Source of the DNA: a virus
IMG/VR virus record: IMGVR_UViG_3300036770_005084
Location: 1 to 64,000 of that record
Length of the DNA: 64,000 nt
Strand: one strand, 5' to 3'
The notes under the pieces are model-generated. The model saw only the letters and a list, made by a program, of their open reading frames with translations. It made no database searches and was not told the DNA's origin. Below, one piece after another: positions 1 through 64,000 of the stretch (the stretch's first letter is position 1; the number at the start of each line of letters is the position of its first letter). Made by a program: the position numbers and the translations under genes.

Positions 1-45
1 AAACTTGACCCAGAGGATTCTGAATCTCAAGTCCTTAACGGTTAA
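1..45 (+). CDS. 3' end of a small hypothetical ORF (partial)
   Basis: Open frame KLDPEDSESQVLNG ending in TAA at 43-45; the start lies outside the window. Confidence 0.45.
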   Translation, partial: KLDPEDSESQVLNG

Positions 46-130
46 TTTCTACGGGCATTAAAGGTCCAAACTTTAAGTAAGTCCCACACCCTCTATGCCT
101 CTTTACAATGCACAAACCAGAGGGTCTATT

Positions 131-203
131 GGGCATGTAGCATAATGGATAATGCACCAACCTTCTAAGTTGTCTACTGTAGGTTCGAGTCCTACCATGC
201 CTG
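131..203 (+). tRNA. tRNA-Arg (anticodon UCU)
   Basis: Acceptor GGGCATG/CATGCCT, D-arm GCAT-AATGGATA-ATGC, anticodon loop CTTCTAA, T-loop GGTTCGAGTCC; no encoded CCA. Confidence 0.93.
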
Positions 204-218
204 TTTTACTTTATTATT

Positions 219-989
219 ATGAAACTCAAAGTTCTTAGTGATTTACATCTGGAGCACTTTGTTGCTTGTCAGGTACACCCAGTTGGTGAAGGTGATGTTT
301 TGGTTCTTGCTGGAGACATTCTTTGTGCCAAGCATTTCAAGACTGACGGATATATTCACGCAGTCTATGATAGGTTCTTGAATGATTGTAGTAAGAACTA
401 TGATAAAGTTCTGTATGTAATGGGAAATCATGAGTTCTATGGATATAACTATGAGGGAACAAAGAAGAAACTAAAAGAAAATCTTCCTCATAATTTCCAT
501 CTTCTTGATAATGATACAATCACTATCAACAACTGGAACTTTATTGGTTTCACACTCTGGACTGACTTTCGTAATGAAAATGCTCTAGAGATGATGGAAG
601 CAGCACAAGTGATGAATGACTACAAAGTTATTCGTATCACTCCGAAGTATCGGAAGATGAACCCAAATGATACTCTTAACTTCCACAAAGATAGCAAGAA
701 ATATCTTCTCAAGCAACTACAAACACTGAACGACAATGTATTTGTAATCAGTCATCACGCACCGAGTTATCAGTCGATTCCAACACAATACAAAAATCAT
801 GCAAATGGTGCATATAGTAGTAATCTAGATGATTTGATTATCAATTATCCACAAATCAAATACTGGGTTCATGGACACACTCACAATGCATTTAATTATA
901 TGATTGGGGATTGTCGTATTGTTTGTAATCCTGGTGGGTATCCTGGACAAGGAACTGGATTTAATCCAGATATTTTCTTCGAAATCTAA
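219..989 (+). CDS. Calcineurin-like metallophosphoesterase
   Basis: Motifs SDLHLE, AGDI, GNHE, HHAP and HGHTH. Confidence 0.9.
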   Translation: MKLKVLSDLHLEHFVACQVHPVGEGDVLVLAGDILCAKHFKTDGYIHAVYDRFLNDCSKNYDKVLYVMGNHEFYGYNYEGTKKKLKENLPHNFHLLDNDTITINNWNFIGFTLWTDFRNENALEMMEAAQVMNDYKVIRITPKYRKMNPNDTLNFHKDSKKYLLKQLQTLNDNVFVISHHAPSYQSIPTQYKNHANGAYSSNLDDLIINYPQIKYWVHGHTHNAFNYMIGDCRIVCNPGGYPGQGTGFNPDIFFEI

Positions 990-995
990 ATACGT

Positions 996-1054
996 TGTGA
1001 CACTTTTTTCACTGTCCCTAACATCCAGCAAAGTCTAGGAGTGGATGCTATGAT
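996..1054 (+). promoter_or_regulatory. Early promoter, palindrome family copy 1 (degenerate)
   Basis: TGTGACAC-TTTTTTCA-CTGTCCCT at 996-1019; TG-c-TATGAT -10 at 1049-1054. Confidence 0.65.
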
Positions 1055-1078
1055 GGATTCATCAATCAAAGAGGAGGT

Positions 1079-1204
1079 ATGACTACCCCAAATTGGCAAC
1101 ACAATTCAGGAAAAGATAAGAACACAAAAGGTGCTTGTAAGGGGAAACTCAAATCAAGAAAGCAAGCACTTCAACACATCAAACGCAAACTCAAAGTAAT
1201 CTGA
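1079..1204 (+). CDS. Small basic hypothetical protein (41 aa, MTTPNWQHNSGK...)
   Basis: Hand-translated; GAGGAGG directly upstream; first gene after the promoter. Confidence 0.7.
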   Translation: MTTPNWQHNSGKDKNTKGACKGKLKSRKQALQHIKRKLKVI

Positions 1205-1377
1205 TGACCTATCAAAATCTTCTGGAGATTCTTCAGACTCTGACTCTGGAGCAGTTGAAGATGGATGTTTCAATTTATGATATTGGCACTGATGAGTTTT
1301 ATTCAATGAATAGTTTTCATTTTACAGATGAAACTGTAGATGTCCTTGACCCTGAGCACCCTTACATTTCCTTTTGA
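1204..1377 (+). CDS. Hypothetical protein (57 aa, MTYQNLLEIL...)
   Basis: Hand-translated; TGATG coupling to the previous ORF. Confidence 0.7.
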   Translation: MTYQNLLEILQTLTLEQLKMDVSIYDIGTDEFYSMNSFHFTDETVDVLDPEHPYISF

Positions 1378-1379
1378 TA

Positions 1380-1541
1380 ATGAAAGAAGTTACGATCACT
1401 GTTAAACTCCTTCTTGAGGATGACCAACCCTCTTGCGATTGGGTTTATGAAAGTATCTACCAGCAACTGAATCATGATGCTGGAGAAGCAATCCTTGAGT
1501 ATTCTGATGATGAACCGGCGTTAATAAGATGGACTGACTGA
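1380..1541 (+). CDS. Acidic hypothetical protein (53 aa, MKEVTITVKL...)
   Basis: Hand-translated; tight packing. Confidence 0.6.
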   Translation: MKEVTITVKLLLEDDQPSCDWVYESIYQQLNHDAGEAILEYSDDEPALIRWTD

Positions 1542-1544
1542 CTA

Positions 1545-1682
1545 ATGAACTCTAAAACAATTACTTACGTTTTTCTTGCATTTATTGCTATCCTTGGTTG
1601 GAACGCATTTCTTATTCAACGTGATAATAAAATGTTTGAACGATATCATAATACAACAATAACAAGAACAATAAATGTCTAA
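1545..1682 (+). CDS. Small membrane peptide (MNSKTITYVFLAFIAILGWNAFLIQ...)
   Basis: Hand-translated; N-terminal hydrophobic helix. Confidence 0.6.
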   Translation: MNSKTITYVFLAFIAILGWNAFLIQRDNKMFERYHNTTITRTINV

Positions 1683-1869
1683 CGATCTATTTTCGGAAGG
1701 TATTGAAGTTTACTATAAACAGCAATATGGAATAATTAGATTCGTATCTAAAGAGTATATTACTGTTTGTGTTCGCAATTTCCCTAAAGAACGAGTTAAA
1801 GATGTTTGTATTGTAGTTCACCCAGAAAATTACAAGTATATTGAATTGATTAAGGAATCTACAAAATGA
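1675..1869 (+). CDS. Hypothetical protein
   Basis: ORF track; overlaps the previous stop. Confidence 0.7.
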   Translation: MSNDLFSEGIEVYYKQQYGIIRFVSKEYITVCVRNFPKERVKDVCIVVHPENYKYIELIKESTK

Positions 1870-1875
1870 TGCCGA

Positions 1876-1935
1876 TGTGCCACCTGTAGTACTGGCACAC
1901 TAAACCTCCCACAGACCCCCCTGATGCCCTACAAT
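1876..1935 (+). promoter_or_regulatory. Early promoter, palindrome family copy 2
   Basis: TGTGCCAC-CTGTAGTA-CTGGCACA at 1876-1899; -10 TACAAT at 1930-1935. Confidence 0.75.
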
Positions 1936-1959
1936 ACGGGAACACAAGCAAAGGACACC

Positions 1960-2202
1960 ATGACGGTTCTTGATGTTTTTCACTACACTACTTCTCGTTG
2001 GGATTGGCACGATGGTAATGTAAATCAGATGTGGATTCAAGAGATTGAGCACTCTCCTGATTACTACAGTTATGTTGCTGTTGCTTACAATCCTCGTACA
2101 GATGCAAGTATGGTAATGTCCGAACCACGTTGCTATGCTGATACTTTGAACTGGGTTCGTAAGTTCTGCGGTTCTTTCAGTATTCTTCCTCAATACTGCT
2201 GA
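1960..2202 (+). CDS. Hypothetical protein (start moved to MTVLDVF)
   Basis: AAGGA before the ATG at 1960; the upstream ATG at 1924 lies inside the promoter. Confidence 0.7.
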   Translation: MTVLDVFHYTTSRWDWHDGNVNQMWIQEIEHSPDYYSYVAVAYNPRTDASMVMSEPRCYADTLNWVRKFCGSFSILPQYC

Positions 2203-2238
2203 TTCATACTTAACTCAATCAATTCTCACTTCTTCATT

Positions 2239-2619
2239 ATGACTATTAAGTTTCCTCGTCTGTCTGCTGGTATCTACGAGATTCAAAAGGATTCTAACAC
2301 AGTTGGATTCATTCGTAAAGTCAATGCAACCAAGTGGATGGTTGTTGATGTTGTAGATACTCCTCAGCATGTATCTAAGACACTCAAAGATGCAAAATAT
2401 GCTGTAGAGAACTTCATCATTTTTGATGTAGTTGACAACACTCAAGAAACTGAGTATAATGAGTCTGTCCAAGATGAAAAGATTGATAATACTCTTAATA
2501 AGACTCTAGAGGGTTCTTTGCACTGCTATAAGCAGATTCCTGGAACTGATGAGTTTGAAGAAGTATGTCCTAGCACTCTTGGATTTTCTGTTCCTACTCT
2601 TGAACCCATTGAGTTCTGA
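2239..2619 (+). CDS. Hypothetical protein
   Basis: ORF track; phage-like codon usage. Confidence 0.75.
   Translation: MTIKFPRLSAGIYEIQKDSNTVGFIRKVNATKWMVVDVVDTPQHVSKTLKDAKYAVENFIIFDVVDNTQETEYNESVQDEKIDNTLNKTLEGSLHCYKQIPGTDEFEEVCPSTLGFSVPTLEPIEF
2432..2460 (+). promoter_or_regulatory. Consensus sigma70 promoter inside a CDS
   Basis: TTGACA-17 bp-TATAAT. Confidence 0.7.
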
Positions 2620-2660
2620 TGTTTAAGTTTATTCTCAACACAATTCTCCAACAAAACAAA

Positions 2661-2795
2661 ATGCACAATTCAACTCTAGATCTTTTCTGTGATCATGAAG
2701 ATGAAACTATTGCAGATGAATATGCAATGGAAATTGAACGTAAAGCAGCAGAACTAGAAGTGACTGTTGATTATTACATGATGGAGTTTGTTTGA
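2661..2795 (+). CDS. Small acidic protein (...AAELEVTVDYYMMEFV); alternative in-frame start at 2619
   Basis: Hand-translated; resembles short cyanophage early peptides. Confidence 0.65.
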   Translation: MHNSTLDLFCDHEDETIADEYAMEIERKAAELEVTVDYYMMEFV

Positions 2796-3091
2796 TGGAC
2801 ACTTGGGATTGTACTGTTACGATGCCATCAGGTAAGATTAGATCTATCAATGTAACTGCTTATTGTTATAGTGATGCAATTATTACTGCTGAATCTATGA
2901 CTGGTGGAATATGTAATAATGCAGTCCAAATGTATAATTCAACTACAAATAATGAAACAAGTGGAGATAATAGTGGTTTAGGAATACTATTTCTTCTTGT
3001 AGTTGTATTTTGTATTGCTGCATGGAAATATATTCTTCTCATTAGTGGAATTGCATTTGTTATGTGGTGGTTATGGAAGAATTGGAACTAA
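2795..3091 (+). CDS. Hypothetical membrane protein
   Basis: C-terminal hydrophobic segments; TGATG coupling. Confidence 0.7.
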   Translation: MDTWDCTVTMPSGKIRSINVTAYCYSDAIITAESMTGGICNNAVQMYNSTTNNETSGDNSGLGILFLLVVVFCIAAWKYILLISGIAFVMWWLWKNWN

Positions 3092-3100
3092 ATAGAATAT

Positions 3101-3174
3101 GCCTGTGTAGCTCAGTTGGATAGAGCAACGGTTTTGTAAACCGTAGGTCGTCGGTTCAAGTCCGACCGTGGGCT
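3101..3174 (+). tRNA. tRNA-Thr (anticodon UGU)
   Basis: D-arm GCTC-AGTTGGATA-GAGC, anticodon arm ACGGT-TTTGTAA-ACCGT, T-arm GTCGG-TTCAAGT-CCGAC; acceptor GCCTGTG/CGTGGGC has three G-U pairs. Confidence 0.88.
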
Positions 3175-3188
3175 TATAATTTATAATA

Positions 3189-3246
3189 TGTGCCACTTGT
3201 AGCACTGTCCATATCATTCCCATTTGCACCTTGTAGGTGCTATAAT
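3189..3246 (+). promoter_or_regulatory. Early promoter, palindrome family copy 3
   Basis: TGTGCCAC-TTGTAGCA-CTGTCCAT at 3189-3212; TG-c-TATAAT at 3238-3246. Confidence 0.75.
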
Positions 3247-3269
3247 AGTTCTATTGATTTGATTGATTG

Positions 3270-4505
3270 ATGCTGACTCTTCTTCCTTATCAACAACGTG
3301 CTCTTAAGGCAGTTCAAAATGCTATCAGGGGTAGTGTTTATATTCCCACTGGTGGTGGCAAAACTATTGTGATGATGGAAGATGCACGTCAACGGATTCT
3401 AAATGCACTAGAACCGATGACGTTTCTTGTTGTTGCTCCTCGTATTCTGCTTGCAAATCAACTCTGTTCAGAGTTCGAAGAATATCTCAAAGACCAGAAT
3501 GTTGCTTATCTGCACGTTCACAGTGGAGAAACTCATCATCAATCCTCTACACGTCCATCAGTCATTGCAGAATACAATGACACTGCAATCGGAAGTGGTA
3601 AGCATCAGTTTATCTTCACCACATACAATTCGATAGGTCGTGTGAATGAGGCAGATATTAACATTGATGTTGTGTATTTCGATGAAGCACATCACTGTGT
3701 GAAACCATCTAACTTTGTGGGTATTGCTCATACTTCAGCAGTTGCAGATAATGCTTATTTCTTCACTGCAACTCCGAAGTTTAATAACAGCAAGGAGTCA
3801 ATGAATAATACTGATGTGTATGGTAATAACATCATCAGTATTCCTGCAAAAGAACTCATTGAAGCAGGTAGTATCATTCCTCCCAAAGTTGTTCCTTATG
3901 AAGCACAAACCATTCGCACTAAAGAAAATGCACCTTTTGTAGATGCAGAGAACATTGTAGGTATTCTGTCAGAGATTTCTGATTGTGATGCTCCTAAAGT
4001 TCTTGTTGCTGCTCCTAGCACCAAAGTAATCTGGGCAATGTTTACTGAGAGTGATTTGCTGCAACAACTCAATGATATGGGTTATACGATTATGCACATC
4101 ACTTCAAAGCACGGTGCTTATATTGACAAACAGAAAGTCTCCCGTGAAGTATTCTTCCAGAAGATGAGTGAGTTTGGTGCTGATGCAGACAAGAAGTTCA
4201 TTGTATTTCATTATAGCATCCTGTCTGAAGGAATGAATGTTCATGGTCTGACTCATTGCATTATGCTTCGCAATCTTCCTCTGATTGAAATGGCACAGAC
4301 TGTTGGACGTGTTATCCGTATGCACCGTGATGATCGACAAGCAATCGCAGAGGGTAAAGTAAAAGCAGGTGAGTTTGCTTTCTATAAGAAACCCTTTGGC
4401 ACTATCACTATTCCTGTCAACAACAACTATGGTGATAAGATTGCTCGTCAACTTCAAACTGTTGTGGACACTATCTTTGTGAAGGGTGAGGTTCTTTCTG
4501 CCTAG
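3270..4505 (+). CDS. SF2 (DEAH / ResIII-like) helicase
   Basis: Q motif LLPYQQ, Walker A PTGGGKT, DEAHH, TAT, SEGMNV, QTVGRVIR. Confidence 0.9.
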   Translation: MLTLLPYQQRALKAVQNAIRGSVYIPTGGGKTIVMMEDARQRILNALEPMTFLVVAPRILLANQLCSEFEEYLKDQNVAYLHVHSGETHHQSSTRPSVIAEYNDTAIGSGKHQFIFTTYNSIGRVNEADINIDVVYFDEAHHCVKPSNFVGIAHTSAVADNAYFFTATPKFNNSKESMNNTDVYGNNIISIPAKELIEAGSIIPPKVVPYEAQTIRTKENAPFVDAENIVGILSEISDCDAPKVLVAAPSTKVIWAMFTESDLLQQLNDMGYTIMHITSKHGAYIDKQKVSREVFFQKMSEFGADADKKFIVFHYSILSEGMNVHGLTHCIMLRNLPLIEMAQTVGRVIRMHRDDRQAIAEGKVKAGEFAFYKKPFGTITIPVNNNYGDKIARQLQTVVDTIFVKGEVLSA

Positions 4506-4566
4506 TGCCACTTGTAGCACTGGCACTATACCCCTTGCGGTGCAGGGGATTTCCTGGTATTATACT
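4504..4566 (+). promoter_or_regulatory. Early promoter, palindrome family copy 4
   Basis: AGTGCCAC-TTGTAGCA-CTGGCACT at 4504-4527; TG-g-TATTAT at 4555-4563. Confidence 0.72.
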
Positions 4567-4586
4567 TGTATGGATGAAGAACTCCA

Positions 4587-4751
4587 ATGACCTACACACC
4601 GATTGAGTCAAGTATTCCTTACTTGAAGGTTCCCGAAAACCGATTGAATCTTGCATTTAATTGGTATAATCGGCATGAAGATCATCCTTTGAACTTCCCC
4701 TGTTATTCTTATTGGATTCAACATTGTGAAAATGATGGCACTGACTACTGA
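4587..4751 (+). CDS. Hypothetical protein (54 aa, MTYTPIESSIPYL...)
   Basis: Hand-translated; first ORF after the promoter. Confidence 0.6.
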   Translation: MTYTPIESSIPYLKVPENRLNLAFNWYNRHEDHPLNFPCYSYWIQHCENDGTDY

Positions 4752-4755
4752 AACT

Positions 4756-4932
4756 ATGCTTGACACTGTTTTGTCTATTGAAGAAGTTTTGACCGAGAAG
4801 CAACTGCTTGCTTTGCGAGACATTATGTACTTCTACAAAGAATTTGAAATGGAGTTGTACAATTATCCTCAAGAAGATACACTGTTTACTAAAACTCAAC
4901 GAGAACTATTCGACATTTTCGACATCAAATGA
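4756..4932 (+). CDS. Hypothetical protein (MLDTVLSIEEV...)
   Basis: ORF track 4726-4932 with the start moved past the previous stop. Confidence 0.65.
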   Translation: MLDTVLSIEEVLTEKQLLALRDIMYFYKEFEMELYNYPQEDTLFTKTQRELFDIFDIK

Positions 4933-5138
4933 CTTCAATTTCTTTCACTTCTGGTGAGTTGCTTGATATTATGAAAGCACTTGAGTATTATGAAGATGAT
5001 GCTTACTTCAATCAAAATAATGCACATCTTGCTAGTTATTATCTGAGTATGCAAAATCAATTTCAACTCATTTATGAAAAGTTGCAAGAATTACCTGGAG
5101 AGGATAGAGTTGCTAATCTTGTTCTTGCTGCAAACTAA
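4929..5138 (+). CDS. Hypothetical protein
   Basis: ORF track; ATGA coupling. Confidence 0.7.
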   Translation: MTSISFTSGELLDIMKALEYYEDDAYFNQNNAHLASYYLSMQNQFQLIYEKLQELPGEDRVANLVLAAN

Positions 5139-5320
5139 TGAAACCTAAGTTCCGTGCCGTATTAGAATTGGCAATCGAGGAAGGTGTAAGGTATGGATAC
5201 CAACGTGCATTTAAGCACAATCCAGAACCTCACATTGATTCGATAACTGATACTATTGTAACCGAAATTTTTAACTCACTCGACACTTGGTTTGATGATG
5301 TCAACTGCACTGAAGAGTAA
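5138..5320 (+). CDS. Hypothetical protein
   Basis: ORF track; TAATG coupling. Confidence 0.7.
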   Translation: MKPKFRAVLELAIEEGVRYGYQRAFKHNPEPHIDSITDTIVTEIFNSLDTWFDDVNCTEE

Positions 5321-5397
5321 AATGAATAGATTGCAGATTTGAACGATTCAGGTTATACTTTCAATGAACTTTCTAATTTGATCGAACAACAATTTTA

Positions 5398-5562
5398 ATG
5401 GAACAACAAACTGTGACTCAATACAAGTCTGTAAATCTTACTGTATATTTCAATGCCGAATTGGATGATGGTGAGGTACAAGATTTCATTGATCGTATGA
5501 CTGAAAAATATAGTCATCCTGATGACATTATTCGAGATTATGAATACTGGTATGATGAGTGA
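5398..5562 (+). CDS. Acidic hypothetical protein (MEQQTVTQYK...YEYWYDE)
   Basis: Hand-translated. Confidence 0.6.
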   Translation: MEQQTVTQYKSVNLTVYFNAELDDGEVQDFIDRMTEKYSHPDDIIRDYEYWYDE

Positions 5563-5576
5563 GTCTAGTGTGAGAC

Positions 5577-5636
5577 TGTGCCACCTGTAGGAGTGGCACA
5601 ATACACTCCCCAAACCCCCTGTGTGGGTGCTATAAT
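5577..5636 (+). promoter_or_regulatory. Early promoter, palindrome family copy 5 (perfect inverted repeat)
   Basis: TGTGCCAC-CTGTAGGA-GTGGCACA at 5577-5600; TG-c-TATAAT at 5628-5636. Confidence 0.8.
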
Positions 5637-5664
5637 TACGAAGTAATCAAGGTTGAGAGACCAA

Positions 5665-6060
5665 ATGACTGCAACTCAAGTTGAACTTCAAGAATCCACT
5701 ATCAATTTCATCAAAGAACTTGTAGAAGATTCTTATGCTCAAGATGACATTTATGATTTCATTGCTGAGTATGGTGAGAGCACCTTTGTTCAACATTATG
5801 TAACTTATGTTGAACTGGGTGAATCTTATTCTTACGATGCAGTAGATTGCTTTATCGAAGAATTTGGTGTTAATGATCTTGACTCATTCGAAGATTCTTA
5901 CCGTGGGGAATGGAGTTCTGCTGCAGATTATGCAGCAAACTATGTCACAGATTGTTATTCTGTAGATATTCCTGATTTTGTTGAGATTGACTGGAGGGAA
6001 ACTTTCAACAATCTTGGACGTGTTTATGTCAATGGTTTTGTTTTTGATTCTCAATACTGA
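5665..6060 (+). CDS. ArdA-like antirestriction (DNA-mimic) protein
   Basis: Very acidic; the C-terminal YRGEWSSAADYA...IPDFVEIDWRETF pattern resembles the ArdA C-terminal YxGxYxSxxDFA...IP..IDYE pattern. Confidence 0.6.
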   Translation: MTATQVELQESTINFIKELVEDSYAQDDIYDFIAEYGESTFVQHYVTYVELGESYSYDAVDCFIEEFGVNDLDSFEDSYRGEWSSAADYAANYVTDCYSVDIPDFVEIDWRETFNNLGRVYVNGFVFDSQY

Positions 6061-6212
6061 TGAAACTTCACTTCAACGACAATCAAATCAAATTGATTCT
6101 CTATTGCTTGGAACAACAAGCATATGAGTTTAATGATGATGAGAAGGAGGATTACAATGCTATCCTTCATTCTATCGAGATTGCACACGATTCAACTAAC
6201 TACGATTTCTGA
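6060..6212 (+). CDS. Hypothetical protein (50 aa, MKLHFNDNQIK...)
   Basis: Hand-translated; TGATG coupling at both ends. Confidence 0.65.
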   Translation: MKLHFNDNQIKLILYCLEQQAYEFNDDEKEDYNAILHSIEIAHDSTNYDF

Positions 6213-6457
6213 TGCGACTTCAATCTAAAGATGGCAACATGGTGGTAGATTTCTATCCCATCAGAACTCCAATGGGTGATGTATCCAAAGAGTGGTATCT
6301 AAAGATTCTCACTTTTATGGGTGAAACTCAATCTAAGAAATTCATCAAAAAAGATGATATGAATCTTGAGATTGAAGATTATAATAATTCTCACAACTAT
6401 GAAGTTGTAAAGTTCAATACTATTCCACAACTTGCTAATCCTTTTGCTACTGTCTGA
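6212..6457 (+). CDS. Hypothetical protein
   Basis: ORF track. Confidence 0.7.
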   Translation: MRLQSKDGNMVVDFYPIRTPMGDVSKEWYLKILTFMGETQSKKFIKKDDMNLEIEDYNNSHNYEVVKFNTIPQLANPFATV

Positions 6458-6459
6458 TC

Positions 6460-6666
6460 ATGCTACTTCAACTTACCGACATTGAATTTGATTTTGTTGA
6501 TTCTGAGGGAGAACTTCCTTATGATGAACAGGTTGCAGTTTCTAACTCTGTGATTGGGGAAGTCTTTGATGTTGATGATGAGGATGAACTTGCAGATGTA
6601 ATCACTGATGAAACTGGGTGGTGTATTAAATCACTCAATTACATTGAAATTGTTGAATCTAACTGA
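6460..6666 (+). CDS. Acidic hypothetical protein (...ITDETGWCIKSL)
   Basis: ORF track; resembles a common cyanophage small-protein family. Confidence 0.72.
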   Translation: MLLQLTDIEFDFVDSEGELPYDEQVAVSNSVIGEVFDVDDEDELADVITDETGWCIKSLNYIEIVESN

Positions 6667-6668
6667 CA

Positions 6669-6851
6669 ATGGAAACTCAAACTCGCAATGAATTGGTTGA
6701 AGCATATGTTGATCGTGTGCTTGATAATATGTCAACCAAAGATTTGATTCGAATTGTAGCAGATCAACTTGAAGAAAATCTATCCGCATATAGTGATGAT
6801 GAACTCATTGCGGAGATTGATGAGTATTATCCAGAATTGCTTGAGACATGA
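6669..6851 (+). CDS. Acidic hypothetical protein (...EYYPELLE)
   Basis: ORF track. Confidence 0.72.
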   Translation: METQTRNELVEAYVDRVLDNMSTKDLIRIVADQLEENLSAYSDDELIAEIDEYYPELLET

Positions 6852-6884
6852 TCTAACATCATCTCATCGAGTCCAATGATGAGA

Positions 6885-6942
6885 TGTGCCACTTGTTTTT
6901 GTGGCACACTAAATGAGCACAGACCCCAAAAGGTGCTATATT
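6885..6942 (+). promoter_or_regulatory. Early promoter, palindrome family copy 6 (perfect inverted repeat)
   Basis: TGTGCCAC-TTGTTTTT-GTGGCACA at 6885-6908; TG-c-TATATT at 6934-6942; preceded by the hairpin CATCTCATC...GATGAGATG at 6860-6886. Confidence 0.78.
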
Positions 6943-6997
6943 AAGAGGGTGGAAGGGGTCAGACCCACCCACAAACGTTCAACTTACTTAAATTACA

Positions 6998-7195
6998 ATG
7001 ACTGTTGCTTTCTCTAAAGATCTGATGATTGGTATGCTCCGCAAGGGTGAGACTGGAAATCAGATTCTTGACATTCTTGATGTGATTGCACCTGACAATA
7101 CTGAACTCACCCGTGAGCAAGTTTGTGAGGATCTTGCGATTGCTGATTGTCCTGAGAACGATGATGAGATTGCTGCTTATCTTGCTGCAGTCTGA
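6998..7195 (+). CDS. Hypothetical protein
   Basis: ORF track. Confidence 0.72.
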   Translation: MTVAFSKDLMIGMLRKGETGNQILDILDVIAPDNTELTREQVCEDLAIADCPENDDEIAAYLAAV

Positions 7196-7220
7196 GTTCA
7201 ATTCTTTATTCTTTTTCATC

Positions 7221-7406
7221 ATGTTTATTGCTTGTCCCGTAACATTCATTCTTGAAGATGCGGAATGGTTTGATGATGTTTTTGAAGCAACTGAATCTGC
7301 ACTTGATTGGAGTGCGGAACTATCTGGTGAGAATGTGATTGTTTATGAGGCAATCGAAGGTAACTATGGTTACGACTTCAAACCACTTTCTACAATTTCT
7401 GCCTGA
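7221..7406 (+). CDS. Acidic hypothetical protein (MFIACPVTF...)
   Basis: Start moved to the ATG at 7221, after a pyrimidine-rich leader. Confidence 0.65.
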   Translation: MFIACPVTFILEDAEWFDDVFEATESALDWSAELSGENVIVYEAIEGNYGYDFKPLSTISA

Positions 7407-7414
7407 TTCTACTA

Positions 7415-7744
7415 ATGAACGCACAACTTTCGATTGATAAATGTAAAGTAATGTGGGTTGTTGGTGCATTGCAACGACTTGCGACTTTAGGTATGATTGG
7501 TCCTGACATTCCACTACAACTTACTCCAGAGGCAGTGGAAGATTATATTGAGATTGATAATCATCGAGATATTCTTTTTCAGTCAGACTTTGAGATTGCA
7601 TCTATCTTCACACAAATTGTAAAATGTGAATGTGATGATGAACCAAGTTCTGATGATATTAAAGGTATTGTAAATTTAATTCTTGAGTATAAGAACAATC
7701 GCACTGAGATTGTTAAGTTTGCTCTTTCACACCAAGTTATTTGA
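7415..7744 (+). CDS. Hypothetical protein
   Basis: ORF track. Confidence 0.75.
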   Translation: MNAQLSIDKCKVMWVVGALQRLATLGMIGPDIPLQLTPEAVEDYIEIDNHRDILFQSDFEIASIFTQIVKCECDDEPSSDDIKGIVNLILEYKNNRTEIVKFALSHQVI

Positions 7745-7746
7745 TA

Positions 7747-7995
7747 ATGTTTAATCAACTTGAATTTCAACAACACGGTCTTAAAGATTGTGTACATGCA
7801 AAGTATCAGTTCTCAAATGATTGGAGTATTTCTATTGTTTCCGGACCTGCTGGTTGTGGATTATATGGGAATCTAGAAGATGAGACATATGAAGTTGCAA
7901 TCTACCGACCGAATGGAAATATGACTGAAGATGTGATTGGATGGAATACTAAACAGGAAGTGTCTGCGATGATGAGAGTACTGTCTCAACTCTAG
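7747..7995 (+). CDS. Conserved phage hypothetical protein (FSNDWSISIV...YEVAI)
   Basis: ORF track; F.N.+.+S+...YE+A+ pattern seen in small phage proteins. Confidence 0.72.
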   Translation: MFNQLEFQQHGLKDCVHAKYQFSNDWSISIVSGPAGCGLYGNLEDETYEVAIYRPNGNMTEDVIGWNTKQEVSAMMRVLSQL

Positions 7996-8044
7996 TCCAG
8001 CATACCGATAAGGGATGCTGATAGGTAGAAGAACCGTAAACCCC

Positions 8045-8073
8045 TTGACAACCATCCAGATCCGTGCTATGAT
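8045..8073 (+). promoter_or_regulatory. Sigma70-type early promoter
   Basis: TTGACA-17 bp-TATGAT with extended TG; upstream hairpin CAGCAT...ATGCTG. Confidence 0.8.
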
Positions 8074-8097
8074 GAACGAAGTTCAGAGGATGAGACC

Positions 8098-8271
8098 TTG
8101 ACCACTGCTCAACGAATGGAAAAACAATTTTTCATCAATTTCATTCAACTTATCAATGAGGTTCAAGGTAAGACTAAACTTCCTTCGCAGATTGTTAAGA
8201 ATCGCAAGTCTGCTTGGGTTAAGCAAGTTGTAAATCCCAAGCAAAAGAAAGATGCACTTTCTCTTGTGTAG
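8098..8271 (+). CDS. Basic hypothetical protein (57 aa, TTG start)
   Basis: Hand-translated MTTAQRMEKQFF...; GAGGA upstream. Confidence 0.6.
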   Translation: MTTAQRMEKQFFINFIQLINEVQGKTKLPSQIVKNRKSAWVKQVVNPKQKKDALSLV

Positions 8272-8307
8272 TTCTTTTCTTCCTTCCTTTTTCTTTTTCT
8301 TCAATCA

Positions 8308-8493
8308 ATGATGAAACTCACCAAGGCACAAAAAGAAATTCTTCTCACTCTTGAGAATGGTGATGTTGTGAATAACTGGTCTCAACGTATGCGAGCAATT
8401 CAACCACTGATTGATGCTGGTATTGTTTATATCAAGGTGACGAATGATAAGAATGGTATTACAGAAGATGTAAGAGTTGCACTGGTTGATTAA
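8308..8493 (+). CDS. Hypothetical protein (possible winged helix)
   Basis: KLTKAQKEIL...IQPLIDAGIV pattern. Confidence 0.65.
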   Translation: MMKLTKAQKEILLTLENGDVVNNWSQRMRAIQPLIDAGIVYIKVTNDKNGITEDVRVALVD

Positions 8494-8539
8494 GTTCTTT
8501 TTCTTCCTTCCTTTTTCACTAAACCAAGAGTTCTTTCTT

Positions 8540-8743
8540 ATGACTATCGACCAACTGATTTCGATTCTCAATCGTGCCAAAGAATCTGCCGGTGGTGATA
8601 CTGAAGTTCAGATTTGCTCTAGTGATTATTGCTTCGCAGATTCTTCCAATGTTGTCAATGTTGTGATTCAAGATTGTAAATCTTTGATGAGTGATGAAGA
8701 TGGAAATACTACACTTTATCTTGTTAAACCTTATGGTTCTTGA
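8540..8743 (+). CDS. Hypothetical protein (MTIDQLISIL...)
   Basis: Start moved to the ATG at 8540. Confidence 0.7.
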   Translation: MTIDQLISILNRAKESAGGDTEVQICSSDYCFADSSNVVNVVIQDCKSLMSDEDGNTTLYLVKPYGS

Positions 8744-8779
8744 TTAAGTTCTTTCATCTGTCCCACATAAAAACAAGCA

Positions 8780-8941
8780 ATGCTGATTAAAACTGTTTTC
8801 GACGTTCATACTCATCAACCTGTGTATGCTATTTGTAATGCACAACATCAATGTGGTATGATTACGACTAACATTCTCAATGCTATTAAAGCAGCACAAT
8901 GTAAAGACTTCAATCAAGTTCAAACTTTAATCAATTCCTGA
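8780..8941 (+). CDS. Hypothetical protein (53 aa, MLIKTVFDV...)
   Basis: Hand-translated. Confidence 0.6.
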   Translation: MLIKTVFDVHTHQPVYAICNAQHQCGMITTNILNAIKAAQCKDFNQVQTLINS

Positions 8942-9024
8942 TGAAACTCAAAACTAAAATCAATCTATTGTCTAAAGCAATTAACGGTAAAGAACTACTC
9001 ATTATTCTGAATTCAATCAAATGA
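8941..9024 (+). CDS. 27-aa peptide MKLKTKINLLSKAINGKELLIILNSIK
   Basis: Coupled at both ends (TGATG, ATGA); weak resemblance to the N-terminus of ORF 6998. Confidence 0.5.
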   Translation: MKLKTKINLLSKAINGKELLIILNSIK

Positions 9025-9230
9025 CAAACAAAGTGTTTCAAATTGAATTGTGTAAAGAGGATGCACAAAGAATACTTGATGCACTTGAATTACTCCAATG
9101 TCAGACTAAACAACAGATTGATGATTGTAAGAGTGAAGAACAACAAACCATTGCCTGGTTAGAATGGTCTTATGTAAGTGAATTACATTATGATTTGGAT
9201 TGTAAGTTTAGATTAGAGACCTGGAATTGA
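9021..9230 (+). CDS. Hypothetical protein
   Basis: ORF track. Confidence 0.65.
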   Translation: MTNKVFQIELCKEDAQRILDALELLQCQTKQQIDDCKSEEQQTIAWLEWSYVSELHYDLDCKFRLETWN

Positions 9231-9234
9231 ATAG

Positions 9235-9256
9235 TTTTCCACAAGGTTGCGGAAAA
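9235..9256. repeat. Inverted pair of DnaA-like boxes forming a hairpin
   Basis: TTTTCCACA at 9235-9243 and TGCGGAAAA at 9248-9256. Confidence 0.7.
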
Positions 9257-9437
9257 TTGTTTTGATTTCATGACTTAGTAAAATGTTAATAATTATTATG
9301 ATGTGAGATATATGTCGTTTATAATGATACCCCTATATCGTCCATTTCAGGGTGTTTATATTGATGGTATTGTACGGTATTGTTTGATATCTGTGATTGT
9401 TCTTTTAATGTCTCTAGTTCTCGTGATCTTGGCCCAC

Positions 9438-9481
9438 AGTTTATCACAAACTCTGAGATCTGTCAAGTGTCACTGTGCCAG
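9438..9481 (-). promoter_or_regulatory. Leftward sigma70 promoter with a palindrome half-site
   Basis: Minus strand TTGACA (9466-9461), 17 bp, TG-a-TAAACT (-10 at 9443-9438); CTGGCACA half-site at 9481-9474. Confidence 0.7.
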
Positions 9482-9484
9482 TAG

Positions 9485-9539
9485 TTTTCCACAGGTTTTT
9501 CCACAATTTCCACAGGTTTTTCCACAACCCTGTGGAAAA
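9485..9539. repeat. Cluster of five TTTTCCACA-type (DnaA-box-like) motifs
   Basis: Boxes at 9485, 9497, 9506 (ATTTCCACA), 9518 and inverted at 9531-9539; includes a 21-bp tandem duplication 9486-9506/9507-9527. Confidence 0.85.
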
Positions 9540-9748
9540 CTGTAAATAATTCGATGTTTATTTTGACCCCCCTATATCGTCCATTTCAGGGTTATGAAAT
9601 ACAACTGCACTTCGTGTGTCGTTATCAATCACCTGAAAGGTGTCTAGAATGACCTGTAATCGTCTTTGTTCGTGTAACAGGTAGTCTGAGACCTACGTTA
9701 TATTTTCGTGCTCTCCTCGTGGTTTTTAATGCCCTGGGTATTGCTGGG

Positions 9749-9777
9749 TTGACAGAATAGGGCACTTGATGTACAAT
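9749..9777 (+). promoter_or_regulatory. Rightward sigma70 promoter
   Basis: TTGACA-17 bp-TACAAT. Confidence 0.75.
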
Positions 9778-10054
9778 TAGAATACAGTACGAGTTACTGT
9801 ATGTCACTATGGTCACAGTTCGTGTTATTATCTTCGTGTCCTGACAGTTATCAATTCGTGCCATTATAATTGTTATTAGTAATACAAACTGACAGTGTAT
9901 TCGTTATACTTTGACAGTTTGTGATAATTTATAGGTATATTTTCGTGTTCGTGGAGCACAGTTATATCGGGGGTTGTTTAATTATAATACCGGGTAATGC
10001 GGTTATAAGGGGGGGGGGGTTTTATAATTTTCGAAAGTCCTAACCTACAAAACT

Positions 10055-10246
10055 TTGAAAACGAGAAAGTTATTTCAAATGCTAAAAAAAATTTTTTGGA
10101 GTAAAAAAAATCCTGTGAGGTTTTTGTATAATCATGTGTATGGGACAGAAACGAGTCCTTGGGATGAGATTCATTATATTGGGATTGTATTGGGAGAGAC
10201 AGTGAAGATTATTGGGAGTCACTATATAAAAAAATTTCGGATATAA
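10055..10246 (+). CDS. Hypothetical protein (start uncertain)
   Basis: ORF track; TTG start, and the 5' part is A-tract rich. Confidence 0.45.
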   Translation: MKTRKLFQMLKKIFWSKKNPVRFLYNHVYGTETSPWDEIHYIGIVLGETVKIIGSHYIKKFRI

Positions 10247-10249
10247 AAA

Positions 10250-10411
10250 ATGGTATATAAGTTAATTGCAAGGGAACGAGTATTTTGTGAGGGTAGTTTA
10301 GATGAGTGTCAAAAGACTCTCACAGAGATAACTCAGATGATAAGTGCAGGATTAACGACTGATTTTCAGGTCGAAGAATTTTTAATCCTCAACTTGACTG
10401 GGAATAAATAA
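10250..10411 (+). CDS. Hypothetical protein (53 aa, MVYKLIARERVFCEG...)
   Basis: Hand-translated. Confidence 0.6.
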   Translation: MVYKLIARERVFCEGSLDECQKTLTEITQMISAGLTTDFQVEEFLILNLTGNK

Positions 10412-10461
10412 TCGAGTATCATGAAGTGGTACGTATACGTATTTGTTGTTGAATTAATTTT

Positions 10462-11220
10462 ATGGCCAAGAAAGGATTTACAGTTAAGAATACCGTAGAG
10501 AAAGAACCTGATCAGTTATTTGATATTGATGAATGTAAGGAACGTATTAGGGGCAAGACGATTGTATTTTGTCTACCAGGTAGGGGAGTTTCATATCGAT
10601 TCTTAAAATCATTTGTGCAGTTATGTTTTGATCTTGTACAATCTGGTGCTGCGATTCAGATTTCACAAGATTATAGTTCAATGGTAAACTTTGCTCGATG
10701 CAAATGTTTAGGTGCGAATGTACTAAGGGGACCAGATCAATTACCTTGGGATGGTAAACTCAAGTATGATTATCAACTATGGATTGATAGTGATATTGTT
10801 TTTAATACTGAAGCATTTTGGGCATTGTTTGCAATGGATAAGGACATTGCATGTGGATGGTATGCTACTGAGGATGGAAGAACAACATCTGTAGCACATT
10901 GGTTAGATGAGGATGATTTCAAGAGTAATGGTGGAGTGATGAATCATGAGATGGTAGATACCATTACAAATCGTAAGAAACCATTTACTGTAGATTATAC
11001 GGGATTTGGGTGGACTATGATTAAGAATGGAGTATTTGAGCATCCAGAGATGAAGTATCCATGGTTTGCTCCGCAGATGCAAGTCTTTGAATCTGGTGAA
11101 GTACAGGACATGTGTGGAGAAGATGTATCATTCTGTCTCGATGCTACACGTAAGTGTGGATTTGAAATCTGGTGTCATCCTCAAATTCGTGTCGGACATG
11201 AAAAGACAAGAATCATCTGA
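10462..11220 (+). CDS. GT-A fold (family 2-like) glycosyltransferase, conserved in cyanomyoviruses
   Basis: LWIDSDIVF DxD motif, TGFGW, GEDVSFC, VGHEK. Confidence 0.75.
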   Translation: MAKKGFTVKNTVEKEPDQLFDIDECKERIRGKTIVFCLPGRGVSYRFLKSFVQLCFDLVQSGAAIQISQDYSSMVNFARCKCLGANVLRGPDQLPWDGKLKYDYQLWIDSDIVFNTEAFWALFAMDKDIACGWYATEDGRTTSVAHWLDEDDFKSNGGVMNHEMVDTITNRKKPFTVDYTGFGWTMIKNGVFEHPEMKYPWFAPQMQVFESGEVQDMCGEDVSFCLDATRKCGFEIWCHPQIRVGHEKTRII

Positions 11221-11380
11221 TAGTTATCAGATTTTATGTGAAGGTAGGATCATTTATAAGAATCTCTCTCAAGATGAGATGTTTGACGTTATGGATGATC
11301 TTGCCGAACAATTTATAGAGACAGGTCTTCCCAAACCAGAAGACATTATGGTAGAATGTGTAAGTACTAAGGAGATTTAA
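11198..11380 (+). CDS. Conserved cyanophage hypothetical protein
   Basis: Start moved to the ATG at 11198 (MKRQESSDSYQIL...). Confidence 0.65.
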   Translation: MKRQESSDSYQILCEGRIIYKNLSQDEMFDVMDDLAEQFIETGLPKPEDIMVECVSTKEI

Positions 11381-11385
11381 AGATT

Positions 11386-11529
11386 ATGGCAAAACGTCCT
11401 TCCCTATCTGGCAATTTGATTGAGAGTCGTCCTAAGAAAACTCGTCAAGGTCGTTCACAATATACGAAACTATCTGCTTCTTCGAGGAATGGAGCACGTA
11501 AAAAGTATCGGGGACAAGGTAAAGGTTGA
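11386..11529 (+). CDS. Small basic protein (47 aa, ...KKYRGQGKG)
   Basis: Hand-translated; AGGAG upstream; KKTRQG...KKYRGQG pattern typical of cyanomyoviruses. Confidence 0.8.
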   Translation: MAKRPSLSGNLIESRPKKTRQGRSQYTKLSASSRNGARKKYRGQGKG

Positions 11530-11534
11530 ATATT

Positions 11535-11566
11535 AGAGAGGATTTCTACGAATCCTCTCTTTTTTT
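11535..11566 (+). terminator. Rho-independent terminator
   Basis: AGAGAGGATT/AATCCTCTCT stem followed by a T run. Confidence 0.85.
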
Positions 11567-11748
11567 ATGCCGTTTCTCTATTATAAGTAATAAGGTACGC
11601 TTAGCTCTTTAAGAATCTTATGGAACCCAAGGAAGTGTAAATGGTTATAGATATATTGAAGATGCAGACTATTTAAGAAAGGGATTTTATATTAATTAAG
11701 GGATAGAAACCCCTTAAAAAGTTCTAATTCACCCTAGAATTAGTAAAA

Positions 11749-11982
11749 ATGACTAGAAAACCAACAGATAGAGACTCTTCTTACATGTATAGTATGTGGG
11801 GAACCACAAAATTAGTCACTGATCCAGAACCACAAGTGATTAAAGAAGTTATGTTTGATAATTTTAAATCACAATCTCATAATTTAATAATTCAATCAGA
11901 TCTTCATGAGAAAATTAGAAATGATGAAGACTATGATGACTGGGAATATGGTACTGAACCAATTTATGGAAAACCACAATAA
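11749..11982 (+). CDS. Conserved cyanophage hypothetical protein
   Basis: ORF track; MWGT...IRNDEDYDDWEYGTEP. Confidence 0.75.
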   Translation: MTRKPTDRDSSYMYSMWGTTKLVTDPEPQVIKEVMFDNFKSQSHNLIIQSDLHEKIRNDEDYDDWEYGTEPIYGKPQ

Positions 11983-12009
11983 ATAAATTTATAGTCTAGT
12001 CGAACTAAA

Positions 12010-12420
12010 GTGCCATTAAAAGAATCTGATATATCTAAAGGGTTTAAGGATATTAGTTTGTCTTTTAGTAGACATCCTATAACAAATGATATTTCTGCAA
12101 TTTATAATGAAGATGCGATTAAAAAATCTGTCATGAATCTAGTTCGAACGAAATTAGGTGAAAGATTTTTTAATCCATTTATTGGATCCAATGTTGAAGC
12201 AATGCTTTTTGAATTATCAACACTTGGATTAGATGATGCAATTACTGAGGAGATTAGAACTACAATTATTAATTTTGAACCAAGAGTAGTTTTGAGAGAT
12301 ATATCAGTTAATGATAATTTTGATAATAATGAACTTTTTATTGAAGTTGTTTATGACATAGTGGGATTACCTACACCGACTCAAACATTATCTTTTGTAC
12401 TACAACCAACTAGATACTAA
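12010..12420 (+). CDS. gp25: Baseplate wedge subunit gp25
   Basis: FKDISLSF, AIKKSVMNL, GERFFNP, EPRV; late TAAATA motif upstream. Confidence 0.93.
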   Translation: MPLKESDISKGFKDISLSFSRHPITNDISAIYNEDAIKKSVMNLVRTKLGERFFNPFIGSNVEAMLFELSTLGLDDAITEEIRTTIINFEPRVVLRDISVNDNFDNNELFIEVVYDIVGLPTPTQTLSFVLQPTRY

Positions 12421-14297
12421 TGGCATTCACTCAATTTACAAATTTAGATTTCGATCTAGTTAAAGTTACTATAAAGGATTATTTAAGATCAAATTCTAAT
12501 TTTACAGATTTTGATTTTGAGGGATCTAATCTATCCGTTCTAATTGATATACTTGCATATAATACCTATATTGCGGCATATAATGCCAATATGGTAGCAA
12601 ATGAATCTTTTCTGGATAGTGCCACTATCAGAGAAAATGTAGTTTCTCTGGCAAGAAACATTGGATATGTACCACAATCTAGAAGATCATCAAGAGCAAG
12701 AATATCATTTTTCATATCAGATATACCAAATACAGTTACTACAGTGACTTTGAAAACTGGTATTGTTTGTGTAGGTAATTCTGATAATACCAGTTATATT
12801 TTTTCAACTCCAGAGGACATTACAGTTGGTGTTGAAAATGGAACGGCACTATTTGAGGATATTGAAGTAGTAGAAGGTTCTTTATTAACAAAATCATTTA
12901 CAGTTGATACATCTTTAGTTAATCAAAAATATATTTTACCAAACTCATATATAGATACCTCCACAATTAGAGTTAAGGTAAAATCAGTAAACGCAACAGA
13001 AAGTGAAGAATTCAAATATATTGATAATATTATTAATATTAATTCCAAGTCTGCAGTATTTTTACTCCAAGAAATATCTGATGAAAGGTATGAGGTATTT
13101 TTTGGAGACGATTTGTTTGGCAAAAAATTAACCCATAATGATCAAGTTAGTGTAACATATATTACTTCAAATGGTGAACGAGGTAATGGTGTCTCTAATT
13201 TTTCATTTTCAGGCATAGTATTAGGAAATAATAATTCTAATTTATCTTCAAAAGTATCATCTATTGTGACTCTAGAACCGTCTACAAACGGTTCTGAAAT
13301 ACAAAGCATAGATTCTATTAGATACTACTCCCCAAGACTGTATGCTTCCCAATATAGAGCAGTAACAGCATCAGATTATGAAGCACTATTACCTTCTGTA
13401 TATCCAAATGTAGAATCTGTTACTGCATATGGTGGAGAGGAGATATATCCACCAGAATATGGAACGGTATTCTTAGCAATTAAACCAAAGAATGCAGATT
13501 ATTTAACAGAATTTTCAAAAGAATCAATACTAACTTCATTAAAAAAATATTCTGTTGCTGGAATAAATTTAAAGATTGTTGATATTAATGTACTATATGT
13601 GGAACTAGAATCTACAGTTTATTATAATTCAAATTTAATTGATTCTCCTAGTAATTTAAGAACAAAGGTTATAGATTCACTAAATTCATATGCAAATTCA
13701 ACAGATTTGAATAAATTTGGAGGAAGATTTAAATATAGTAAAACTCTAAGTATTATCGATACTACTAGTGATTCAATAACATCAAATATAACAAGAGTTA
13801 AAATTAGAAGAAATTTAGGTGTTTTAAATCTACCTACAAATTATCTAATATGCTTTGAAAATAGATTTAACGTCAATTCATCTGGATATAATATTCGAAC
13901 AACTGGATTTAAAGTTTCTGGTAATCCTAATCTTGTTTATATTTCAGATATTCCAAATGAAGATCTTACTGTCGGAAAATTATTCTTATTTTCATTAGAT
14001 GGAAATGAAGTTAAAGTTGAAGTTAATAATGTAGGAAGTGTAGATTATATCACTGGTGAAATTAATATAGATAATATAACCGTAGTGTCAACTACTATTC
14101 CAAATAATATAATTGAAATTGAAGCAATTCCATATTCAAATGATGTAATTTCAAAGAAGTCAGTCTACTTAAAATTAGACACTGGAAAAAGTAAAATTAA
14201 TTTAGAACGTGATATTATCTCTTCGGGTGAAAATTCATCTGGAAGTAGATTCCTCCCACAGTCAAGTTATAAAACCGATTTAAAAGTAAGAATCTAA
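12420..14297 (+). CDS. gp6: Baseplate wedge subunit gp6
   Basis: FTDFDFEGSNLS, ESFLDSATIRENVVSLAR, RAVTASDY. Confidence 0.95.
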   Translation: MAFTQFTNLDFDLVKVTIKDYLRSNSNFTDFDFEGSNLSVLIDILAYNTYIAAYNANMVANESFLDSATIRENVVSLARNIGYVPQSRRSSRARISFFISDIPNTVTTVTLKTGIVCVGNSDNTSYIFSTPEDITVGVENGTALFEDIEVVEGSLLTKSFTVDTSLVNQKYILPNSYIDTSTIRVKVKSVNATESEEFKYIDNIININSKSAVFLLQEISDERYEVFFGDDLFGKKLTHNDQVSVTYITSNGERGNGVSNFSFSGIVLGNNNSNLSSKVSSIVTLEPSTNGSEIQSIDSIRYYSPRLYASQYRAVTASDYEALLPSVYPNVESVTAYGGEEIYPPEYGTVFLAIKPKNADYLTEFSKESILTSLKKYSVAGINLKIVDINVLYVELESTVYYNSNLIDSPSNLRTKVIDSLNSYANSTDLNKFGGRFKYSKTLSIIDTTSDSITSNITRVKIRRNLGVLNLPTNYLICFENRFNVNSSGYNIRTTGFKVSGNPNLVYISDIPNEDLTVGKLFLFSLDGNEVKVEVNNVGSVDYITGEINIDNITVVSTTIPNNIIEIEAIPYSNDVISKKSVYLKLDTGKSKINLERDIISSGENSSGSRFLPQSSYKTDLKVRI

Positions 14298-14298
14298 A

Positions 14299-17200
14299 AT
14301 GAACTCAGATAAAAAGTCAGTAAAAATTAGTGATATTATTGAATCTCAGATTCCAGAAGCAATAGCATCTGATAATCCACTATTTTCAGAGTTTCTGTCC
14401 CAATATTATAAATCTACTGAATATCAAGGTGCTCCCATTGACATTGTAGAAAATCTTACTCAGTATAAAAATGTAGATAGTTTTGATGCAAAGAATCTTA
14501 TAAAATCAACAAAACTGACAAAAGCAGTTTTAGTGTCAGATGATGATGATAATATTCACGTAGAGTCTACTTTAGGATGGCCTAGTGAATATGGATTGTT
14601 AAAAATTGATGATGAAATTATTACATATACTGGTATTACAACAAATACATTTACTGGTTGTATTCGAGGATTTAGTGGAATAGAGTCATTATCTGATGAT
14701 GAAAATCCCGGATATTTAAAATTTTCGTCATCAGAATATGCAGAACATTTGAATGGAAGTGAAGTATTCAATTTAAGCAATCTATTTTTAATAGAGTTGT
14801 TTGAAAAGACAAAATATCAATTTACTCCAGGATTTGAAGAACTTGATTTTGATTCGAAAATTAACAATCAAAATTTTATAAGCAATGCAAGATCTTTTTA
14901 CCAATCAAAAGGATCAAAAGAAGCATTTGATATTTTATTTAAAGTTTTATATGGAGAATCTCCACAAATATTAATACCAAGTGAAAGATTATTTACACCA
15001 TCTGATGATAAATGGATTGTTGTTGAAAGATTTATTGTTGAATTAGTAGAAGGAGATATTAATACTATTATCGGTCAGACCTTATATCAAGATGAGAATG
15101 AATCAAAAACCATTTTACCTGCAAATGGATCAATATACAGAGCATCTAAATTGCCATCTGGAGATAATTTATATTCAATAGATATCTTTTCTGGATATTC
15201 AAATAACTTAAATCCAAAAGGTGCTATCTATGGGGAATTTGTACCTACATCAAAAACATATTGTACACAAGAAATAAAAACCTCTAGTAATTCAATTACA
15301 GTTGTTTCTACCATTGGATTTGAACAATCTGGTTCATTAATAATTAATGGAATAGAAATAAAGTATGAAGATAAGACAAATACAGAATTTTTAAATTGCA
15401 CTGGCATAACAGAAGATATTAAGTATGGAGATATAATTTATACTAATAACTATGCTTATGCATATTCAAACAATTCTATAGATTCAATTGTAAAGGTAAG
15501 AATTTTAAATACTTTGTCTGATATAGATTTTTCCGATGAATATTTAATGCTTCCTGGAGATAATTTAAAAATTAGAAGTTTAGGAAACTCTAACACAAAT
15601 AGTTTTACAAAATCTCTATTATATAATGTTCCATCAATAATTTTTGTTGGAGAAGTTGTAGATGGCCTTTCACCAAAATCTTATGGAGTTGATAGGAACA
15701 ATGGTCAAGTAAGAACTAAATATCCACACTATCTCAAAAATAATGATTTAGTTGAAATTTATAGTGTAACTGAAAACAAGAAACTTGCAGAATCTTTAGT
15801 TTCAAATGTTTCAGAAATTACATTTACTATTAGTTTTGCAAATAATTTAAAACTAAATCATATAATTAAACTTAGAAGAATCCCAATAAAATCATCTTCT
15901 ACAAAATATTCATCAATAGATAAAAAATTTAATGTGAATATCCAGGATAGTTTTGAAGATCTGGATTACAATTATATTGCAGCAAATGGATTTCCAAATT
16001 TAAGTTTAAATCCAATTATAAAAGAATCTAAATTTATTATTTCCAATTCTATTACAGACACTTTAACAGCAAATCATAAGTTTTTAACTGGAGATCAGGT
16101 AACTGTAGAAGATTATAATGTAGAGTTTGTAAATCAACCAGGATTTACAAACAAATTAGGAATAACTACAGGATCGACTTATTTTGTAAAAAGAATTGAT
16201 AATACTAACATAAAACTTGCAGAATCTAGAATAAATTTAAAAAATGGAATATATATTGACTTTAAAGAATATGTAGATGAATTTTCAACTACAATTTCGG
16301 GATTTGTAAAAGAAATAACTCTGATTGATTCAAAATTATACAATAATGAATTTACAACAACTAAATTATTTAAAAAAATACCAAAAAATCCAAAATACGC
16401 AGAGAAAAAAGTAAAAACTTCCTCTGGTGCAGTAGGAATTTTTATAAATGGTGTTGAAATACAAAGTTATAAATCATTTGATAAATTATATAATGGTACT
16501 ATTGAATCTATAGATGTTTTAAATGGTGGAAATGATTATGATCTATTAAATCCTCCAAAATTTAGTGTGAATTATGTTTATAATAATCTACATTCATTTG
16601 TCCCGGAGATAGTTGGTGAGTTAAAATCTCTTGAGGTTAAAGATTCAGGATTTGATTACTTAGAAACTCCAACAATTTCTGTACTTGGTGGAAATTCCAC
16701 AGAGACAATTGTTGAAGTTAAAATGAAAAGGATTAGAAATGAAGTTGAATTTAATGCAGCAGATCCACAATCAGTTGTAACTCTTGACGAAGTTAATAAA
16801 TTTGTATTTGAAGATAACCATAAAATGAAAGTTGGAGATGCTGTAATCTATTACACTTATGGCAACTCTCCTATTGGAATTGGAACAGAAATTGCTGATG
16901 GGTTTTTAATTGACAATTCTGTGTATTACATAACAAATGTAGGAGCAGGAACATCATTTGAAATTGCGTCTACATATGAAGATGCTGTTACTGGACAAAA
17001 TATCATCAATTTAAGAACTAGAGGAAATGGATTGCAAAAATTTATTTCTGTGGATTATGTAAATGTGGTAGATGAAGCAAATATAGTAAAATCAAGTCCT
17101 TTTAGATATAAGAGTATTGCTTTTACATCAGATAATATTAATCCATATGATAATATTATTGAATATGAAAATCATGGATTTTTGGATGGGGAAGAAGTCA

Positions 17201-20200
17201 TTTATTCTCAATCTGGAGGATCAGCAATTTTAGATGATCAAACATATTATTATATTGTTAAAATTGATGATTCTAAATTTAGAGTATCTACAGAAAAGGA
17301 TGGATCTTCTTTAGTTTCATTTTTAGGATCTGGTTCAGACACAGTTCATTATATTTCATATTCTCCAATAAGAATAGAAATACGTGGAAAGGTAACTGAA
17401 TATGGAATTTCAAATATTGGGTATTCTGCCCAGATAGAACCTATAGTTAGAGGATCTATTGTAAGTGTTATCCCGGTTGTTACTGCAAATTACTCTTCTA
17501 ATATTTTAAATTATGAGAATTCTCCAATAATTAATACTCTGAAAGGGGAAAATGCTGCCATAGGACCAATTATAACTGATGGAAGTATATCTAGAGTTGT
17601 CATATTCAATGGAGGAAAGAATTATTATAATTCTTTAGAGATAAAAGTTACTGGAATTGGATATGGTGCTAAATTATTACCAGTAGTGCAAGATGGCATA
17701 CTGGTAGATGTTAAAGTAATAAGTCCTGGAATTGGGTACGATAATTTTACTACACTAACTCTAGTTGAAATTGGAAGTGGTGCTTCATTTAAAGCAAACT
17801 TAAAGAAATGGACAGTAAATGAGTTATCAAAATATAGCACATCAGAGTTGAATGCTGGAATTCTTTTAGGAGAAAACTATTACCCAAATACAAATAATTA
17901 TGGAATTTATAATTTAAATTCTAATTTTATCAATTTATTTGACATTAAATCAACAGAACATTCTCCAATAATTGGATGGGCATATGATGGATGTCCAATT
18001 TACGGACAATATGGATATAAAAATATAGATGGCAGTGGTGGTATTATTACTATGAAATCTAGTTATAAGAAGGTGAAAACTGCACCATCATTGATAGATT
18101 CTCCAAATATAGATTTCATAGAAGATTACCAATATGTAGAAGGATTGGGGGATCTTGATGAGCATAATGGTAGATATTGCATAACTCCAGAATATCCTGA
18201 TGGGGTATATGCATATTTTGCGACTAATATTTTTCCATTTTTTATTGGGGATACTTACTCATTTGATGTACCTTCGGAAAATTTTGATGCTGATTATAGT
18301 CAAAAACTAAATTTAAATAATTTAAAAGTAGTAAAGCATACTGCACCATATTATACAGAAGATTACGATAATTATTATGACTTTTTTGAATTTAAACCAT
18401 CAAATCAATTTGCCGATCTAATAGTAACTGAAACATCTTCTGGTGGTATAAGTAGACTAGAACTAATTGATTCTGGAAGCAACTATAAAATAGGTGATAA
18501 GATTAAATTTGATAATACTAAAACTGATGGTTTTGGTGCCCTCGGAGAAGTCGTATCTATTTCTGGAGTTTCAGTCAGTAGTATAACAACATATTCCGAA
18601 TCAATTCCTTCTCTTACATTTATTTCAAATGGAAATTTAATTACTGCAATATCTTCAAATGAGATCGCAGTAGAAAATGATAACTTTGTAAGTATAACAT
18701 CTATTTCAGATCCTAAGTACTCAGAGTTACTAGGATTGCAAAAAGCAATAATAATTGATTTTAGAGCAGAATTAAAAGAACCTTTAGAGACAGAGTTTCA
18801 AACTGGAATTACAACCTCAATATCAGTGACTACATCAATTTCAAATTTTAAAATTGGTTATAATTTTAAAATTGAGAATGAAGTGTTTACTGTAATTGGA
18901 TTAGATTATATTAATAATCGTGTAAATGTAAAGAGAGAACCTGGAGGTATTGCATATGGATCTGGGGCATTTATTAAAAATACTAAGAGTGAATTTTCAT
19001 TTGAGATAAAAAATAACTTAGATATTACAACAGATAATGACATTGCTTATTTTTATAGTAGTTCTGTTTCTATTGGAACAGATTCTGGTGTTGGAGTTGG
19101 AAATACTATAGTAATTAATCCACTTGGTCCTGGAAAATCTATATCAAAATATGTAAGGACTGCTGGAATATGGATTCCAAATCACAATTTTAAAACTGGT
19201 GATAAAGTTACATATACTGAAGCAAATAGTACTATAATTGCAGCAGTTAATGGGATTGGATCTCCAACAAACCTATCTGAGTTTTCTTCACTGTACATTG
19301 TTGATTTTGGGTCAGACATTATTGGATTGACAACAGTAAAATCAAATTCATTTAACCAATCAGACCTTTTATATTTTACAAATGAAGGAACTGGAAATTA
19401 TCATAAGTTATCTACCGATAGACAAGTTGTTACAGGATCTGCAGTATATTCTGAAACTATATTATCTACTGAGGATCCACATGGTCTTTCTATTGGAGAT
19501 TTAATAAATGTCAATGTTACTGTTGGATCTGAAGTTGAGTATATTGTTAGTTATAATTCAATAACTAAGAGATTGGTAATAGATTCTGAAAATAATCCAG
19601 AATTATTAGCATATAAAAACCAAACTATTAAATTTAATTTAACCTCAACAACATTATCAAAAACAAAATTCAAACTATATACCGATAGAAATTATATTAA
19701 TGAATATTATGGCAGTGGTTCAGGATTCGATGAAGTATATTACGAAGGTGACTATCTATATCTAAAGATAACAGACACAACACCAGATATTTTATATTAT
19801 AACATAGAATCTACTATTAAAACAGTTTATGAAGATATCTCAGTTAAAAATAACAATACGGTATTAGTTATACCAAGTAATTACAATATAATTTGTGGTG
19901 TAGTAACATATACAGAAAATGACTTCACAGTAAACCTAGAGGCATTACCGGAGTCCAATTCATATATTTCCGATGGAAATACTACTATTTCATATAATGT
20001 AATTAAATCCGATATTTCTGGTCCCGTATATGATGCTAGATTAATTTTAACTGGAAAAAATTATAAAAAACTCCCACCGATTGTTGGAATAGGATCGACC
20101 GGAATTAATTGTGAATTAATACCAGTTTCAGATAATATTGGAAAAATTGAATCTACAAAAATAATATCAAATTCTCCTTTCCCAGCAGATAAGACATTAA

Positions 20201-22533
20201 AACCATATCTAGATATAAATTCAGTATTATATTTGACAGATAATTACAGTGTTGCTGAAATTGAAGTTAATGATCCAGGATCAAATTACTTATCACCACC
20301 AAAGGTAAAATTATATAATGAACTTACAAATACAGTCAATGAGCAGTTTAGTGGTTATTGTAATTTGAAGGGAACTGGAGTTTCTGAAATAATTATCACA
20401 AGTCCAGGTACTGGCATTAAAAAATATGGAAATAAAATTATATTTACTGATAATAATAATGGATTAAGAATTTTAGAAGCATATAGAAATCAAATTTCAG
20501 ATAATGAATATAGAGTATCTTTGAGAGTTGAAACTCCTTCTGTTGGATTTACCACTTCAAATCCACCACCATTTAAAATTGGGGATTTTATTTATGTTGA
20601 AGGAATTCAATCTTTGGGTAGTAATGGATATAATTCTTCTGATTATAACTATAATCTATTTGAAGTATATGATGTTATTGAAAATTTATCTAGTGAAAAT
20701 GAAACTTTAATACGATATAATTTACCAAAGGATCCTGAAGTTCCTTCTATTATTGATTTTGGAGTTGTAGTAAATGCAAAAAATCTTCCAATAGCAAAAC
20801 TGAAATTAAAGGAAAATCTATTCTATTCAGGAGAAAGTATTGGTAATTCTAATATTATAAAAAATGATCTTTACTCAACAAATAGTTTTGTCCTTAGGGT
20901 TAATAATTCCAATGAGATCGAATTAAATTCAAATATTTTCGGAACTAATAGTCTATCAAAAGGAAAGGTAGTCAAAATACATGATTTTAACTCCGGTGCA
21001 AATGTAGATTCTAGTAAAGAGCAAATTTTAGGGAATAAGGAAAATAAAGGAGTTTTATCTGAAACTACACAAAAAATTCAAAATAATGATTATTACCAGA
21101 GATTTTCTTATTCAATTAAGAGTTCTATAGAAAATAGTAAATGGGATCCACCAATATCACAGTTGACTCATATTTCCGGATTTAAAAAATTTGGAGATAT
21201 GCAAATAGAATCTGATCCAAATTCTCCAACATTAACTACTAGTCAAAGTCCTCTTATTAATGTATCTTTAAGTAGTTATGTTGATGCATCTACAATTAAT
21301 AATTTTGATCTTGTTTTGGAAGATGTTGATGATCATGACAATTTATATTCTGAAATTTTAATATTTAATAGTAAAAAATTAACAGATTATGTTATTTCAA
21401 AAGAAAATAGAGTATTGTCTATAGATGATATTGCTTCAGAATTTGATACCGATTTAAAAATTGAAAAAATTCTAGTGGATACTCTACCAACATTTAACGT
21501 TGGTAGTATGATATCAAAATATCTAGTGTTTATAGAATCTACAACTTCATTATATACTGATTATGAATTGCCATTATTGGCAGAAGTTTACATTTCTAGA
21601 AGAGGTAACAATGTAAACTTATCTACATATTCTTATTATGAAGATGTGCCTTTGGGAGTTTTTAATAGTTTAATAAATCCCAGTAATGTAAATGAAGTTT
21701 TGCTAGAATTTATTCCAAGAAATATTAATAATATTCATTCAGCAAGAACAATTTCTGATCTAGTTCCATTATCTGGAATTACAACTACAGCATATGGTAA
21801 TACCAAATATATTGGAATAGCAACTAATTATAGTAGTCAGTCAGTACCAACACAAAAAACAATATTAATTTCATCATTAAGTGAATGTAAATCTGGAAAT
21901 ATATTTGTTGGAATATCAACTACTGAAAATATAATCCAAGAATTCTATGAGATGTCTTTTGTATATCGAAATAATAATTTTGTTACATCTATTTATTCGG
22001 AAAATGTTTTAGTAGATTTGGGTGAGGTTGGTATATCAACTTTAAATACAGGGAATGTTTATTTGACTTATAATGGCATTCCAAATATACCAGCATATCT
22101 ATATGTTGGTGTGTCCATGTTAGTTAATACCAAAACTAATCCATCAGAAATAATTTTAGATTATGGTAAGTTAAATAGTTCTCGAATACAGTTTACAGCA
22201 ACTACAAATGATCCTGTAGGCATATCGACAATATCAAAAGAATATGCAGCATCTAAACATGTCCTAGAAATAAACAAAACTATTGGTTCTACCACAAAAA
22301 GAACTATTGTTCAAATAAACTCAGTACATTATGATATCATACCACAAATTGAAAAGTATTTAAATAATATTACATACAACTTTATAGGTGAATTTGATGA
22401 TATAGATTTTAAAACTTTTTATGATGTGAATAGTGGACAATATACGTTGGCATTTGTACCAAACGATTTAGCAACTTATGATATAAAGTTTTATGAAAAA
22501 CATATATTAAGATCCACAAACCCATTATTGTAA
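14299..22533 (+). CDS. gp7: Large baseplate wedge initiator (gp7-like), N-terminal part, with a YHYH-like domain
   Basis: Located between gp6 and gp8; FYQSKGS, HSPIIGWAYDGCPIYG, DLDEHNGRYCITPEYPDG, YYQRFSYSIKS. Confidence 0.8.
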   Translation: MNSDKKSVKISDIIESQIPEAIASDNPLFSEFLSQYYKSTEYQGAPIDIVENLTQYKNVDSFDAKNLIKSTKLTKAVLVSDDDDNIHVESTLGWPSEYGLLKIDDEIITYTGITTNTFTGCIRGFSGIESLSDDENPGYLKFSSSEYAEHLNGSEVFNLSNLFLIELFEKTKYQFTPGFEELDFDSKINNQNFISNARSFYQSKGSKEAFDILFKVLYGESPQILIPSERLFTPSDDKWIVVERFIVELVEGDINTIIGQTLYQDENESKTILPANGSIYRASKLPSGDNLYSIDIFSGYSNNLNPKGAIYGEFVPTSKTYCTQEIKTSSNSITVVSTIGFEQSGSLIINGIEIKYEDKTNTEFLNCTGITEDIKYGDIIYTNNYAYAYSNNSIDSIVKVRILNTLSDIDFSDEYLMLPGDNLKIRSLGNSNTNSFTKSLLYNVPSIIFVGEVVDGLSPKSYGVDRNNGQVRTKYPHYLKNNDLVEIYSVTENKKLAESLVSNVSEITFTISFANNLKLNHIIKLRRIPIKSSSTKYSSIDKKFNVNIQDSFEDLDYNYIAANGFPNLSLNPIIKESKFIISNSITDTLTANHKFLTGDQVTVEDYNVEFVNQPGFTNKLGITTGSTYFVKRIDNTNIKLAESRINLKNGIYIDFKEYVDEFSTTISGFVKEITLIDSKLYNNEFTTTKLFKKIPKNPKYAEKKVKTSSGAVGIFINGVEIQSYKSFDKLYNGTIESIDVLNGGNDYDLLNPPKFSVNYVYNNLHSFVPEIVGELKSLEVKDSGFDYLETPTISVLGGNSTETIVEVKMKRIRNEVEFNAADPQSVVTLDEVNKFVFEDNHKMKVGDAVIYYTYGNSPIGIGTEIADGFLIDNSVYYITNVGAGTSFEIASTYEDAVTGQNIINLRTRGNGLQKFISVDYVNVVDEANIVKSSPFRYKSIAFTSDNINPYDNIIEYENHGFLDGEEVIYSQSGGSAILDDQTYYYIVKIDDSKFRVSTEKDGSSLVSFLGSGSDTVHYISYSPIRIEIRGKVTEYGISNIGYSAQIEPIVRGSIVSVIPVVTANYSSNILNYENSPIINTLKGENAAIGPIITDGSISRVVIFNGGKNYYNSLEIKVTGIGYGAKLLPVVQDGILVDVKVISPGIGYDNFTTLTLVEIGSGASFKANLKKWTVNELSKYSTSELNAGILLGENYYPNTNNYGIYNLNSNFINLFDIKSTEHSPIIGWAYDGCPIYGQYGYKNIDGSGGIITMKSSYKKVKTAPSLIDSPNIDFIEDYQYVEGLGDLDEHNGRYCITPEYPDGVYAYFATNIFPFFIGDTYSFDVPSENFDADYSQKLNLNNLKVVKHTAPYYTEDYDNYYDFFEFKPSNQFADLIVTETSSGGISRLELIDSGSNYKIGDKIKFDNTKTDGFGALGEVVSISGVSVSSITTYSESIPSLTFISNGNLITAISSNEIAVENDNFVSITSISDPKYSELLGLQKAIIIDFRAELKEPLETEFQTGITTSISVTTSISNFKIGYNFKIENEVFTVIGLDYINNRVNVKREPGGIAYGSGAFIKNTKSEFSFEIKNNLDITTDNDIAYFYSSSVSIGTDSGVGVGNTIVINPLGPGKSISKYVRTAGIWIPNHNFKTGDKVTYTEANSTIIAAVNGIGSPTNLSEFSSLYIVDFGSDIIGLTTVKSNSFNQSDLLYFTNEGTGNYHKLSTDRQVVTGSAVYSETILSTEDPHGLSIGDLINVNVTVGSEVEYIVSYNSITKRLVIDSENNPELLAYKNQTIKFNLTSTTLSKTKFKLYTDRNYINEYYGSGSGFDEVYYEGDYLYLKITDTTPDILYYNIESTIKTVYEDISVKNNNTVLVIPSNYNIICGVVTYTENDFTVNLEALPESNSYISDGNTTISYNVIKSDISGPVYDARLILTGKNYKKLPPIVGIGSTGINCELIPVSDNIGKIESTKIISNSPFPADKTLKPYLDINSVLYLTDNYSVAEIEVNDPGSNYLSPPKVKLYNELTNTVNEQFSGYCNLKGTGVSEIIITSPGTGIKKYGNKIIFTDNNNGLRILEAYRNQISDNEYRVSLRVETPSVGFTTSNPPPFKIGDFIYVEGIQSLGSNGYNSSDYNYNLFEVYDVIENLSSENETLIRYNLPKDPEVPSIIDFGVVVNAKNLPIAKLKLKENLFYSGESIGNSNIIKNDLYSTNSFVLRVNNSNEIELNSNIFGTNSLSKGKVVKIHDFNSGANVDSSKEQILGNKENKGVLSETTQKIQNNDYYQRFSYSIKSSIENSKWDPPISQLTHISGFKKFGDMQIESDPNSPTLTTSQSPLINVSLSSYVDASTINNFDLVLEDVDDHDNLYSEILIFNSKKLTDYVISKENRVLSIDDIASEFDTDLKIEKILVDTLPTFNVGSMISKYLVFIESTTSLYTDYELPLLAEVYISRRGNNVNLSTYSYYEDVPLGVFNSLINPSNVNEVLLEFIPRNINNIHSARTISDLVPLSGITTTAYGNTKYIGIATNYSSQSVPTQKTILISSLSECKSGNIFVGISTTENIIQEFYEMSFVYRNNNFVTSIYSENVLVDLGEVGISTLNTGNVYLTYNGIPNIPAYLYVGVSMLVNTKTNPSEIILDYGKLNSSRIQFTATTNDPVGISTISKEYAASKHVLEINKTIGSTTKRTIVQINSVHYDIIPQIEKYLNNITYNFIGEFDDIDFKTFYDVNSGQYTLAFVPNDLATYDIKFYEKHILRSTNPLL

Positions 22534-22539
22534 TATAAA

Positions 22540-25254
22540 ATGTCATCAAATTCTACTAATTCTACTTATGTACCTACTACTTTTGGTACAAATACTTTTA
22601 AACTTTTACATAAAGGGGATTCTATTTTTCGTAAAGAATTTAATCCCTCTAAAGTGGGTGTTGTCAATATAGTAGATGACACTATTAGTATTAAAAATCA
22701 TTTTTTTAAGACTGGTGAGATTTTAAAATATTCCTTAGAAAGGGGTGGAGAAAAAATAGGAATATCTACTACTAGTCCAGGAAATAGTTTGTCAACATCT
22801 TTCTTACCGGATGATGTTTATGCTGTAGTTGTAGATGAAAATAAACTAAAATTTGCATTTACTGAAAATTTAGCATATGCAAACTCTACTATAGATATTG
22901 TTTCTGTTGGTATTGGGACAATACATGAATTTAAAGCAGATAAGGAAAATGCTAAGAGTTTAATTATATTGGATAATATAATTCAATCTCCAGTATCTGT
23001 AGCAGGAACAACTGGTGTGGAAAGTATAATATCAGCAACAAAATTAAGATTGGATTCTGTAAAAAATATTAGACCTGGAACAATTTTAAAAATAGATGGA
23101 GAATATACAAAAGTAATTAAAATTGAGTATGATGGGAATACTGGTATTGGTGGAACTGTAAATTTATTGCGAGGAATATCAATTTTAGGATCTCCTCCAG
23201 TTGAATTTACAACCAACACAAAATTAGCATACATTATGGAAGGTCAGTACAATATAGTAGGAGATAAAGTTTATTTTACCGAATCACCTTTTGAAGGAAT
23301 TAAATTAAATTTTACAGTAGAAACTAATGATATTAATTATATTAGTGAATCTGTAGATATTTTTACAAATTCAATAAGAACGGGAAGTTTACTTATATTA
23401 AATTCAGGCAACCCTCCTAGAGGACTAGATCAAAAAAATTTTTATTATGCAATAAAAAACTATGAAAATAACTTTAGTTTTGCGTTAACATACCAAGATG
23501 CTATTAATAAAATCAAAGTTCCATTTGAAAATATTGGAGGATATGATTTTTCAATTCCCGTTGATAAATTAAATATTACTTTATTGAACTATTCTGAAGG
23601 AACTAGTTTTGAAGGAAGGGTGTTTTTAAAATCAAATTATGATGGAAATGCTGTATATGACGATATTAGCAATCAATTCACAGGAATTGCAAGTTCATTT
23701 GAATTAAAGCAATCTGGAATATCTACAGTGGGAATCAAGAGTGATAATGGTATTATTTTAGTTAATAATATTTTTCAATATCCAGGATCAGATGAAGCAT
23801 TTTATTATGATGAAGTTGGAGGTTCAACTAACTTATATTTCATAGGAAATGGAGATGCATCAGTTTTACCAAAAGATTATGATGTAAATTTAAAGGGATA
23901 TCCTAGAGGGGGAATGATTATTTCCTATTCAATTACTGGTGGATATAATTATCAACCACTTAGACCTGCAGAATTAGGAATTTCTGGTGTATTGAACTTT
24001 GATTCTAATAACGATTACATATCAAATGATAATATTCAAATCCTATATTCAGGATCTGGTTATAGAGATGTTGTAGGTTATTCTGTCTCAGTATATTTTG
24101 TTGATGAATTTGGAGACAAATTATCTGGATATGGAACTGCAACCATCAGTGATGGAAAAATTTCTAGTGTTAATATATTGCAAGATTGTGTTTATGATAA
24201 AAATTCTGCAGTACCATTAATTATTATATCAGATCCATTAAACTATGAAAATGAATATGTTTCTAGTACAGGAGTTGGAACAGGAGCAAGAGTTTCATTT
24301 AATATTAATGATGACGGAAGTATTGCAGATTTTCAATTTACTAATTTTGGGTATTCTTATGAGGACGGTGATATATTAACAATACCATCCATTCTTGGTA
24401 ATTTAAGTCAAACTTCAGAAGAACAAATCGAAATAAAAATACTTTCCGTTGGAAAAGATAGTTTTTCATCTTGGAACATTGGAACTTTAGAGAAATTAGA
24501 TGATTTAAGTAGTTTATCAAATGGTATTAGAAAATCATTTACTTTATCTAAAGATGGGGATATTGTAAGTTTGGAGACTAAGTATGGTTCGAATATAGAT
24601 TTGGCTTACAATTTGCTAATATTTGTTAATGATGTACTACAAGTTCCAAATGAATCATATTTCTTTAATGGTGGTACACAGATATTATTTTCAGAGGCAC
24701 CAACATCAAATAGTAATATAAAGGTATATTTTTATTCTGGGTATACTGGAGATACTGAGTTTTTTGATATTGATAGTCCAATAGAAATTGGAGATAATGT
24801 ATTAGTAAAGAAAAATTATGAGAAAAATCCACAAACACAAATAAAACGTACAGTAAGAAGACTTCTTGCCTCCGATAGATTAAAAACAGAGTTATATAAA
24901 GATAGTGGATTATCATATGATTCAAGTACATATAGACCTTTAGATTTAATTCCACAAAAAGAAGATTTGGTTATTTTTGGAGAATATGTAAGCAAATCTA
25001 GGGAAAGTCTAAGCACAAAAATAACTAAATTCCAAAACGTATATTCTGGAATTGCTACTTTTGTTGGTGTTGGTACTGATTATGCCACTATTAATGGTTC
25101 TGGTAGTGTTTTAGTGGGAGATTACATAGATACCGAATATACAGATGGTTATAAAGTAATCGAAGTTTTACCCAATAAAGTTAGATTTGACAGACCATCA
25201 AATCTAACTTTCATATCGACAATTGCAAACTCTTCAATATGGAGAAAAATTTAA
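22540..25254 (+). CDS. Baseplate structural protein, apparent C-terminal part of the gp7-like protein
   Basis: In frame with the preceding ORF; NLLIFVNDVLQVP and FSEAP repeats typical of cyanophage baseplate giants. Confidence 0.75.
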   Translation: MSSNSTNSTYVPTTFGTNTFKLLHKGDSIFRKEFNPSKVGVVNIVDDTISIKNHFFKTGEILKYSLERGGEKIGISTTSPGNSLSTSFLPDDVYAVVVDENKLKFAFTENLAYANSTIDIVSVGIGTIHEFKADKENAKSLIILDNIIQSPVSVAGTTGVESIISATKLRLDSVKNIRPGTILKIDGEYTKVIKIEYDGNTGIGGTVNLLRGISILGSPPVEFTTNTKLAYIMEGQYNIVGDKVYFTESPFEGIKLNFTVETNDINYISESVDIFTNSIRTGSLLILNSGNPPRGLDQKNFYYAIKNYENNFSFALTYQDAINKIKVPFENIGGYDFSIPVDKLNITLLNYSEGTSFEGRVFLKSNYDGNAVYDDISNQFTGIASSFELKQSGISTVGIKSDNGIILVNNIFQYPGSDEAFYYDEVGGSTNLYFIGNGDASVLPKDYDVNLKGYPRGGMIISYSITGGYNYQPLRPAELGISGVLNFDSNNDYISNDNIQILYSGSGYRDVVGYSVSVYFVDEFGDKLSGYGTATISDGKISSVNILQDCVYDKNSAVPLIIISDPLNYENEYVSSTGVGTGARVSFNINDDGSIADFQFTNFGYSYEDGDILTIPSILGNLSQTSEEQIEIKILSVGKDSFSSWNIGTLEKLDDLSSLSNGIRKSFTLSKDGDIVSLETKYGSNIDLAYNLLIFVNDVLQVPNESYFFNGGTQILFSEAPTSNSNIKVYFYSGYTGDTEFFDIDSPIEIGDNVLVKKNYEKNPQTQIKRTVRRLLASDRLKTELYKDSGLSYDSSTYRPLDLIPQKEDLVIFGEYVSKSRESLSTKITKFQNVYSGIATFVGVGTDYATINGSGSVLVGDYIDTEYTDGYKVIEVLPNKVRFDRPSNLTFISTIANSSIWRKI

Positions 25255-25282
25255 CTAAATAAGGTAAAAGAGTATTTTAAAG

Positions 25283-26848
25283 ATGCCTGCAATAGTAACT
25301 GATAATTTTAAGATTGAAAATTGTAGTAATTTTATTAATAAAATTTCATCAACTGATGTATTAACTGATAGCAATTATTATGTTTTTATTGGTTATCCAA
25401 ACTCAAATATATATTGGGATGCTAATCCAGAAAGTCCTGTAGATAATGTAACTTATCATAATTCATATAAAGAGTCTATTCTTGGGGTTAAAAAACTCAC
25501 TTCTTCTAATGTGATTAGAGTAATACCAAGAATAGATTGGGAAAATGGGGTTAGATATGATATGTATAGGCATGATTATAGTGTATATAATCAAACTAAG
25601 GTAACAGGTTCTTCTAGATTATATGATTCAAATTTTTATGTGATGAATAGTGAATATAGAGTTTATATGTGTTTGAGTAATGGTGCAAGTATAGATAATG
25701 AGTTTAAGGGTGTTCCATCAACAATAGAACCAATTCATACTGATCCTAGTGATTATTCTGATAAGGGTGATGGATATGTATGGAAGTATTTGTATACGAT
25801 TAGTCCTGGAGACTTTTTAAAATTTGATTCTACAAAATATATTTCAGTGCCAAATAATTGGCAAACATCATCAAATTCATCTATTAAAAATGTAATTGAC
25901 ACTGCAATTGATGGTGGAATTATTTCAGTCTTGATTGAAAAAAAGGCACAATATTTAGTTGGATCAGATCCACAGCAGGGAATAAGTTGTCAAATTAAAG
26001 GTGATGGATCTAATGCCACTGCATTGGTAATTTTTGATGATGAAGGTTATCCAATATCTGTGCAGGTTACTAATTCAGGATCTGGATATACATATGGAAC
26101 TCTTGATTTAGATTCGGTAGTATCTCCAGCAATTGAAGGAGAACGTTCGATATTTAATGTAATTATTCCACCAATTGGAGGATATGGGAAAAATATATAT
26201 AATGATCTTGGTGCTTTTAGATGCTTAGTTTATTCTAGAATTGAAAATGAAGAAAACAATCCAGATTTTATAGTTGGCAATCAATTTGCAAGAGTTGGTA
26301 TTGTAAAAAATGTTACTGCATATGGGACTGCTTCTCTATTTAATGGGTCTACAGGATCTGGTGTTTATGCTTTGGTAATTGATGGAACTGGATTGGGAAT
26401 AAGTTTGGATGAAGAAATTTCACAATTAAGTACTGGAGCAAAGGGAATAATTGTAAGTACAGAAGAAATAGGATCAGTTACTTTCATCAAATATATTCAA
26501 CCAAGGGAAAACTATGTAGATACTTATGTAAATACCGATCAAGGAATCACTGGTACATTTGATCCATTTGTCGTAAATCCAGATTATACAGGCATCCAAA
26601 CTTCACTTTCATATTCATTTTCCGAATTTAATACTTCTGCTGTTACAATTTCAGGTTCTACATATAATATAGTGTCTATTAATGGATCAACTTATAATGG
26701 AAATTTTTTGGGTCAAAATTTCACAGATGGCATTTCAAAACCAGATATAAATACAAAGAGTGGTGATATTTTATACGTGGATAATAGATCAACGATCACC
26801 AGACAAATAGACCAGAGAGAAGACATTAAAGTTATCATAGAGTTCTAA
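25283..26848 (+). CDS. gp8: Baseplate wedge subunit gp8
   Basis: YDMYRHDYS, FYVMNSEYRVY, DGYVWKYLYTI, QREDIKVIIEF. Confidence 0.92.
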   Translation: MPAIVTDNFKIENCSNFINKISSTDVLTDSNYYVFIGYPNSNIYWDANPESPVDNVTYHNSYKESILGVKKLTSSNVIRVIPRIDWENGVRYDMYRHDYSVYNQTKVTGSSRLYDSNFYVMNSEYRVYMCLSNGASIDNEFKGVPSTIEPIHTDPSDYSDKGDGYVWKYLYTISPGDFLKFDSTKYISVPNNWQTSSNSSIKNVIDTAIDGGIISVLIEKKAQYLVGSDPQQGISCQIKGDGSNATALVIFDDEGYPISVQVTNSGSGYTYGTLDLDSVVSPAIEGERSIFNVIIPPIGGYGKNIYNDLGAFRCLVYSRIENEENNPDFIVGNQFARVGIVKNVTAYGTASLFNGSTGSGVYALVIDGTGLGISLDEEISQLSTGAKGIIVSTEEIGSVTFIKYIQPRENYVDTYVNTDQGITGTFDPFVVNPDYTGIQTSLSYSFSEFNTSAVTISGSTYNIVSINGSTYNGNFLGQNFTDGISKPDINTKSGDILYVDNRSTITRQIDQREDIKVIIEF

Positions 26849-26851
26849 AAA

Positions 26852-29800
26852 ATGTCGCAAAGTACTAATCTAAACGTAAATCCCTATAATGACGACTTTG
26901 ATGCGTCAAAAAATTACTATAAAGTTTTATTTAAACCTGGAGTAACTGTACAATCTAGGGAATTAACTACATTACAATCAATTCTTCAAGATCAAATTGA
27001 AAAATTTGGTTCTAATTTTTATTCAAGTGGTGGTGTTGTTATCCCTGGAAATTTCTCATATGATGGAGCATTTACCTGCGTTGAAGTAGAAGATACTTAT
27101 AGGGGGATATACGTAGAAGATTATTTTAATGGATTAGTTGGTAAACTAATTAGAGGTAAAAATTCTAATATTACTGCAAAAATTGAATTCGTATTATCAA
27201 AAGAAAATTCAATACGAAATAGTACAACAATTTATATAAAATATCAAGGTTCATCTACTACTGATTTTTCAAAAGAAATTTTTGAAGATGGTGAAGAATT
27301 AGTACTTGTTGATGATGTTATATTTGATAATTTTGTATTACTTTCTGGACAAGGGGTGTTTAAAGTTTTAGCACCATCAGGAAGAACAGCATCATCAGTA
27401 GGATCAGCAGCAAAACTAACTACTGGGGTATACTTTATTAGAGGATATTTTGTAAATGTTTATGATGATGTAATAATACTAGATCAATACTCAAATTTAC
27501 CTTCATATAGAGTTGGTTTAGAGATTACTGAAAGTATTATAAATTCAAATCAAGATCCATCATTAAATGATAACTCAAAGGGATTTACAAACTATGCTGC
27601 TCCAGGAGCAGATAGATTAAAAATTACAGCAAATCTAACTAAAAAAGCATTAGATGACTTCAATGATGACAATTTCATAGAATTATATAATGTTAAAAAT
27701 GGAGTTGTAAAAATTGTTAGAAAAAATGATGTAAATAATTTTATTAAGGATATATTAGCAGAAAGAACTTATGATGAATCTGGAAATTACTCAGTAACTC
27801 CATTTGTTGTAGAAGCATTGGAATCTTTAAATGATAGAACTGGAAATGGAGGATTATTTCTAGAAAATCAAAATACATTTGAGGGTGCAACTCCAAATAA
27901 AGATCTTGCAGTATTAAAAATATCACCAGCAAAATCATATATTAAAGGATATGAAGTAAATACCTCTACAGAAATTCTTGATTATATTAAACCAAGAGAA
28001 GAAAAATCAGTAGAGGGATCTTCTGCTGTATTTTCTGCTGGTAATATTTTAAGAATTAATAACATCAATGGTATTCCAAATATTGGGTTAACTAATAATA
28101 CACCATTAATTCTCTATGATACAAGATTAGATGGCACATCAATTAGTGGGGCAGCAACATCTATAGGACAGGCTAGAATATACGATATAGAATCTTTTAA
28201 TAGTGCATATTCAGATGAATCAAGTCAATTTAATTTGTATTTGTTTGACATACAAACATATACAAAATTAACTACAAATATAAATGATGCGAATATCTCA
28301 GTTGGCAATTTTATTGCAGGAAAAAATAGTGGTGCTTCTGGATATGTAATTGAAAAAAATTCTTCTGAAGTTATATTATATCAAGTATCTGGTAAATTCT
28401 CATTTAATGAGCAAATTAATGTTTGTGGAATAGGATCTACAACTTCAATATCTTCAATTGTAGATTATTCTATAGATGACATTAAATCTGTAGGAATTAC
28501 TGGCACATTTGCAGCAGACACAGTTCTGTCAAAAACTACAACCTTCAATGGTCCATTTGATATTACAGTAGTAGGTTCTGCGGCTACAATATCTTCACCA
28601 ACACCGTTTGCAAATACAATTAAAGTCAATGATATTATAAGTTATTTTAGATCTGGTACTTCAGATCCAGTATATAATAAAGTATCTTTAGTATCAACAG
28701 ACAAAAGAAGTATTACAGTCGGTTCTGCATCTACAGTAACAGGTGTTTCAGATGGTGGTCTTGGATCTACAACTATTTTACAATCAATTAATTTAGTAAG
28801 ACCAGAAATTATAAATTATAATAATTCATCTTTATACAGTAAATTATCTCACTCCAGTATATCTGATGTAAGTTTTTTAAACTCCAGTACATTTGTTAAA
28901 AGAAAAAGTGATGGAATAACTATCTCTAGCAATTCAGTTTCTTTACCATCATTACAAAATACCAGTTATGCATATGCACCATTTGATGATGAGAGATATA
29001 ATTTAATAGATTCTGATGATACTCATATTGATTTAACTAATGCATCTTTAACTCTATCTAATGGTGGAAAAGATGCAACTCTCTCTGGATTTACAGCATC
29101 AAATACATCCAGTGCAAAATTAATATCAACATTGATAAAAACTGAGGTTTCTTCAAAATATAAAAAATTAGTTAGATCAAATAATTTAACTATAAGTAGA
29201 ACTAAGTATAGTGTTCCAAAAAATGCAGGGTTAACTTTTAGTTCTATCTATGGAACAAGGGTAGAAGATGGTGAAATCTCATTAAATGTTCCGGATATTT
29301 ATAAATTACATGCAGTATTTCAGTCTTCAGGAACTGGAAATCCACAATTACCCTCATTAGATTTGACTGGTATTGATAGTGCAAACTTAGTTTTAGGTGA
29401 AACTTTAACTGGAGCAACTTCTGGTGCTGTAGCAATTTATACAACAGCAGTTACTACAAACAGTATTTCATTTGTATATAAATCAAATAATAAATTCATT
29501 GCTGGTGAAACTATAGAATTTAAAGAGAGTGGATATTCTGCTACGATAAATTCAATTACAATTGGAGATCCAAATATACTAGAAGAATTTACGTTGGATA
29601 ATGGTCAACGTGAGCAATATTATGATTTTGGCAGAATTATTAAAAAGGATAAGAGCAAAGAATTATCATCTAGAATTACAATAATTTATGATAATTTTGC
29701 ATTTGAACCCACAGATTCTGGTGATATTATTACAGTAAATAGTTATTCTGCAGATGTTTATGGAATGGAAATTCCCAAACTTTCTGGGGTAAGAAACACT

Positions 29801-32800
29801 GATATGGTTGATATTAGACCAAGGGTATCTAACTATTCATTATCTTCAACATATAGTCCATTTGAATTTTTATCTAGAGATTTTTCACTGTCATATAATA
29901 ATTCTGCTCAAGTAATATCATCAAATGAATCTATTGTTTTTGATTATAGTTTTTATCTTGGAAGAATAGATAAAATTTCATTAGATAGTGATGGAAACTT
30001 TAGCATTGTATATGGTCAATCAAATGAGTTTCCAAAAGAACCAAAAATTGATTTAGAGTTATTGGATGTCGCAACTATTGTAGCATCTCCATATGTTTAT
30101 AGTATTGAAGATGATATTACAATTACCTTAACAGATAATCGTAGATATACAATGTCCGATCTACGAGACATTGAAAAAAGAGTTGATGACTTAGAATATT
30201 ATACATCTCTTTCATTACTTGAAATTTCTACCCAGAATCTACTAATTGAAGATTCCGATGGATTAAATCGATTTAAATCAGGATTTTTTGTTGACAACTT
30301 CACTTCATATCTTTCTGCTGATACAAATAATTCTGTTTTTTCTTCTATAATATCAAACAATCAATTAACTCCAATTGAAGTATTGAATAAGATAGATTTA
30401 AATATCAATACATCTGCAGGTATTAAAATTACTGGCAGCACTGCATCATTAGATTACACAGAAGAAGAATATATAACTCAACCTTTTGCTAGCACATACA
30501 CCAGTGTAAATCCATTTAATATAGTAACTTGGAGTGGTGTATTGAGTCTTAACCCAGCAATTGATAGTTGGTCAACGTTTACATCTGAAGCATTGAATCT
30601 AAGACCAGGATTTATGCTTTCTTCTACTGCAATTTCTAGAATGAGATCTAGAAATATACAATTTGTAGGAAATAGATTAAAACCAAATACTAGATTTGAC
30701 TTAATTTTTGATTCTAGAAACTTTACAGATAATTCACTGGGAACAACATATGCATTTCCAAAGTTAATAGAAATTAAAAATGTAACTGGACAATTTAGTA
30801 TTGGAGAAACTGTTAATGGATTTGATGATAATGGCAATTCAATATCATTTAGAATTTGTTCACCAGATCATAAATCCGGTCCAATTGATTCACCAATAAG
30901 AAAATATTCAGTAAATCCATATAATCCAGCAACTGGAATATCTACAATATATGGAATTCAGTCAACAATTTTAAATATTGATGTAGAATCATTACAGATT
31001 AATAATGAATCCCAATTTAGTGGAACTATAACTACAGGAATGATTCTTTATGGTGAAACTAGTAATGCTACTGCTGAAGTTTCTAATGTAAGATTAATTT
31101 CCGATGATAATGGATTAGTTATTGGTAGTATATTTGTTCCAAATACTTCAGAAATATCCTTCCCAACTGGAACTGTAACTGTGGAGTTGGATAGTTATCA
31201 AACATCTTTTGGAGTTCCAGAAGAATATACAAGCTCAGCATCTACTCCTTTCACTTCTACAGGAAGTTTAGTTACCGCAGTTCCAATACCACCTCCACCA
31301 GCAAGAGATCCAATAGCACAATCGTTCTTAGTAGAAGAGCAAGATGGAATAATAATGTCATCTATTGACGTTTATTTTAAGGCAAAGGATGGGAGTGTTC
31401 CAATTACATTAGAAATTAGATCTATGTCTTCTGGATACCCACAAGATGGTTCTGGTGTTATAGATAATCTTTCTGTCACATTAAATCCAGATGAGGTTAA
31501 TATTTCTGAGGATGCTTCTATACCAACTAAATTTACATTTGATAAATTGGTAAGATTGGAAGGTGGAAAAGAATATTCAATTGTTCTAATATCAGATTCT
31601 TCAGATTATTTTGTTTGGATTTCTAGAATTGGATCTGAAGATATTTCTACAGCAAATCTTCCAGAAATTGATAAAATTTTCATCAATAAGCAACCTTCAC
31701 TTGGAACTCTATTTAAGTCTCAAAATGGTGGAACTTGGACTGCAATACAAGAAGAAGATCTTAAATTTGTTATTAATAGGGCAAAATTTGTATCATCTGG
31801 TTCAATAGAGTTAGTAAATTCAAATATTTCCACTACTTCTATTGATAATAAACTTCCATCTAATCCATTATATTGTATTTCAGAGTCAGAACCATCATAT
31901 AATTCTGGAAGATACATATTGGTCAATCATCCAAATCATGGAATGTATTCAAATGGACAAAAAGTAATTTTTAGTGGAATATTTCCAGATTCTCTGCCAA
32001 GAAAACTTACATCAAAATATGAAATAACATCTACATCAAATATTGAATTAGATTCAACATCAGGATTTGAAGTATTTGAAAGTTCAGCAGTATCAGTTAC
32101 AAATCCAGGTTATATTTTAATTTCCGATGAAGTTATTTCTTATACTGGTATTTCTGGAAACTTCTTAACAGGAATTCAAAGATCTAAATTTGGATCTCCA
32201 GCATTAACTCATTTACAAAATTCAAGAGTATATAAGTATGAATTAAATGGAATTAGTTTATCAAGAATTAATACCACACATACAATACAAGATCCCGAAA
32301 TAGATTCTTATTATGTTGAAATAACCGCAGCATCATCAATAAAATTCACCTCTAGTAAACTTTCTGGTGGAGATTCTTGTTATGCGTCAAAAAATATAAT
32401 TTTCTCATCTATAGAAGGAAATAACGAGATTATTTCTAATTTTAATTCAACTTCTGTAAATTCATCAATTAGAACTATAAGTTCTAGATCATCTAGTGGA
32501 TCAGAAACTGCATTTTTAGATAATGGGTATGAATCTATAGATATAAACTCAGAAAATATATTTACCACACTTAGAATGGTTTCATCGAGACCAAATGAAA
32601 CCGAGTTCTTATCTAATTCTCAGTTTGTAGATAATAAATCTCTATTCTTACAATTGTCATTATCCTCATTAGACGACAAATTATCTCCAATAGTTGACTT
32701 AAATAATTTATTCTTAACATCAAAATCATATAGAATCAATTCACCAATTTCAAATTATATTACAGATTCTAGAGTAAATTCAAATACTGATGATCCCAAT

Positions 32801-33190
32801 AAATTTGTATATGTCTCTCAAAAAATCAATTTATCTCAAACTGCTTCTTCATTAAAAGTTTTATTATCTGCTTATAGACCTCAAGATTCAGATATTAGAG
32901 TTCTTTATAAATTGTTTAGAAATGATGTTCCAGATGAAGATCAAGTATGGGAACTTTTCCCAGGATATGAAAATCTAGACTCTAATGGTCAGATAATCTC
33001 AGACTCAAATAACAATGGAAATCCAGACTTCTTTGTTAGAAATAGTAATGAAGATGAATTCTTAGAGTATTCATTTACAATTGATGGATTGCCAGCATTT
33101 AATGCGTTTGCAATAAAGATCATTGGATCCTCAACAAATCAAGCAAATTATCCAATAATTAGTGAGTTGAGAGGAATAGCACTTAAATAA
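26852..33190 (+). CDS. VrlC-like / DUF4815 virion structural protein
   Basis: NLNVNPYNDDF, VQSRELTTLQS, APGADRLKI, RFKSGFFVDNF, DPIAQSF. Confidence 0.85.
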   Translation: MSQSTNLNVNPYNDDFDASKNYYKVLFKPGVTVQSRELTTLQSILQDQIEKFGSNFYSSGGVVIPGNFSYDGAFTCVEVEDTYRGIYVEDYFNGLVGKLIRGKNSNITAKIEFVLSKENSIRNSTTIYIKYQGSSTTDFSKEIFEDGEELVLVDDVIFDNFVLLSGQGVFKVLAPSGRTASSVGSAAKLTTGVYFIRGYFVNVYDDVIILDQYSNLPSYRVGLEITESIINSNQDPSLNDNSKGFTNYAAPGADRLKITANLTKKALDDFNDDNFIELYNVKNGVVKIVRKNDVNNFIKDILAERTYDESGNYSVTPFVVEALESLNDRTGNGGLFLENQNTFEGATPNKDLAVLKISPAKSYIKGYEVNTSTEILDYIKPREEKSVEGSSAVFSAGNILRINNINGIPNIGLTNNTPLILYDTRLDGTSISGAATSIGQARIYDIESFNSAYSDESSQFNLYLFDIQTYTKLTTNINDANISVGNFIAGKNSGASGYVIEKNSSEVILYQVSGKFSFNEQINVCGIGSTTSISSIVDYSIDDIKSVGITGTFAADTVLSKTTTFNGPFDITVVGSAATISSPTPFANTIKVNDIISYFRSGTSDPVYNKVSLVSTDKRSITVGSASTVTGVSDGGLGSTTILQSINLVRPEIINYNNSSLYSKLSHSSISDVSFLNSSTFVKRKSDGITISSNSVSLPSLQNTSYAYAPFDDERYNLIDSDDTHIDLTNASLTLSNGGKDATLSGFTASNTSSAKLISTLIKTEVSSKYKKLVRSNNLTISRTKYSVPKNAGLTFSSIYGTRVEDGEISLNVPDIYKLHAVFQSSGTGNPQLPSLDLTGIDSANLVLGETLTGATSGAVAIYTTAVTTNSISFVYKSNNKFIAGETIEFKESGYSATINSITIGDPNILEEFTLDNGQREQYYDFGRIIKKDKSKELSSRITIIYDNFAFEPTDSGDIITVNSYSADVYGMEIPKLSGVRNTDMVDIRPRVSNYSLSSTYSPFEFLSRDFSLSYNNSAQVISSNESIVFDYSFYLGRIDKISLDSDGNFSIVYGQSNEFPKEPKIDLELLDVATIVASPYVYSIEDDITITLTDNRRYTMSDLRDIEKRVDDLEYYTSLSLLEISTQNLLIEDSDGLNRFKSGFFVDNFTSYLSADTNNSVFSSIISNNQLTPIEVLNKIDLNINTSAGIKITGSTASLDYTEEEYITQPFASTYTSVNPFNIVTWSGVLSLNPAIDSWSTFTSEALNLRPGFMLSSTAISRMRSRNIQFVGNRLKPNTRFDLIFDSRNFTDNSLGTTYAFPKLIEIKNVTGQFSIGETVNGFDDNGNSISFRICSPDHKSGPIDSPIRKYSVNPYNPATGISTIYGIQSTILNIDVESLQINNESQFSGTITTGMILYGETSNATAEVSNVRLISDDNGLVIGSIFVPNTSEISFPTGTVTVELDSYQTSFGVPEEYTSSASTPFTSTGSLVTAVPIPPPPARDPIAQSFLVEEQDGIIMSSIDVYFKAKDGSVPITLEIRSMSSGYPQDGSGVIDNLSVTLNPDEVNISEDASIPTKFTFDKLVRLEGGKEYSIVLISDSSDYFVWISRIGSEDISTANLPEIDKIFINKQPSLGTLFKSQNGGTWTAIQEEDLKFVINRAKFVSSGSIELVNSNISTTSIDNKLPSNPLYCISESEPSYNSGRYILVNHPNHGMYSNGQKVIFSGIFPDSLPRKLTSKYEITSTSNIELDSTSGFEVFESSAVSVTNPGYILISDEVISYTGISGNFLTGIQRSKFGSPALTHLQNSRVYKYELNGISLSRINTTHTIQDPEIDSYYVEITAASSIKFTSSKLSGGDSCYASKNIIFSSIEGNNEIISNFNSTSVNSSIRTISSRSSSGSETAFLDNGYESIDINSENIFTTLRMVSSRPNETEFLSNSQFVDNKSLFLQLSLSSLDDKLSPIVDLNNLFLTSKSYRINSPISNYITDSRVNSNTDDPNKFVYVSQKINLSQTASSLKVLLSAYRPQDSDIRVLYKLFRNDVPDEDQVWELFPGYENLDSNGQIISDSNNNGNPDFFVRNSNEDEFLEYSFTIDGLPAFNAFAIKIIGSSTNQANYPIISELRGIALK

Positions 33191-33191
33191 A

Positions 33192-33419
33192 ATGAAATAT
33201 GCGAAAGTAAATGGGTATCCAAATTTACTCAGAGATTTGGATACTAATGCAATAATAAACGTGGACTCTACAGAGTCCACAAATTACGATAGACTGAAAA
33301 GGAAAAAAATATTAGAAAAAACTGAAATTAATAAAATGAAAGAGGATATTGAAGACCTAAAGAAATCTATCGATAAATTATCAACTATTATTCTGGAGTT
33401 TGTTAGTAATGAATCATGA
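33192..33419 (+). CDS. Conserved hypothetical protein (coiled coil)
   Basis: LLRDLDTNAIIN motif; position before gp13. Confidence 0.8.
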   Translation: MKYAKVNGYPNLLRDLDTNAIINVDSTESTNYDRLKRKKILEKTEINKMKEDIEDLKKSIDKLSTIILEFVSNES

Positions 33420-33582
33420 GAATCTTAAACTAGATAGCATAAACAAATTATTTGAATATGAAAAAATATCTAGGGAATTGGATACTTGCACAAATATAGA
33501 TTTGTTGAGAAATCTTTGTAAATGCTATGTGAAATTATATTTAAAACAACAAGAGACCTTATCATTTATTCTAAATAATTAA
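33409..33582 (+). CDS. Conserved hypothetical protein
   Basis: FEYEKISRELD...KLYLKQQET; start moved to the ATG at 33409. Confidence 0.75.
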   Translation: MNHENLKLDSINKLFEYEKISRELDTCTNIDLLRNLCKCYVKLYLKQQETLSFILNN

Positions 33583-33596
33583 AAAGAGAAACCATA

Positions 33597-34427
33597 ATGG
33601 CAAAACCAGCATCAAGACAACAATTAATTGATTATTGCCTAAGAAGACTTGGTGCCCCAGTTTTAGAAATTAATGTTGCTGAAGAGCAAATAGATGATCT
33701 GGTAGATGATGCCTTACAATATTTTAGTGAAAGGCATTTTGATGGGGTCGAAAAAATGTTTCTCAAATATAAAATAACAGAAGATGATATTGATAGAGGA
33801 AGGTCTAGTGGTGGTAGTATTTCAAGTGGTATAGTTACAACTACGGTTAATTCTGGAATAGGGACTTTTAAATGGGAAGAAAATAGCAATTACATTCCAG
33901 TTCCAGACACTATTATTGGTATTGAGAGAATATTTAAACTAAGTAGTACAACGATTGCATCAAATTTATTCAGTATAAACTATCAGTTATTTTTAAATGA
34001 TATTTATTGGTTTAGTTCTACAGAACTTTTGAATTACTATGTGACAAAAAGATATCTAGAAGATATTGATTGGATTGTAACCCCAGATAGACAAATTAGA
34101 TTTAATAAACGTCAAAATAGACTTTATATTGATACAAATTGGAATACTTTGAATGCTGGAGATTATTTACTGATAGAATGTTATCGAATATTAGATCCAA
34201 CAAATTTCACAAACGTATATAATGATTCATTTTTAAAGATGTATTTGACATCTTTAATTAAAAAACAATGGGGACAAAACTTAATAAAATTCCAAGGTGT
34301 TAAATTGCCGGGGGGAATTGAACTTAATGGAAGACAAATTTATGATGATGCCCTAAAAGAATTGCAAGATATCCAAGACAGGATGATGCTCGAATTCGAA
34401 TTGCCCCCAATGGACTTAATAGGATAA
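33597..34427 (+). CDS. gp13: Neck protein gp13
   Basis: LRRLGAPVLEINV, KQWGQNLIKF, LPGGIELNG. Confidence 0.95.
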   Translation: MAKPASRQQLIDYCLRRLGAPVLEINVAEEQIDDLVDDALQYFSERHFDGVEKMFLKYKITEDDIDRGRSSGGSISSGIVTTTVNSGIGTFKWEENSNYIPVPDTIIGIERIFKLSSTTIASNLFSINYQLFLNDIYWFSSTELLNYYVTKRYLEDIDWIVTPDRQIRFNKRQNRLYIDTNWNTLNAGDYLLIECYRILDPTNFTNVYNDSFLKMYLTSLIKKQWGQNLIKFQGVKLPGGIELNGRQIYDDALKELQDIQDRMMLEFELPPMDLIG

Positions 34428-34428
34428 C

Positions 34429-35802
34429 ATGTTAAACCCATTTTTTCTACAAGGATCATTAACTGAGCAAGGTCTTGTTCAAGACCTTATAAATGAACAA
34501 TTGAAAATGTATGGTATTGAAGTATACTATATGCCAAGAGAAATATTCTCAGAAGGTAAAGTAATACGTGATGTAATAAATTCAAAGTTTAATAATGCAT
34601 TTCCTATTGAAGCGTATTTAGTAAATTATGAAGGATTTGATGCAAATAGTGTCATGATGAGTAAATTTGGTGTAAAGATTACTGATGAAATGAATTTAAT
34701 TATTTCAAAGGAAAGATTTGAACTATACATATCAGAATTAATAAAAGATATACCAAATATAAAAAATCCATTAAGACCTAATGAGGGAGATTTAATTTAT
34801 ATTCCATTATCTGACAGTTTAATGGAAATTAAATTTGTTGAGAATAGAAAACCATTTTACCAACTACAAAAAAATTATGTTTATGACTTGAGATGTGAAG
34901 TATATGAAATGGATGATTCTGAAATTAATACTGGTATTGATGATGTTGATGAACCAATGAAAGATCTTGGATATAATGCAACTTTAACATTATCTGGAAT
35001 AGGTTCTACAGCATCTGCATACACATCTATAGTAAATGGAGCAATCTATAAAGTTGATGTTATTAATGGTGGATATGGTTACATTTCTACCCCTAAGATA
35101 ATAGTTTCAGAACCATCTTCAGGATCTGTGGCAGAATTATCTGGTATAATGACATCATCAAGATCATTGGTAAATAAATTAAGTTTAGATGAGATTTACA
35201 TAAAAGATCCGGGTTTTGGTTATACAAATAATGATAAAGTATTGTTATCATTTTTTGGTGGTGGTGGATATAATATCAAAGTTTCACCAAAAATATCTAC
35301 AACTGGAAGTATAGGAGTTGTTACATTATCTTCCTCTGGATACGGATATGTAGATACTCCTACAATAGTATTTTCCTCTCCTGGGGTTGGTGTAACTGCT
35401 ACTGGATATGCGGTATTAGATGCGTCTGGAAGTATTGATGAAATCCGAATAACAAATGCTGGATATGGATATACTTCTCCACCATCAATTACAATAGGTG
35501 CAGGTACAACAATAGCAGAAGGTAGTTTTGAATTTGGAGAAAGAGTAACTGGATCTATTAGTGGTGCAATAGGAATAGTTAAAAATTGGAATTCACCACT
35601 AAAAACTTTAGAAGTTACCGGAACTGGGAAAGATTTTATTGAGGGAGAAAAGATAATTGGCAGTGATACAAATTCTACTTATATAATTAAAGAGTATAAA
35701 ACTTTTGAAAATAAGACTGATTATAATAACAATGATATTATTGAAAGTGAGGCAGATGAAATAATAGATTTCAGTGAAATTAACCCATTTGGAGATATTT
35801 AA
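34429..35802 (+). CDS. gp14: Neck protein gp14
   Basis: EQLKMYGIEVYYMPR, RPNEGDLIY, DFSEINPFG. Confidence 0.93.
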   Translation: MLNPFFLQGSLTEQGLVQDLINEQLKMYGIEVYYMPREIFSEGKVIRDVINSKFNNAFPIEAYLVNYEGFDANSVMMSKFGVKITDEMNLIISKERFELYISELIKDIPNIKNPLRPNEGDLIYIPLSDSLMEIKFVENRKPFYQLQKNYVYDLRCEVYEMDDSEINTGIDDVDEPMKDLGYNATLTLSGIGSTASAYTSIVNGAIYKVDVINGGYGYISTPKIIVSEPSSGSVAELSGIMTSSRSLVNKLSLDEIYIKDPGFGYTNNDKVLLSFFGGGGYNIKVSPKISTTGSIGVVTLSSSGYGYVDTPTIVFSSPGVGVTATGYAVLDASGSIDEIRITNAGYGYTSPPSITIGAGTTIAEGSFEFGERVTGSISGAIGIVKNWNSPLKTLEVTGTGKDFIEGEKIIGSDTNSTYIIKEYKTFENKTDYNNNDIIESEADEIIDFSEINPFGDI

Positions 35803-35842
35803 CTTTTAGTTAAATATATAAATAATAGGATTGGAGTTTAGT

Positions 35843-36697
35843 ATGCTTGGCAACTATTTTTACAACAAATGCATTCATAAGACTGTAGTTGCATTTGGAA
35901 CATTATTTAATAATATAAAAATACATCATTCAGATCAAAGTGATGTTGATGTTTCAATATTAAAAGTGCCATTATCTTATGGTCCAATTCAAAAATTTCT
36001 ATCTAGAATTGAGCAAGCACCAGACGGAAATAGAAGAGTAGCAACTACTCTTCCGAGAATGTCATTTGAAATGATATCCATTGAATATGCACCAGCAAGA
36101 AAAGCATCAGCAATACAAAAATTCAAATCTTCACCAAACTCCTCTGGAAATGAAATTAAAAATATTTACATGCCAGTACCATATGATATTGGATTTGAAT
36201 TGACAATTGTTTCAAAAATTCAGGACGATGCTTTACAGATAATAGAGCAAATTATACCATTTTTTCAACCATCATTTAATGTTACAGTAAATTTAATTCC
36301 AGAAATATCAGAAAGAAGGGACATACCAGTAGTTTTAAATAGAATTAATTTTAGAGATACTTACGAAGAAGATTTTACACAAAGAAGATTAATTTATTAC
36401 ACCTTAAGTTTTACTGCAAAAACTTACATCTTCAATGAAATTCCTTCCGACTCAGATGGTCTGATTAGAAAAGTTCAAGTTGATTATGCATCAGATGCTA
36501 TTAAAAATGCTAAACGTGAACTAAGATATACAGTAACTCCAAAAGCACTTGAAGATTACAATGAGGATGGAAATATTGATGTTCTAGATGATCCATTAGT
36601 TGAATATGGTGATGATTTTGGATTTAATAGTTCTCTAGAAGATTTTAGTGATTTTAAGACTTACAGTAGTTCTCAAGGTATTGACGTAGATATTTGA
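35843..36697 (+). CDS. gp15: Tail sheath stabiliser / terminator gp15
   Basis: VVAFGTLFNNI, VPLSYGP, LPRMSFE, QIIEQIIPFFQP. Confidence 0.95.
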   Translation: MLGNYFYNKCIHKTVVAFGTLFNNIKIHHSDQSDVDVSILKVPLSYGPIQKFLSRIEQAPDGNRRVATTLPRMSFEMISIEYAPARKASAIQKFKSSPNSSGNEIKNIYMPVPYDIGFELTIVSKIQDDALQIIEQIIPFFQPSFNVTVNLIPEISERRDIPVVLNRINFRDTYEEDFTQRRLIYYTLSFTAKTYIFNEIPSDSDGLIRKVQVDYASDAIKNAKRELRYTVTPKALEDYNEDGNIDVLDDPLVEYGDDFGFNSSLEDFSDFKTYSSSQGIDVDI

Positions 36698-36699
36698 TT

Positions 36700-37104
36700 A
36701 TGGAAAATAATTATAAAAACATAGAAGATGCTTTAGACATTGAAACAAGCATAATAGAAACGCAAAAGGAAGAAATTACTGCCCCGAATGACCCTCAAAA
36801 AGATTATGATTATACTAGAGCAAATCTGTACAATTTAATTGAAAAGGGACAAGAAGCAATTACTGGCATATTAGAACTTGCACAAGAATCTGGTCATCCA
36901 AGAGCATATGAAGTTGCTGGTCAATTGATAAAATCGGTTGGTGATGTTTCAGACAAACTTTTAGATTTACAAAAGAAAATGAAAGATTTAGATGCACCTC
37001 AGAAGAACGGTCCTACAACGGTAAATAATGCTCTATTTGTTGGTTCTACCGCAGAATTATCAAAACTTATAAAGAAAGGTCTTCTAAATAATTCAGAAGA
37101 GTAG
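36700..37104 (+). CDS. gp16: Terminase small subunit gp16
   Basis: DYDYTRANL, HPRAYEVAGQL, FVGSTAEL. Confidence 0.93.
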   Translation: MENNYKNIEDALDIETSIIETQKEEITAPNDPQKDYDYTRANLYNLIEKGQEAITGILELAQESGHPRAYEVAGQLIKSVGDVSDKLLDLQKKMKDLDAPQKNGPTTVNNALFVGSTAELSKLIKKGLLNNSEE

Positions 37105-37123
37105 TATTTAAAGTTAGATATAT

Positions 37124-37408
37124 ATGAATAATAAAAAAACTTTTTCAGAATTTATGATTGAAGTTGCTGCTTGGCAAAGAAAAGAAGGGAAAAGTAAATC
37201 TGGTGGATTAAACGAAAAGAGAAGAAAATCGTATGAAAAAGAAAATCCTGGATCAGATTTGAAAGCACCATCAAAGAAAGTTGGGAATCCTCGTAGAGCA
37301 TCATTCTGTGCCAGAATGAGTGGGATGAAAAAAAAGTTAACCTCTAAAAAAACTGCGAACGATCCTAATTCTAGAATTAATAAATCACTAAGAGCTTGGA
37401 ATTGTTAA
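37124..37408 (+). CDS. Basic conserved cyanophage protein (RRASFCARM...SLRAWNC)
   Basis: Recognisable motif; located between gp16 and gp17. Confidence 0.8.
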   Translation: MNNKKTFSEFMIEVAAWQRKEGKSKSGGLNEKRRKSYEKENPGSDLKAPSKKVGNPRRASFCARMSGMKKKLTSKKTANDPNSRINKSLRAWNC

Positions 37409-37411
37409 TTT

Positions 37412-39064
37412 ATGAGCAATAAGAATGTATATCTTGGTAATCCATTATTAAAAAAAGCAAATACACAAATTCAATTTACTGCAGAGCAGATTGAGGAATT
37501 TGTAAAGTGCAGAAAAGACCCGGTATATTTTGCAAAAAACTATATTAAAATTGTAACCCTAGACCATGGATTACAACAATTTACACCATATGATTTTCAG
37601 GAAAATTTAATCGAAAATTTCCACAACAACCGATTCAACATTTGTAAGATGCCAAGGCAGACTGGTAAATCTACAACTGTTGTCTCTTATTTGTTGCATT
37701 ATGCTATTTTTAATGATAATGTAAATATTGCAATTCTAGCAAATAAAGCATCTACGGCAAGAGATCTTTTACAGAGATTGCAAACAGCATATGAAAATCT
37801 TCCAGATTGGTTACAGCAAGGTATAGTTGCTTGGAATAGGGGATCCATGGAATTGGATAATGGATCTAGAATTCTTGCTGCTTCAACTTCTGCATCTGCA
37901 GTTAGAGGTGGATCTTATAACATCATTTTCTTGGACGAATTTGCATTCGTTCAAAATCATTTAGCAGATGATTTCTTTGCTTCCGTTTATCCAACAATTT
38001 CATCAGGAACATCTACAAAAGTTATTATTGTTTCAACTCCACACGGTATGAATCATTTCTACCGTCTTTGGCACGATGCAGAACGTGGAAAGAATGAATA
38101 TGTCCCAACTGAAGTTCATTGGTCAGAAGTACCTGGAAGAGATGATAATTGGAAAGCACAAACCATTGCCAATACTTCGGAACAGCAGTTTAAGATTGAA
38201 TTTGAATGTGAATTTTTAGGGTCAGTAGATACATTAATTTCTCCAAGTAAACTAAAAAGTTTAGTATATGATAATCCAATAAAGAAAAATAAAGGTCTTG
38301 ATGTTTATGAAGATTCAGATTCTGAAAGAGATTATGTAGTTACTGTTGACGTTGCTAGAGGAGTCGGAAATGATTACTCTGCTTTTGTTGTTTTTGATAT
38401 TACCGAATTTCCACATAAAATTGTTGCAAAGTATAGAAATAATCAAATCAAACCAATGTTATTTCCATCGGTAATATATGAAGTAGCAAAGGCATATAAT
38501 AATGCGTTTATCTTATGTGAGGTAAATGATGTTGGTGATCAAGTAGCATCAATTATTCAATATGATCTAGAATATCAGAATTTACTTATGTGTTCTATGA
38601 GAGGAAGAGCAGGACAAATTGTTGGGCAAGGATTTTCTGGGAATAAAACTCAGTTAGGACTAAAGATGTCGAAAACTGTCAAGAAAATTGGTTGTATCAA
38701 CCTAAAAACTTTGATTGAAGAAAATAAATTAATATTTAATGATTACGAAATCATCAGTGAACTTACTACGTTTATTCAAAGACACAACTCATTTGAGGCA
38801 GAAGAAGGATGTAATGATGACTTAGCAATGTGTCTTGTAATTTATGCTTGGTTAGTTGCTCAAGATTACTTCAAAGAACTTACTGATCAAGATGTTAGGA
38901 AGAGATTATATGAAGAACAGAAAAATCAAATCGATCAAGATATGGCACCATTTGGGTTTATTTTAACTGGAATTGATGATGAAACTCATTTCAAAGATTC
39001 TGATGGAGATGTTTGGTTTGCAGATGAATATGGTGATCGTTCTTATATGTGGGAATATAGATAA
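37412..39064 (+). CDS. gp17: Terminase large subunit gp17
   Basis: YLGNPLLK, Walker A PRQTGKST, LDEFAFV, VDVARG, DDLAM. Confidence 0.97.
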   Translation: MSNKNVYLGNPLLKKANTQIQFTAEQIEEFVKCRKDPVYFAKNYIKIVTLDHGLQQFTPYDFQENLIENFHNNRFNICKMPRQTGKSTTVVSYLLHYAIFNDNVNIAILANKASTARDLLQRLQTAYENLPDWLQQGIVAWNRGSMELDNGSRILAASTSASAVRGGSYNIIFLDEFAFVQNHLADDFFASVYPTISSGTSTKVIIVSTPHGMNHFYRLWHDAERGKNEYVPTEVHWSEVPGRDDNWKAQTIANTSEQQFKIEFECEFLGSVDTLISPSKLKSLVYDNPIKKNKGLDVYEDSDSERDYVVTVDVARGVGNDYSAFVVFDITEFPHKIVAKYRNNQIKPMLFPSVIYEVAKAYNNAFILCEVNDVGDQVASIIQYDLEYQNLLMCSMRGRAGQIVGQGFSGNKTQLGLKMSKTVKKIGCINLKTLIEENKLIFNDYEIISELTTFIQRHNSFEAEEGCNDDLAMCLVIYAWLVAQDYFKELTDQDVRKRLYEEQKNQIDQDMAPFGFILTGIDDETHFKDSDGDVWFADEYGDRSYMWEYR

Positions 39065-39077
39065 AAAATCAAATATA

Positions 39078-39083
39078 TAAATA
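39078..39083 (+). promoter_or_regulatory. Representative gp55 late promoter (TAAATA); similar motifs precede gp25, gp8, gp13, gp15, gp20, ORF 46211, gp22, gp23 and gp3
   Basis: TAAATA recurs in the short intergenic gaps before structural genes. Confidence 0.7.
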
Positions 39084-39119
39084 CTTTTAGATCAAAATGA
39101 AGCAGTTAGAGGAGTCAAA

Positions 39120-41735
39120 ATGGCTTTAAGCTTATCATCTCCAGGGATTTCAATAAAGGAAGTAGATTTAACTCAAGGGTCAGTAGAATCAACTTCTTCA
39201 TTTGCTGCAGGAATCGTTGCACCATTTGCCAAGGGTCCTGTAGGAGAAGTTATAACAATAAGAAATGAAAACGAATTATTAAATACTTTTGGATCACCAT
39301 CAACAGAGGATTACCAATATGAATATTGGTACTCTGCATCAAACTACATGTCTTATGGTGGAAATCTACGTGTAGTTAGAGCAGATTCTACAAATTTGAA
39401 AAACTCAAATGCTGGTGTTGCAACAGATTTTGTTTCATTAAAAATCAAAAATAATGATGAATATGAAGCAGCAACTTCATATTCCTATTATTGGGCAGCA
39501 AAAAACCCTGGATATTGGTCAGATGGTATCAAGGTTTGTGTAATTGATAATTTTGCTGATCAGGTATTATCCGGAGTTGTTACAACTGGTCTTGATGTTG
39601 GATATGGAGTAACCCAAGCATTATCTTCTGGAAGTGGACACCTAAAAGGTATCATAACTGATATTGGAGAAGGTAGTATTAGTGTTAAAGTTACAAATAA
39701 AGTAATATCTAATGTAGAAACTACTCAAGATTATACAGAAAAGGGAATCTATTCATTTAATACTGCAGAACCAGTTTATATTGGTGATAATCTTGGTGTT
39801 GGATTAACAGCAGTCTCAGTTACTAGAAAGGCATTAGGAACTAATAATGCAACTATAATTGGAGCAGGAGTTTCATTCAATCTTTTACATTACGTTGGTC
39901 AGACTGAAGTTCAACTTGCGGGCGGAGATACATTTTTATCTTCGGAAGATTCATTCACAGTATCAAGTACCGTTGGAATAGATACTGGAAGAGTTATTTT
40001 AATTGGAACTGAACTGTTTCACATTAATTCATTTACCGGAAATACCATTGCAGTAAGAAATGGTGGTACTAGTTACAATGGATATGGGACAACTCAGACA
40101 AATCACTTTGATGGAGATACTGTAAAAATATTTACACTTACCACAGATTATACAGAATCATCACAGTCTGTGACCGCTTCTGATACGGTAATCCCAATAT
40201 CATTCTTAGGTGTTATTACAACTGACGACTACTTAATCAACAAGTCTTCAAATGAGATTATAAAAGTTAATGTTGCAAGTAATGTTGGATCACTTTCACC
40301 AAGTACTGCAGATGATTGGTACAATCAACAGTATTTACTAAGTACTGCAAATGGTGATAAACAGAATATTCTATGGAGATCTGTTGCTCCAAGACCAACT
40401 ACAAATAGATATGTAACTGATAGAGGTGGCAATAATGATGCACTTCATGTTGCAGTCATTGACAATACCAGAGCATCAAATAATGCCGGAGCAACACCAC
40501 AACAAGTATTGGAAATCTTCAGAAACTTATCAAAAGCAAAAGATGCTCAAGTTTCCCCATCACAAGATGTATATTATGTAAAATACTTAGCAGAAAATTC
40601 AAAATACATTTATGCTGGAACAACTCTAGCAACAGACTCTTATTGGGGAATTACTGAGGTTTCAACTGCATTCTCTAGTGGATTCACTCCAATATCAACA
40701 TCTATTAGTGGTTGGGGTCAGGATTCACTAGACACCAAGTTTAATAGTATTGGTAATAAATCATTTACAATTAGAGGTGGCAAAGATTACTCAACAGGTC
40801 TTGGACAAGCAACAAACGTTGGTGGGTATTCTGTACAACTTAGTGACATTACTAATTCATTAGAACTTCTTGTAAATACAAGTGAAGTAGATTTAAACTT
40901 CTTATTACAAGGAAGTGCTTCCGGATCAGATGATTTTGAACAATCTAGAGCAAATGCTTTAATCTCAATTGCAGACAGAAGAAAGGACTGTATTGCATTT
41001 ATATCACCATATAGAACATCAGTTGTTAACTCTAATTCGGATTCTCAAAAATTAAACAATATTTTAGAGTTCTTTACACCTTTAACATCTTCATCATATG
41101 CAGTATTTGATTCTGGATATCAGTATGTCTACGATAGATTTAACAAGGTATTTACTTACATGCCATGTTCTGCAGATGTTGCAGGGTTGTGCGTAAGGAC
41201 CGATGTTAATCAGTTCCCATGGTATTCTCCAGCAGGTAAGAATAGAGGAGCATTAAAGAATGTAGTAAAACTTGCATATAATCCTTCTCAGGATGATAGA
41301 GATCAACTTTATCAAAACAGAATAAATCCAATCATCACATACCCAGGTTCTGGAACAATCTTGTTTGGAGATAAAACTGCTCTTGGATACTCTTCAGCAT
41401 TTGATAGAATCAATGTTAGAAGATTGTTCATTACCATTGAAAAGGCAGTACGTGGTGCTGCTGATGATCAACTATTTGAGTTTAATGATGCTACAACAAG
41501 AGCAAACTTTATTAATATTGTTGAACCATATTTAAGAGATGTTCAAGCAAACAGAGGAATTACCGATTTCCTCTTAGTTTGTGATGAATCAAATAATACC
41601 CCCGACGTTATTGATCGTAATGAATTTATTGCAGATATCTATGTAAAACCAGCACGTTCAATTAACTATATTGGACTTACCTTCATTGCTACAAGAACTG
41701 GGGTATCCTTTGAAACCATTGTAGGAACCGTTTAA
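39120..41735 (+). CDS. gp18: Tail sheath protein gp18
   Basis: SPGISIKEVDLT, PWYSPAG, FDRINVRRLF, KPARSINYI. Confidence 0.96.
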   Translation: MALSLSSPGISIKEVDLTQGSVESTSSFAAGIVAPFAKGPVGEVITIRNENELLNTFGSPSTEDYQYEYWYSASNYMSYGGNLRVVRADSTNLKNSNAGVATDFVSLKIKNNDEYEAATSYSYYWAAKNPGYWSDGIKVCVIDNFADQVLSGVVTTGLDVGYGVTQALSSGSGHLKGIITDIGEGSISVKVTNKVISNVETTQDYTEKGIYSFNTAEPVYIGDNLGVGLTAVSVTRKALGTNNATIIGAGVSFNLLHYVGQTEVQLAGGDTFLSSEDSFTVSSTVGIDTGRVILIGTELFHINSFTGNTIAVRNGGTSYNGYGTTQTNHFDGDTVKIFTLTTDYTESSQSVTASDTVIPISFLGVITTDDYLINKSSNEIIKVNVASNVGSLSPSTADDWYNQQYLLSTANGDKQNILWRSVAPRPTTNRYVTDRGGNNDALHVAVIDNTRASNNAGATPQQVLEIFRNLSKAKDAQVSPSQDVYYVKYLAENSKYIYAGTTLATDSYWGITEVSTAFSSGFTPISTSISGWGQDSLDTKFNSIGNKSFTIRGGKDYSTGLGQATNVGGYSVQLSDITNSLELLVNTSEVDLNFLLQGSASGSDDFEQSRANALISIADRRKDCIAFISPYRTSVVNSNSDSQKLNNILEFFTPLTSSSYAVFDSGYQYVYDRFNKVFTYMPCSADVAGLCVRTDVNQFPWYSPAGKNRGALKNVVKLAYNPSQDDRDQLYQNRINPIITYPGSGTILFGDKTALGYSSAFDRINVRRLFITIEKAVRGAADDQLFEFNDATTRANFINIVEPYLRDVQANRGITDFLLVCDESNNTPDVIDRNEFIADIYVKPARSINYIGLTFIATRTGVSFETIVGTV

Positions 41736-41756
41736 TTTTAACAGGAGATTAGAGCA

Positions 41757-42377
41757 ATGCCTAGATTTTCAGAAAGAACAATCGACAGTTTTAAAACCCA
41801 GATGAAGGGTGGTGGTGCAAGAAGCAACCTATTTGAAGTAAGTTTTGGTAAGGAGCAAGGTGGTACTACATCTCCTGTTTTGGAGAATCTTGGTATTAAC
41901 CTTGAAAATAGTGATTTAATGTTGATCAAATCTGCAGGATTACCAGCATCAACAATTACTGAAATTCCTGTACCATTCAGGGGAAGAACTTTAAAAATTG
42001 CTGGTGATAGAACCTTCGATGTATGGACTATCACAGTAATTAATGATACAGACTTTAAGTGGAGAAGATTATTTGAAAGATGGATGAATTACATCACCAA
42101 AATTTCAGATGGAAGTGGAACAACAAATCCAGTTGATTACATGACCGAAATGAATGTTGTCCAACTATCAAGAGCACCAGGTGTTGGTCCAAATGTAAGA
42201 AATGATGGTGAAATTAATGTACTAAGAAAGTATGTTGTTCATGGTGTATTCCCAACAAATATAAGTCAAATTGACCTATCATATAATAATGAAAATGAAA
42301 TTGAAGAATTTACAGTTGACCTTCAAGTTCAGTATTGGGAAGCATACGATGAAAATAATAGAGATGATATTATCTGA
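41757..42377 (+). CDS. gp19: Tail tube protein gp19
   Basis: GGGARSNLFEV, FRGRTLKIAGDRTF, IEEFTV. Confidence 0.96.
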   Translation: MPRFSERTIDSFKTQMKGGGARSNLFEVSFGKEQGGTTSPVLENLGINLENSDLMLIKSAGLPASTITEIPVPFRGRTLKIAGDRTFDVWTITVINDTDFKWRRLFERWMNYITKISDGSGTTNPVDYMTEMNVVQLSRAPGVGPNVRNDGEINVLRKYVVHGVFPTNISQIDLSYNNENEIEEFTVDLQVQYWEAYDENNRDDII

Positions 42378-42410
42378 TAAATAATACATTAAACGGTTCT
42401 AAATTACACA

Positions 42411-44072
42411 ATGGCAAATCTTTTTGGGTTTTCGATTGAAGACAATAATAAACTTCCAAAAGGTGCAGTATCACCCGTCCCCGATAACAACGAGGACGGG
42501 GTTGATTACTATTTAACTAGTGGATTTTATGGTCAATATGTAGATATTGAAGGTGTATATAAAAATGAACATGATTTAGTTAGAAGATATCGTGAAATGG
42601 CACTTCACCCAGAATGTGATAGTGCCATTGAAAATGTCGTAAATGAGGCCATTGTTAGTGATCTAAATGATTCTCCAGTAGAAATAGAATTGAGTAATTT
42701 AAATTGTAGTGATTCTTTAAAAAAAATTATTAGAGAAGAATTTAAATATATAAAAGATCTTTTAGATTTTGATAAAAAATCTCATGAGATTTTTAAAAAT
42801 TGGTATATAGATGGTAGATTGTTATATCACAAAGTAATAGATCTAAAGAATCCTAGTGAAGGTATAAAGGATCTTAGATATATGGATGCCCTTAAAACCA
42901 AATTTGTTAGGCAAGAAAGAAAAGAAAAGAATAATAATCTGTCAAATTCTTATGTAAATTATTCAAATATGAATAATTTAACTGCATTTAAGGAACCAGT
43001 AATTGATGAATATTTTATATACTATCCTAGTGGTTCTGCTCAAAAGGCAAATTCAACTGTAAATGGAATTAAAATTTCAAAAGATTCTGTAGTATTTGTT
43101 CATTCTGGATTAGTAGATAGAAATCGTCAATTAATACTATCATATCTACACAAAGCAATTAAATCACTCAATCAACTAAGAATGATTGAGGATTCTCTTG
43201 TGATTTATAGATTGTCAAGAGCACCAGAAAGAAGAATATTTTACATCGATGTTGGCAATTTACCAAAAGTAAAGGCAGAACAATACTTAAGAGATGTAAT
43301 GTCTCGTTATAGAAACAAATTAGTTTATGATGCCAATACTGGTGAAATGCGTGATGATAAAAAATTTATGAGCATGATGGAAGATTTTTGGTTGCCAAGA
43401 CGTGAGGGTGGTAGGGGAACAGAAATCACTACACTTCCAGGTGGTCAAAATCTAGGTGAACTATCAGATGTTCAATATTTTCAAAAGAAGTTGTTTAGAT
43501 CTCTAAATGTACCAGAATCAAGAACTGCATCTGACGGCGGATTTAATCTTGGTAGATCCTCTGAAATACTCAGAGATGAATTAATGTTTGGTAAATTTGT
43601 AGGAAGATTAAGAAAACGGTTTAGTGCCTTATTTCATGATCTATTAAAAACTCAATTGGTATTGAAAAATATTGTTACCCCAGAAGATTGGGAGAAAATG
43701 AGTGACCATATTCAGTATGATTACTTATATGATGGTCATTTTGCAGAATTAAAAAATACTGAATTAATGAATGAAAGATTGAATTTAATGGTTGCAATTG
43801 AACCATACATTGGAAGATATTATTCAAAAGATTATGTTAGAAGAAAGATTCTTCGTCAAACTGATCAAGAAATAGTAGATGAAGATAAGATGATGAAAAA
43901 GGAAATTGAATCTGGAGAGTATCCGGATCCAAAATTAATGCCTCCGATTGGACCCGATGGACAACCAATCGATATGCAGGGGAATCAGATATTAGGAAAT
44001 GTTCCGATGGAACCAGATTTAAAGTCTGCCGATTCTGCTACTTCAATTAACAGCAAGGCTGCTGAGATATAA
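42411..44072 (+). CDS. gp20: Portal protein gp20
   Basis: RAPERRIFYIDVGNLP, EDFWLPRREGGRGTEI. Confidence 0.98.
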   Translation: MANLFGFSIEDNNKLPKGAVSPVPDNNEDGVDYYLTSGFYGQYVDIEGVYKNEHDLVRRYREMALHPECDSAIENVVNEAIVSDLNDSPVEIELSNLNCSDSLKKIIREEFKYIKDLLDFDKKSHEIFKNWYIDGRLLYHKVIDLKNPSEGIKDLRYMDALKTKFVRQERKEKNNNLSNSYVNYSNMNNLTAFKEPVIDEYFIYYPSGSAQKANSTVNGIKISKDSVVFVHSGLVDRNRQLILSYLHKAIKSLNQLRMIEDSLVIYRLSRAPERRIFYIDVGNLPKVKAEQYLRDVMSRYRNKLVYDANTGEMRDDKKFMSMMEDFWLPRREGGRGTEITTLPGGQNLGELSDVQYFQKKLFRSLNVPESRTASDGGFNLGRSSEILRDELMFGKFVGRLRKRFSALFHDLLKTQLVLKNIVTPEDWEKMSDHIQYDYLYDGHFAELKNTELMNERLNLMVAIEPYIGRYYSKDYVRRKILRQTDQEIVDEDKMMKKEIESGEYPDPKLMPPIGPDGQPIDMQGNQILGNVPMEPDLKSADSATSINSKAAEI

Positions 44073-44095
44073 ATAAATTTAAACTTGAGGTTTAT

Positions 44096-44263
44096 ATGGA
44101 ATCTAGTTACGAATTAATGGATATGATTATGTCCAGCAATAGTCCAGAGCAAATATCAGATAAAATTAAAGAGATTTTGTTTTCAAAATCTTCAGAAAAT
44201 ATTGAGTCAATAAGTCCCGCAGTTTCTTCTTCATTATTTGGAAATAATTCGGAGGATAGTTGA
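44096..44263 (+). CDS. Small prohead-core-like protein (55 aa, gp67/gp68 position)
   Basis: Hand-translated MESSYELMDMIM...SDKIKEILF; GAGG SD and TAAATA upstream. Confidence 0.7.
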   Translation: MESSYELMDMIMSSNSPEQISDKIKEILFSKSSENIESISPAVSSSLFGNNSEDS

Positions 44264-44266
44264 TCT

Positions 44267-44959
44267 GTGGAAGAAATCAACAAAGAATTAATTGATTTCT
44301 TCAAATTAGTAAAAGAAGAAAAGAAAGAAAAAAAAGAAAAAATTAACTCTATAATAGGTAATTCCTTTATTGAAGATTTCATAAATCCTTTGGTAAAAGA
44401 GTTAAACTCTAAAAATATCTCAACTGAAATAATAGTTGAAGATAAAATTGAAGAGTTATCCGAAGAAAAAACTCTAGTAGAAAAATCTTTAGGTCTTTTA
44501 TCTGAACCATCTTCGTCAAAGAATCAAAATGATCCATTAACTCCAATGGATCAAAATTTTGTAACATTAGATCAATTACAAAAGCACTATAAATTATTCT
44601 TAGAAAGAATACAGCAGCAACTTTCTACTTTAGGTGGAGGTGGTGAGGCAAACCTTACTTACATGGATGTCCCAATAACATCTGTTACTTCTTCTTTTTA
44701 TAGAATTAAACCACAAGATTATTATATTGGAGTGAATTATGTTGGAGCAGTTACTATTACTTTACCAAAAGCAGATAGAGAAGGAAAAATTTTTGTTGTT
44801 AAGGATGAATTGGGAGAAGCATCAAAAGGAACTAATAGATATATTACAATCTTACCAACAGGATCCGACTTAATTGATGGTAGAGATAGAGCAATTCTTG
44901 CTTATGATTATGGTTCACTTACGTTTGTTTGGAAAAGTAATTCCTGGAGGGTAATTTAA
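44267..44959 (+). CDS. Virion-associated / fibre-like hypothetical protein
   Basis: DPLTP...QQQLSTLGGGGE module plus a C-terminal beta domain (TITLP...VVKDE...ITI...IDG). Confidence 0.7.
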   Translation: MEEINKELIDFFKLVKEEKKEKKEKINSIIGNSFIEDFINPLVKELNSKNISTEIIVEDKIEELSEEKTLVEKSLGLLSEPSSSKNQNDPLTPMDQNFVTLDQLQKHYKLFLERIQQQLSTLGGGGEANLTYMDVPITSVTSSFYRIKPQDYYIGVNYVGAVTITLPKADREGKIFVVKDELGEASKGTNRYITILPTGSDLIDGRDRAILAYDYGSLTFVWKSNSWRVI

Positions 44960-46173
44960 TGTCACACTTATATGATCAGTCTCCATTAGGGAAAGGATTT
45001 AGTGGTGATTTGTTTGGAAGATTAAAAATATCTCAACCATACACTCTATTTGATTCATCTCATATATATTCTCAAGATGGAGATTTTAGTGATGTAATTA
45101 AAGGTATTGGTTCTGCCGTTGGAATAATTACTTCTCAAAGTACTGCAACATTAGGTATTGGATCAACTTCTGGTTGCTCTTATATTCGTGAAAGTAAAAG
45201 AGTATTTTCATATCAACCAGGAAAATCACTACAAGTCTTGCAAACTTTTGTAATGAATCCACCTAAAAATAATTTATTACAAAGAGTTGGATATGCATCA
45301 TCAGAAAATGGTGTGATGTTAGAACTCAATGGTTCTCAAATAAACATAATAAAGAGAACTGCAATTTCTGGAGTTGGAACTACTATATCAATTCCACAGT
45401 CTGAATGGAATCAAGACAAATTAGATGGTACTGGACCCAGTGGATATACCTTAGATATTACGAAAGCACAAATATTATTCTCAGAATACGAATGGTTGGG
45501 TGTTGGTTCTGTTAGAGTTGGATTTGCGATTGATGGTAAATTTATTATTGCTCACCAATTTGATCATGCAAATCATATAGACACAACATATATGACAACA
45601 GCAACTCTTCCAATTAGATATGAAATATTAAATACAGGAAATACTTCGTCACCATCATCAATGAAACAGATATGTGCATCTGTTCTTTCTAATGGTGGAT
45701 ATGAAAGATTAACCAAAAGAGATGTTGCAAGAAGATTAACTACTGTTTCTGTAGGTTCCACATCATTTGTTCCATTGGTAACTATTCGTCTTACTCCAGG
45801 AAGAGAAGATGCAATTATTCTTCCAAAATCATTTTCATTTTTAGGAAGTTCTGCGAACACATCAATTTTAGAGGTTGCTTGGATTCGTAATGGTACTATC
45901 AATGCAACAACTTGGGAATCTCTACAAGGAACACCAAATGCACAAAAAAATACTGATGCAACTACAATTACTGGTGGAACTATTATTTTAAATGATTTTG
46001 TTTCCTCTGCAAATAAATCAGATACTCCATTAAATGTGGAAAGTAATTATAATTGGGATTTACAATTGGGAAGAACTCAAGCAAAGGTAAGTGATACGAT
46101 TACACTAGCAGCAAGAGCAGTGACAGGTTCTGCAGATTGTATTGGTGGAATTACTTTTTACGATTTAACATAA
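44959..46173 (+). CDS. Putative virion structural protein
   Basis: DLFGRLKISQPYTLFDS, YQPGKS, EWLGVGSVRVGF; beta-rich composition. Confidence 0.7.
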   Translation: MSHLYDQSPLGKGFSGDLFGRLKISQPYTLFDSSHIYSQDGDFSDVIKGIGSAVGIITSQSTATLGIGSTSGCSYIRESKRVFSYQPGKSLQVLQTFVMNPPKNNLLQRVGYASSENGVMLELNGSQINIIKRTAISGVGTTISIPQSEWNQDKLDGTGPSGYTLDITKAQILFSEYEWLGVGSVRVGFAIDGKFIIAHQFDHANHIDTTYMTTATLPIRYEILNTGNTSSPSSMKQICASVLSNGGYERLTKRDVARRLTTVSVGSTSFVPLVTIRLTPGREDAIILPKSFSFLGSSANTSILEVAWIRNGTINATTWESLQGTPNAQKNTDATTITGGTIILNDFVSSANKSDTPLNVESNYNWDLQLGRTQAKVSDTITLAARAVTGSADCIGGITFYDLT

Positions 46174-46210
46174 CGATCTTATAAATAACTAATATAAGAT
46201 TTTTGCACCA

Positions 46211-46774
46211 ATGTATGTTTTTAAGGTAGTACAAAATGTACCAGATTTGAGTGTATCTGTTGGATCTGCTGTTACCACTGATTATATTTCATTAAAAACT
46301 GGATATTTGGCAATAAGTGCTGAAGTTGGATGTTATATTGAAGTTGGAAATTCACCTTCTATCAGTACGACATCATCATCTACTTGGGTATCTACAAATG
46401 AAACTTTTGTATTTAAAGATAGTGCCGCATCTAATAAAATTGTTGGGGTAACTACTGGAGCAACTACTATATTAGATTTTCCAGAAGGAACTGGATGTCC
46501 AGTTTCAGTTGGAGACATTGTTTCAGTTTCTGGGGTATATCCTGTCGGAATCAATACAACGAACGCATTGGTGACTGAACTTACTAATGGAATAGGTGCT
46601 GGTGGATTTAGAACTTCAAGAATTATTTTAGATTATGATACTTCATCTGTGGTTGGAGTTATAACCACTACAGAAAATGCTGAGATTAGAAGAGCAGTTA
46701 GAATTGCTGCTCAGGCATCAAGTTCCGGTGGAACAGTACATATAACAGAAGTTCAATTAGCAACTGGCGGATAA
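46211..46774 (+). CDS. Conserved cyanophage hypothetical protein upstream of gp21
   Basis: ORF track; late TAAATA motif upstream. Confidence 0.75.
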   Translation: MYVFKVVQNVPDLSVSVGSAVTTDYISLKTGYLAISAEVGCYIEVGNSPSISTTSSSTWVSTNETFVFKDSAASNKIVGVTTGATTILDFPEGTGCPVSVGDIVSVSGVYPVGINTTNALVTELTNGIGAGGFRTSRIILDYDTSSVVGVITTTENAEIRRAVRIAAQASSSGGTVHITEVQLATGG

Positions 46775-46775
46775 A

Positions 46776-47426
46776 ATGAAATTAATCACAGAAGAGATAG
46801 AATCAGTAGAAATAATCACTGAAGAAAAAAATGGTGTGAAAACACTATATATTCAAGGTCCATTTTTACAAGCAGAAGTAACTAATAGAAATGGTAGAAA
46901 CTATCCAAAAACAATTTTAGAACGTGAAGTAAACAGATATTATACTAATTTTATTTCTAAAGGTAGAGCATTGGGTGAACTAGGTCATCCAGATGGACCT
47001 ACTGTTAATTTGGATCGTGTTTCACATATGATTACAAGTCTTCATTCTGAAGGCAATAACTTTATTGGAAAAGCTAAGATTTTAGATACTCCAATGGGAA
47101 ATATTGCAAAGTCTTTATTGGGTGAAGGTGTAACCCTCGGGGTTTCTTCAAGAGGAATTGGTTCTTTAGTTGAAAGAAATGGAATCAAATATGTTGGTGA
47201 AGATTTCATGCTTGCCACTGCTGCTGATATCGTAGCAGATCCATCCGCACCTGATGCTTTTGTTCAGGGTATTATGGAAGGGAAAGAATGGGTATGGGAT
47301 GGAGGAATTTTAAAGGAGACCAGTGCTGAAGAGTCAAGAAAAGCAATTGAAAGATTGTCTAGACAAAAAAGATTAAATGAGGAGAATAAACTCAAATTAT
47401 TCTCCAAATATCTTTCAAATCTATAA
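46776..47426 (+). CDS. gp21: Prohead protease gp21
   Basis: ALGELGHP, VSSRGIGS, DIVADPSAPDA. Confidence 0.96.
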   Translation: MKLITEEIESVEIITEEKNGVKTLYIQGPFLQAEVTNRNGRNYPKTILEREVNRYYTNFISKGRALGELGHPDGPTVNLDRVSHMITSLHSEGNNFIGKAKILDTPMGNIAKSLLGEGVTLGVSSRGIGSLVERNGIKYVGEDFMLATAADIVADPSAPDAFVQGIMEGKEWVWDGGILKETSAEESRKAIERLSRQKRLNEENKLKLFSKYLSNL

Positions 47427-47475
47427 TTTATAAATAAATATAGAATAAATTAAAGATTTTATTCGGAGAATAAAA

Positions 47476-48636
47476 ATGAGTGTCGGTAACGATTTACAAG
47501 AAATGGAAGTATCAACAAAAAAATCAACTTCTGCAGTAAATAAGGGTGCTAAACCAGCAGAGTCCATGCCAAAAGGGACTATTCCTGGTGAAGGACTAAA
47601 TAATTCTGTAGAGGATCTTGGTGGTCCAACACCCCAAAATTCTCGTCCCAGTGATGAATCAAATAAACTAAAGACCCCTGCAAGAACTTTATCTAAAGTT
47701 AGCAATGTTGTAAATAAGGGAGCAAAAGCACCCGACCCAATGCCAGTTGCTAACAAATCTGCAATGAGTTATGAAGAAACTGAATTAGAAGATGAAGTAA
47801 TTGCTGAGGAAGAAGAAGTTGATGAAGATCAAATTGAAACTGAGTATGAAGAAGATGAAGAAGTAGTCGAAGAAGAAAATGAGTTTTCTCTAGACGAAAG
47901 ACTTGAAGAAATTGCAAGAGAAAAAATTGATTGTAGAGAAGATATTAATGCCCTAATGGGTGGTGAAGATCTCAGTGAAGAGTTTATGCAAAAGGCATCA
48001 ACAATTTTTGAGACTGCAGTAAAATCAAAACTACATGCAATTATCGAAGCCTTTGAAGTTGACTACTCAAACAAACTTGTAGAAGAAGTTACCGCAATTA
48101 GAGAAGAATTAACTGAAAGAGTTGATTCTTATCTTGAGTATGTTTCTGAAGAGTGGATGGTAGAAAATGCCCTCCAAATCGAAAGTGGCATTAAAGTTCA
48201 AGTAACAGAATCGTTCCTATCAAATCTGAAGGAACTTTTTGAAGATCATTATGTAGAAATCCCTGAAGATAAATATGATGTATTAGAAGGAATGGTCGAA
48301 AGACTAGATGAGATGGAAGAAAAACTCAACGAACAAATCGAAAGAAATGTTCAACTTAACAATAGATTAAGTGAAGCTGTAAGTGATACAATTTTATCCG
48401 ATGTTTCTGAAGGGTTAGCTTTAACTCAGAAAGAAAAACTTGCTTCTCTTGCCGAAAGTGTTGAGTTTGAAAGTGAAGAAGACTATCGTGAGAAACTGGA
48501 GACACTAAAGGAATCATATTTCTCAAGAACTCCAGATTTTTCAAGAAAAGAGGAAATGCTAATAGAAGAAGCAACTGAGGACTATTCTCCTCAAATGAAT
48601 GCTTATCTAAAAGCAGTATCAAAATACTCTAAGTGA
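47476..48636 (+). CDS. gp22: Prohead scaffold gp22
   Basis: Acidic coiled coil; VDSYLEYVSEEW, KLETLKESYF. Confidence 0.93.
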   Translation: MSVGNDLQEMEVSTKKSTSAVNKGAKPAESMPKGTIPGEGLNNSVEDLGGPTPQNSRPSDESNKLKTPARTLSKVSNVVNKGAKAPDPMPVANKSAMSYEETELEDEVIAEEEEVDEDQIETEYEEDEEVVEEENEFSLDERLEEIAREKIDCREDINALMGGEDLSEEFMQKASTIFETAVKSKLHAIIEAFEVDYSNKLVEEVTAIREELTERVDSYLEYVSEEWMVENALQIESGIKVQVTESFLSNLKELFEDHYVEIPEDKYDVLEGMVERLDEMEEKLNEQIERNVQLNNRLSEAVSDTILSDVSEGLALTQKEKLASLAESVEFESEEDYREKLETLKESYFSRTPDFSRKEEMLIEEATEDYSPQMNAYLKAVSKYSK

Positions 48637-48701
48637 ATTTAATATTATACTAAATATTTGTAGATTAACACTTTAACAAGACAAACCAAGGAGAAAAGCA
48701 A

Positions 48702-50117
48702 ATGTTCCTTTCAGAACAATTGCAGAGAAAGTGGGAACCACTTCTTGAAGCAAATGGTTTAGAAAAAATTTCTGATCCATACAAGAAGGCAGTTACCGCA
48801 GTTCTGCTCGAAAACCAAGAAAGATTTCTAAAAGAAGAGAGAGGTTTCCTTGCGGAAGCAACTCCAAATATCAATACTGATCCAAGTGCAACTGGTGCTG
48901 CTGGTTTCTCTGGGGGTGCATCAACTCCAGTAGCAGGTTTTGACCCAGTTCTAATCTCACTCATCAGACGTTCAATGCCAAATCTTGTGGCATATGATCT
49001 TGCTGGTGTTCAACCAATGAATGGTCCTACAGGACTCATCTTCGCAATGCGTTCTACTTATCAGAACCAGAATGGTGAGGAAGCACTTTACAATGAACCA
49101 GATACTTCATACTCTGGACAAGATGATGGATTCGACCTTGCTCAAGGTGGATATGTTTCAGGTTCAAGTGGTGCATCTGTAGGTTTTGGTACTACCGGAT
49201 TTATTGGTGGTGGTTCTGCTGCTGGTAGCAACCCTGCTAGTCTAAATGGTGGTGCTGGCACTACCTATAGAGTTGGTCAGGGTATGAGCACTCAAGCTGC
49301 TGAGGCACTTGGTGGTGAAGATGGTGATCACTTCAACCAGATGGGATTCAGCATTGAGAAGATTGCTGTTACTGCAAAGTCAAGAGCACTCAAGGCTGAG
49401 TACACCCTAGAACTCGCACAAGACCTCAAGGCAATCCATGGTCTTGATGCTGAAGCAGAACTAGCAAATATCCTCTCAACCGAGATCCTTGCTGAGATCA
49501 ACCGTGAAGTTATCCGCACCATCTATAAGGTTGCAGAACCTGGTGCTCAAACTAACGTAGCAACTCAAGGTGTATTTGACCTAGACGTTGATTCCAACGG
49601 TCGTTGGTCTGTAGAGAAGTTCAAAGGTCTTCTTTTCCAACTTGAGAGAGATGCTAACGCAATTGCTCAAAGAACTCGTAGAGGAAAGGGCAACACAATT
49701 CTGTGTTCTGCTGACGTTGCATCTGCTCTTACCATGGCAGGTCTTCTAGACTATACCCCAGCACTCAACACCAACCTAAGTGTTGATGACACTGGCAATA
49801 CCTTTGCTGGAGTACTCAACGGCAAGTTTAAGGTATATATTGATCCTTATTCAGCAAACCTTGCTGCTGAGCAGTATTACGTTGTTGGTTATAAGGGTAG
49901 CAATCCTTATGATGCAGGTCTATTCTACTGCCCATATGTTCCTCTCCAAATGGTTCGTGCCGTTGGTCAGGACACCTTCCAACCAAAGATTGGATTCAAG
50001 ACTCGTTACGGAATGGTTGCAAACCCATTCGCAGAGGGAACCAATGCTGGTCTTGGAGCAATCAAAGCAGGTTCAAACCGTTACTACAGAAGAGTAAAGG
50101 TTCTAAACCTAATGTGA
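48702..50117 (+). CDS. gp23: Major capsid protein gp23
   Basis: GVQPMNGPTGLIFAMR, SRALKAEYTLELAQDL, QPKIGFKTRYG. Confidence 0.98.
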   Translation: MFLSEQLQRKWEPLLEANGLEKISDPYKKAVTAVLLENQERFLKEERGFLAEATPNINTDPSATGAAGFSGGASTPVAGFDPVLISLIRRSMPNLVAYDLAGVQPMNGPTGLIFAMRSTYQNQNGEEALYNEPDTSYSGQDDGFDLAQGGYVSGSSGASVGFGTTGFIGGGSAAGSNPASLNGGAGTTYRVGQGMSTQAAEALGGEDGDHFNQMGFSIEKIAVTAKSRALKAEYTLELAQDLKAIHGLDAEAELANILSTEILAEINREVIRTIYKVAEPGAQTNVATQGVFDLDVDSNGRWSVEKFKGLLFQLERDANAIAQRTRRGKGNTILCSADVASALTMAGLLDYTPALNTNLSVDDTGNTFAGVLNGKFKVYIDPYSANLAAEQYYVVGYKGSNPYDAGLFYCPYVPLQMVRAVGQDTFQPKIGFKTRYGMVANPFAEGTNAGLGAIKAGSNRYYRRVKVLNLM

Positions 50118-50137
50118 TCTCAAATCACAATTTCTCA

Positions 50138-50161
50138 GGGGTCCTTCGGGACCCTTTTTTT
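50138..50161 (+). terminator. Rho-independent terminator with a cUUCGg loop
   Basis: GGGTCC-TTCG-GGACCC followed by a T run. Confidence 0.92.
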
Positions 50162-50191
50162 ATGCGAATAAATAGTTCAAAACTAATAAGG

Positions 50192-50743
50192 ATGGCAAAT
50201 TCAATTTGGTCAAAACAGATAGAAAATAGAAATTTTTTATCTCCAACTGGGTTTAAATTTATTTTAAACAAAGCACCTAAGGTAGATTTCTTTTCCAACA
50301 CCGCAAATATTCCAGCAATATCATTGGGGTCTTCCACAATGACTAGGTATGGAAAAAATATTGATATACCTGGTGATAAGATGGAATTTGGTGATTTTAA
50401 TCTTAGATTCATCGTAGATGAATATTTGGAAAACTATATGGAAATATGGAATTGGATGACCGGACTAGGATTTCCATATAGTATTGAACAATATCACGAT
50501 CTAACAGAAACTGCAGATCCAAACCTAAAAGGAATAAAATCTATATCATCATATGAAAGATCTGATGGAACTTTACAGATTTTAAGTAGTAATTTTAATC
50601 CCACATTATCTGTAATTTTTTATGGTTTATATCCAATATCATTGTCTTCATTGGAGTTTGATGCAACTTCAGAAAATATAAACTACTTCACAGCACAAGT
50701 AAACTTCAAATATACTTACTATAAAATACTTAAAAATATATGA
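50192..50743 (+). CDS. gp3: Tail tube terminator / completion protein gp3
   Basis: NRNFLSPTGFKF, PGDK, FIVDEYLENY; start moved to the ATG at 50192, after the terminator and TAAATA. Confidence 0.88.
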   Translation: MANSIWSKQIENRNFLSPTGFKFILNKAPKVDFFSNTANIPAISLGSSTMTRYGKNIDIPGDKMEFGDFNLRFIVDEYLENYMEIWNWMTGLGFPYSIEQYHDLTETADPNLKGIKSISSYERSDGTLQILSSNFNPTLSVIFYGLYPISLSSLEFDATSENINYFTAQVNFKYTYYKILKNI

Positions 50744-51171
50744 TTGATCTTGAAAAATTGCAAGAATTATGGAAAGAGGATTCGACAATCGACATTGATA
50801 ATTTACATAATGAATCTTTAAGAGTTCCAACACTACATTCAAAATACTATGAGATATACAATAATATATCATTACTAAGAAAAAGAGCAGAACTACAATA
50901 TAAGCAAAAAAAATTAGAACGATATAATTATTACAGTGGAAAAGCAGATCCTCAAGCATATGTAGAAGAACCTTTTCCATATAAAGTGAGAGATAAAGAA
51001 GGTATGCAAAGGTATCTGGATGCAGATAATAAACTATCAGATATTTTTATGAAAATTGAATATTATGATACAATGTTAAAATATTTGGAAGAAATTATTA
51101 AAATGATTTCAAATAGATCATTTCAAATTAAAAACTCAATTGATTTTCTAAGATTTCAGTCCGGTATGTAA
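50740..51171 (+). CDS. uvsY: Recombination mediator UvsY
   Basis: WKEDSTID, LHSKY, YYSGKA, RSFQIKNSID. Confidence 0.92.
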   Translation: MIDLEKLQELWKEDSTIDIDNLHNESLRVPTLHSKYYEIYNNISLLRKRAELQYKQKKLERYNYYSGKADPQAYVEEPFPYKVRDKEGMQRYLDADNKLSDIFMKIEYYDTMLKYLEEIIKMISNRSFQIKNSIDFLRFQSGM

Positions 51172-51173
51172 AT

Positions 51174-52634
51174 ATGACAAATTTAGTAATTAGTAAAAAG
51201 AACGAAATATATTTAAAGATAGATTGCGAACCACATATTAAATATGAACTTTCTGATCAATTTACCTTTGATGTTCCTGGAGCAAAGTTTATGCCCCAGT
51301 ATAGAAGTAAGCATTGGGATGGAAAAATTAGATTATTTAATCTAACAACTGGAGAAATTTATGCCGGTCTTTTGGATAAAGTTATAGAGTTTTGTGAGAA
51401 TCACAATTATAAATTTTCATTAGAAGAAAATAAATTTTATGGAATCCCAGGAGAAATAGTTGAATCAATTTCTTTAGAGGGAGTTAAAGATTATATGAAG
51501 AGTATTTGTTCTCATGAACCTAGGGATTATCAAATCCAAGGGGTTTATGAGGCACTTAGATACAAAAGAAAACTAGTTCTATCTCCAACTGCTTCTGGGA
51601 AATCCTTAATGATATATTCCGTAGTTAGGTATCTAGTTGAAAGGGGGAAAAATATTCTACTGATAGTTCCAACTACTTCATTAGTAGAACAAATGTATAA
51701 AGACTTTGAAGATTATGGATGGGATTCTGAAAAATATTGTCATAAAATTTATGGTGGTATGGATAGAAGCAGTGATAAACAAGTAACAATATCAACTTGG
51801 CAATCAATTTATAAGTTAGATAAAAGTTATTTTACTTCATACGATGCTGTTATAGGTGATGAAGCACATCTATTCAAATCAAAATCCCTTGTAAGCATCA
51901 TGTCGAAGTTATTTGATGCCGATTATAGATTTGGGTTTACAGGCACTCTAGACGGTTCTCAGACGCATAAACTGGTATTAGAAGGTCTATTTGGACCAAC
52001 ATATAAATTAATTAAAACTGATGAGTTAATTAAAAAAGGATATCTTTCAAAATTAGATATTAAAGTTCTTCTTTTATCTCATAATGATACAAAGATAGAC
52101 AACTATGAGGATGAAGTTCAGTATTTAATAACCCACGAAAGAAGAAACAAGTTCATCAAAAATCTAGCATTAGACTTAAAAGGAAATACTTTAGTTCTGT
52201 TTAATCGAGTAGAATCTCATGGTAAACCACTATTTGATTTAATAAATAGTGGTGCTAAGAATAGAAAGGTGTTTTTTATTCATGGTAAAGTAGATACTGA
52301 AGAAAGAGAATTTGTAAGACAAATTGCAGAAACAGAAACCAATGCAATCATTGTTGCATCATATGGAACATTCAGTACAGGTATCAACATTAAAAATTTA
52401 CACAATATTATCTTTGCATCACCTAGTAAATCTAGGATAAGAAATCTTCAAAGTATTGGAAGAGTCCTAAGAAAAGGGAAAGAAAAGGTTTCTGCTACTT
52501 TATATGATATTGCAGATGAAATTAAATATCAATCAAAAAAGAATTATACTTTAAATCATTTGATAGAAAGAATTAAAATCTACAATGAAGAGAATTTTAA
52601 CTACGAAATTTTAACTATAAATTTTAAAAAATAA
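51174..52634 (+). CDS. uvsW: DNA helicase UvsW
   Basis: WDGKIRLF, SPTASGKS, DEAH, LQSIGRVLR. Confidence 0.96.
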   Translation: MTNLVISKKNEIYLKIDCEPHIKYELSDQFTFDVPGAKFMPQYRSKHWDGKIRLFNLTTGEIYAGLLDKVIEFCENHNYKFSLEENKFYGIPGEIVESISLEGVKDYMKSICSHEPRDYQIQGVYEALRYKRKLVLSPTASGKSLMIYSVVRYLVERGKNILLIVPTTSLVEQMYKDFEDYGWDSEKYCHKIYGGMDRSSDKQVTISTWQSIYKLDKSYFTSYDAVIGDEAHLFKSKSLVSIMSKLFDADYRFGFTGTLDGSQTHKLVLEGLFGPTYKLIKTDELIKKGYLSKLDIKVLLLSHNDTKIDNYEDEVQYLITHERRNKFIKNLALDLKGNTLVLFNRVESHGKPLFDLINSGAKNRKVFFIHGKVDTEEREFVRQIAETETNAIIVASYGTFSTGINIKNLHNIIFASPSKSRIRNLQSIGRVLRKGKEKVSATLYDIADEIKYQSKKNYTLNHLIERIKIYNEENFNYEILTINFKK

Positions 52635-53008
52635 TGGAAGACGATTTTTATGCTACTATTAAATTAGTATCTGGAGAAGAGATATTCTGCTCTGTTTGTC
52701 CCTTCTTTGAAGAAGAAAAAACATTTTTACTATTAGATAATCCAGTAATAATAATTCCTATACAAAGTAAATCTTCTAAAATAGTAGGATATAAAGTATC
52801 ACCTTGGATAAACATTTCAGATGATGAAATGCATATTATAGAAATGAAAAATGTGATTACTATAACCGAAGTAAATAAACCAGAAATAATTTCAATATAT
52901 CAAAAATTCACTAAAAATACTTCTAAGGTAGAAGTTACTAAAGAAATGGGATTATTATCTAAGGTAGATGAAGCAAGAAGTCTTCTAGAAAAGATCTATA
53001 ATACTTAG
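52634..53008 (+). CDS. Conserved hypothetical protein (Sm-like IKLVSGEEI motif)
   Basis: Motif and position between uvsW and gp55. Confidence 0.8.
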   Translation: MEDDFYATIKLVSGEEIFCSVCPFFEEEKTFLLLDNPVIIIPIQSKSSKIVGYKVSPWINISDDEMHIIEMKNVITITEVNKPEIISIYQKFTKNTSKVEVTKEMGLLSKVDEARSLLEKIYNT

Positions 53009-53038
53009 ATATTAATTATCTTCAAACCTAACAGAGTG

Positions 53039-53068
53039 ATTATAGTCATATTATAGGTTGCATGTCAA
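53039..53068 (-). promoter_or_regulatory. Antisense sigma70 promoter
   Basis: Minus strand TTGACA-18 bp-TATAAT. Confidence 0.55.
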
Positions 53069-53069
53069 G

Positions 53070-53098
53070 TTGTGGAATATTCTTTATGGTGCTATAGT
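53070..53098 (+). promoter_or_regulatory. Sigma70 promoter for gp55
   Basis: TTGTGG-17 bp-TATAGT with extended TG. Confidence 0.6.
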
Positions 53099-53122
53099 TA
53101 ACTTACATATATAAGAGAAAAA

Positions 53123-53614
53123 ATGAGTGTTATACACATGTCAAGGGAAAGAAAAAGATCTGAACACTATGTAAGCAATAAAGACTTTCATACAGCATTG
53201 ATTGAATATAAAAAAATGGTAGATAATGCTAAAGAAAATAATCTACCAAAACCAAAAATTCCTAATTATATTGGTGAATGTTTTTTAAAGATTGCAACTC
53301 ACTTGTCATACAAACCAAATTTTGTCAACTATATGTTCAAAGATGACATGATTTGTGATGGCATAGAAAATTGTGTGCAATATATTCATAACTTTGATGT
53401 GACCAAAAAAAATCCTTTTGCTTATTTTACTCAAGTCATATATTATGCATTTTTACGGAGAATTGCTAAAGAGAAAAAACAACTTGAAATCAAAACCAAA
53501 ATAATTGAAAGATCTGGATTTGATGAAGTATTTACAGCAGATAGTTCTGATGTTGGATATGAATACGGGGAAATGAATAGTATTAAGGATGGTATTAATT
53601 ATAGATTCAATTAA
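53123..53614 (+). CDS. gp55: Late-transcription sigma factor gp55
   Basis: HYVSNKDF, YIGECFLKIA, NPFAYFTQ, AFLRRIAKEK. Confidence 0.96.
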   Translation: MSVIHMSRERKRSEHYVSNKDFHTALIEYKKMVDNAKENNLPKPKIPNYIGECFLKIATHLSYKPNFVNYMFKDDMICDGIENCVQYIHNFDVTKKNPFAYFTQVIYYAFLRRIAKEKKQLEIKTKIIERSGFDEVFTADSSDVGYEYGEMNSIKDGINYRFN

Positions 53615-53617
53615 ACT

Positions 53618-54655
53618 ATGAAAATAGCTATAATTACTGATACACATTATGGATTTAAAAAAGGAAATAAGATTTTCCACGATTATTTTGAGAAGTTTTA
53701 TTCTAATATATTTTTTCCATATTTAAAGAAAAATAAAATAAAAACAGTAATACATCTTGGAGATTCTTTTGATAGTCGAAAAGGAATTGATTATTGGTCT
53801 TTAAGGTGGGCAAAGGAAAATGTATATGACAAATACTTAAATCTTGGTATATCTTTATATAAAATAATTGGAAATCATGACATCTATTATAAAAATACAA
53901 ACATTTTAAATTCCCCAGATTACCTATTATCGAATTATTCAAATATAACTACTATCTCAAATCCACAGGAAATAAAAATTGATAATTTATCAATATTAAT
54001 GGTTCCTTGGATAACTAGTGAAAATCAAGATGAAGTTAATGAACTAATTTCAAAAAGTTCATCATCTGTCGTTATGGGTCATTTAGAATTAAATGGATTT
54101 AAAGTTAATTCTAAAATGGTAAGTGATCATGGATATAATCCAGATATTTTTAATAAATTTAATAAGGTATTTTCTGGACATTATCATACTCGATCTAATA
54201 ATGGAAAAGTATATTATCTTGGAAATCCATATGAAATGTTTTGGACCGATCATAATGACCTAAGAGGATTTACTATTTTTGATACTGAAACTTTAAGTCA
54301 TACTCATATCAATAATCCTTATAGATTATTTGAAATTGTTGAGTATGATGAAGATAATGAAGACTATAATTTTTCTGAATATACTGATAAGATTCTAAAG
54401 GTTATTATTAAGAATAAAGTAGACATTAAAAAGTATGAAAATTTCTTTGATAAATTAGTTAGTTTTTCTCCACATGATATAAAAGTGGTAGAAACCGTAC
54501 AAACATTACTTACAGATGTTAATGTTGAGTGTGATAGTAGTGAAAATACACTAACTCTACTTGAAAAGTATGTTGATGAATCTGAAACTAGCTTAAATAG
54601 AGATAAGATTAAAAGATTGATAACTCAGATCTATCAAAATTCATACCAAGTGTAA
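53618..54655 (+). CDS. gp47: Recombination endonuclease subunit gp47 (Mre11/SbcD-like)
   Basis: DTHYG, GDSFD, GNHD, GHYH. Confidence 0.93.
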   Translation: MKIAIITDTHYGFKKGNKIFHDYFEKFYSNIFFPYLKKNKIKTVIHLGDSFDSRKGIDYWSLRWAKENVYDKYLNLGISLYKIIGNHDIYYKNTNILNSPDYLLSNYSNITTISNPQEIKIDNLSILMVPWITSENQDEVNELISKSSSSVVMGHLELNGFKVNSKMVSDHGYNPDIFNKFNKVFSGHYHTRSNNGKVYYLGNPYEMFWTDHNDLRGFTIFDTETLSHTHINNPYRLFEIVEYDEDNEDYNFSEYTDKILKVIIKNKVDIKKYENFFDKLVSFSPHDIKVVETVQTLLTDVNVECDSSENTLTLLEKYVDESETSLNRDKIKRLITQIYQNSYQV

Positions 54656-54658
54656 TAG

Positions 54659-54940
54659 ATGTATATACTCACATTGCAAAATAATCCAGACGAAGGTGCA
54701 TTTTCAATACAAACTGAAACTGGAAATAATTCTATTCTTATTTTTGAAGAGCATGACGATGCAGAAAGATATATCTTAATGCTTGATGAATTGGAATATC
54801 CATCAATGGTAGTTACAGAGGTTGATGATGACCTAATGTTGGCAGCATGTGAGCAATATAATTACGAATATGTTATAATTACTCCAAATGAATTAATAAT
54901 ACCTCAAGAATATGATAAAGTTTACCAAAATAAAATATAA
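54659..54940 (+). CDS. Conserved cyanophage hypothetical protein
   Basis: FEEHDDAERY motif; located between gp47 and gp46. Confidence 0.8.
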   Translation: MYILTLQNNPDEGAFSIQTETGNNSILIFEEHDDAERYILMLDELEYPSMVVTEVDDDLMLAACEQYNYEYVIITPNELIIPQEYDKVYQNKI

Positions 54941-56630
54941 AAATTTTCTTTCTTCTGGTAATTATTGGACAGAGATAAACTTCTTAGAGTGCAATTCGAC
55001 ACTGATTGTTGGGCAAAATGGAGCAGGAAAAAGCACACTATTGGATGCACTTACCTTTGTTTTGTTTAACAAACCATTTAGAAAAATTAACAAAAATCAA
55101 TTAGTAAACACAATAAATGAAAAGGAGTGTTTGGTTGAGATTGATTTTTTTGTTCTCAATGACTCTTATAAAATTATAAGAGGAATAAAACCGTCTAGAT
55201 TTGAAATTATAAAAAATGGAAAAGTATTAGATCAACTATCATCTATAAATGATCAGCAAAAATATCTAGAGCAAAATATATTAAAGTTAAATTATAAATC
55301 ATTCACTCAAATAGTAATTTTAGGATCTACTAATTTTATTCCTTTTATGCAATTGGCATCTTCAAATCGAAGAGAAGTTGTTGAAGATATATTAGATATT
55401 AAAATATTCTCATCAATGAATGATATTACAAAAGTAAATATAAAAACATTAAGGGAAGAAATAAGAGAATATGAATATAAAAAGCAAAATATAAAGGATA
55501 AAATTGAATCTCAAAACACTTTAATTAGTGAACTTAAGAAGAGAAATTCTATAGATATAGATGAAAAAACTAAAAGTAATTTAATTCTTGAAAATCAAAT
55601 CAAAGAATTATTAATTGATACTGAAAACATATCAAAAGATATTGATAAGTTAACTCCAAAAGTAAAGGATGGTTCGGGAATTTCTGAGAAAATTAAAAAA
55701 GCAGAGATATTAATGGTTAAACTAAATCAAAAAATATCTCAGGTAATTGAAGATAAAAGTTTCTTTTTGGAAAACGATGTTTGCCCAACCTGTACTCAAA
55801 AGTTAGATGAACCCTTTAGGGATTCTAAAGTAAGAACACTTACAACTAAAATTGAAGAACTACAAAGTGGAACTAAAGAGTTGGAAAAAACTTTATTAGT
55901 TGAAAAAGATAGGGAAAAGTATTTTTCAGATATACTAGATTCTATCTCAAAATTAAATCAAAAAATCTCCGAAAATAATTTTAAGTTATCTCAATTAGAA
56001 TCACAAAGAACTCAAATCCAAAAAGAAATTCAAAAACTTAATGATAGAAGTGTAGATTTAAATATTGAATATGAAAATTTAGATAAACTAAAAGAACAAT
56101 TAGAAGTAGTATTTGAGGATATTACTAAAAAAACTGAAGATTTAATGAACTATGAATTCATTCATACGTTACTTAAGGATAATGGAGCAAAGACATCAAT
56201 AATCAAGAAATATTTACCAATTATAAACAAGAGTCTAAACAACTACTTAAGTATTATGGAGTTTCCAATTAACTTCAACCTTGATGATGAATTTAATGCA
56301 ACTGCTCTAAATCCAATTTATGAAGATTTTTCATATGATTCTTTTAGTGAAGGTGAAAAAATGAGGATTGATCTATCTTTGTTATTCACTTGGAGAGAGG
56401 TTGCAAAATTGAAAAACTCTATTAATACTAATCTTTTGATCTTGGATGAAGTATTTGATAGTTCTTTAGATGAATTTGGCACAGATAGTTTTACAAAAAT
56501 AATTAAATATATAATTTCAAATTCAAATATATTTGTAATATCACATAAGGTAGATGAATTGGAAGATAAATTTGATCGAGTTTTAAAATTTAAAAAAGAT
56601 AAGGGATTTGGAATTTTGGTTGACGACTGA
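54912..56630 (+). CDS. gp46: Recombination ATPase gp46 (Rad50/SbcC-like)
   Basis: GQNGAGKST, CPTC zinc hook, FSEGEKMRIDL, LDEVFD. Confidence 0.96.
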   Translation: MIKFTKIKYKNFLSSGNYWTEINFLECNSTLIVGQNGAGKSTLLDALTFVLFNKPFRKINKNQLVNTINEKECLVEIDFFVLNDSYKIIRGIKPSRFEIIKNGKVLDQLSSINDQQKYLEQNILKLNYKSFTQIVILGSTNFIPFMQLASSNRREVVEDILDIKIFSSMNDITKVNIKTLREEIREYEYKKQNIKDKIESQNTLISELKKRNSIDIDEKTKSNLILENQIKELLIDTENISKDIDKLTPKVKDGSGISEKIKKAEILMVKLNQKISQVIEDKSFFLENDVCPTCTQKLDEPFRDSKVRTLTTKIEELQSGTKELEKTLLVEKDREKYFSDILDSISKLNQKISENNFKLSQLESQRTQIQKEIQKLNDRSVDLNIEYENLDKLKEQLEVVFEDITKKTEDLMNYEFIHTLLKDNGAKTSIIKKYLPIINKSLNNYLSIMEFPINFNLDDEFNATALNPIYEDFSYDSFSEGEKMRIDLSLLFTWREVAKLKNSINTNLLILDEVFDSSLDEFGTDSFTKIIKYIISNSNIFVISHKVDELEDKFDRVLKFKKDKGFGILVDD

Positions 56631-56648
56631 ACCTGATAATGCTATACT
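56620..56648 (+). promoter_or_regulatory. Sigma70 promoter
   Basis: TTGACG-17 bp-TATACT with extended TG. Confidence 0.75.
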
Positions 56649-56677
56649 ACTTTAGGTGAATAGATTAAAATCTTTAA

Positions 56678-57022
56678 ATGCAAGACGACATTATTAATTT
56701 TACAGGAACTAGTGAAAATTCCCATCCATTTTGGAAATATGGAGAAGATAAAACACTTAAAGCAGTGGAAGAATATCTAAAAGGAACCTATCATTCTCAT
56801 TACGCATCTGATAATTCTAAAGTACAAGTTCTTGACATTATTGATGCCATTGGAGATGGAATTCCATTCTGTAGAGATAATCTAATTAAATATTCTTCTC
56901 GATTTGGTAAAAAAGATGGACTGTCAAAACTTGACTGTCTAAAGATCATCCATTATGGTATTCTTATGTATCACTTTGCTGGATTCAATTCCAGTAACTC
57001 CAATCAATATAGCACTTTTTGA
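56678..57022 (+). CDS. DUF3310-like protein (related to T7 gp1.7-type nucleotide kinases)
   Basis: HY...DII...FCRDNLIKYSSRFGKK...DCLKIIHY. Confidence 0.6.
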   Translation: MQDDIINFTGTSENSHPFWKYGEDKTLKAVEEYLKGTYHSHYASDNSKVQVLDIIDAIGDGIPFCRDNLIKYSSRFGKKDGLSKLDCLKIIHYGILMYHFAGFNSSNSNQYSTF

Positions 57023-57028
57023 TATATT

Positions 57029-57694
57029 ATGAAACTTTCTGATAATACCCTGACAATTCTAAAAAACTTTTCTTCTATTAATCAATCAATCCTAGTTAAG
57101 TCTGGATCTAAACTAAGGACTATTTCTATTCTAAAAAATATTTTTGCAGAAGCAGAAGTAGCAGAAACATTCCCTAGAGATTTTGCTATCTATGACCTAT
57201 CAGAATTTCTAAGTGGTCTTAGTTTGCACCAAGATCCAGATCTTGACTTTTCACAAGACTCTCATGTAATTATTAGAGAGGGAAAACGAAAAGTAAAATA
57301 CTTTTATGCCGATCCTGAAGTTATCGTTTCTCCACCAGAAAAAGAAATTACACTACCATCCCAAGATGTATGTTTTCAACTTGAGCATTCTCAATTAGAC
57401 AAACTTAAGAAAGCATCTTCAGTTTACAAACTTCCAGACGTTTCTGCTATTGGTGAATCCGGTGTAATTCGTTTGGTTGTTCGTGATAAAAATAATGACA
57501 CATCAACTGAATATTCTATTGTTGTTGGTGAAACAGATGAAAATTTTGTTTTTAACTTTAAAGATGAAAACATTAAAATTATCCCAGGAAGTTATGATGT
57601 AATAATTTCGCAGAAACTATCTGCTAAGTTTGTAAATTCAAAATATAATATTACTTACTATATTGCATTGGAACCTGATTCTACTTTTGGTTAA
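57029..57694 (+). CDS. gp45: Sliding clamp gp45
   Basis: LKNFSSINQSI, FAIYDLSEFL, YYIALE. Confidence 0.95.
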   Translation: MKLSDNTLTILKNFSSINQSILVKSGSKLRTISILKNIFAEAEVAETFPRDFAIYDLSEFLSGLSLHQDPDLDFSQDSHVIIREGKRKVKYFYADPEVIVSPPEKEITLPSQDVCFQLEHSQLDKLKKASSVYKLPDVSAIGESGVIRLVVRDKNNDTSTEYSIVVGETDENFVFNFKDENIKIIPGSYDVIISQKLSAKFVNSKYNITYYIALEPDSTFG

Positions 57695-58206
57695 TGAATA
57701 TTTTTGTCACTTCTCCCTGGCCTGCTGAAAGTGCTGTTTGTCTTCCAGATAAACATATCGTTAAAATGCCTCTAGAGTGCTGCCAGATGCTTTCTATTGT
57801 TGCATCTGAGAAATGGGGATATGGTTACGGTACTCTCCCTAAGGCAGATGGAACTCCTTATAAAACCGAAAAGGGTGCATTTAGAAATCATCCTTGTACC
57901 AAGTGGGCAATGGAAAGTATTCATAATGCCTATTGGTTAATCAAGTGGGGACTGAACTTGTCTGATGAATACTGTCTTCGGTATAATAAGACTCACTCCT
58001 GTTACAACACTCTTGTGGAGGCATACTACCTGTTTCCAAAGGGTAAGATTACAGAAGTGACTCCATTTGCTCGTGCTATGCCTGAGGAATGGAAATTTGA
58101 TAGCACTATTGATACATTTGAAGCATATCGAAGATACATTGCATCTAAACCTTGGGTATCTGAAAATTATCTTCGTATGCCACAACGCAAACCTGATTGG
58201 GTATAA
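57694..58206 (+). CDS. Pyrimidine-dimer DNA glycosylase / endonuclease V family protein
   Basis: MNIF...DKHIVKMPLECCQMLS, NHPCTKW, EY..RY.K.H. Confidence 0.7.
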   Translation: MNIFVTSPWPAESAVCLPDKHIVKMPLECCQMLSIVASEKWGYGYGTLPKADGTPYKTEKGAFRNHPCTKWAMESIHNAYWLIKWGLNLSDEYCLRYNKTHSCYNTLVEAYYLFPKGKITEVTPFARAMPEEWKFDSTIDTFEAYRRYIASKPWVSENYLRMPQRKPDWV

Positions 58207-58209
58207 ATT

Positions 58210-59154
58210 ATGACAAGTGAATTTCTTTTTGTGGAAAAATATCGTCCGAAAGTAATTGACGATTGTATTCTTCCGGATGAAACTAAAAAAATATTTAAGG
58301 AGTTTGTTGCTAAAGGAGAAATTCCAAATCTTCTTTTATCAGGACCTCCAGGGATTGGTAAAACTACAATTGCAAAAGCACTATGCAATGAACTAGGAGC
58401 AGATTTTTATGTCATCAACGGATCCGACGAAGGACGTTTCTTGGATACTGTACGGAACCAAGCAAAAAACTTTGCTTCGACCGTCTCACTTACGGGATCT
58501 TCTAAACACAAAGTCATCATCATCGATGAGGCAGATAACACAGGGAACGACGTACAACTCCTATTGCGGGCAAATATTGAGACATTTTATAGCAACTGCC
58601 GATTCATCTTTACCTGTAACTATAAAAACAAAATCATCGAACCTCTTCACTCCCGATGTGCAGTCATTGACTTCACTCTCAGAGGAAAAGAGAAAGTACA
58701 ACTTGCAGGGAATTTCTTTCAGAGGTTACGATTTATCCTTGATCAGGAAAAGATTGAGTATGATGAAAAAGTCGTTGCGGAACTCGTATCCAAACATTTT
58801 CCCGATTTTCGACGTGTTCTAAATGAATGCCAAAAATATTCTTCAAGTGGAAAGATTGACTCTGGAATTTTATCCTCATTAGTAGATATAAACGTCAGTA
58901 GTCTAATTAAAGATATGAAGGATAAGAAGTTCAATGATGTTAGAAAATGGGTTGTATCAAATTTAGATAATGATCCAACGACATTACTTAGAAAAATTTA
59001 CGATGCTGGATATACTTCCTTAAAACCAGAATCGATTCCTTCGGCAGTATTGATTATTGGAAAATATCAATATCAATCTGCATTTGTTGCTGATCAAGAA
59101 ATTAATCTCTTGGCAGCATTGACAGAAATTATGTGTGAGTGTGAATTTAAATGA
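58210..59154 (+). CDS. gp44: Clamp loader large subunit gp44
   Basis: VEKYRP, GPPGIGKTT, DEAD, SRC, PDFRR. Confidence 0.97.
   Translation: MTSEFLFVEKYRPKVIDDCILPDETKKIFKEFVAKGEIPNLLLSGPPGIGKTTIAKALCNELGADFYVINGSDEGRFLDTVRNQAKNFASTVSLTGSSKHKVIIIDEADNTGNDVQLLLRANIETFYSNCRFIFTCNYKNKIIEPLHSRCAVIDFTLRGKEKVQLAGNFFQRLRFILDQEKIEYDEKVVAELVSKHFPDFRRVLNECQKYSSSGKIDSGILSSLVDINVSSLIKDMKDKKFNDVRKWVVSNLDNDPTTLLRKIYDAGYTSLKPESIPSAVLIIGKYQYQSAFVADQEINLLAALTEIMCECEFK
58409..58822 (+). CDS. Candidate overprinted gene (137 aa) in the +1 frame of gp44
   Basis: AGGAG at 58395-58399, 9 nt before the ATG; the host-frame GC3 rise begins at the ORF start. Confidence 0.5.
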   Translation: MSSTDPTKDVSWILYGTKQKTLLRPSHLRDLLNTKSSSSMRQITQGTTYNSYCGQILRHFIATADSSLPVTIKTKSSNLFTPDVQSLTSLSEEKRKYNLQGISFRGYDLSLIRKRLSMMKKSLRNSYPNIFPIFDVF

Positions 59155-59318
59155 AGAAAAAGACAACCCCAGAAAATGTTAATGAAGCAAATAATGCTTT
59201 GTTTAAGTCAAAGATGAATATTCCAGAAGCAGCAGAACATTGCGGAATGACCATAAAAGAAATGAAAATGACTTTTACAGAGTATCTAAAATATCATCCT
59301 CCAACTTATGAAAATTGA
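59151..59318 (+). CDS. Small HTH-like protein (55 aa)
   Basis: Hand-translated ...MNIPEAAEHCGMTIKEMKMTF...; overlaps both neighbouring genes. Confidence 0.7.
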   Translation: MKKKTTPENVNEANNALFKSKMNIPEAAEHCGMTIKEMKMTFTEYLKYHPPTYEN

Positions 59319-59694
59319 ACTGAAGGATTGGTTAAACTCAATTAACCAAACTAAGCATAATATTATTGATGAAGATTTGCAGGTGGAAAAAGAATATCCT
59401 CCTTATATTATTAATAAATGTATGTCTGGATATATTGATACTATAATGCTTGCAAACGAAATAAATCTTCTTCCAAGATTGGACAAAAAACTACAATATG
59501 ATTTTTATATAAATATTGTTAGGAAAAGGAAAAGATTTTCTCCTTGGGTCCGAAAAGAAAAAATCGAAAATCTTGAATGTATTAAATCTTACTATGGTTA
59601 TAGTAATGAAAAAGCAGAACAAGTGTTGAAGATTTTATCAACTGAACAAATTAACTTTATCAAATCAAAAACTGAAACTGGAGGAATGAAATGA
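59308..59694 (+). CDS. gp62: Clamp loader small subunit gp62
   Basis: LKDWLNSIN, YPPYIINKC, QYDFY, YYGYSNEKA. Confidence 0.93.
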   Translation: MKIELKDWLNSINQTKHNIIDEDLQVEKEYPPYIINKCMSGYIDTIMLANEINLLPRLDKKLQYDFYINIVRKRKRFSPWVRKEKIENLECIKSYYGYSNEKAEQVLKILSTEQINFIKSKTETGGMK

Positions 59695-60131
59695 GTGTTG
59701 TGACCGAACCTGAAGTTAAGTGGCAACAAAATCAAATGATTGAAGTTCTGCTTAATGAACCTGATGATTTCCTAAAAGTGCGAGAAACACTTACTAGGAT
59801 TGGGGTTGCCTCTCGAAAGGAGAAAAAAATATACCAGTCTTGCCATATCTTGCATAAGCAGGGCAGATATTATTTGGTTCACTTTAAGGAGTTATTTGCA
59901 CTTGATGGAAAACATGCAAATATCACTGTCAATGATATTCAACGAAGAAATCGTATTGCGCAATTATTGGCAGATTGGGGTTTAATTACTATTGTAACTC
60001 CAGAAAAAATCCAAGATATTGCTCCTTTAAATCAAATTAAAGTTATTGCATATAAGGAAAAAGGTGAGTGGATTCTAGAAACCAAATACAATATTGGTTC
60101 TAAAAAGAAGCATTTGGTAGAACCCGAATGA
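59691..60131 (+). CDS. regA: Translational repressor RegA
   Basis: DDFLKVRETLTRIG, QSCHILHKQGRYY, HFKELF. Confidence 0.97.
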   Translation: MSVVTEPEVKWQQNQMIEVLLNEPDDFLKVRETLTRIGVASRKEKKIYQSCHILHKQGRYYLVHFKELFALDGKHANITVNDIQRRNRIAQLLADWGLITIVTPEKIQDIAPLNQIKVIAYKEKGEWILETKYNIGSKKKHLVEPE

Positions 60132-60135
60132 TTTT

Positions 60136-60162
60136 GGGGGGTATTCCTACCCCCCTTTTTTT
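60136..60162 (+). terminator. Rho-independent terminator
   Basis: GGGGGGTA-TTCC-TACCCCCC followed by T7. Confidence 0.9.
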
Positions 60163-60185
60163 ATGAATCTTATATAATTATATAC

Positions 60186-60238
60186 GGATGCCTTTTGGGT
60201 CCATGTATAACACTTGCTTTAATAGGAGAAAAAAAATG
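60186..60238 (+). promoter_or_regulatory. ROSE-like RNA thermometer in the hsp20 5' UTR
   Basis: 5' hairpin GGATGCC-TTTT-GGGTCC; CTTGCT (60213-18) pairs with the SD AGGAG (60224-28) leaving a bulged G. Confidence 0.55.
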
Positions 60239-60667
60239 TCTGTAATTACAAAGTTTAATACTTCAAATCTTCAAAAGTTTTTGAACGAAATTGATAGATA
60301 TTACATTGGTGGGGATGAGTGGATTAAAAGAATGTATAATGCAAGTTATAATGATACTAACTATCCACCGTATAATGTCATTAGGGAAAACGATAATGAA
60401 ATTAAATTGGAAGTTGCTGTAGCAGGTTTTAAGTCTAATGATATTAACGTATATACTGAAGATGGTAAGTTAGTTATTGAATGTAATAAGGAAGTAAACA
60501 ATAATAAAGAATATGTTTATCATGGATTAGCAACCAGAGCATTTAAGAGGCAATGGACCATCTCAGATGATATGGAGGTAAAATCTGTAAATCATGAGGA
60601 TGGTGTTTTAATGGTGCTTTTAGAAAAAGTTATTCCAGAAAATAAAAAGAAGAAAGTTTGGTTCTAA
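60236..60667 (+). CDS. hsp20: Small heat-shock protein Hsp20 (IbpA-like)
   Basis: YPPYNV, LEVAVAGF, YHGLATRAF, DGVL; AGGAG supports the ATG at 60236. Confidence 0.93.
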   Translation: MSVITKFNTSNLQKFLNEIDRYYIGGDEWIKRMYNASYNDTNYPPYNVIRENDNEIKLEVAVAGFKSNDINVYTEDGKLVIECNKEVNNNKEYVYHGLATRAFKRQWTISDDMEVKSVNHEDGVLMVLLEKVIPENKKKKVWF

Positions 60668-60690
60668 ATATAATTGAATATCGTCGGCGC

Positions 60691-60731
60691 AGGGCACAAG
60701 TGGCAAAATCCACTTGACGTGCCCTTTTTTT
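60691..60731 (+). terminator. Terminator hairpin overlapping the next promoter
   Basis: AGGGCAC-AAGTGG...CCACTT-GAC-GTGCCCT followed by a T run. Confidence 0.75.
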
Positions 60732-60742
60732 CTTGCTAGAAT
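60714..60742 (+). promoter_or_regulatory. Sigma70 promoter for the gp43 operon
   Basis: TTGACG-17 bp-TAGAAT with extended TG. Confidence 0.72.
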
Positions 60743-60765
60743 AAATGTTGAGTTAATATGTAATT

Positions 60766-61077
60766 ATGGCAGTAAAAATTTTAATTCTTAAATCTCTTGA
60801 AGATGTAATCGCAGAAGTACAAGAAGTATTTACTGGTCTGGAAGTTACATCATATAAACTGGAAAATCCATACACGGTATCTATTCAGCAATCTGAACCT
60901 TCGAATGGTTCTGATATTGTAACTAAAGTCGGATTTTATCCATATGCACCACTAGCAAAAGGTAGCACTGTAGAAATTCGATCTGATTGGGTTGTTTCAA
61001 TTGTTGATCCAATCGAAGAGATTCAAAAATCATATGAGGAAAAGGTAAATGGAAAATCTAAAACTTCTGATATTTAA
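60766..61077 (+). CDS. Conserved hypothetical protein (Sm-like LKSxEDVIA motif)
   Basis: Typical of the hsp20-gp43 interval in cyanomyoviruses. Confidence 0.8.
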   Translation: MAVKILILKSLEDVIAEVQEVFTGLEVTSYKLENPYTVSIQQSEPSNGSDIVTKVGFYPYAPLAKGSTVEIRSDWVVSIVDPIEEIQKSYEEKVNGKSKTSDI

Positions 61078-61300
61078 GAATACACTAGAACTAATTTGTG
61101 AAATTAAAGAACTATCTGCGGAACTTGGAGAACCAGATTGTAAATTAATTAATCCACTAAGAATCTTGAATAATGATACTCTAGAAAGGTGGCCAAATTA
61201 TACAAATCAAAAGGAAATCATAGTACATTCGGATTCTATTTTAACAATTGTAGATCCAGAACCAAAATACATTGAACTTTATTTGAAAGCAATTAAATGA
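61049..61300 (+). CDS. Conserved hypothetical protein (ELGEPDCKLINP)
   Basis: Motif and position before gp43. Confidence 0.8.
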   Translation: MENLKLLIFKNTLELICEIKELSAELGEPDCKLINPLRILNNDTLERWPNYTNQKEIIVHSDSILTIVDPEPKYIELYLKAIK

Positions 61301-63792
61301 AATTTTATACCAACATAGTTCTTGTCGGAAATGAAATTCTTTCTAGAGGATATGATAATGGAGAGCATTTTAAAAATAGGGAAATGTTTTATCCAAAACT
61401 TTATTTGAGTACAAATAAGCAAACAAACTATAAAACTCTTGAAGGAAACTATGTTGAGGAAATAAATCCAGGAACAATTAGGGAGACGAGAGAGTTCATT
61501 GAAAAATATGAAAACGTAGAAAACTTTAATCTCTATGGTAATACGAGATATATTAATCAATATATCTCAGATAATTATCCTGAAGATCAAATTAAATTTG
61601 ACATCTCTAAAATTAAATTAGTTACAATTGACATTGAGGTGGCATCAGAAAATGGATTCCCAGACGTTAGATCTTGTCAAGAACAAATACTTACAATTTC
61701 AATCCAAAACTATACTACTAAAAATATAATAACCTGGGGGTTACATGAATTTAATAATACAAATCCAAAGGTGCATTATGTTAAATGTGATAATGAAGAA
61801 GACTTACTGAGAAAATTTGTAGAGTATTGGTATTATGAACCTCCAGAAGTTATTACGGGATGGAATTGTGAATTATATGACATTCCATATTTGTGTTCTA
61901 GGATTTCTAAAGTTATTGGTGAAAAGCAAGTTAAAAAATTATCTCCTTGGGGAATTGTCACTGAAAATGAGATTCTAATAACCGGAAGAAAATATCTAAA
62001 GTTTGATATTGCTGGAATTACAGTATTAGATTATTTGGATCTTTACAAAAAGTTTACATATACTAATCAAGAGTCTTATAGACTAGATCATATTGTATCT
62101 GTAGAACTTGGTGAGAAAAAATTGGATCACTCAGAGTACGATACATTTAAAGAGTTTTATACAAATGATTGGCAAAAATTTGTAGAATACAACATCAAAG
62201 ACGTTCAACTCGTTGATCGTCTTGAGGATAAGATGAAACTAATTGAACTTGCCATTACTATGGCATATGATTCAAAAAGTAATTATAATGATGTATTCTA
62301 TCAAGTTAGAATGTGGGATTCAATTATCTACAATTATCTTCGCAAAAGGAATATTGTAATTCCATTTAAAAAGGAAAGTAGGAAGGATCAAAAATATGCT
62401 GGAGCATATGTAAAAGAACCAGTTCCTGGTAAGTATGATTGGGTGGTTAGTTTTGACTTAAACAGTCTATATCCACACCTGATCATGCAATATAATATTT
62501 CTCCAGAAACACTTGTAGATAAACGACATCCAAATGTAAATGTCGATAAAATTCTAAAACAAGAATTGGATTTTTCTGAATATGATCAATATGCCGTATG
62601 TGCGAATGGTGCATTATATCGAAAAGATATTCGGGGATTTCTTCCGGAGTTGATGGAGAAAATGTATAGTGATCGAGTAATCTTCAAAAAGAAGATGATT
62701 GATGCAAAAAAAGAATATGAAAAAAATCCATCTCAAGAAATCTTAAAGGAAATCTCAAGATGCAATAATATCCAAATGGCAAAAAAGATTTCTCTTAACT
62801 CTGCTTATGGTGCTGTTGGAAACGAATATTTTAGATACTTTCGTATCGAAAATGCAGAGGCAGTAACTTTATCTGGACAGGTTTCAATCCGATGGATTGA
62901 AAATAAAATGAATTCCTACCTAAATAAACTTCTTAAAACGGAGAATGTTGATTATGTTATTGCTTCAGATACTGATTCTATTTACCTTAATATGGGTCCT
63001 TTGGTTGAACGTATATACAAAGGAAGAGAGAAGACTACTGAGGGCATTGTCACATTCCTTGATAAGATCTGTAAGGTGGAACTTGAAAAGTATATTGAAA
63101 GTTGCTACCAAGAATTGTCTGAGTATGTAAATGCATACGATCAGAAAATGAGTATGAAGAGAGAGAACATTGCTGAACGTGGAATCTGGACCGCAAAGAA
63201 AAGATATATTCTCAATGTTTGGGATAGTGAGGGTGTCAGATATTCTGAACCAAAATTAAAAATCATGGGTCTTGAGGCAGTAAAGTCATCAACTCCTGCA
63301 CCTTGTCGTCAAATGATTAAGGATGCCTTTAATATTATAATGACTAAAAGTGAAGATGATGTAATTGAGTTCATTAATGCAAGTAGAAAAAAATTCTATT
63401 CATTAACACCAGAAGAAATTTCATTTCCAAGATCTGCAAATAATATTGAAAAGTATAGATCAACCTCTACAATTTATATTAAAGGGTGTCCAATTCATAT
63501 TCGAGGGGTATTACTATACAATCACTATTTGAAAAAGAATTCACTTGAAAATAAATATCCTCTCATTAACAATGGAGAAAAGATAAAATTTTGTTACCTG
63601 AAAACCCCAAACACAATTCATGAGAACGTAATATCATTCATTCAACAATTTCCAAAAGAACTTAATATTCAAAGATATGTTGATTATGAACTTCAATTTG
63701 AAAAAAGTTTTATTGAACCATTAAAAACTATTCTAAATTGTATTGGATGGGGAATCGAGAAAACTAATACATTGGAGTCTTTATTTGGATGA
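61297..63792 (+). CDS. gp43: Family B DNA polymerase gp43
   Basis: DIEV exonuclease motif, FDLNSLYP, KISLNSAYG, SDTDS, KKRY; uninterrupted. Confidence 0.98.
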   Translation: MKFYTNIVLVGNEILSRGYDNGEHFKNREMFYPKLYLSTNKQTNYKTLEGNYVEEINPGTIRETREFIEKYENVENFNLYGNTRYINQYISDNYPEDQIKFDISKIKLVTIDIEVASENGFPDVRSCQEQILTISIQNYTTKNIITWGLHEFNNTNPKVHYVKCDNEEDLLRKFVEYWYYEPPEVITGWNCELYDIPYLCSRISKVIGEKQVKKLSPWGIVTENEILITGRKYLKFDIAGITVLDYLDLYKKFTYTNQESYRLDHIVSVELGEKKLDHSEYDTFKEFYTNDWQKFVEYNIKDVQLVDRLEDKMKLIELAITMAYDSKSNYNDVFYQVRMWDSIIYNYLRKRNIVIPFKKESRKDQKYAGAYVKEPVPGKYDWVVSFDLNSLYPHLIMQYNISPETLVDKRHPNVNVDKILKQELDFSEYDQYAVCANGALYRKDIRGFLPELMEKMYSDRVIFKKKMIDAKKEYEKNPSQEILKEISRCNNIQMAKKISLNSAYGAVGNEYFRYFRIENAEAVTLSGQVSIRWIENKMNSYLNKLLKTENVDYVIASDTDSIYLNMGPLVERIYKGREKTTEGIVTFLDKICKVELEKYIESCYQELSEYVNAYDQKMSMKRENIAERGIWTAKKRYILNVWDSEGVRYSEPKLKIMGLEAVKSSTPAPCRQMIKDAFNIIMTKSEDDVIEFINASRKKFYSLTPEEISFPRSANNIEKYRSTSTIYIKGCPIHIRGVLLYNHYLKKNSLENKYPLINNGEKIKFCYLKTPNTIHENVISFIQQFPKELNIQRYVDYELQFEKSFIEPLKTILNCIGWGIEKTNTLESLFG

Positions 63793-63917
63793 TAACACTA
63801 CAGTTGACTTTATTAGAATTGAAGAGTATCCTAAAGGGAATACAATATAAAAACGAACCCCTTTATAATAAATTAGTAACAATTTATTATGCTAACATTT
63901 TACCTAAGGAGGATTGA
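63789..63917 (+). CDS. Small hypothetical protein (42 aa, MITLQLTLLEL...)
   Basis: Hand-translated; ATGA and TGATG coupling to gp43 and uvsX. Confidence 0.6.
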   Translation: MITLQLTLLELKSILKGIQYKNEPLYNKLVTIYYANILPKED

Positions 63918-64000
63918 TGGATTTTTTAAAAGATATTGTTAAAGAAATTGGAGGAGAATACACACAACTTGCTGCAGACATTGATGAAACAGAAACTTAT
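63917..64000 (+). CDS. uvsX: RecA-like recombinase UvsX (N-terminus, partial)
   Basis: MDFLKDIVKEIGGEY...; AAGGAGG SD; position after gp43. Confidence 0.85.
   Translation, partial: MDFLKDIVKEIGGEYTQLAADIDETETY

Follow-up and report, generated by a model that had tools for sequence, protein, structure and literature searches.

T4-like cyanophages, which rank with the most abundant viruses in oceans and lakes, work with the same replisome as T4, and the site and mode of their replication start are unmapped; we know of no mapped replication origin in any cyanomyovirus. The textbook model of T4 replication has no place for a host initiator. The T4 origins oriF (uvsY) and oriG (gene 34) combine a promoter with an AT-rich unwinding element and use an R-loop primer; active T4 origins sit at sites of transcriptional divergence, and replication later switches to a recombination-dependent mode (PMC3016281). 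Host DnaA boxes are known from the origins or control regions of phages and plasmids, including P1, F, RK2, and lambda (PMC4980987, PMC3985674), and in lambda, DnaA protects boxes downstream of pO and stimulates pR-dependent origin activation (PMC3985674). No paper describing DnaA boxes in T4-like phages or cyanophages was found in the literature searched, to which many subscription journals do not belong. In cyanobacteria, the species-specific DnaA box is TTTTCCACA, a form of the consensus TTWTNCACA, and oriC usually adjoins dnaN (PMC4674748). The basal unwinding system of oriC, as defined in PMC8287927, consists of a DnaA box, then at least three NAN DnaA-trios within 0 to 16 bp, and an adjacent AT-rich region.

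The locus compared with these systems here lies in the first 64 kb (64,000 nucleotides; the window) of a 155,231-bp IMG/VR viral contig, IMGVR_UViG_3300036770_005084 (32.6% G+C; estimated to be 76% complete). The phage is a T4-like cyanomyovirus encoding a gp6-type baseplate wedge protein, a T4-type large terminase (∼81% identical to those of Synechococcus phages S-SM2 and Bellamy), a helicase, and a gp59 helicase loader, and psbA is present in the contig (genome positions 92577 to 93470). Because the phage supplies its own helicase and loader, DnaA would not be needed for DnaB loading. No DnaA DNA-binding domain (Bac_DnaA_C) was found in the phage. The psbA product was closest (96 to 97%) to sequences in genome bins of freshwater and brackish picocyanobacteria, which points to a picocyanobacterium of the Synechococcus/Cyanobium type as the probable host. 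Protein identities of 94 to 97% linked psbA to picocyanobacterial bins from the Caspian, lakes, and estuaries (loci L201 to L205 and L236), and near-identical DNA was seen in runs labeled as subsurface, crustacean, marine, and freshwater metagenomes; the phage probably belongs to non-marine or estuarine picocyanobacteria. All sizeable open reading frames (ORFs) of the window are carried on the plus strand. The GC skew was monotonic along the contig because all genes run one way, and it was uninformative for an origin. The cumulative AT-skew reached its minimum at 10031; this was not counted as evidence because part of the genome is missing from the contig and the gene class changes at the same point.

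A preliminary description of this DNA had noted five boxes in 55 bp, four of them direct with a 21-bp period, together with an inverted pair at 9235 to 9256. Exact copies of TTTTCCACA were located at 9235, 9485, 9497, and 9518 on the plus strand and at 9531 on the minus strand. The only further exact copy in the window is at 58230, and five of the eight copies in the whole 155,231-bp contig fall within 305 bp (9235 to 9539). Dinucleotide shuffles of the window (n = 100) gave a mean of 1.52 exact boxes and none reached the observed 6, which bears out an enrichment of the kind that the description had proposed to test. This enrichment was confined to the cyanobacterial form of the box; the loose consensus TTWTNCACA, named alongside it in the description, was found 11 times in the window against 12.4 expected and is not enriched.

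The upstream pair, IR1 (9235 to 9256), begins 5 bp past the stop codon of a 69-amino-acid (aa) ORF and combines an exact TTTTCCACA on the plus strand with TTTTCCGCA on the minus strand (9248 to 9256), head to head across a 4-bp spacer. The pair is present as described, but its second arm matches at only 8 of 9 positions. The main array (9485 to 9539) holds direct boxes starting at 9485, 9497, 9507, and 9518 and an inverted box at 9531 to 9539; the array is real, although the direct box at 9507 (ATTTCCACA, plus strand) carries one mismatch (8/9). Successive direct boxes start at steps of 12, 10, and 11 bp, each close to one helical turn, and the 21-bp period attributed to them belongs instead to a perfect tandem duplication, in which 9486 to 9506 is repeated as 9507 to 9527, with two boxes per unit. 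Among strain variants in other metagenomes, no change was listed within the boxes, and metagenome contigs matching the box region indicated that the array is common to many co-occurring phages.

The array lies in a gap (∼9231 to 10054), and no other long stretch of the window lacks a plausible gene, as had been proposed. Under a crude threshold (no plus-strand ORF of at least 45 aa over at least 250 bp), 9546 to 10054 was the sole gap in the first 64 kb; an 80-aa ORF (9303 to 9545) covers the array, and because its reading frame was not conserved in relatives, the real gap was extended to ∼9231. A coding reading of this ORF was rejected, since relatives do not share an open frame over the array. 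Small ORFs that follow the 37-nt repeat described below (17 aa here, 13 aa in the related locus L124) were likewise set aside, as their peptides were not conserved. No tRNAs were found in the gap, and Rfam returned only a chance miRNA hit (E value, 0.53). No initiator-like gene was recognized beside the cassette by Pfam or PHROG hits in the neighboring ORFs, a search that a novel initiator could escape; these small ORFs are mostly without known function. BLASTN with the interval 8800 to 10500 identified no match in cultured phages, and the array alone found relatives: a 68-bp array query matched 134 phage records, of which 94 were cyanophages, nearly all in unannotated DNA.

The order of the cassette was read from the window and six relatives side by side and tabulated for eleven. 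In gene direction, the end of the 69-aa ORF is followed by IR1, a leftward promoter (P_L), the main array, short repeated words, a rightward promoter (P_R), and a leader. Small genes and a late-type ATAAATA motif come next, before a gene for a 252-aa protein, and the cassette sits at the border between small early genes and the late baseplate module.

P_L (9405 to 9466, minus strand) is a σ70-type promoter with a −35 hexamer, TTGACA, that is the reverse complement of 9461 to 9466, a 17-nt spacer, and a −10 hexamer, TAAACT, that is the reverse complement of 9438 to 9443. Its initial transcribed region (GGCCAAGATCAC...) is conserved, extends to ∼9405, and is unique in the genome, and its direction opposes that of all genes. 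All 11 relatives carried TTGACA-17-TAnAnT with the same start region; the adjacent leftward promoter of the preliminary description is therefore both present and conserved. The main array starts 18 bp upstream of the P_L −35, and in relatives the nearest box lies 37 to 39 or 48 to 50 nt from it, distances that differ by about one to two helical turns in what is a small sample of related loci. A nearest-neighbor stability scan placed the most easily melted segment of the gap at 9272 to 9330, in the path of the P_L transcript, 100 to 160 nt downstream of the promoter and 230 bp from the main array. This AT-rich segment ranked at the 98.7th to 98.9th percentile of the genome, never above the 99th, and is not exceptional.

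The P_L transcript keeps only its first ∼30 nt and the IR1 palindrome among relatives, has no conserved ORF, and is C/A-rich, a composition poor for R-loops. A structured RNA was considered and rejected, as RNAalifold on eight loci gave no conserved fold beyond the box palindrome and essentially no covariation. This pattern fits a function of transcription itself or of DNA sites better than a structured small RNA. Elsewhere in the genome, consensus σ70 promoters at 53068 (−), 79605 (+), and 154536 (−), two of them antisense, have in common an initial element of ∼23 nt, CACTCTGTYAGGTTTGAAGATAA, that differs from the P_L start region; the first lies in the window (∼53010 to 53068), and together they may represent a small family of promoter-proximal RNAs.

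Two plus-strand copies of a 37-nt direct repeat (89% identity) were identified, copy A (core, CCCCTATATCGTCCATTTCAGGGT) at 9317 to 9353 and copy B directly after the array at 9556 to 9592. A related element follows the array in L124, and an exact search of viral contigs with the 20-nt core gave no match. The word TATATCG occurs 3 times in the gap and 15 times in the genome, with a C-run before it in both 37-nt repeats and a G-run after it at 9969 (window 9567 to 9580 versus 9962 to 9975); if both were transcribed, the C-run and G-run could pair across 400 nt.

To the right of the array, strand-specific short repeats extend over 9611 to 9953 on the plus strand (TTCGTG, eight copies; TTCGTT, one; TGACAG, four). 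Eight of the 31 plus-strand copies of TTCGTG in the genome fall within this interval, a 78-fold enrichment, and its minus strand has none. TTCGTG and TGACAG belong to a class of 5- to 7-nt words and stand at irregular distances of 6 to 114 nt. The TTCGT word is common to the window and L124; other relatives carry CAGTG words instead. Rightward transcription could start from a σ70-type promoter, P_R1 (9749 to 9777; TTGACA-17-TACAAT), or from two promoter-like sites at 9841 to 9870 (CTGACA-18-TATAAT) and 9911 to 9941 (TTGACA-19-TATATT), all on the plus strand. The last of these was taken, by presumed homology, as the positional counterpart of the P_R found to the right of the array in relatives (TTGACA-17-TATAGT), because a CAG-TAT-GGGGGTT segment follows in both. 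Boxes lie 3 to 210 nt from the rightward promoters. Every relative has divergent consensus promoters on either side of the array, and such a pair is notable because TTGACA-type promoters are rare: 155 kb holds 18 loose matches, 5 of which lie on the minus strand.

The rightward promoters lead into a G-rich untranslated leader (9958 to 10054, plus strand) with G5 at 9969 to 9973, GGTAATGCG at 9993 to 10001, G11 at 10009 to 10019, and CCTAACCTACA at 10039 to 10049. In relatives, the first ∼45 nt past P_R are G/T-rich and C-poor, with G4 to G6 runs, and CCCTAACCTACA is also found in P-SSM7 and in distant relatives without boxes. GGTAATGCG and CCCTAACCTACA(A/G)A are each single copy in the genome (window 9993 to 10049) and are conserved far past the box-bearing lineage, where they head the small-gene cassette before the baseplate genes; they were also located in L121 (P-SSM7; ∼3955 to 3975), L140, and L145, and in distant relatives a GC-rich hairpin precedes them in place of the box cassette. 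Two A/T palindromes of the A8-T6 type (10082 to 10111 and 10222 to 10251), each leading into a short G/C block and an A-run, are kept in all relatives read, the second ending at the ATG of a conserved 53-aa gene (10250 to 10411). They may serve as a translational or promoter signal, or else as an unwinding element.

Whole-record scans identified one tight cluster of boxes per genome in the cultured phages S-PM2 (two direct boxes and one inverted), Syn1 (three direct boxes with a 12-bp period), P-SSM7 (a direct pair 21 bp apart and a head-to-head pair 600 bp upstream), Syn9 (a head-to-head pair), and S-SM2 (a direct pair 21 bp apart, with boxes only on the transcribed side of P_L). The Prochlorococcus phages P-SSM2, P-SSM4, and P-HM2 had no cluster, their scattered single copies being at control level. 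In the S-PM2 record (L119; NC_006820.1, 19177 to 19333), tRNA-Leu and tRNA-Asn are annotated over the boxes, and ARAGORN found no tRNA in the 8-kb S-PM2 locus. Hypothetical ORFs of 34 to 52 aa are drawn over the arrays of Syn9 (gp86; L293), S-SM2 (S-SM2_086; L294), and Syn1 (Syn1_073; L120). Public annotations in this way mask the arrays as tiny hypothetical ORFs or misplaced tRNA features.

Uncultured relatives were found through the downstream gene for the 252-aa protein, which gave 53 loci with at least 1.2 kb of upstream sequence. At least two exact boxes were present in 10 of the 53, at 0.7 to 2.2 kb upstream of this gene, and all 10 were among the closest relatives of the flanking gene (84 to 87% identity); more distant relatives had no boxes within 3.5 kb of it. 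Every locus with P_L (11/11) had four to eight exact boxes at the same place. At IR1, 8 of the 11 keep an exact head-to-head pair, the second box starting 12 to 24 bp after the first; L128, with two direct boxes, and L124, with none, are exceptions. The main array of most relatives consists of one plus-strand box, a 78- to 79-bp spacer with CAGTG words, and then two to five minus-strand boxes; the window and L124 carry a compact set that includes a palindrome with a 4-bp spacer. Of 117 viral contigs chosen solely for two boxes close together, 42 were T4-like cyanophages by protein matches to the phage contig, and in 31 of these 42 the boxes stood beside baseplate genes; the array is therefore commonly placed between the last of the small early ORFs and the baseplate module.

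At one related locus, L131 (IMGVR_UViG_3300042321_002091), a GIY-YIG-like gene occupies the array site and the IR1 boxes have decayed to TTTTCAACA and TGGGGAAAA, while P_L (TTGACT-17-TACAAT) and P_R persist. The ORF of ∼100 aa at this site (L131:700-1500), with a GIY-YIG-like start (…GEVVYVGKS…), resembles an inserted homing endonuclease that serves as a natural knockout of the array. Conservation in other cyanomyoviruses, a point raised by the preliminary description, held for 11 relatives and 94 cultured cyanophage records but not for L131, P-SSM2, P-SSM4, and P-HM2. The array is dispensable, being replaced in L131 and missing as a cluster from these three phages.

The number, order, and orientation of boxes change fast among relatives, and the spacings are quantized in helical steps. 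Same-orientation spacings peaked at 12 and 21 to 22 bp, and head-to-head spacings at 13 and 23 and then at 56 and 78 to 79 bp; the sample was partly ascertained with gaps of 3 to 14 bp, and the distribution inside that range was far from flat. For 340 distinct boxes from low-GC viral loci, information stood at 2 bits inside the 9-mer and fell to no more than 0.42 bit in the flanks, the flank values alone being informative as the boxes were selected as exact 9-mers. Because information falls sharply at both edges of the 9-mer, the conserved unit has the length of a DnaA box. Weak flank preferences were seen for A at −2, G at −1, and G at +9 (each ∼0.55). Higher-GC viral contigs carry similar arrays that mix TTATCCACA with TTTTCCACA. 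The claim that these are DnaA boxes of the cyanobacterial form was upheld, as they match the published definition (PMC4674748) and boxes of the same type lie upstream of dnaN in picocyanobacterial genomes. The thrC-dnaN spacers of two such genomes (Synechococcus type) contain one exact and three to four one-mismatch boxes in ∼170 bp, and that of a third contains a single 8/9 box only. With an invariant 9-mer and variable number, order, orientation, and flanks, the array would be a protein site, neither an RNA nor a reading frame. Host DnaA would be the economical reading of the boxes, and it is likely that host DnaA binds the array.

The description had also offered an oriC mimic as one explanation. 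A DnaA-trio scan, scoring all four strand and orientation readings of the trio, found best runs of 1 to 4 beside the window boxes, none of them conserved in relatives; at least three NAN trios occur at 45% of random genome positions, which leaves no signal above background at the boxes. The basal unwinding system of oriC in the sense of PMC8287927 was not recognizable in the cassette. The array is thus not an oriC copy, for it has no DnaA-trio signal above background, its AT-rich segment is unremarkable, and only the boxes resemble the host origin.

Conserved, single copy, gene free, and furnished with an orphan antisense promoter, rightward promoters with a G-rich leader, oriented short repeats, and phased boxes, the cassette is the best candidate for an origin of the T4 kind. 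We tentatively favor a reading of the array as a docking module for host DnaA on the phage's candidate primary replication origin, giving it a probability somewhat below even, and an origin function of the cassette is rated similarly, as a serious possibility that falls short of an even chance. Under this proposal, transcripts from strong early-type promoters would open the duplex and prime DNA synthesis in the style of T4, with P_L directed leftward, opposite to the genes, and P_R, with its G-rich, R-loop-prone leader, directed rightward; the R-loop step at the cassette is suggested by analogy. DnaA would oligomerize on the helically phased boxes between and beside the promoters and, as an accessory, could help to open the DNA or set the frequency of promoter firing. 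Phage initiation would thereby be tied to the state of the host initiator.

The same layout could serve transcription alone, with host DnaA activating or repressing P_L and P_R, much as it acts at its own and other promoters, and the cassette being no origin, a possible but rather unlikely arrangement in which the phage would sense the replication and energy state of its host. Boxes placed in helical steps, 18 to 50 nt upstream of the P_L −35, and within 3 to 210 nt of the rightward promoters would suit such control, as would IR1, which lies past the P_L start so that a protein bound there could obstruct elongation, and the confinement of the S-SM2 boxes to the transcribed side of P_L. The array also behaves as an add-on, the promoter cassette persisting without it in L131, and lambda offers a precedent in its DnaA boxes downstream of pO and pR-dependent origin activation (PMC3985674). 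However, five to eight perfect phased boxes exceed the normal need of a promoter and resemble oligomer-forming origin arrays, and P_L is antisense, serves no gene, and yields no conserved ORF or fold, so that regulation would have a clear target only if the transcript itself acted in replication. A variant of the origin reading in which firing depends on DnaA, and the array serves as both a sensor of host replication and a counter of genome copies, is unlikely. Bound DnaA would switch on the origin transcripts or open the origin early in infection; as phage genomes multiplied, a fixed DnaA pool would thin out over the arrays, and the falling occupancy could shift replication from the origin-dependent to the recombination-dependent mode.

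That multiplying phage genomes soak up DnaA in the manner of datA and stop initiation on the host chromosome is improbable. The phage arrays do hold more perfect boxes (five exact here and up to eight in relatives) than the host regions upstream of dnaN (one exact and three to four imperfect), and copy number would be expected to multiply the effect. A sink needs no fixed place, yet the boxes hold their position between conserved promoters and are helically phased, and this fixed position argues against a pure sink; several successful cyanomyoviruses do without the cluster, and T4-like phages already degrade host DNA. There is likewise little probability that some other reader, whether an early protein of the phage or a different host factor, binds the array and that the match of its 9-mer to the DnaA box is coincidence or mimicry. 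The weak flank preferences at −2, −1, and +9 would be consistent with such a reader, the lineage-specific repeats (TTCGTG versus CAGTG) suggest further binding proteins, and most neighboring small ORFs have no known function. Against it, conservation covers precisely the 9 bp of the host box, information dropping sharply at both edges; higher-GC viral arrays mix TTATCCACA and TTTTCCACA as expected for DnaA; and the phage encodes no DnaA-like DNA-binding domain. A nonfunctional array, whether a tandem repeat of recent origin or a piece of the 80-aa ORF at 9303 to 9545, is very improbable: the perfect 21-bp duplication does show recent slippage and the ORF does span the array, but the exact word is kept across genera and habitats while its surroundings turn over, and the lack of a common open frame over the array in relatives adds to the comparative data that contradict this explanation.

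Whether through the replication start or through early transcription, the cassette probably links the phage to the host initiator. If DnaA acts at the array, phage replication would be wired to a signal of host growth and replication, which would bear on the control of phage yield by light and nutrients. A conserved, single-copy array of perfect boxes beside early promoters provides a precise locus in the cultured phages S-PM2, Syn9, S-SM2, Syn1, and P-SSM7.

Among the described systems, the T4 origins share with this locus the phage type, the replisome genes including the gp59 loader, a strong promoter reading into gene-free AT-rich DNA, and local transcriptional divergence, here at the border of early and late genes. 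Short repeats lie nearby, as at oriE, although the 5- to 7-nt words are unevenly spaced, unlike the evenly spaced 12-nt iterons of oriE, and the candidate unwinding element is not outstanding. T4 uses MotA-dependent middle promoters and no host initiator, whereas this locus has σ70 consensus promoters and DnaA boxes. E. coli datA is similar in being a cluster of high-affinity DnaA boxes outside the chromosomal origin. It works with IHF and promotes ATP hydrolysis on DnaA; such features are not readable here, and a fixed promoter context is unexpected for a sink.

The iteron replicons P1, F, RK2, and pSC101 likewise unite DnaA boxes, short repeats, and an AT-rich segment in compact non-coding DNA, and the orientation and phasing of their sites matter (PMC4980987). 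They differ in having a Rep initiator gene, for which no counterpart was recognizable beside the cassette, and iterons of 17 to 22 bp, in place of which the sole long repeat here is the 37-nt element in two copies. Lambda, which is not T4-like, has its own initiator O, an iteron origin, and few, imperfect DnaA sites; the likeness is that host DnaA sites adjoin phage promoters whose transcription acts on replication initiation. Cyanobacterial oriC differs in its dnaN or dnaA neighbor, and the likeness to it ends at the boxes, with no DnaA-trio signal above chance in the phage. It does share with the phage array the identical TTTTCCACA word, clustered and in mixed orientation (PMC4674748), and compared with the host regions read upstream of dnaN, the phage boxes match the word better and are packed more closely.

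Follow-up and report, generated by a model that had tools for sequence, protein, structure and literature searches.

A candidate +1-frame gene overprinted on clamp-loader gene g44 in cyanomyoviruses

The stretch of viral DNA analysed here, referred to as the window, comprises positions 1 to 64,000 (64,000 nt) of IMG/VR record IMGVR_UViG_3300036770_005084 and belongs to an AT-rich, T4-like cyanophage (31.6% GC). The gene for the clamp-loader subunit gp44 lies on the plus strand at 58210–59154 and encodes 314 amino acids, with Pfam matches to AAA (1.9e-19) and Gp44_lid (1.1e-16). Its product was 74–86% identical in amino-acid sequence to those of 80 IMG/VR homologues, and among cultured phages S-SRM01, a phage of freshwater Synechococcus, had the nearest g44 (76% nucleotide identity). 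Upstream lie gp45 (57029–57694) and, between gp45 and gp44, a denV-like gene for a pyrimidine-dimer glycosylase (57694–58206, plus strand; Pfam Pyr_excise, 1e-15), the GC3 of which (0.32) is above that of the neighbouring core genes. The arrangement differs in P-SSM2, where denV sits downstream of g44. On the other side of gp44, a 55-aa ORF (59151–59318, plus strand), the ATG of which overlaps the gp44 stop codon (ATGA), matched phrog_1920 of unknown function (4e-30) and is the conserved small gene found in cyanophages between g44 and g62. It is followed by gp62 (59308–59694) and regA (59691–60131).

Nested in gp44, on the same strand and in the +1 frame, is an ORF of 137 codons with an ATG start (58409–58822). 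The initial annotation had described this ORF together with an AGGAG motif 9 nt before its ATG, and both were located at the coordinates it gave. The Shine-Dalgarno (SD)-like AGGAG occupies 58395–58399 and is separated by a 9-nt spacer from the ATG (58409–58411), which is formed by the TAT|G of gp44 Tyr67-Val68. Four codons 5' of the ATG the +1 frame is closed by a TAG (58394–58396, gp44 codon index 61). Three segments of the ORF can be distinguished: a strongly protected core (58409–58632, gp44 codon indices 66–140), which overlaps the Walker B, sensor 1 and SRC region of gp44; a less protected middle (58633–58773, indices 141–187); and a variable C-terminal tail with the TAA stop at 58820–58822 (58774–58822), the position at which the ORF ends differing among homologues.

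Among the approximately 18,900 codons of the window, where +1 stops occur at a frequency of 0.077 per codon, the 141-codon stop-free +1 run at this locus was the longest run in any same-strand alternative frame. Synonymous shuffling of the whole of gp44 reached a run of 141 codons at P = 0.005, and shuffling of the ORF region only left that region stop-free at P = 0.003. Judged against the shuffles, run length is suggestive and not decisive alone. Internal out-of-frame sites combining an SD and an ATG numbered 61 in the window, and the g44 ORF was the longest that was truly nested (next-longest 58 codons, median 10). A second nested +1 ORF with SD and ATG, of 58 codons, was seen in gp43 (62954–63130, plus strand), where it lies in a GC3-rich patch with a 60-codon GC3 maximum of 0.43. 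In the major capsid gene (48702–50117, plus strand), 105 successive codons of the +1 frame are free of stops and GC3 reaches 0.47 in a patch, which may be simply the codon bias of a highly expressed gene.

The GC3 of gp44 was 0.14 over the 66 codons before the ORF, 0.42 over the 139 codons that overlap it and 0.21 over the 110 codons after it. The 60-codon maximum of 0.50 was the highest of any credible gene in the window, the other core genes having GC3 values of 0.11–0.22. The hand count that had first drawn attention to this change was correct for the codons after the ATG (28 of 60 ending in G or C) and off by one for those before it (6 of 50, where 5 had been counted). The rare codons CGG, TCG, ACG and CTC were present as claimed. 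An antisense gene under the region was considered and rejected, the minus-strand ORFs being merely 44–63 aa long. An internal promoter was likewise rejected, as promoter-like sites were no commoner than in shuffled sequences, and a search for a terminator at the locus found none.

Homologues were compared in three sets of IMG/VR loci: set 1, the 80 closest to the window (74–86% amino-acid identity); set 2, the 80 closest to P-SSM2; and set 3, the 80 closest to S-PM2 (79 alignable), which served as a control clade without the ORF. In addition, g44 genes from 14 cultured phages were compared. The sequences were aligned by codon and contained almost no indels. The wider clade referred to below (n=169) combines sets 1 and 2 with the first eight cultured phages.

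Scattered +1 stops among homologues would be expected of a chance ORF, as the initial annotation had pointed out, and most homologues lacked them. In the closest set, 62 of 81 sequences had no +1 stop over indices 64–187, and in the wider clade 140 of 169 had a frame that began at the same ATG and stayed open up to index 150 or beyond, the ORF being absent from the other 29. The ends of the ORF ranged over indices 151–228, common positions being 164, 188–191, 203 and 228, and its product over the family had a length of 85–162 aa; the index-203 stop of the window ORF was also found in loci L003, L009, L013 and L023. Among cultured phages, the ORF was carried by S-SRM01, DSL-LC02, DSL-LC03, S-CREM1 and P-SSM2 and, when checked separately, by S-SM2, S-SSM7, S-SKS1 and S-T4. 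Truncated versions were present in Syn30 and P-SSM4. In S-CAM9 the frame was open over indices 66–191 and the ATG was missing, while P-HM2 and S-PM2 had a closed +1 frame. Since it has been lost or truncated repeatedly, the ORF is not essential. No annotation of it was found in the inspected GenBank records of the cultured phages.

Selection on the frame was assessed by a stop-toggle test, in which 80 phylogenetically independent pairs were drawn from 161 sequences (sets 1 and 2 and the window) and were chosen regardless of ORF state. Over indices 67–140, 19 of 1329 gp44-synonymous differences created or removed a +1 stop (1.4%), as against 277 of 3252 in the flanks (8.5%; odds ratio 0.16, p=2e-23). 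The same region of set 3 gave 38 of 503 (7.6%; p=4e-10 versus the ORF clade). The density of +1 stops in the core was correspondingly low, at 0.005 versus 0.043–0.047 in the flanks and 0.033 in set 3. Over indices 141–187 stop density was 0.015 versus 0.043 in set 3, and the toggle rate (3.0%) was no different from that of set 3 (3.4%). Stop trinucleotides as such are not avoided, because +2-frame stops were dense throughout (0.10–0.14 per codon).

Codon choice within the region depended on the base that follows. In 81 sequences that were not selected for ORF state, leucine, isoleucine and valine codons in the region ended in A in 32% of cases before C or T, and in 5% and 3% of cases before A and G, respectively; NTG made up 1% before A and, where it is harmless, 23% before G. 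Neither the flanks nor the closed class showed any dependence of the L/I/V codon ending on the next base. Individual positions followed the same pattern. At index 80 there were 54 cases of GTA followed by C (Arg = CGN), and the valine codon was GTC in all nine sequences in which A (AGR Arg) followed. At index 118, NTA was followed by C in 59 cases, while the codon ended in T or C in five of five cases before A, and index 172 covaried with its neighbouring codon as indices 80 and 118 did. Covariation was also assessed with independent pairs of ORF-bearing sequences; since that test is partly circular below index 150, the unselected tests were relied on. The window genome, despite its AT-richness, used the majority codon of the clade at 63 of 71 comparable core codons. 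At the level of codon choice, these signals are diagnostic and demonstrate that the +1 frame is kept open by selection.

The initial annotation had also proposed that the SD and ATG should be conserved among homologues, and both proved to be kept through synonymous constraint on gp44. The tyrosine codon that supplies the ATG was TAT in 166 of 166 clade sequences, while the share of TAC was 17–80% at other conserved tyrosine columns and 34% overall. The valine codon that follows was GTC in 134 of 169 sequences; GTA at this position would give an immediate TAA in the +1 frame. Of 66 homologues in which the frame was open or nearly so, 65 had GGA or GGG as the glycine codon within the SD (index 62); of 15 closed ones, 9 had GGT or GGC, the share of GGT being 44–74% at the four N-terminal glycine columns. 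The SD motif is not background, because an SD core precedes only 10 of the 49 genes in the window. On the flank tree, loss of the ORF was accompanied by loss of the SD in 5.5 independent pairs versus 0.2 in the opposite direction (sign-test median p=0.06) and by loss of the GC3 excess in 7.9 versus 1.2 (median p=0.04). Taken from the gp44 codons themselves, this evidence demonstrates that the ORF start and its SD are under synonymous constraint. The mRNA structure calculated at the start (-5.6 kcal/mol) was weaker than in neighbouring segments (-9 to -11 kcal/mol), but this accessibility signal is weak because the local minimum is close to the gene mean of -6.7 kcal/mol.

Constraint on the amino acids of the +1 product was less evident. 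Suppressed synonymous variation in gp44, another prediction of the initial annotation, was found in the closest clade and was not significant in the P-SSM2-like one: over indices 67–140 the synonymous difference in set 1 was 0.200 versus 0.262 and 0.267 in the two flanks (0.75-fold, p=0.0017), and in set 2 it was 0.239 versus 0.280 and 0.258 (0.9-fold, p=0.17), with a value of 0.95 times the flanks in set 3. There was no suppression over indices 141–187. The +1 replacements induced by gp44-synonymous changes were not clearly conservative. Their mean BLOSUM score was -0.48 in set 1 versus -0.77 for the possible alternatives, and -0.72 versus -0.90 in set 2, where the gap was no larger than in the 3' flank. 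In the alignment of the +1 proteins, mean column identity was 49% and very few residues were invariant. Constraint at this level is weak, as measured from these alignments.

The product predicted from the window is a basic protein (pI ~10) of 137 aa and 15.7 kDa, rich in serine, threonine and leucine; the median pI of the family was 10.5. In lineages that lack the ORF, the +1 frame of g44 gave a composition close to this one. AlphaFold2, run with 105 sequences, gave a pLDDT of 51 and a pTM of 0.20 and no confident fold, one helix (residues 109–126) being confident. Searches of Pfam and PHROG with the +1 product returned no match, the ESM Atlas gave nothing useful, and a search of 5.8 billion proteins returned unnamed calls of the same ORF, together with chimeras, and nothing else. 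Neither a signal sequence nor a lipobox was found in the product. A clamp-binding motif at the C-terminus of the window product (…PIFDVF) was considered and discarded, as conservation does not extend to the tail. Such a profile is in keeping with a young and disordered product of overprinting, and it leaves room for a reading in which translation alone matters.

An overprinted gene in the +1 frame of g44 is probably present at this locus, and the unannotated nested protein gene proposed in the initial annotation draws its support from the openness of the frame and the conservation of the start and SD. We infer that the +1 frame is translated and that selection acts on its product and not on translation as such. 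Ribosomes would most likely initiate at the internal GGAG-N9-ATG (58395–58411) of the g44 mRNA, and translation would yield a basic, Ser/Thr/Leu-rich and largely unstructured protein of 85–162 aa. Its first 75–90 residues would form the maintained core, overlapping the most conserved part of gp44, and would be followed by a C-terminal tail of variable length. The ORF is common to a large cyanomyovirus clade and has been lost several times. As to function, our guess is an accessory factor that the phage can dispense with and that is expressed together with the replication genes. A more specific role, that of a small basic replisome regulator acting on the clamp, the loader or DNA, is rather unlikely; under it, nesting in the loader gene would give the product a fixed proportion to gp44.

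The locus was found in four DNA sequencing runs of one study. Two RNA-library runs contained about 5% of the sampled words, and contigs of relatives from the RNA libraries (at least 90% likeness) covered parts of 58207–58826; these contigs are uninformative as to frame, transcript ends and expression level, and the parts of the locus that they leave uncovered carry no meaning. A search of the full-text literature for a report of a g44-nested gene found none.

It may be asked whether there is a gene here at all, or instead a patch of C-rich third positions in the AAA+ core that was spread by recombination, with the edge of the GC3 rise marking a recombination boundary. The GC3 jump had been taken in the initial annotation as a sign of dual coding. 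The S-PM2-like phages of set 3 undid that argument: their GC3 was 0.53 in the region versus 0.39 and 0.40 in the flanks, and their mean excess (0.138) was close to that of the ORF-bearing sequences (0.143), although none of the 79 was open, an ATG stood at the site in one of 79 and GGR at the SD glycine in 7 of 79. Because these phages show the rise without having the ORF, it is not diagnostic. Nor is GC3 the cause of the openness of the frame, set 3 having higher GC3 and yet no open member; high GC3 alone leaves 4.3 +1 stops on average in the region of these sequences. A subgroup of S-PM2-like loci (L177–L197, aligned to 58411–58773) reached a GC3 of 0.67–0.73 in the AAA+ core versus ~0.4 in the flanks, also without the ORF, and the core-specific excess of S-PM2-like g44 genes was explained by no hypothesis that was tried.

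Recombination has nevertheless left traces. The flanks and the centre gave conflicting trees, and the central 408 nt of the window were 92% identical to L023 while the flanks reached 77% at best. Over indices 141–203 the window shared an allele with L013 and L023 (synonymous difference 0.14–0.15 versus a median of 0.48), so recombination adds to the sharpness of the 3' edge. For the core, every ORF-bearing sequence had its lowest synonymous distance in indices 67–140, and because the distance profile of the window is typical of these members, no import specific to the window is needed. For the possibility raised at the outset, a recombined patch with boundaries unrelated to the ORF, speak the conflicting trees and the mosaic 3' half of the ORF; against it, the boundaries of identity and of composition in the window coincided with the ORF. 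The closed sequences formed one long-branched group in the central tree, a pattern that fits loss of the ORF and a subsequent decay or replacement of the allele.

Shuffling of the ORF region sequence by sequence gave modest values (P = 0.002–0.45), as a patch without a gene would. Such a patch does not, however, account for A-ending leucine, isoleucine and valine codons that are common exactly where they are harmless and that covary with the next base, nor for a sixfold deficit of stop toggles that is specific to the +1 frame. Composition likewise offers no explanation for the invariant TAT and the nearly invariant GGR, which lie at the edge of the ORF or outside it. On this balance an absence of any gene is unlikely.

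A different reading grants that ribosomes use the ORF and holds that the act of +1 translation, not the peptide, is what matters, through an effect on ribosome traffic, mRNA stability or the output of gp44. Selection would then fall solely on the start and on the absence of early stops, which agrees with the strength of selection on stops, ATG and SD beside the weak amino-acid constraint, with the lack of a predicted fold and with an ORF length that varies from 85 to 162 codons. A regulatory ORF, however, would not need 75–90 protected codons, and synonymous variation was reduced in the closest clade. Moreover, several aromatic residues of the +1 frame, namely tyrosines (TAC) at indices 80, 114, 117 and 118 and a tryptophan (TGG) at 77, are held by the choice of A-ending or G-ending codons, and no precedent in T4-like phages was found in the literature. 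We consider this reading improbable.

The fallback offered by the initial annotation, a programmed +1 frameshift near GAT-TTT-TAT that would fuse the gp44 N-terminus (Walker A) to the +1 frame in the manner of dnaX or prfB and give an alternative loader subunit, could draw on the T5 run of the window (GAT TTT TAT G), which could allow +1 re-pairing of tRNA-Phe, and on the AGGAG upstream, but is very improbable and was rejected for want of a conserved slippery site and for a frame that is closed just upstream: the pair of codons that precedes the ATG is variable (GATTAT 35, GATTTT 25, GACTAT 19, GATGTT 13, and others), the T5 run occurs in merely 25 of 140 ORF-bearing sequences, there is almost no room for a shift because a +1 stop stands 3–5 codons 5' of the ATG (at index 61 or 63) in 96 of the 140, including the window, and the 9-nt SD spacing is that of initiation, the SD that stimulates the prfB +1 shift lying at a spacing of roughly 3 nt. 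The chimeras of gp44 and the +1 frame in the protein database switch frame at differing places, as indel errors would. Four such calls (P0012, P0017, P0021 and P0022) join the two frames at four points, and two of them come from contigs of 180–252 kb. In the assemblies they appear to reflect either indel errors or naturally frameshifted variants of g44.

The overprinted gene remains the favoured reading, and the candidate is of interest because it lies in a core replication gene and is common to much of the cyanomyovirus group, the members of which infect the main picocyanobacteria of the ocean and lakes. It is present in phages that can be cultured and serve as models, such as P-SSM2, S-SM2, S-SSM7, S-T4 and S-SRM01. 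If the reading is correct, cyanomyoviruses would have an extra protein in their early or replication programme, and the locus would serve as a natural and well-sampled case of a gene born by overprinting and lost again several times. Were the product in addition a replisome regulator, it would represent a conserved gene that arose de novo within the catalytic core of an essential AAA+ gene in large dsDNA phages. The case also shows that dual coding is poorly indicated by a GC3 patch on its own; the useful signal is context-specific avoidance of stops.

Among known systems, the gene arrangement is comparable in form to that of phage lambda, where Rz1, the lipoprotein spanin that acts with its host gene in lysis, is embedded in the +1 frame of Rz. 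Like the gene proposed here, Rz1 is complete with its own start, sits out of frame inside a larger gene of the phage, on the same strand, and is translated from the shared mRNA. The host gene in cyanomyoviruses is, unlike Rz, a core replication ATPase, and the product, unlike Rz1, is without a signal sequence, a lipobox or a predicted fold; the Pfam and PHROG searches revealed no sequence relationship between the two. The E. coli dnaX gene, in which a -1 slip at a conserved heptamer with a stimulatory structure gives the truncated loader subunit (tau/gamma), is also a clamp-loader gene with a second product from an alternative frame, as is proposed for g44. The g44 ORF differs from it in having no conserved slippery site and a frame that is closed just 5' of an independent ATG. 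Genes of T4 give in-frame products by internal initiation from internal ribosome-binding sites, and an extra product from one mRNA would likewise arise from g44. Those of T4 are in frame and share the sequence of the parent protein, whereas the g44 ORF, being out of frame, has no sequence in common with gp44.

Overprinting is well known from phiX174, in which E lies within D and B within A, and from the L lysis gene of leviviruses. The g44 ORF resembles these in being a putative de novo +1 overprinting of an older, conserved gene, with a product that would be young, compositionally biased, poorly structured and fast-evolving. Those cases come from very small genomes under strong size pressure, whereas the cultured cyanomyovirus relatives here have genomes of 144–252 kb, and long nested genes are not expected in a large T4-like genome. 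Unlike them too, the g44 ORF runs across the segment of an AAA+ core in which conservation is highest. Tiny phages provide the classic cases of out-of-frame nested genes, and in large T4-like genomes such genes have rarely been sought or annotated. The present candidate is unusual in its position, at the catalytic core of a replication gene that is essential to large phages, and in its spread across the cyanomyoviruses.
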